Shown: positions 1 to 62,106, numbered from the whole stretch's first letter. The stretch: DNA of 62,106 nt, filler included, from Kipferlia bialata (GCA_003568945.1; 3 parts of 3 records of this genome joined end to end with filler, not necessarily neighbours in it), one strand, 5' to 3'. Translations and numbers: made by a program. Notes: a model not told the origin generated them from the letters alone.

Positions 1-2690
1 CAGAACAGTGGCAAGAGCCACACCCTCAACAGCATAGTGGAGTCATGCATGCTCACATGTCCTCCTGTCACCCAGTGCGTACACTAATATGTATTTGGCG
101 ACCAGATTCATATCACCCCCACTCTATGTCCTATATATATTCACTCTCTATACCCACCCTTACTTCAGGGGCACCAACATGGTCACTCTCGTGTGCTCAT
201 ATGACAGGACCCAGGTGAGACACACTCTATCCCCCCCCCCCCCCCGACTCCACAATATTGCTAATAGTGAGGTCCGCACCTCCCCCACCCCCAGGTCAAC
301 TACTGTGAGAGCATAGGCCTTGGCCTAGTAGGGGCAGCAGGGGTAGTGGCATCACCCTGTGTGGTGCTGGTCTCACCCCACAACTACAGGCAGAGGCAGC
401 AGTTCTTCAGCTCATTCCCCAACGTTCAGGTATATGGTTTCCTTTGTATACTTGTATAGATGTGGGTGTGTCTGGTACTGGTCCTGGTAGTGCCTTTCCA
501 AGTAGGTAATCTCTATATTCAAAGTGTGTCTCCTCACTCCAGGTCCACCCCCTTCTGTTCCCCTTTGAGGACCTGGATGCCTCCTACCTCAGGATGCTGA
601 TGGGTCTGGACAGTGGGAAGGTGCCCCTATACGAGGGGGTGCTCATGGCACTGCTCAGAAGGGTGAGGTGTATATGGATAACCATGTCTTCCAACATCCC
701 TCTTGTATATCCAATCTCTCCTCTCTTGTATACTCTACCCTCACCCTAGGTCCAGCGTTCAGGGCGCAGACCGACCTGGACGGACTTTCTCACACTCATC
801 GCAAAGTATGTGTTTGTGTGTTTAATATTTATGATACACTCATCACAAAGTGGGTATTGCCTCCCACATGAAGACTAGTGCACCGTCCCTCCTTACTCTC
901 TACTGGTAGTCAGTCTTCTCACTGTCAGTGCTGGCTTCACCCCTGCCCAGATGCAGCCCCTGCAGCAGAGGGTCGACATGCTGGCAGGTATGCACACATG
1001 AATACAGTTTCCATTGTGTATAGTCTAGTGTTCTCTTGATGTAATTTAGATGCTCTAGACATTAGTGTAGGGTGGACATGCTGGCAAGTAGAGTAGACAC
1101 ATGTATATATATGTATACATGTAAATGGGAATTGTATCCCCTGTATAGTATACTCCAGACATTAGTGCAGGTATACACATGATTGCAGTACGCATAGTGA
1201 ATTTGGTGTGGTAATCTCTTTGGTGACCCCAGGCCTTGTCATGGAGTCTGACATCAACAAGGAGAGTACAGCACACAATGCCACATCCTGTATCAGCCTG
1301 CTGTCGTCACTGCAGCCAGGTATATGCATACATGTATTTGCGCGCGCACGTATATGTATACAAGTATATACATCCCCAAGTGGGAATGATGATATTGGGA
1401 CGTATTCTTTCTCCTCTGTCATCATCCTCCATAACTCTAGCATAGTGATGGACAGTGCCTTTCTCTGTTTTAGTTGTACTCACACTTCATTCACCTAACC
1501 CCAGGGTCCCTAGTGATATGTGACCTCACCGACCCCTTACTGGGTCCCGAGGACGCTAACGCCATATTCAGTGTAGGTATGCGTGTGTTCAGAAGGGATA
1601 TCAGGATGTGTATGGTCATTATTACTTTGGTTGCATTTCTGTGCAAGTCTCTAACCGCAGTGTCCCAGCTGTTTGTTGGCTCCCATGCCACATATGACAA
1701 GCTGCTTGTGCTGGATGAGGCACACAAGTACCTACAGGTCGAAGGTACGGACATAGGACATGGGTGGAGTGTGTCAGTATTCTCAGTCTGGGTTTGCTTG
1801 TCCATACGGGGGAGGGAGGCCACTTCACCAGTGATCACGCATTGTATATTGTGATGCCTTTCCATATATATTATCCTAATGGGCCAGGCCCTCTCAGCAA
1901 GACCCTCCTCACCACTGTGCGCCAGATGAGGCACTGCGGGTGCAGGTTGGTGTAGACTATATGTATGCGTGTATATTCTCGCATGTGCACATGCATCCTT
2001 TCACTAGTGGCGCGGGAATAGACAGTCACTCTCTGACTCCAGGGTTGTCCTCTCCACCCAGTCTCCCTCGGATATCCCCAGAGAGTTCCTAGAGCTCTGT
2101 TCCCTCGCAGTGATGCACAAGTACGATTTATTGGTTTTATATAGTCTACTTGTTGACCAATGTGTTTTGGTTATTCAATTTATAGTCCTCAGCGTTCTCT
2201 TCACCTGGACTTCAATGATAATTATTCAAGATTGGTTACTGTATGAGTGTCACACACTTATACAGGTTTTTCAGCCCCACCTGGGCCAGCCACCTCTGCA
2301 AGAGTCTGCATCTAGGCCTTGACAGGTACGTTCCTATTAATATATACACATACACACACACATATATATAGAGAGTACGTGTGGAACTCTGTACCCACCC
2401 TAGTGCCTCCCTTCTGCTATCCCTTTCCCACTGTGGTGTTGGGGAGTGTCTGGTGTTCGACCCCCATGCAAGTAGCAGACTGGGCTCAGAGGTCGGGGGG
2501 GCAGTGGGAAACTGCATCAAGGTTAGACCTCTGTACTCAGTTTCTACACGATGGCATCCTATCTAATGTTCAGGCCCGCATCAGACCCCGTCTCACCATG
2601 GACGCTGGGTCCAGTATCAGGACTGCCACAACCCTCGATAGAGACACCCCAGGGGAGGGAAAGGAGAGAGAGAGGGAGAGAGAGACATAG
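1..2690 (+). CDS. FtsK/HerA/VirB4-like P-loop ATPase, multi-exon, 5'-partial
   Basis: Spliced translation gives Walker A remnant QNSGKSHT (1-24), VLVSPNNY, LRMLMG..PLY, Walker B LLVLDEAHKYL (~1702-1735), and the arginine-finger/sensor block RQMRHCGCR|VVLSTQSP..IP..FLELCS..VMHK|FFSP.W. It ends RIRPRLTMDAGSS...TAG at 2690. Introns are GT-AG, e.g. 75-168. Confidence 0.75.
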
Positions 2691-3417
2691 GGAGAGGATG
2701 ACGGACGGGGGGATTAGGAGACACATTAAGAGCACAACCTTCGACCCTCCGGATGCGAAGGAGGAGGAACGTGTGTCTATCTAAGAGGAGAGAGCCGTGG
2801 GTGGATTGTGATCATCAGTGAGCCTCTAGTCTTCGGGGCTAGTGGGTATTCACGTTGGTCCCATATTCATCGGGTTATAGTGAATAGATTGGAATGTCAG
2901 GTAGATTATCATATATACCAGGTGTTTAGCAGCTGAAGACAGTCAGAGTGCGATTGTCAGTACCAGAATGAGTGGTGAATGCACATAACCGTGTATTTGA
3001 GAGAGTGGTGTACTGAGGCAGAGTCTGAGCCTGCCACTAGGATATCCAGATGGAACACAGGGTGATAGAGGACTGCTTACAGTTGATACAAGCCATACTT
3101 GTTCTACATATAGTATGGTAGTACTCATTATAGACAGAATGAATACGAATTGACTCGGAGCTTAGGTGGGTGAGTCAGTTCAACACAAGCTTTAGAAAGG
3201 CATCCGTCTAGTATCTTCACATTCTTTACTCCAATACTTGGTGCCATAGACTCTGTACGTAGTCTAGGAAACACCGATACATAGAGCCGTTGAATGTGAC
3301 ATCTACACAGTCATATATACACATTACTTTAAAATATAAGACATCTTGTAGCAGTTCCCCGACTCTCTCTCGGCGAAGAAGTCTCTCGCTCACTCTACGT
3401 ATCAATTTGAATTATGT

Positions 3418-3897
3418 AGGTCTTGTGTACGGAGAAGACACTACTTCGATATGTGACAAGAACGGCAGCTCCCCAACACGCTGACTGGTGTAGACAAGCC
3501 AAATGGGGCCTACTCTATCCGTGAGGTCAATAGACTACCCGGATACGTAAGAGAATAGACCTATGTGGCGACCATGGCAGTAGAAGAGGTGAGAGCGCAG
3601 TAGGGTCAGGCGGGATGGCATTAGGGACTGTAACTGCGGAATAGCCACACTCTCCACATTCTCTTGACACAGGGCCACAGAACAGAGCCGAGATGTTCTG
3701 CTGTTCTCTAGCCAGTAGAAGGTAGTGTCATCTGAGCAGTAGCCACGCCCCTCTGTTTCCTCCAAGACTCTGACTCTGCCACACTCACCGGTCTCAGGGG
3801 TGTAGAGAAGAGGGGGATCTACGGTCAGAGACGTAGAATCCGCAATGAGTTGAACTATTGTTTTTGATTCTACACCCCTCTTTCACCAACTTGTCAT
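3418..3897 (-). pseudogene. possible degraded intronless coding segment
   Basis: One frame reads ~160 codons with coding-like composition, interrupted by a TGA near the start and a TAG at 3535-3537. No family recognised. Confidence 0.2.
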
Positions 3898-4370
3898 GAC
3901 TCTTTCCTCTTTGTCAGGCACTTTCAGTGACAATACCAGTATGTCAGGATGTCAGCCATGGGCTAAAGGGCCAGGCGTCGTAGTGCGCTGCTCTTTCAAA
4001 ACAGTGTGATTGTAGGATCCAACCCGAGTTACCCATAGAGCATCACAACTGTGAGAGACAAGTACACACACTCCACATATGCCGGACTGTGTCTCCCTCG
4101 ATCTGACCCTCCCTGCCAGGTCAGTCATCAGTGGCAGGCTGAGGCAGAGACTGTGCAGCATGCCCAGATACACCCACATGGCAGCCACGCTCAATGGAAG
4201 GTATGGATCATCTGCACTATTTCCTCAAACTCACGTGCCAATTCCATATATGAGCTGGTAGTACCAACCTGGTACTAGTATATTTCTATTGTTTTAGTGT
4301 CCCCACACGTCCATCATCGATGACTACCCCCCCCCCCCCCCCCCCCCCCCCCACCTTCTTTGCATCCTCC

Positions 4371-5135
4371 NNNNNNNNNNNNNNNNNNNNNNNNNNNNNN
4401 NNNNNNNNNNNNNNNNNNNNNNNNNNNNNNNNNNNNNNNNNNNNNNNNNNNNNNNNNNNNNNNNNNNNNNNNNNNNNNNNNNNNNNNNNNNNNNNNNNNN
4501 NNNNNNNNNNNNNNNNNNNNNNNNNNNNNNNNNNNNNNNNNNNNNNNNNNNNNNNNNNNNNNNNNNNNNNNNNNNNNNNNNNNNNNNNNNNNNNNNNNNN
4601 NNNNNNNNNNNNNNNNNNNNNNNNNNNNNNNNNNNNNNNNNNNNNNNNNNNNNNNNNNNNNNNNNNNNNNNNNNNNNNNNNNNNNNNNNNNNNNNNNNNN
4701 NNNNNNNNNNNNNNNNNNNNNNNNNNNNNNNNNNNNNNNNNNNNNNNNNNNNNNNNNNNNNNNNNNNNNNNNNNNNNNNNNNNNNNNNNNNNNNNNNNNN
4801 NNNNNNNNNNNNNNNNNNNNNNNNNNNNNNNNNNNNNNNNNNNNNNNNNNNNNNNNNNNNNNNNNNNNNNNNNNNNNNNNNNNNNNNNNNNNNNNNNNNN
4901 NNNNNNNNNNNNNNNNNNNNNNNNNNNNNNNNNNNNNNNNNNNNNNNNNNNNNNNNNNNNNNNNNNNNNNNNNNNNNNNNNNNNNNNNNNNNNNNNNNNN
5001 NNNNNNNNNNNNNNNNNNNNNNNNNNNNNNNNNNNNNNNNNNNNNNNNNNNNNNNNNNNNNNNNNNNNNNNNNNNNNNNNNNNNNNNNNNNNNNNNNNNN
5101 NNNNNNNNNNNNNNNNNNNNNNNNNNNNNNNNNNN
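4371..5135. other. assembly gap (N run) flanked by poly-C
   Basis: Ns seen directly; poly-C at ~4327-4352 and ~5155-5175. Confidence 0.99.
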
Positions 5136-5411
5136 CACCATATACATACACCAACCCCCCCCCCCCCCCCCCCCCAAAGATAGACAATTATTGTTCTTCT
5201 GCCTTGGGTATCTTATCAGTGTTTGTCTTCTTCTTCTTACAGTGATCTGACCTGTATCACATATCCTCTCCTCCCTATTTCCTGTATCCTCACCCGCATA
5301 CTTCCTCTCCGTCTGCCTGTGCTGCTGCTGTTCTTTCTCTCTCTCTCATAGTTGTGTGCCGCTGTGTACTCTCCTATATATATATATATATATATATATT
5401 CCTTATCTCAG

Positions 5412-5784
5412 GCTCCCTCTTCGTCTGCCTCTGCTGCTGCTGCTGCTGCTCTTGCAACAAGAGGGCCGGGATGAAGGACGCCAAGATCGAGCTCGCCAAG
5501 GAGGTATATACAGTGTACTAATATATGTATTGAATATCAATATTATATGTCTGTATTATATCATGTGTGTGTATGTATCTAAACCCCAGGCCGCCAAGAA
5601 CCCACACCAGAGGCCCACCGGCCGCGTTGTTCCCCAGGTATGTGACCCACATGATCTCTCTCTCTCTCTCTCTCTCTCTCCCCCTTGGTATTTCTCTCTC
5701 CCTCTCTCTCTCTCCCTACACCCCTAATCTCAGGTCATGATGCCCGGCCAGATGCAGCAGGCTGTTTACGTCACACCCGTCTAA
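5412..5784 (+). CDS. C-terminal three exons of a probable membrane protein with juxtamembrane Cys run, 5'-partial
   Basis: Exons read SLFVCLCCCCCCSCNKRAGMKDAKIELAKE | AAKNPHQRPTGRVVPQ | VMMPGQMQQAVYVTPV-TAA(5782-5784), with consensus splice sites. The 5' part probably lies in the gap. Confidence 0.6.
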
Positions 5785-6111
5785 GTCCACTCAGCACTCT
5801 AGTGAATAGAGTCTCTGTCTAGAGGATAGATGGAAGAGTGTATTGATAGTGTCTGGACTGATGTCTGTGTGTTCCATGTATGTTCCAGCTGAACTGACGT
5901 GTTCTGTCTGTCTCACTGTATAAATATGTTGTTCGTGTAGTGGTGGTGCTAAAAGAGTGCTTAAACGCAAGAGACTTACACACATACATCTATTCACACA
6001 GTGTCACATACACACCCAAAGTTAAACACACACACACTGTCATCAACACACTCCAGTTGTCATACACACTCCTCTCTCTCTCTCTCTCTGTCTCTCTGTT
6101 TCTCTCTCTCC

Positions 6112-9100
6112 CTACATCTCATAGAGGTCCATGACACCCTCCCCCTCCTCCATGTCGAAGTTCTTGCTGTGGCCAGCTGGGGTGAGGGCATCACTATGTA
6201 TAATGACAAGACAAATATGTGTGTGAGATCCAATATGTATATTTATGCATTTATAGTAATAGTGTATACAACGACGTACCACTGAGAACTCCATGTCCTA
6301 AACACATTACACAAGCCATTCTCATTTCCCACAAACATTCTTGAATGATGTCCCACATAACATTACAATACTCCAAATGAGTCATGTATATACATCCACG
6401 TACCCACTGAGAACTCGACGTCCTCCTCCTCCCCTGGGGTGTGCCAGGTCTGGATGATGTACTGGCCTGGGGTCAGGTATAGTAAAGGGTACATGTACAG
6501 TGAAGTGTATATATTCATTGCATATATATACTGATGACTCATACTTAGTCTGGATGATGTACTGGCCTGCGGTCAGGAGCGGAAATACTATTGAGAATAT
6601 CTATTAATGTGTGTGTCTAATTCCTCATATAGTATATATATTATATGTACATACAAGCATGAAGTCTAACCTGGCTCAGCCCAGAATGTGTGACCGAGCG
6701 GTAGGATCGTATGTACTACAATACTGTACTACTGATAGGGACGTACAATATATGTATTAATTTACAATAGTATACTACATGCTTACCTGGCTCAGCCCAG
6801 AATGTGACCGAGGGGTAGGGAGAGTCCTCCTGGGACTCATAGACCTCCTCCTGACAGTGAGATATATATATGTGTGTGGGATATGCATATATAGAGAGGG
6901 GGAGAGTAACGGCGTACACCTCCTAACAGTGAGGGAGAGATAGACATAGAGACGATATACACATACAGACACATATATATATATGATTGTGTGAGAGAGC
7001 GATACAATGAGTCTTAGCTTTGATATATAACAAGTGTTAGATATATTGTGTGTGGGAGAAACGGATTCAACCAGCAATATACTCATATATTTAGGGAAAG
7101 AGAGAACTTAGCCTTAGAGAGAGTGGACTCACCGCAGACTCGAAGAAGTCTCCATCCCTGACCTCGTATGCCTCCTCCTCGTCCTTGACAACCTGGGTAT
7201 TAGCATATGTATATACGTATGTGAGGGTATGAAGCATGTATGTATGCCTCTTGAATACAACCTGAGGTGGGAGGATAACATACAAATATCCACATATGCA
7301 TGTTTGTGGACATGAACGGTAGTGTTCTCACAACATTACGAGAGAGGAAACGGGTGTATATATGTATAAAAATATACGTCCATGAACGTATGTCTATACA
7401 TATATTACTGGCCCTGATGAGACATGCAGTACTCGTACTGTTACTGCATGCATATACATATATATATATTGTAGTATGTGTGTAATGTGTCTATGTTATT
7501 ACTATACTGTGATACTCACCCTGATGCAGTACTGGTACTCGTCGTCCTCCACCTGGGGGTAAGGCAAGGCGGAAAGGAGAGAGTAGCATACATATAGAAA
7601 GTGAGTGAGAGAGAGAGCGAGAGACAGAGAGTGAGACGTACCATATCTCCCTGGTATGCAGCTGCCACCATGATCTCCTCTCCCTCCTCCACCACAAAGG
7701 AGTACTGCACACTGTTCTCATAGTCTCCCTCGCCCATGTTGTCCTGAGGGGTCAGGCATACTGGAACTACGTATTAATAATATATACACACTATATATGA
7801 ATACAAGAGAGTGTATGTATGTATGTACAAGAGAGTGTATGTGAGGCTCTCACTCTCTCTCTATATATATATATGTATGTATACATATATACATGTATAT
7901 GAGTATACCTCTGAGGTGCATGCCATTGCTGTCTCCCTGCTCCCAGAGGGGATCCGTCTGAACTTGATGGTCTTGCTGGCCTTGCACTTGGGGGGTTAGG
8001 ATATTAGTTAGTATACACTATAGGAAGACACCAGTTAGATGTATGGGGAATATCAGTATATTATCAATATTAGCGTGTGGTCTTGTCTAAATCATGGGGG
8101 AATAACGCGTAGCTACATGAAGAGTAAAAGTATTCTACAGTGTAAATTTCTTGTGGGTATACTGTATTTATATATATATCGATAAATATACAGTTACCTG
8201 CAGCATGAGGGGCTTACCGCACTGGTCGTCATGGCCCACGCAGATGAGGTACCTGGGGGTGGGAGGATATATACATAATACATATATAGAATATATATTA
8301 TTTATTATATTATTTATAGAATATATACATATATATTGTATACTACTATAGTACTCTCATCTATACTACTATAGTATACATGTATGTATTGGGAAGGTGT
8401 CCACATAGGTAGATAAGAACTCAAACACTCTCGCAGAAGACAAGGAGACACTCACTTTCCAGCCTCGAGGCTAGTCTCCAGCCAGTAGCCAGAGTGGTAG
8501 GAGCCCATGTAGCCCTGGGGTAAGGATCGTGTTAAGATACTTGCATATATTGAGAGAGACAGTTTAGTAGTATTGTATGTATATATGGAGGAGTGATAGG
8601 AGTACACACACATATATACCCATACATATATAGATCTAGAGTACACACCTCTGGCATCTCTGCCTCCTCGTCCTCCTCCATCACTGACGACATGCATATT
8701 GATACCTTAGTATAACCTGCGTACATATACTTCACCTATATATCTCTGCGTATTATACCTATATGTATTAGAATATATTATTACCCACCTCTGGCATCTC
8801 TGCCTCCTCGTCCTCCTCCATCATAGATACGACATACATATACTGATACCATACTTGACCATATGTATATATAAATGAATACATATACTCAAGCATATAT
8901 ACCTCTGGCATTTCTGCCTCCTCGTCCTCCTCCATCATCGTCAGGAACTCAGTCCCGTCCATCCTGCGCATGTGGCTGCCCTTGAGACCATCAGGCACAG
9001 AGAAGACTGGGGTTAATTAGATACATTACACGGTATATACTAACTACTATATATATGTATACTAATATATATATATATATATATATGACTGCCCTTAAGA

Positions 9101-12100
9101 CCATCAGGCACAAAAAGGACTGGGTAAGTAAGAAGACATGAAGAGAGTGGAGTTAACTATGGTAATATATGAATTTATATATATGAAGTATTATGTATAT
9201 ATATATGTGTGTGTGTGTGTGAGTGTGAGAGAGTATATAGAGAGAGAGGTTACACGTACTGTTGTACCAGGGTGCATAGCTCTCCTGCTCGTCCTCCACC
9301 CCATCCCCGTCCAGGTCCTGTGGCTTGTCACACACCCTGATCTTGAGGTCGGTGTCCTCATCCAGGACAAAGGAGTACTGGGGGTGAGGAAACAAATCAA
9401 ACATACCTATAATACTAATCATTACTAGGAGCGTGTATAGTATAGGGAGTGTATAGCGAGTCTACCTGGGGTGCGTTGTGTGGGAAGAGGGGTGCCGACT
9501 CCATGTCCTCTGGGACATCTGGCATGGCAACCACAACCTCACTCAGCACTGAGGGTGAGGACATGGATATGGATAGAGTACTAAGCTTATCAGTATGATA
9601 TATCTGATGTATTTAGGTCCACTATATACTATGTATGCTACATATTCTAAACTAGTACTATATGGAGTACCTGGGTAGTACGACCCGTCCTCGTCCCCCT
9701 CCATGCCCTCGAGCTCCTCGGCATCATAGTCATCCCCATAGCAGAACTCCTCCTGGGGTGGGTAGATGGTATATCGTACACATCCAGAGACAAAAAATAT
9801 ATATAGTTCATAATATACAGTATCTATACAGTATTATATGAATATGTAACATTGGGGTCATAGTCATCACCGTAGCAGAACTCCTCCTGGGGTGGGTATA
9901 CAGTTCATGGTATGAACAACATATAGAAAATTTGTCCAGATATATGTATGTGTTATACCTCGAGAGGCTCCTTGAGAGAGCTTGGCACAGGGTAGGGGAG
10001 GTCGGTGGGGGGCCACACGCCATCGGGTCTAGGGTAAGACAACTAGCGAACCATCCATTCAATACCCCACTATAAACACAAATGAATTAGCTCTTGGACC
10101 CACCTAGGGAATGCCTTGAACCAGTCAAAGACCACCATAACAAACCATAAGTAGACCAATAGACAATACTGGTATACATGTATATTCTAACCTTTGATAT
10201 GCCTTGAACCACCCAATAGTGTCATATATTACACATTAGTACAATATACAACGTATGCACCCACCTAGGGAATGCCTAGGACCACCCAACGACCGTTATC
10301 AGTGTAAGTAGCAGAGTGTCTCTTTATGATTACACATATATATAGGTAATACAGGTATTCAGAATGTACCCACCTTGGGAATGCCTTGAACCACCCAAAG
10401 ACAGTTAGTGGTAATAGTAGTATAATATATATGAATACACATAAATGAGTAACAAAGATATACCAATATACATATACCTTGGGAATGCCTTGAACCACCC
10501 AAAGAACTGGCTGAATGCGGTGTGGGGGAGGAAGAAGGTGCCGTCCTGAGGGTCAGCATAAGTATCAGGAACCAGTACAGGTATCAGTACAGGGATATGT
10601 GTTATTGTAAATACTGTATATACTATGATGACATCCATACATCGTCTGTGAACTGGTGTCTGGTGCACTCCTGCACAAAGGGGAACTGGGTCCACTCGGC
10701 AGAGCCTATTGGGTAAGAAACCAGAGGCTGTATTCAGATACCATATTCATACTCTATACCACGTTAAACTCACCGTCACTCCAGGGTCCCTTCCACTCCC
10801 CGTGGGAGCCCCAGGTGTTCCTGGGGGTGAGATGTATTGACCGTACATGTTAAGATCACACTATCAAGTTCACACTATCAAAGTATATAACAATTATATA
10901 CTATCAGTAATCGTCTGTATGATAGAGATAGCCATAGGTAGTCACAGTATAGTGTATACGTATAGTCTGTAAATATACCTAAGCTTGACCAACTTGATGT
11001 CCAGACAGTAGCAATATACTATATATGTACTATACGAATATGTATATAGCATTAATGTATATATACATACTGTACCTGAGCTTGACCAGCTTGATGCCTG
11101 TCTCCTGGTGGTGGAAGGTGCCTGGGGTGAAGAGACAACACACATATACATTGAGATATACATGAAAATAGTAAAATATTATTCCTTACCTAGTGCTGTG
11201 TACTCCTGGTCATCTAGATATACCAATGTATACACTGGTACGAATACAGTATATACTATTATAGATATAGTATGTACCTAGTGCCGTGTACTCCTGGTCT
11301 GACAGCAGGCCATAAGCACTGATATAGATAGTAGTCTATATACTAGTATATATATATAGTAGTGTATATACCTAGTGCCGTGTACTCCTGGTCTTCTATA
11401 TACTATACTATCTATATACTATACTATCTATATACTATACTATACACCAGATACTGCTATACATGTACCTAGTGCCGTGTACTCCTGGTCTGGCAGCAGT
11501 CCATGCATGGACACACCCTCATCCTCACACCCGGTGGAGCTGGGGGGTGAGTATAGAGTAAGAGTAACACAATACCCATATTAGAACACCTATATATACT
11601 ACTATATATTTGCATAACAAATATAGTAACGTACGCTGAGACCCACGCCCCCCTTGAGAACAGCCTATAAATACCAATTCTTATATATATATATATATAT
11701 ATATAGCTATATATATAGCTGTATATACCATGCTATATGTACTGTATGAGTCTAATACTAGTGTATACACGTACGCTGAGACCCATGCCCCCCTTGAGAA
11801 TAGGACCCCCAGCCAGTTGAAGAGGGTGTCGGCAGTACCCTCCTCCAGGTGGGTGTAGCACCTGGCGCCTGGTGTTAGAGTATATATATATACATACCTT
11901 ATATATACAAACTATTTTTCTTTACATATATATATATGTGTGTGTATGTATGTATGTATACCTGTGAGCACAGAGATTGGCTCCATGCCGATGTTGAGAC
12001 CAAATGAGAGACCTTGCCAGGACCCATTGATCTGGGGGTGAGGATAGTATGGTATATAGAGTATACATATACAGTAGATGTATAGTAGGAGAGAGATAGT

Positions 12101-36359: not shown

Positions 36360-39300
36360 CCATACCTGTCACTACTGTGTCCACTGGCGTCTCTCTCCCT
36401 CATGGCCGAGGGCAGCACTCCATCGTGCCACTCTCTCTCTCCATCTCTCTCTCCCTTGGGTGTCTCAGTGGGATCAGCCTCCCCGTCTGGCATCTCAGTC
36501 TCTCTCTCTCCCTCAGTGCCAGAGTGGGTGGTCACGGTGTGGCCAAAGAGTCTGTCGAGGCCTGGGATTAGACACAAAATATAGTGATGTATTAGATATA
36601 AGAGGCCAAACAAGGAAATATGATTGAAACGCAATATATACAGCATGGCCTACATCTAGTGTATCAGCTACCATAAATACTATGTGGTATATATGTATTA
36701 TAAGCATGATGTATACATGTTCACACCTATGGCTCCTGGGTACAGGTGGGTCACGTGCTGGCTGAGGGACGAAGAGCTCTCATTGAGCTCATCCTTCACC
36801 TACTCGTGAGTACGGCACGGGGGCATATCGCACAAAATAATCTCAGAAGCATAAGACTGTACTATCCACTCACCTTGAGACCGAAGGGGTTGGACGGGGC
36901 CTGCGGCTTCTCGTTCTGCTTGTAGAGGGCGTCCAGACACTTCCACACAGAGGTCTTTCCACATCCAGGTGGTCCTACGATGATTACACCACTGGAGTAC
37001 GTGAGAAGTCTGTGGAGCCTCGAGACTGCCTGGGCAAAGGGCTGTGATTAGCATATTGGCGCAAGTATATATCGGGTTAGAGTATATATGGTACTGACCT
37101 CGCTGAACTGGTGACCGCACAGAGGTAGAGAGAGAGGGTGTGTCTCCTCGGGTGCAGAGGATACAGTGGAGGGGGCCATGGAGAGGGCATGGGAGCGGAG
37201 TCCGTCTGAGATGAGATACACTCAGAGAAACTAGACTAACACTGTATCTAAAGAATGGACGTGATATATATGAATGTACCTTCTCCATCTCCGTCCCCGT
37301 CTCCGTCTCTCTCCTCGTCCCTGATATCTGCCAGGGCCTCGGCCAGAGAGGTGTGCAGGGCAACGACACTGTGTATAAGAGATATTGTCAATTGGAGATA
37401 CAAATGTGTGAGTAGGAGATGTGTGGAGGGCAACAACACTGAGAATTAGAAGTAGTATTACTGCCTATAGTTCCAAATATACAGTTGCTCAGAGACTATG
37501 TGAAAGACCGACCCTCACCTTGCGTCACAGACTGTCTGGATGCTTGTCTATATTACATCGTACAATTCTACTAATCTAAGGGTTGAAACTGTGGAGAAAT
37601 AGCTAGGAGTGAAGACAGTGACCCTCACCTGGCGTCACAGACTGTCTGGATGCTTGTCAGCCATACTAATAGATGAACTAAATGAGTACTACCCTAATAC
37701 AATACTGAAACATGGGGCTTAACTTAGTATAATAGAGACCTCACCTAGCGTCACACACTGTCTGGATGCTTGTCCTGAGGGTGGCTCCGTACTGGCCATA
37801 CTCCTCCTCAGTGTCATTGGTGATGGGCATGCCAGATCTGGGAGTAAGAGTATATATATATATAATTATACAACAGTATATACTATATATCCTCCTCAGT
37901 GTCATTGGTGATGGGCATACCAGATCTGGGAGTAAGAGTATATACATATATCATTATACAACTGTATATACAAGTAGAGATTCTTCATCATAAATACTTG
38001 TGGGTAAATGTTGACTGTTCAGTGTACCTAGGAAGCTCTGATCTGAGGAGACCCTTGAGAAGGTCCTCCTCTCTCTCCTTACCCCTTAGGGTGGGAGTGA
38101 GGACATGGAGAATACCAGCCTGCAATGAGAATACATAATAATAATAGAGAGTGGAATAGTCGCTGAGAAAGAATCATACCTTCAAGGACCTAGTCTCGTA
38201 CTCGAGGGTCTCGTCCTTATCAACACTGCCGGAGGGAAGGCCTCTGGGGGGTGAGATTACACATCCAAATATCTGGGTATAATATATAGTCTCAAAGGTT
38301 ATGATTACAACTGGGAGAAGAAATGAGAGAGTCACATAGAAATACTTGGATATAATGAAATACATAATGAAAGGATACCTGGCCGTGTTGGCTGCAGTCT
38401 CAGGGGCCACCTCTGTCTCCATGTAGTGGGCAGCCTGGGGTAAGCATACACACACATACCACAAGGGCACTTCAACTACTATAGAGAGCACGAAGTAAGT
38501 ACCTGCTCCACTATCCTCTGGATCAGGAACATGCTTGGGTACAGGGCATCAGATAGTGCCACTGCACTGTCAGCAGAGGAGGAGTACCCCTCCCTCTCGA
38601 GGGCCCTGACTCTGCCTAGAGGGTAAGGGTCAATACTCCAATTACAACATACCCAAGAATAGTCGTAGTATTATATACGACAGTGATATATGAATCACAA
38701 TACAATATACCAATGCATACCTGTCTCCACCGACTTGTGCAGGAGTGTCAGTGTCTTGACAGCATTGGAATAATTTTATATACATATATATACACATATA
38801 TGGGTGTTTACTAATATAGATACCTGTCTTCACCGACTTGTGCAGCAGGGTGAGTGTCTTGACAGCATTGGAATATAGAATATATATATACACACATATG
38901 TATACATATACATATATATATACCTGTCTCTACCGACTTGTGCAGCAGTGTCAGCGTCTTGACAACAGGGGCAGCCAGTTCCTCAGCGCACACATATCCC
39001 TGGGTATTAGTCAATCCACAAGAAAATACAATACTTCCAATAATTACCCAATAATATTTGATCCATAAATATTTTCTGTTAACAACTCTTACCTTGCTGA
39101 CGAGGATTCCCTCTAGAATCACTGCCGTGTCTGGCACTTCCATCGAGACAGGTCTGAACACACCAAGGAGGTGGGAGGGCAGACCCTGCACTGAAGATGC
39201 CTTAGAGTCTGAGGCAGAGGCAGATGCAGAGAGAGAGAAGGGCAGGGTGGTTGCGGTGATGCCGACTGTTGGCTTCAGAGCACACTCTCTGTTGCCAATG

Positions 39301-42300
39301 AGTACACTGGAGGCATGGATCCTGAAGATAAGACAGACAGAGAAAGATGAGGTACTATAATCCAACTATGACTGACATCATAGCATATGTATACAAACAA
39401 CTAACCTCAGTGCCTTCTGGACTGCCTCTACCACCCCAGCCACCACGCATATAGTGTCAGCGGATAGCATCTGGACGTTGTCTAGGACTCCTACTGCACC
39501 GAGCATGCAGATACCACTGAATAGACGGTATACACTGCCAGCATCCATGGAAGGGGAGCAGTCTGAAGGATGAGAAGAAGAATAGAAATACCCACAAGAA
39601 ATATGTGGGATATGGAAAGATAATACGTACCGAATACTACACACATCCTGCCGAGCATGGCTGATATGTCCTTGATGGTCTCAGTCTTGCCACACGAGAC
39701 AGGGCCAGAGAGCATGGTGCCAACACTAGAGGTAAATAATGATGATAATATATATCTAGCCAGAGAGAAGGGTGTCGATACTAGAGGTAAGGATACATAT
39801 GGAGGAGGAATAGAAGGATACCTGTTACTGAACCCTAGGCACAGCGAGTGTATGCACCGCTGTGTGAGGGGTGTTGACACGAGTCTCTGCCTGTGGCCTG
39901 TGAACTCCCAAGAGTAGGAGATGGGGGAGGAAGTGCCTGGGGGTTAGAACGCTACACGATAAGTTCTTCGTGTAGTATCGTAATCTTGAGTCACATACCT
40001 GACTGTTCCACTGTGACTTCCCCCCTCTGTGCATCGTATGCAAACCTAGGGCAGTCCAACCAAACAGCAGAGACGTCGGCAACACCTGAAAGGTGAGAAA
40101 CACTTCACATAACTAGATAAGAGGTCAGACGTAGATGTAAATATACACCTGACTCGGCAGCAATGACGGCCTTGGCCAGAATCTCTCTCCACTCCATCTC
40201 CATGAGAATCACGCTCTCGAGGAGGTTCCTCTCCCTTGGACTCAGGTCCTTCTGGGCAGGCTTGTCACGACGGTGCCTGCATTAGAGAAAGTCTATGTTA
40301 CGCCTGACACTTTCATACCTATATCTAATAGGATATAGAGTAGTGATAGGGTGTTTAGTGTATAGTGTATATGATGTATATTATGCTAGGTACCTAGACT
40401 GAGTCCTGCTTGTTACGGTATCCAGGACTTCAGTATATAATATAGTGTATATAGTATATATATAGTATATACATATATAGTACCTAGACTGCGTCCTGCT
40501 TGTCATGGTGTCCAGGGTCTCTGGCTCAGCAGAGGAAGGGGTGCAGAGGGAGCACAGAGAGTCGATCCTGACCTGCTGCTCTCTGAAAGGTGAGACAAAC
40601 ATGGAAAACCAATCAATAAAGCATTTTGAAGAGGATAAATAACGAGTATGTATACTAACCTTAGCTCCCTGACGAGATATGCCTTTGATAAATGTAAGAA
40701 TACTATATATATCATTGACGTACCTCAGCTCCCTGACGAGGTATGCCTTTGGCGACTGGGTCCCTCCCCCTCCAACGATGGCACCCACTCCGCTGTGGAA
40801 CGCAATGGAACGGGCTAGGAACACAATCTTAACAGTTAGAGTATGATGAGCATAAAACTAGAACAACAGAAAACTTGCTAAAATATGATACAATATCACA
40901 GTGCACAGATTGCGAGTCTATGGAAAATGGTACCTGACTAGGATAGTTGAATATCCACTCCGTGTAGGGCGTGGCCGTGTAGTTGGAGAGTGCGATCTGC
41001 AGTGTCTGGTGCAGGGTGTCCCTCACAGAGCCCTCGAGGGAGGTCAGCCAGTGACCCAGGGCGCCCCTGAATATCAGAGAATACAGGAGAGAAATATTAA
41101 TATCCAAAGATACAGTGAGAGAGAGAGAGAGAAAGAGAGAGATCTACCTGAGCCTGAGTGGCATCATCAGGGTCAGCTTCTCAGATAGGGGAGCATCCTC
41201 TGGGCCAGAGTGCACAGACAGGATGGTGGTGGGGATGCTGTCGCGCTTGGCCTAGGATGAGAAGAAATCAATGAATATGTTCAGTACATTTGATTGGATA
41301 CATCGCTCTCGGTGAGGATCAAGACATTCCCTGAATAACGTGTCAATCTACAATTGTGCAATATAGACGAACCGTGGAGGGTCTGCTTCTGGCACTGCTC
41401 TTGCCCTTGCCCCTGGCAGTGCTGGCCTTGACAGCCTCGAAAGATAGGGAGGAGATGGCCTAAAGTGAGTAACTCAAGTATGCTACACAGATGGAAAGGA
41501 ACATGTAAGAGATGCAAAGACCCGGATGCATCAAGAAAATGAACACCCACCTGGTACATGGATCTCATGTATGGCACCACCACCCTGGGGTCACGCCCTG
41601 CCACAACCAGGTCGAGAAGCTGGTCGTCCGACAGGAAGAAGAACCTATGAGTGAGTAGAACACGATCATACCAAAAGGAAAATGGTGTGACAAGTATATC
41701 TTGGCCAATACCTGGGGAAAGCAAGTCTCTCTGTATCCAGGTAGCCAACCACCGCGCGTCTGACCCCCTCTAGGGTCTGTAACCACCCAGTCAGACGGTT
41801 GAGGTGGGAGGCGGTGGAGTATGTAGTAAGCCTAGAGTGAGCGGGTAAATGACAATAGTTGTGTCAGTACAGTTACATTTATGAGAAGAGACGGTTGAGA
41901 TGGGAGGCGGTGGAGTATGTAGTGAGCCTGGGGTAAGCGGTAGATGACATGTACGCAAAGACTCAGAAGGCACAATATGTCAAGTACAACATACTAAGTA
42001 TATGAAACTGAAAGAGTTAACGAATTAGATACCTTGGACCTGTGACTGCCCAGTGCAGGAATGACTGGAACATACATATATATATATATACATGTATACA
42101 ATATCAATATATGATATATATATATATATATGTGAATACACACCTTGGGTCTGTGACTGCCCCGTGCATGAATGACTGGAACTTGACATCCACGGCCTGG
42201 AATGTCTTGGAGACCTAGAGATCAGAACATGTAGTATTTAAGAAGTGAAGAGAATTTATACTCACAAATATAGTACTCCAGCCTGGAACGTCTTGGAGAC

Positions 42301-45300
42301 CTGGAGGGGTGAGCATAGAACAGTATCACTAAACACTACTTTTGGTATTCTTGGAACTATGCACGATAAAGAGTATGACGATACTGTACCTTTGGCAGCT
42401 GCCTCTTGCTGTTCCAATCATCGACTATATATACATATATACCTTTGGCATCATCAGCAATATATATATATACATACCTTAGGCAGCTGCCTCTGGATGT
42501 TGCTGTTCCCGAGTACAGTGGCTGCATGCTTCCAGAGGGTCTGGACCTGGACCCAGGTGGAGAAGACCTGGCATAAGACTATAGAGAGAAGACTAACACT
42601 AAACTAACACTCTTGATATGATAATATTGAGAGATTGGATATTTGTGTCCATACCTCCATGCTGAACCCGACTCTCTTGAGCTCCTGGACCAGTCTCTTG
42701 ACAACGGGGGCGTCTCTGTCTCTGTCTCTCTCCCTTTCTAGCTCAGAGAGACCCTCGCCATCTGCGGCAGCATCCTTCATGCCCTTCTCGGCCTCCTAAC
42801 GATCAGGAAACTACGCGAAATATAAGAATACTACGCGGAAATGTATATAGTTACAATAACCACCAATGCGTGTTATCAATAACCGATATGGATATATCTA
42901 TGGGTACATACCTGGTTCCGGTCGGCCTTTGCCCTGGCATACCGGGCCTGGAGGTCAGATAGAGGTACAGGAAGTACACTATCACGAATTTTAAGTAGAG
43001 TACCCACTCACCGTATTGTCAAGTAGATACAACATAATGACATGCTCATGAACATAATAGTTACCTTAAGCGCAGTGAGGTCTGTCTTGGCTGTCTCGAG
43101 TACTCTGTACACAGTGTCAGTCTTGGACAGAAGCTGGATGCGCACTGAAGACGACTCGTCTGGGGCCATGATAACCTTTGCAATTAGAAAGGGACCATTC
43201 ATTGAGAAGAACTATAAGAACTTGTCACTCTAAACACATGTACTGGAAAACATACCTCCACAGATGCAAGTGTGTCCAGCACTCTCTCCAGTACAGTGCC
43301 AAGCTGCAACTCAGAGTCGGCCTGAGGTGAGATATATAGGACAAGTAGAACAGTCAAAAGAGAACATATGGAAGTTAAACCATTAATAGTACAGGTATTT
43401 TGGATATTTGTCCACGTAAGGCACGTACCTGCTTGATCAGTGCTTTCACCAGTGACAGCTTTGAGTAGATGCCTCTGCCTATCAATCTGGCCACGGAGAC
43501 AACGTCAGAGTCAAACTGGGGATGAGGTGAAAGAGAACCAACAATTATGCAAACAAGTAGAATAATGTTGGGAAAGTAGGGTGGAAAAGCTTGGGTACGT
43601 ACATCGATTCCCTCGTTGAAGGCATGTCTCTCCATGGCACGGACATGGGCCTGGGAGTGAGAGAGGGTCAGACACTCTTATACAATATATATTGTATAAG
43701 TGAAAAGAAACGAAACATGGGCCTGGGAGTGAGTGATATTATTACTATTGCGTACTTACTCTACAATACAATACTTATAGAAGTACTAGTACACACCTGT
43801 ATCTTCTGGAAGGGTGACAGCTGCAGCGCGGGCTGCTTGTTGGCAGACTGCCTCTCACGACCCCTAGAGGTCAGCGGATCCATACCAAAACACATGAGAA
43901 GAGCAGAATGTCTGCTATAGACTGGGTTGTAGGGAAGTTATTACCTAGCCGTGAGCTGTCCCCTGCTTGATATCCTTGATCTAGCTGTAGCAATTGCCCT
44001 GAGACTGTTGAGAGCAGCGTTCTCAGGCACCAAGTCACGGGCATTGCCCTAGGAGTAAGAACCGAGAATTCTTGAGAAACACTGTTTTAGTGTATTAGTC
44101 CAACTGAAATATCCCATGTACCTCGCTAGGCCTCACAAGGTCGAACAGTTCTTCGCCCTCCTTGATCATCTGGGCCTGAAGGGTTAGAGGATATTAAATA
44201 TTTACAACAATAGACCTTCTCACTCACAGAATCACTATAGACGTGGAATGACATGTAGGAGTCATAACTGTGAAGGGAAACATGGCACAGCACCTTGGTA
44301 ATTGCCAATATCCCCTCCAGCAGTTCCCAGTGTCTGGGACTGAAGGCATCGGAGACAAGGGAGGAGACTGAAGGTGAGGCATATGTATCCAAGAATAAAT
44401 TTGGAAGTAATATGAATGACGTACCCAGCTGGACAATCCTACCCAGTGTCTGACACTCACTGTAGGCCTCGGAGACAAGCTGAGGGTTAGAGGTATACTC
44501 ATATGGGAAGCATTGACACGAACATAGAGATAAGATACATCATGAATAAATGGGGAAACGGTAACCAATAGTAGAAGAAAACAGTTGTATCCATACATAG
44601 ATTGGTACCTTTGGCGTTGTTGTGCTCTGAACATGTGGGTGTACACATGGGTTGTAGGCAGAGAGCACACTGGTGAAACGGCTCTGTGGGGTAAGTAACA
44701 CAACATAAACAAAAGTATAAATGAATTTCAAGATAACGGCCACAAAGGCAAGTGATAATGAAATTAAATGGATACTTACCTTGTGTGCGTCCATCTCTCT
44801 AATGATGGATGAGAATGTGGTCAGCTGAACTGGGAAGTCAATCTCGGACAGGGGCTGGAACCTGTAGGGTAAGAATCCATTAATTATTGGAGTTGTCAAC
44901 GAAACCTATAAAACTGTAAGAGTAAATGCTGAAGAATTTGGAACACACCTAATGCTGTCATTGAGTTCGTGCCACTGAAGTACACTCTGCAGTGCCCTGA
45001 TCCTCAGGTTGGAACCTTGGGCAGAGGCATCACACACAAAGAAGGCCTGAGGATGAGATATAGCATGTATGTAGAGTTATATATACTGATGTATTTAGAG
45101 AGATATTTTTATTGCATTATACACATAAGTCTAACTAGTGAGACAATAATGAAGAAAAATAGAGAATACCTTTGTGTGTATCCCACCCCCCTCCACGTTG
45201 TACTCGTCAAACCCAAAGAGACCAAACATGCGCTCCATCTCGGCCTCCTTTCCTAGGTGTTAAGCGAACACCGAAGAGAGAAAGATAGAGAGAGAGAGAG

Positions 45301-47796
45301 TAAGAGAGAGAGAGATTGATTGTTACTCCAATACATGTGCTTAAGAATCCAAAGTCGATGTATGATATGTATCAGTGGAACTTACTTGTGAGCACTGCAT
45401 TGCGGCCCATGAGTTCCTTCAGCTGGACAATGGCAGCCGGGATAGGTACTCCGACCTGGTATTAGTATTAGTATATCAAATCCAACAAGTATACCCAGAA
45501 AGTCCAATATATACATGTCAGATTAGTATACAACGGCAGCGGGGATGGGAACACCAACCTGGTACTAGATATATAAATATGTATTCAGTGTATACTATAT
45601 ACATGTGGATACATACCTGGGACTCCTCGTCCTCAGAGGCCTCTCCCTCGATGTAGCTCTCTGCCTCTGCCTCTGCATCAGTATCTCCCTCACTGACCTC
45701 GGAATCCTCCTCCACTACAGATACAGGCTCAGCTCCCTCAGTCTCGCCCTGGGGTAAGAGAGATTCATATCCTATGAAAGAATAATATAGTACTCACACA
45801 CATACATTAATGTATATATACATATGATTGATAGTCTTTACCTTGGCTGGCTTGACTGGGGATGGTGGCAGAGACGCAGGGGTTCCAGCATACCCCTGAG
45901 GGTGAGAGAAGAGAGAAGAGATAATAGTTCTTCCACTTAATTCCAATATGAGGAAATATGCCTGCATAAGCCCCTTTGCCATGACTGCCTTCAAGATGGC
46001 CAGGGACTCCCTCTCAACCTCAGTGTACAGCTCAGTCAGCTCGTCGGTAAACTGGGAGTTAGTCATGATAGAGACACAAAGACACAGACTATTTCTTTTC
46101 CATATTGACCACCTAAACACAACTTTATGAGGGAAATAGTGTTATATACCTGGTATCTGATCGATCCTCTCTTCCTGTCAAAGGCATTCTTCAGGGTGCG
46201 GAGCTGGTCAAGGCCCTGAGGGTGAGAGCACATATTTTCATAGGTATATATATATATATACACACTATTGAATCAATTCCCAGCACGTAGAGTAGTAACT
46301 ATATATATATGATTACACATGCTATTTCTCCCTGTACCTGCTGTGCCTGCTGGAGTGTGGCCATGGCCAGTATATATATAGGAGCATATATATTGTGTAT
46401 ATATGTCCATATACCCATATATATATACTAAGTGTATGGTTATACCTACTGTGCCTGCTGCAGTGTGGCCACTGCCAGTGAAACAATATGTTCATATGTA
46501 TATTAAGAACCATTACACTATGAATATATATATATATATATATATGTATATATGTACTATCCTGTACCTGCTGTGCCTGCTGCAGTGTGGCCACTGCCAG
46601 GGTGGGGTGGGGCAGTTCCATCCCATGCTCGCCAAGGACCTGGAGGGTAAGGCTACACGAGAATAAAATATACTCAGTGTTAGATGAATGAAGTGATATC
46701 TGACACATGATACCTCCTGTAGCTCGCTGAGCAGTATGGCGTCCTTCTCATAGCCAACAAGGGCCTCGAAGGCCTAAGGGGTGAGATATACAAATATACA
46801 ATGCTGTATAGAGTGGTTAACACATATCTCAAGTGTATATCATAGCCGACAAGGGCCTCGAATGCCTAAGGGGTGAGATAGATATGATTAGATAGAGTGT
46901 AGAGCACTTGGAAGATCGATACCATCAATGCATTGCTATCATACCTCCTGAGCCAGCTGGAAGTATGCGACTGCCTCGGACAGAGAGATGGGATCCCTGG
47001 GGGTTAGTCACAAAGTTATAATATAATAAGAACAGTTACTTGATAATAATATATCGAAGCAGGATGGAGTCCCTGAAGGATAGTAAATTCCCACTTTCAC
47101 GAATGATAGAATAACTCGACACAAATATTATAGAATGAATGAAAATATCCAAGCAGAGTACGTACTTTCCAAGTCCCTGGATGAACTCCCTTGTCTCATC
47201 CCCCAGACTCTGTGCTATAGATAGAGTGTACTGCGGCAGCACATCGTGTAGCAGGAAGAGCTGCCTCTTGATGGTGGGGAAGAGAGCCTGCTGGTGAGCG
47301 GACCGGTAAATAGAGAATATCCAGTATCGATATGGAGCTATTATAAGAGGTGATGTTGGAAGAGAACCATGTCAGTTGTCCATTCACATGCTAACAGGGG
47401 ACACACGGGGAATACAACGAAGGTATATACCAATTGGTATGCTGGTTGATTGTCCGCTTACCTGGTAGAGAGGGGTGCTGTTGACAAGGAAACATCCAAT
47501 CTGCCTGGGGTGAAATTGTGAGAGTGAGACTATAACAACACAATTCTGAGAAAACAAGCTATTAGAAAGTTATAAGAAGTATTATAGCGTATTAATATTA
47601 ATCATTTGTGGTAATGGAGTATTATATACATGCCTGATTGAGTGTGTCTGCAGCACCAGCTCGCACTGCTTGCCCAGGGTGTCGAAGCAGTACCGGAAGC
47701 GCTCTGCACCTATCCGATAAGTCACAAACCAACAATAAAGAACAACCAAACAGAAACAGTCAAGTACAATTCATATGTCACGGAATTGATAAATTA

Positions 47797-47832
<36 letters not shown>

Positions 47833-50800
47833 TACTAAGTGTGTACCTGGCTTCCCCCCTGCCTTGATGTCCTCCTCTAGGGTGAAGACATCGGCCCTCT
47901 CACTCTCCTGGGGATAAGACAACAAATGAGAAAATTGGCATATAGGAACGATAGTGTGCCCAAACCATCGAGTGGTAATTTGAATGACAACCAGAGAGAC
48001 AAGCAATTGCAGAATAAGCAAAATCGGAACAGTCCATATTTGGTATTTACATACCTGAGATGCGAGTGACTGCAGAAGGGGGCTGAACCCGGCCACGTAC
48101 TCCTGTATCCTGTCTGAGCAGTATCCAACGGCACCTAGGACATCCTCAATGCCCTAATCATTAGAAGCAAGAGAATGACTTCATTCATATTCAATAGTTA
48201 CCATACAATATAGATCAAATATGAAATAGAAACAGTATCGGGAGGGAGTTTTAACCAACCTTCAGATAGAGCTCGTTCTGGAGCAGGATTGTCCTGATTC
48301 TAGGACCAATGCCCTTCTTGCCTGATTGTCAGATATATAGAGGTACACATACCCTATACTCACATATACTACTATTATTGCATTGTTCTCTATTACTAAC
48401 CTAGCACGAGAGTGTCTGTGGCTGTTGGAGTGTGTCACCAGGTAGATACATATAGCCATTGTATAAGTATGTGTATATTAGACATCTTTACATATGCATA
48501 CCTAGTAGTAGATGTCTGTGGCTGTTTGAGTGTGTCACCAGGTAGGTGGCAAGCTGGGGGAACGAAGTAACCCTGGGGTGAGTATATCATTCATATATAC
48601 ACATACATTAGCAGCATTGTATAAAGGCATCAACAACTATACTATATATTTAGTAAATAATACTAACCTAGGTGCCCTGTCCACTGCAGCTGCAAAGTCT
48701 GCAAAGATGTCCTCGATCCACCTGGCAGTGAGAACAGACACCATTGACCAATGTCAGTTATAAAACCATTTCTTGTATTGGATGTTGGAGCGGCAAAATC
48801 GTGAATAGTGACGGTCAACACTGAGTGAGTTACCTGTGGAAGTCGTCTCTGGACGGGACCATAAAGACACCACGCTGGAGTGAGAGGAACTGAATTACAA
48901 CAAGAAATGTGATAAGTCACGTAAAGACCTATAATGCTACGTACCTCCGTAATCTCGAGTCTCACGTTGAACAGAGGTGCAGTTGGGAGACGGTTGGGGA
49001 AGCAGATCAGGTTGTAGCTGGACATAAGTGAACGCTAATAATAGTGAATAGTAACACAATATACAGTGTAGTCCATACCCGCAGAATGGCCTGGCCAGTG
49101 CTGTCTCCTGGGTGGCATCATGCTCATTGGTGCCAAGCATGGCCCTGGGGTCAGTATACAAAACCATAGAATGAATACATATATATACATATACTCTAAT
49201 AGTATAGTATCAATATATGCTCATTGGTGTCCAGCATGGCCCTGGGGTTAGTATATATATTATACACATATAATAGCTATAATATATGAAGAGTAATACT
49301 GTTCAGATATGATATGTTCATTTTTGCCAAGCATGGCCCTGGGATCAGTATACACACATACTCTCAACCTCTAACACTGTCTCTCCCTATGATTGAATAA
49401 TACTAGGCCTAGTGCCTAGTGATGACGTCCCCCTTGTCCGGTGCCAGTGTACTAATCACACATATATATACAGTAATTATAGTATAGTATCTAGTATACT
49501 CATGTATATATATATATATGTGTGTGTGTATGTATATATACATATACTACCAGTACCTAGTGATGACGTCCCCCTTGTCCGGTGCCAGTGACAGAGACCC
49601 CTCCTCGGTCTTGACCTTCTCACGATAGGCAGGGAGCAGTTCTAGGGTAAGTATACGACCATTCTAATTCACATATATAATTATATACATCCTGAATCAG
49701 TGTTGACCTTCTCACGATAGGCAGGGAGAAGTTCTGATGTCAGTACATGAATACGCATATACTAACCATGATACTATCAGTATTTGGGCCATACCTGCTT
49801 GCTCGACCAGTCTCTCACTGGCCACGTCTGAGAGAGAGCATGGGAGGAGAGACCGGTAGTGGTCAGACTTCTCCTTGTCCTCGGGAGTGATGGCCTCTGT
49901 GCCACAGACTAGACGGAGCATAGCCTGAAGTTAGGAGTAATATATATACATATACATAGAGAAAGAGAGAGAGAGAGAGGTGATGGCCTCTGTGCCACAC
50001 ACTAGACGGAGCATGGCATAACGTAAGAAAGTAAGTATATATCCTCACATATTCAGTAATATACCTCATTTGCAGCCAGTGCAATATCCCCCAGTGACTC
50101 CACACTGTAGTAGTCAACCAGGCGCACAAGGTACTTGAGTCTGGTGTTAGAGCTGTGAACGTCTGGTATCCGTGTTTACGAGTGTAATGAACGCTGGTTG
50201 TGACTAAGAATCTGAGTCTGGTGGGAATACTGATGTCTCAAGGTATATTCATACATATGATATTTTCACTTACCTGTGCAGGTTGTAAGTGCCCTCCTCT
50301 GAGATGCTCTTGCCCTTGCCAAACAGGGCGTTGCTCAGCATTCTGTGGGTCAATAATATACAGAGTCAATAACATAAAGAGGAGGTTCGTCTCCAAAGAA
50401 CGAGTTCAGCGAACGGAATTGTACCTAGTTCTACCGTGTAGCTGTGCGTTCTCCATGATGGCATGAGCCTTGGCACTGGCGCCCTAAGGGTCAGAGGATA
50501 CCAACACACAGAAATACGAATACCATATTTTGTATACGCATTCACATACATACGGCAACTATTACTGACAACAATACAATCACTATCTATAATATGTCAC
50601 GTAGGCACATGTATGTCCCACCTGACTTCCAAACACGGTGGCACTCTGCACATACTAGGTACAATACATTGCGTATGTATATTGCTACTCTCTACATACT
50701 ATCTATATTATTATATATATAATATACCTGGCTTCCAAACATGGTGGCACTCTGCACGTACTCGGCAGTGGCACGGCAGACCTGGGGGGTGAGTCACAAA

Positions 50801-62106: not shown

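What the first reader, a model, noticed from the sequence alone, without database searches (positions are those of the whole stretch)
37511..38970. Echoes differ from the real exon, and from each other, mainly at synonymous sites
Seen: TSIQTVCDA has GTG..GCT (real), GTC..GCC (37629) and GTC..GCA (37519), i.e. three Ala codons and no replacement. VKTLTLLHKSVET echoes show three silent changes (38721) and four silent plus one replacement (38824). These two share the same upstream breakpoint (ttccaatgct), yet differ from each other at three silent sites and one replacement site. The same trend appears at 11633 (2 silent), 13693 (2), 60834 (2), 61491 (2) and 61626 (3). Counter-examples exist (42031, 46444, 6278). 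Known: neutral intronic DNA should not respect codon position. Inference: echoes are templated from functional divergent alleles (capture or repeated gene conversion), were themselves used as the exon end, or still are.
Basis: partly seen in the sequence, partly recalled or inferred. Interest (0 to 1): 0.85.

Follow-up and report, generated by a model that had tools for sequence, protein, structure and literature searches.

The report
Exon-end echoes copied from diverged alleles
About a quarter of the introns in this microbial eukaryote's DNA carry a short, unused copy of the neighbouring exon end with its own splice site, and these copies differ from the working exon at silent positions about twice as strongly as simple decay allows, which likely means they came from different working versions (alleles) of the gene and would record hidden genetic exchange.

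Summary
82 echoes (15-56 nt, same strand, anchored on the splice site) lie in 58 of 223 introns. They differ from the working exon at 118 silent and 89 replacement sites. The silent rate per site is 4.3-6.7 times the replacement rate; a neutral echo beside a selected exon, with or without in-cis conversion, gives at most about 2. Echo codons obey the genome's codon usage (59 more used, 59 less). Echo splice sites keep GT (44 of 50) or AG (28 of 32) but differ from the real site, and the intron behind them is mostly unalignable. A spliced RNA contig skips the echoes in 33342-39562, and some echoes carry stops or frameshifts, so they are not in the main mRNA. One DNA contig holds three echoes unbroken. 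Best reading (0.6): junction duplications whose exon part and splice site were taken or refreshed from another functional allele, about 10% diverged at silent sites. The donor haplotype is not seen. The scan noted similar echoes earlier in sea urchin DNA, where plain decay was said to suffice.

The parts
37745..37837 (-). working dynein heavy-chain exon ending TSIQTVCDA
   Evidence: open model; exon lengths between RNA anchors 39092 and 37041 sum to the 690 nt of RNA contig record 9
37629..37658 (-). donor echo 1 (30 nt, 2 silent, donor GTGAGG kept)
37519..37548 (-). donor echo 2 (30 nt, same breakpoint position, 2 silent, third Ala codon, donor GTGAGG kept)
37659..37744 (-). intron stub (86 nt) between the real donor and echo 1; unrelated to the next stub 37549-37628 (80 nt)
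   Evidence: pair score 14, reached by 97.7% of unrelated stub pairs
37280..37368 (-). working exon starting (S)VVALHTSLAEAL
37890..37925 (-). acceptor echo of exon 37745-37837 (36 nt, 1 silent; intron side alike for 46 nt, looks like a young same-allele duplicate)
38924..38999 (-). working exon ending VKTLTLLHKSVET
38824..38867 (-). donor echo (4 silent + 1 replacement in the 41-nt core; GT kept)
38721..38764 (-). donor echo (3 silent in the 41-nt core; shares its upstream breakpoint with 38824-38867; GT kept; followed by a complete 105-nt intron)
26294..52123 (-). dynein heavy-chain gene part, 117 exons, 11,791 nt without stop; 31 echoes in 22 of 116 introns
   Evidence: (Pfam AAA_6, AAA_5)
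6111..14381 (-). calpain-like gene; echoes in 16 of 27 introns, arrays of up to four (10104-10401)
   Evidence: (Peptidase_C2, E 0.0017, below cutoff)
17550..26034 (-). amino-acid-permease / cation-chloride-cotransporter-like gene; echoes in 10 of 40 introns
   Evidence: (AA_permease, E 0.00028, below cutoff); the cotransporter label is recalled from motifs
58273..61819 (-). gene of unknown family; echoes in 7 of 10 introns

Best explanation
The echoes are unused duplicates of an exon end plus its splice site, spaced about 100 nt apart, whose exon part, splice site and adjoining intron were likely taken from, or refreshed by, a different working allele of the same gene during recombination. 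Shown: echoes are local, same-strand, anchored on the splice site and 15-56 nt long. The main mRNA skips them where RNA was laid, and they decay (stops, frameshifts, pN about 0.035). They carry a near-uniform silent divergence (pS about 0.17) in preferred codons, and their splice sites are consensus-quality but different from the real ones. Inferred steps: (1) a break or slip in an intron joins an intron stub to a point 15-56 nt inside the exon, creating the junction; events that copy a whole exon or leave both splice sites are removed by selection. (2) Exon ends are the main homology between diverged alleles, so homologs pair in or out of register at exon end and echo; crossover or conversion swaps the working exon end, or the echo with its splice site and following intron, for another allele's. 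Out-of-register exchange also builds arrays that share one breakpoint. (3) The spliceosome uses the outermost donor and acceptor, so the inner sites stay silent. (4) About 0.10 of the silent divergence (pS minus twice pN) is inherited allelic difference, and the rest is decay after capture. Whether the allele is captured at birth or swapped in later is unresolved; shared breakpoints favour later exchange.
For: Silent multiplier 4.26 (95% 3.2-5.7) untrimmed, 5.45 and 6.73 trimmed, under a free 12-rate mutation model; p against 2 is 2e-7 or smaller. Cluster bootstrap of pN/pS 0.11-0.34, with 0 of 5000 replicates at 0.5 or above in each of three trims. Fixed window of 12 nt from the splice site: 52 silent, 28 replacement in 73 echoes, ratio 0.19. 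Fourfold sites 89 of 406 against zerofold 74 of 1594. The same detector on simulated null data gives 0.47-0.58; on simulated allelic data (pi 0.12) it gives 0.19-0.24, as observed (parameters chosen to match). A two-site model with any in-cis conversion never exceeds 1.94 over the grid. Codon usage at 118 silent differences: echo codon more used 59, less used 59, mean +0.08+-0.13 against -0.59 for the null. Silent counts are not overdispersed (chi2 63, 80 df) and replacement counts are (133, p=2e-4); the 42 echoes with no replacement have pS 0.174. Core dinucleotide kept in 44 of 50 donors and 28 of 32 acceptors; flank scores are close to real sites and far above background GT/AG (p 3e-12 and 3e-15); differing bases are consensus-favoured (p 0.002 and 0.02). 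The acceptor flank is more alike than the donor flank (0.46 vs 0.17, p 5.5e-4), matching where the splice signal lies. Intron-part score has median 18, which needs about 0.4-0.5 substitutions per site, against 63-71 expected from the echo's own decay. 8 of 11 arrays share an echo length within 1 nt (0.098 per random pair), yet only 1 of 18 stub pairs passes the 5% null. Silent-site diversity of 0.09-0.20 is documented in a eukaryote (PMC4576712, passages).
Against: No second haplotype was seen: no 'other letters' in DNA or RNA contigs over 32500-40430 and one unbranched 5.7-kb DNA contig (contigs drop variants), so the donor alleles must be past or in other individuals. Intron divergence (0.4 or more) is 3-4 times the inferred allelic silent divergence (about 0.10) and needs long persistence, fast intron turnover or strong codon constraint, none measured. 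The lack of overdispersion in silent counts needs very free recombination; a simple coalescent would overdisperse. Echo-versus-echo pairs (23 silent, 27 replacement) do not reject the null (p=0.18). The 9 weaker echoes give 9 silent and 10 replacement, ratio about 0.40. Positions 21-30 from the splice site give ratio 0.40, p=0.37. Under an extreme mutation model (kappa 4, GC sites 3x) the non-dynein set alone is not significant (p=0.15). No gradient of replacements along the echo, which refresh from the splice-site side might give. Silent divergence does not track intron-part similarity (rho 0.01). One window, one haplotype; gene models outside 32500-40430 rest on open frames, not RNA.
Confidence: 0.6

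Rival explanations
1. Ordinary in-cis tandem duplication of a splice junction: the echo decays neutrally while only the working exon is selected, perhaps with gene conversion between echo and its own exon, and AT-rich intron bodies churn fast.
For: Period median 100 nt and strict adjacency. A few echoes keep intron-side identity for 22-46 nt, e.g. 37890, 60115, 13489. Stops occur at the neutral rate (2 seen, 2.8 expected). Echo-echo pairs and the weak set fit. An earlier AI note explains sea-urchin echoes this way (e1-9861148, untested here).
Against: Predicts a multiplier of at most about 2; observed 4.3-6.7. Predicts less-used codons in echoes, not seen. Predicts alignable intron parts and random decay of echo splice sites, not seen.
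Confidence: 0.1
2. Error-prone local re-synthesis makes the new working copy with about 10% errors plus slipped AT-rich filler; selection keeps only events with silent errors and a usable splice site, and the echo is the displaced original.
For: Explains uniform silent divergence independent of decay, unrelated stubs, and higher pS in outer array members (0.187 against 0.103; 14 and 11 echoes) without a second haplotype.
Against: Random errors would leave the working exon with rarer codons, but usage is symmetric. Real splice sites beside echoes are as strong as or stronger than the echo's and the average. No mutator signature in the spectrum. The order at 38721/38824 needs two reversions. No repair polymerase with that error rate is known to me (recalled).
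Confidence: 0.09
3. Echoes are conserved at the DNA level, blind to codon position, for an unknown function (for example as splice-site decoys), so they preserve an old exon state while the working exon drifts at silent sites.
For: Fits symmetric codon usage, kept splice sites, shared breakpoints and diverged stubs.
Against: Needs about 75-80% constraint on every base of 82 unrelated echoes; any need to match the exon would constrain the exon as well. In arrays, changes private to echoes (13 silent, 17 replacement) outnumber those private to the exon (4 and 1). About three quarters of introns have no detected echo.
Confidence: 0.07
4. Echoes were or are translated in place: relics of duplicated, mutually exclusive exons, or exon ends still used in some transcripts.
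For: Would directly give silent bias, preferred codons and intact splice sites.
Against: No whole-exon duplicate in 223 introns; the largest echo covers 70% of its exon, although a long dual-use phase should leave many. The RNA contig has exactly the echo-free length at 8 of 8 anchors and skips a short acceptor echo at the joint 32836-33040. Stops and frameshifts occur. Minor isoforms cannot be excluded with contigs.
Confidence: 0.07
5. Assembly artefact: diverged haplotypes or strains joined in tandem.
For: It would give exactly the allelic signature. The finding's own echoes lie in bins where the DNA run shows little or no cover (a filter drops records). Run X1 may be the source of the window.
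Against: One DNA contig spans 32500-36307 with 0 differences at depth 452 and holds 3 catalogued echoes. X1 holds a share of 1.00 of 643 sampled words of 36500-42500 although about 6% of words there span echo junctions. No separate haplotype contig appears. Stops and frameshifts in echoes are not allele-like.
Confidence: 0.04

Closest known systems
Human F7 intron 7 37-bp VNTR with silent 5' pseudo-sites (PMC1557585; abstract and section list seen)
   Same: Tandem copies spanning an exon-intron boundary; the most upstream donor is used and downstream copies stay silent.
   Different: F7 is one locus with repeats that include identical cryptic sites. Here 58 of 223 introns are affected, on both donor and acceptor sides; the intron part of the unit is unrelated between copies, and the exon part differs in preferred synonymous codons.
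Sea-urchin exon-junction echoes noted earlier in this scan (e1-9861148, e1-7787398; AI notes, unchecked)
   Same: Short dead copies of exon-intron junctions in the adjacent intron, with a silent bias.
   Different: There 43 of 107 differences were silent and said to fit selection on the exon alone. Here 118 of 207 (98 of 157 trimmed) exceed that null, and codon usage and splice-site anatomy point to functional donors.
One-sided invasion / synthesis-dependent repair finished by end joining; unequal crossing-over between direct repeats (recalled; review PMC4888836 seen in a search listing only)
   Same: Gives a piece copied from a homologous template joined by a non-homologous junction, and arrays that share one breakpoint. 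It works like the proposed steps 1 and 2.
   Different: Known mostly from engineered breaks and gene targeting. No template was identified here and no junction microhomology was demonstrated.
Recently gained Daphnia introns linked to double-strand-break repair (PMC4202315; search listing and start of abstract only; flanking short repeats recalled)
   Same: Intron sequence change at a break, with a local direct repeat.
   Different: Those are new introns at new positions with short repeats. Here the exon-exon junction is unchanged, repeats are 15-56 nt plus a splice site, and the old intron grows in steps of about 100 nt.
Hyperdiverse eukaryote populations such as Schizophyllum commune, silent-site diversity 0.09-0.20 (PMC4576712; passages)
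   Same: Shows that allelic silent divergence of the size inferred here (about 0.10) exists.
   Different: Diversity was measured there from 24 genomes; here it is only inferred from duplicates within one haplotype.

Membership tests
in-cis splice-junction tandem duplication (F7 IVS7 type) | copy spans exon end and splice site, adjacent, same strand | tested here: met
   82 kept echoes all within 4 nt of the splice site; only 3 of 88 hits were unanchored; non-adjacent BLAST hits were low-complexity or weak
in-cis splice-junction tandem duplication (F7 IVS7 type) | intron part of the unit is duplicated too and as similar as the echo's age implies | tested here: not met
   only 4 of 50 donor and 6 of 32 acceptor echoes exceed the 95th percentile of unrelated pairs; median 18 against 63-71 simulated
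in-cis splice-junction tandem duplication (F7 IVS7 type) | silent/replacement rate ratio of at most about 2 | tested here: not met
   4.3-6.7; bound checked
in-cis splice-junction tandem duplication (F7 IVS7 type) | duplicate splice sites silent in mRNA | tested here: met
   for the main isoform in 33342-39562 only; minor isoforms not testable with contigs
copy from a diverged functional allele (capture or inter-allelic exchange) | excess of silent differences in normally used codons | tested here: met
copy from a diverged functional allele (capture or inter-allelic exchange) | own splice site of functional quality and different sequence, followed by a full-length intron | tested here: met
   donor-to-acceptor segments median 102 nt against 95 for echo-free introns
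copy from a diverged functional allele (capture or inter-allelic exchange) | donor allele exists in this or another individual | tested here: inconclusive
copy from a diverged functional allele (capture or inter-allelic exchange) | population silent diversity of about 0.1 and recombination | not testable with these tools
   one sample only; no genome held
mutually exclusive duplicated exons | complete exon copies with both splice sites | tested here: not met
   0 of 82; largest echo is 70% of its exon
haplotype concatenation artefact | junction words absent or at low depth; separate haplotype contigs | tested here: not met
   tested directly for 3 echoes and by sampled words for 12; the DNA run may be the window's source; no long reads

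The most novel reading that the evidence does not exclude
This organism swaps whole introns between highly diverged alleles, with exon ends as the only recombination handles, so often that a quarter of its introns carry the scars. A single, apparently one-haplotype genome thus archives pieces of extinct or unsampled alleles and records cryptic sex and about 10% silent-site diversity in a protist, along with a route of wholesale intron-sequence replacement at fixed positions.
Probability: 0.4. Interest if true: 0.88.

Novelty: new variant of a known kind. Interest (0 to 1): 0.72.

Why it matters
If true, allelic diversity and past recombination can be read from one genome by comparing echoes with their exons. 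Scaled from 82 echoes in 62 kb, a whole genome would offer thousands of such pairs (extrapolation). It would give a testable record of outcrossing in a microbial eukaryote whose sample shows one haplotype, a worked mechanism by which intron bodies are replaced and lengthened in steps of about 100 nt while their positions stay fixed, and a natural test of how the spliceosome ignores intact inner splice sites. Practically, echoes mislead gene prediction: my own predictor called many of them exons.

Tried and rejected
No whole genome is held, so the test is limited to 223 introns of 8 hand-curated gene models; the repeat-exon gene at 54700-55950 and the terminal partial exons were left out. Six of 88 hits were dropped before counting (all score 24: echo positions 39774, 30610, 29464, 58605, 836, 15633); three of them re-enter the weak set. 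Two early dynein models had a frame error at one exon, corrected. Reads were laid on 32500-40430 only, so the rest of the window has no RNA or DNA check. DNA cover was missing in several bins between 36740 and 39654, which is no evidence, and 27 joints and 474 pieces were not shown. No RNA holder is listed on record; X2 is a guess, but its contig is spliced at CT..AC joints. Donor and acceptor echoes co-occur in 10 introns (p=0.016 pooled) but this vanishes within genes (p=0.12): rejected as evidence for a two-sided cassette. Breakpoints are not enriched for dinucleotide repeats (p 0.5-0.8). Echo length does not scale with exon length (rho 0.15, p=0.17). The GC-to-AT direction test was uninformative (silent 48 vs 43; replacement 32 vs 29). 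Two homolog searches with single exons found nothing, and the metagenome scan gave only P-loop-level matches, so no second haplotype and no taxon were established. Nine literature searches listed no paper whose title or abstract start describes this pattern; the library lacks most subscription papers and supplements were not read. The idea that echoes are remnants of lost small exons was rejected by eye: no donor follows the acceptor echoes in the alignments.

Full report
Setting. The window is intron-rich eukaryotic DNA. Two N-runs with an internal TTAATTAATTAA (26133-26232, 52342-52441) look like contig joiners (recalled convention). Introns are GT-AG (219 GT and 4 GC donors of 223), with a short pyrimidine-rich acceptor motif that I read as a branch point close to the AG. 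A fused branch point and 3' site is described for diplomonads (PMC6679479, passages), so a metamonad-like protist is a lead from memory; no call established the taxon. No whole genome is held.

Gene models. I trained a small predictor and curated 8 gene models with 223 introns. The finding lies in a minus-strand dynein heavy-chain gene (Pfam AAA_6 and AAA_5): 117 exons, 11,791 nt, no stop. Run X2 holds a 16,024-nt contig spliced at CT..AC joints, with no other letters. Its coordinates match the echo-free model with a constant offset at 8 of 8 anchors from 39562 to 33342, and the eight exons across the finding sum to the expected 690 nt. Contigs cannot show minor isoforms.

Artefact check. Run X1 has one 5,734-nt contig spanning 32500-36307 with 0 differences at depth 452; three catalogued echoes lie inside it. 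X1 holds a share of 1.00 of 643 sampled words of 36500-42500, where about 6% of words span 12 echo junctions. No second haplotype was listed at 85% likeness. Limits: X1 may be the window's source, cover is missing over part of the finding, and there are no long reads.

Observation. Every codon claim checks out. A codon-blind local alignment of each exon end against its adjacent intron gave 88 hits. 82 were kept (score >=26, within 4 nt of the splice site; about 2 expected by chance) and 6 dropped. They lie in 58 of 223 introns: 50 donor echoes and 32 acceptor echoes, 15-56 nt long (median 29.5), at a median period of 100 nt. Echo-free introns have median length 95 (n=164) and echo-bearing ones 244.5 (n=58). 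An anchored scan adds 9 weaker echoes (0-1 expected), bringing the count to 64 introns. A BLAST of all exons against all introns gave 76 adjacent hits and 121 non-adjacent ones that were low-complexity or weak.

Is the silent bias more than expected? The right null is a neutral echo beside an exon that still changes at silent sites; this gives pN/pS 0.5. Gene conversion or pop-out in cis cannot push the silent/replacement ratio above 2 (my derivation; maximum 1.94 on a grid). Observed: 118 silent and 89 replacement differences in 2,466 sites. With codon-blind trimming the counts are 111/77, 98/59 and 89/43, pN/pS 0.24, 0.21 and 0.17, cluster-bootstrap range 0.11-0.34, binomial p 5e-7 or smaller; one echo per cluster gives the same. 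A free 12-rate model gives a multiplier of 4.3-6.7. Running the detector on simulated null data returns 0.47-0.58, so the pipeline does not create the effect. A fixed 12-nt window gives 0.19. Against this: echo-echo pairs (23/27, p=0.18 against the null), the weak set (9/10), positions 21-30 (10/11) and the non-dynein set under an extreme mutation model (p=0.15) are not significant.

(a) At the 118 silent differences the echo codon is the more used one 59 times and the less used one 59 times, mean log2 ratio +0.08+-0.13, against -1.18 for random silent mutation and -0.59 for the null, in a genome with GC3 0.67 and intron GC 0.36. (b) Silent counts are uniform across echoes while replacement counts are overdispersed; echoes without any replacement have pS 0.174. 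(c) Exon-side identity is about 0.82-0.98 per position, then falls at the splice site: donor +4 to +8 0.45 (random pairs 0.32), acceptor -3 to -16 0.60-0.67 (random 0.33-0.45), beyond 16 nt 0.33-0.38 (random 0.29). GT/GC is kept in 44 of 50 and AG in 28 of 32, though neither was required. Echo flanks score near real sites and far above background, and where they differ the echo base tends to be consensus-favoured. The acceptor flank is better kept than the donor flank (p 5.5e-4). (d) Intron parts score like unrelated introns in most cases, which needs about 0.4-0.5 substitutions per site, while the echo itself has decayed by about 0.035. (e) 8 of 11 arrays share an echo length within 1 nt, yet 17 of 18 stub pairs are at null level. 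(f) Echoes decay: three stop codons in untrimmed alignments (two after trimming, 2.8 expected) and 7 gapped alignments, 6 of them not in multiples of three. No echo covers a whole exon.

Mechanism. Points (a)-(d) say that echo and exon diverged while both were under selection as exon ends with working splice sites. Point (f) and the RNA contig say that the echo is now unused. Two functional copies of one exon end with no whole-exon duplicates in cis most simply means two chromosomes: alleles, or less likely homeologs. I therefore infer junction duplications whose two halves come from different alleles, by capture at birth or by later in-register and out-of-register exchange at exon ends; shared breakpoints with unrelated stubs favour later exchange. 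Subtracting decay (pS minus twice pN) leaves about 0.10 inherited silent divergence, within the documented range for a hyperdiverse fungus (PMC4576712, passages). Use of the outermost donor has a precedent in F7 intron 7 (PMC1557585, abstract). If the organism is a fornicate (not shown), the reported loss of classical end joining and of Rad51A, with two Dmc1 paralogs (PMC8516963, passages), would suit homolog-templated repair; this is a lead only. Weak points: no donor haplotype was seen, intron divergence is 3-4 times the inferred silent divergence, and the silent counts are more uniform than a simple coalescent predicts.

Comparison and novelty. Junction duplications are a known kind (F7; earlier AI notes on sea-urchin DNA, unchecked, where the null was said to suffice). 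This case fails two defining features of the plain in-cis kind and meets two of the allelic kind, with the donor unseen. Nine literature searches listed no paper describing it by title or abstract start; the main text of the one intron-rich fornicate genome paper checked has 0 occurrences of 'duplicat', 'ploid' or 'heterozyg' (PMC5874029, passages; supplements not read). Verdict: real, statistically firm in this window, mechanism inferred at 0.6, new variant of a known kind, interest 0.72.

Noticed in passing
window 36270-36318, + strand: Inside a minus-strand dynein intron there is an acceptor-like motif followed by about 30 GC-rich, exon-like bases on the opposite strand; no match to any exon modelled in the window was listed. 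Possibly a captured piece of another gene.
   Followed up: partly
window 30481-30630: An identical copy of an acceptor plus exon start lies on both sides of a 45-nt N gap; it may be a gap-closing artefact or a very young echo. Dropped from the counts.
   Followed up: no
window 54700-55950, + strand: Tandem array of about 150-nt exon-intron units encoding leucine-rich-repeat-like segments, 68-82% alike at DNA level; functional whole-unit duplication, unlike the echoes. The LRR label is recalled from the pattern.
   Followed up: no
window 26133-26232 and 52342-52441: N-runs with an internal TTAATTAATTAA, probably artificial joiners; the dynein gene is cut at both, and its RNA contig extends 759 nt upstream and about 3.5 kb downstream of my model.
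   Followed up: partly
window 26294-52123: The dynein heavy chain is very divergent: single exons of 76 and 149 aa found no homolog in the protein collection, and it carries acidic and Ser-rich insertions in the motor region.
   Followed up: partly
window 6111-14381 and 58273-61819 versus 169-2521 and 52521-54611: Echo density varies strongly by gene: 16 of 27 and 7 of 10 introns, against 1 of 11 and 0 of 10. Echo-rich genes have visibly more TA-repeat-rich introns (by eye).
   Followed up: partly
window 37775-37788, - strand: The working exon has an acceptor-like motif immediately upstream of the point where both 30-nt echoes begin; possibly a breakpoint cue or chance.
   Followed up: no
window 10104-10505: Four donor echoes in one calpain intron; three share a GTGGGT donor that the real site lacks, and the nearest is identical to the exon over 28 nt while its intron part is unrelated.
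   Followed up: yes
window 14900-15800, + strand: 5' part of a predicted membrane-protein gene with several short acceptor- and donor-like repeats upstream of exon 15301 that my models did not cover.
   Followed up: no
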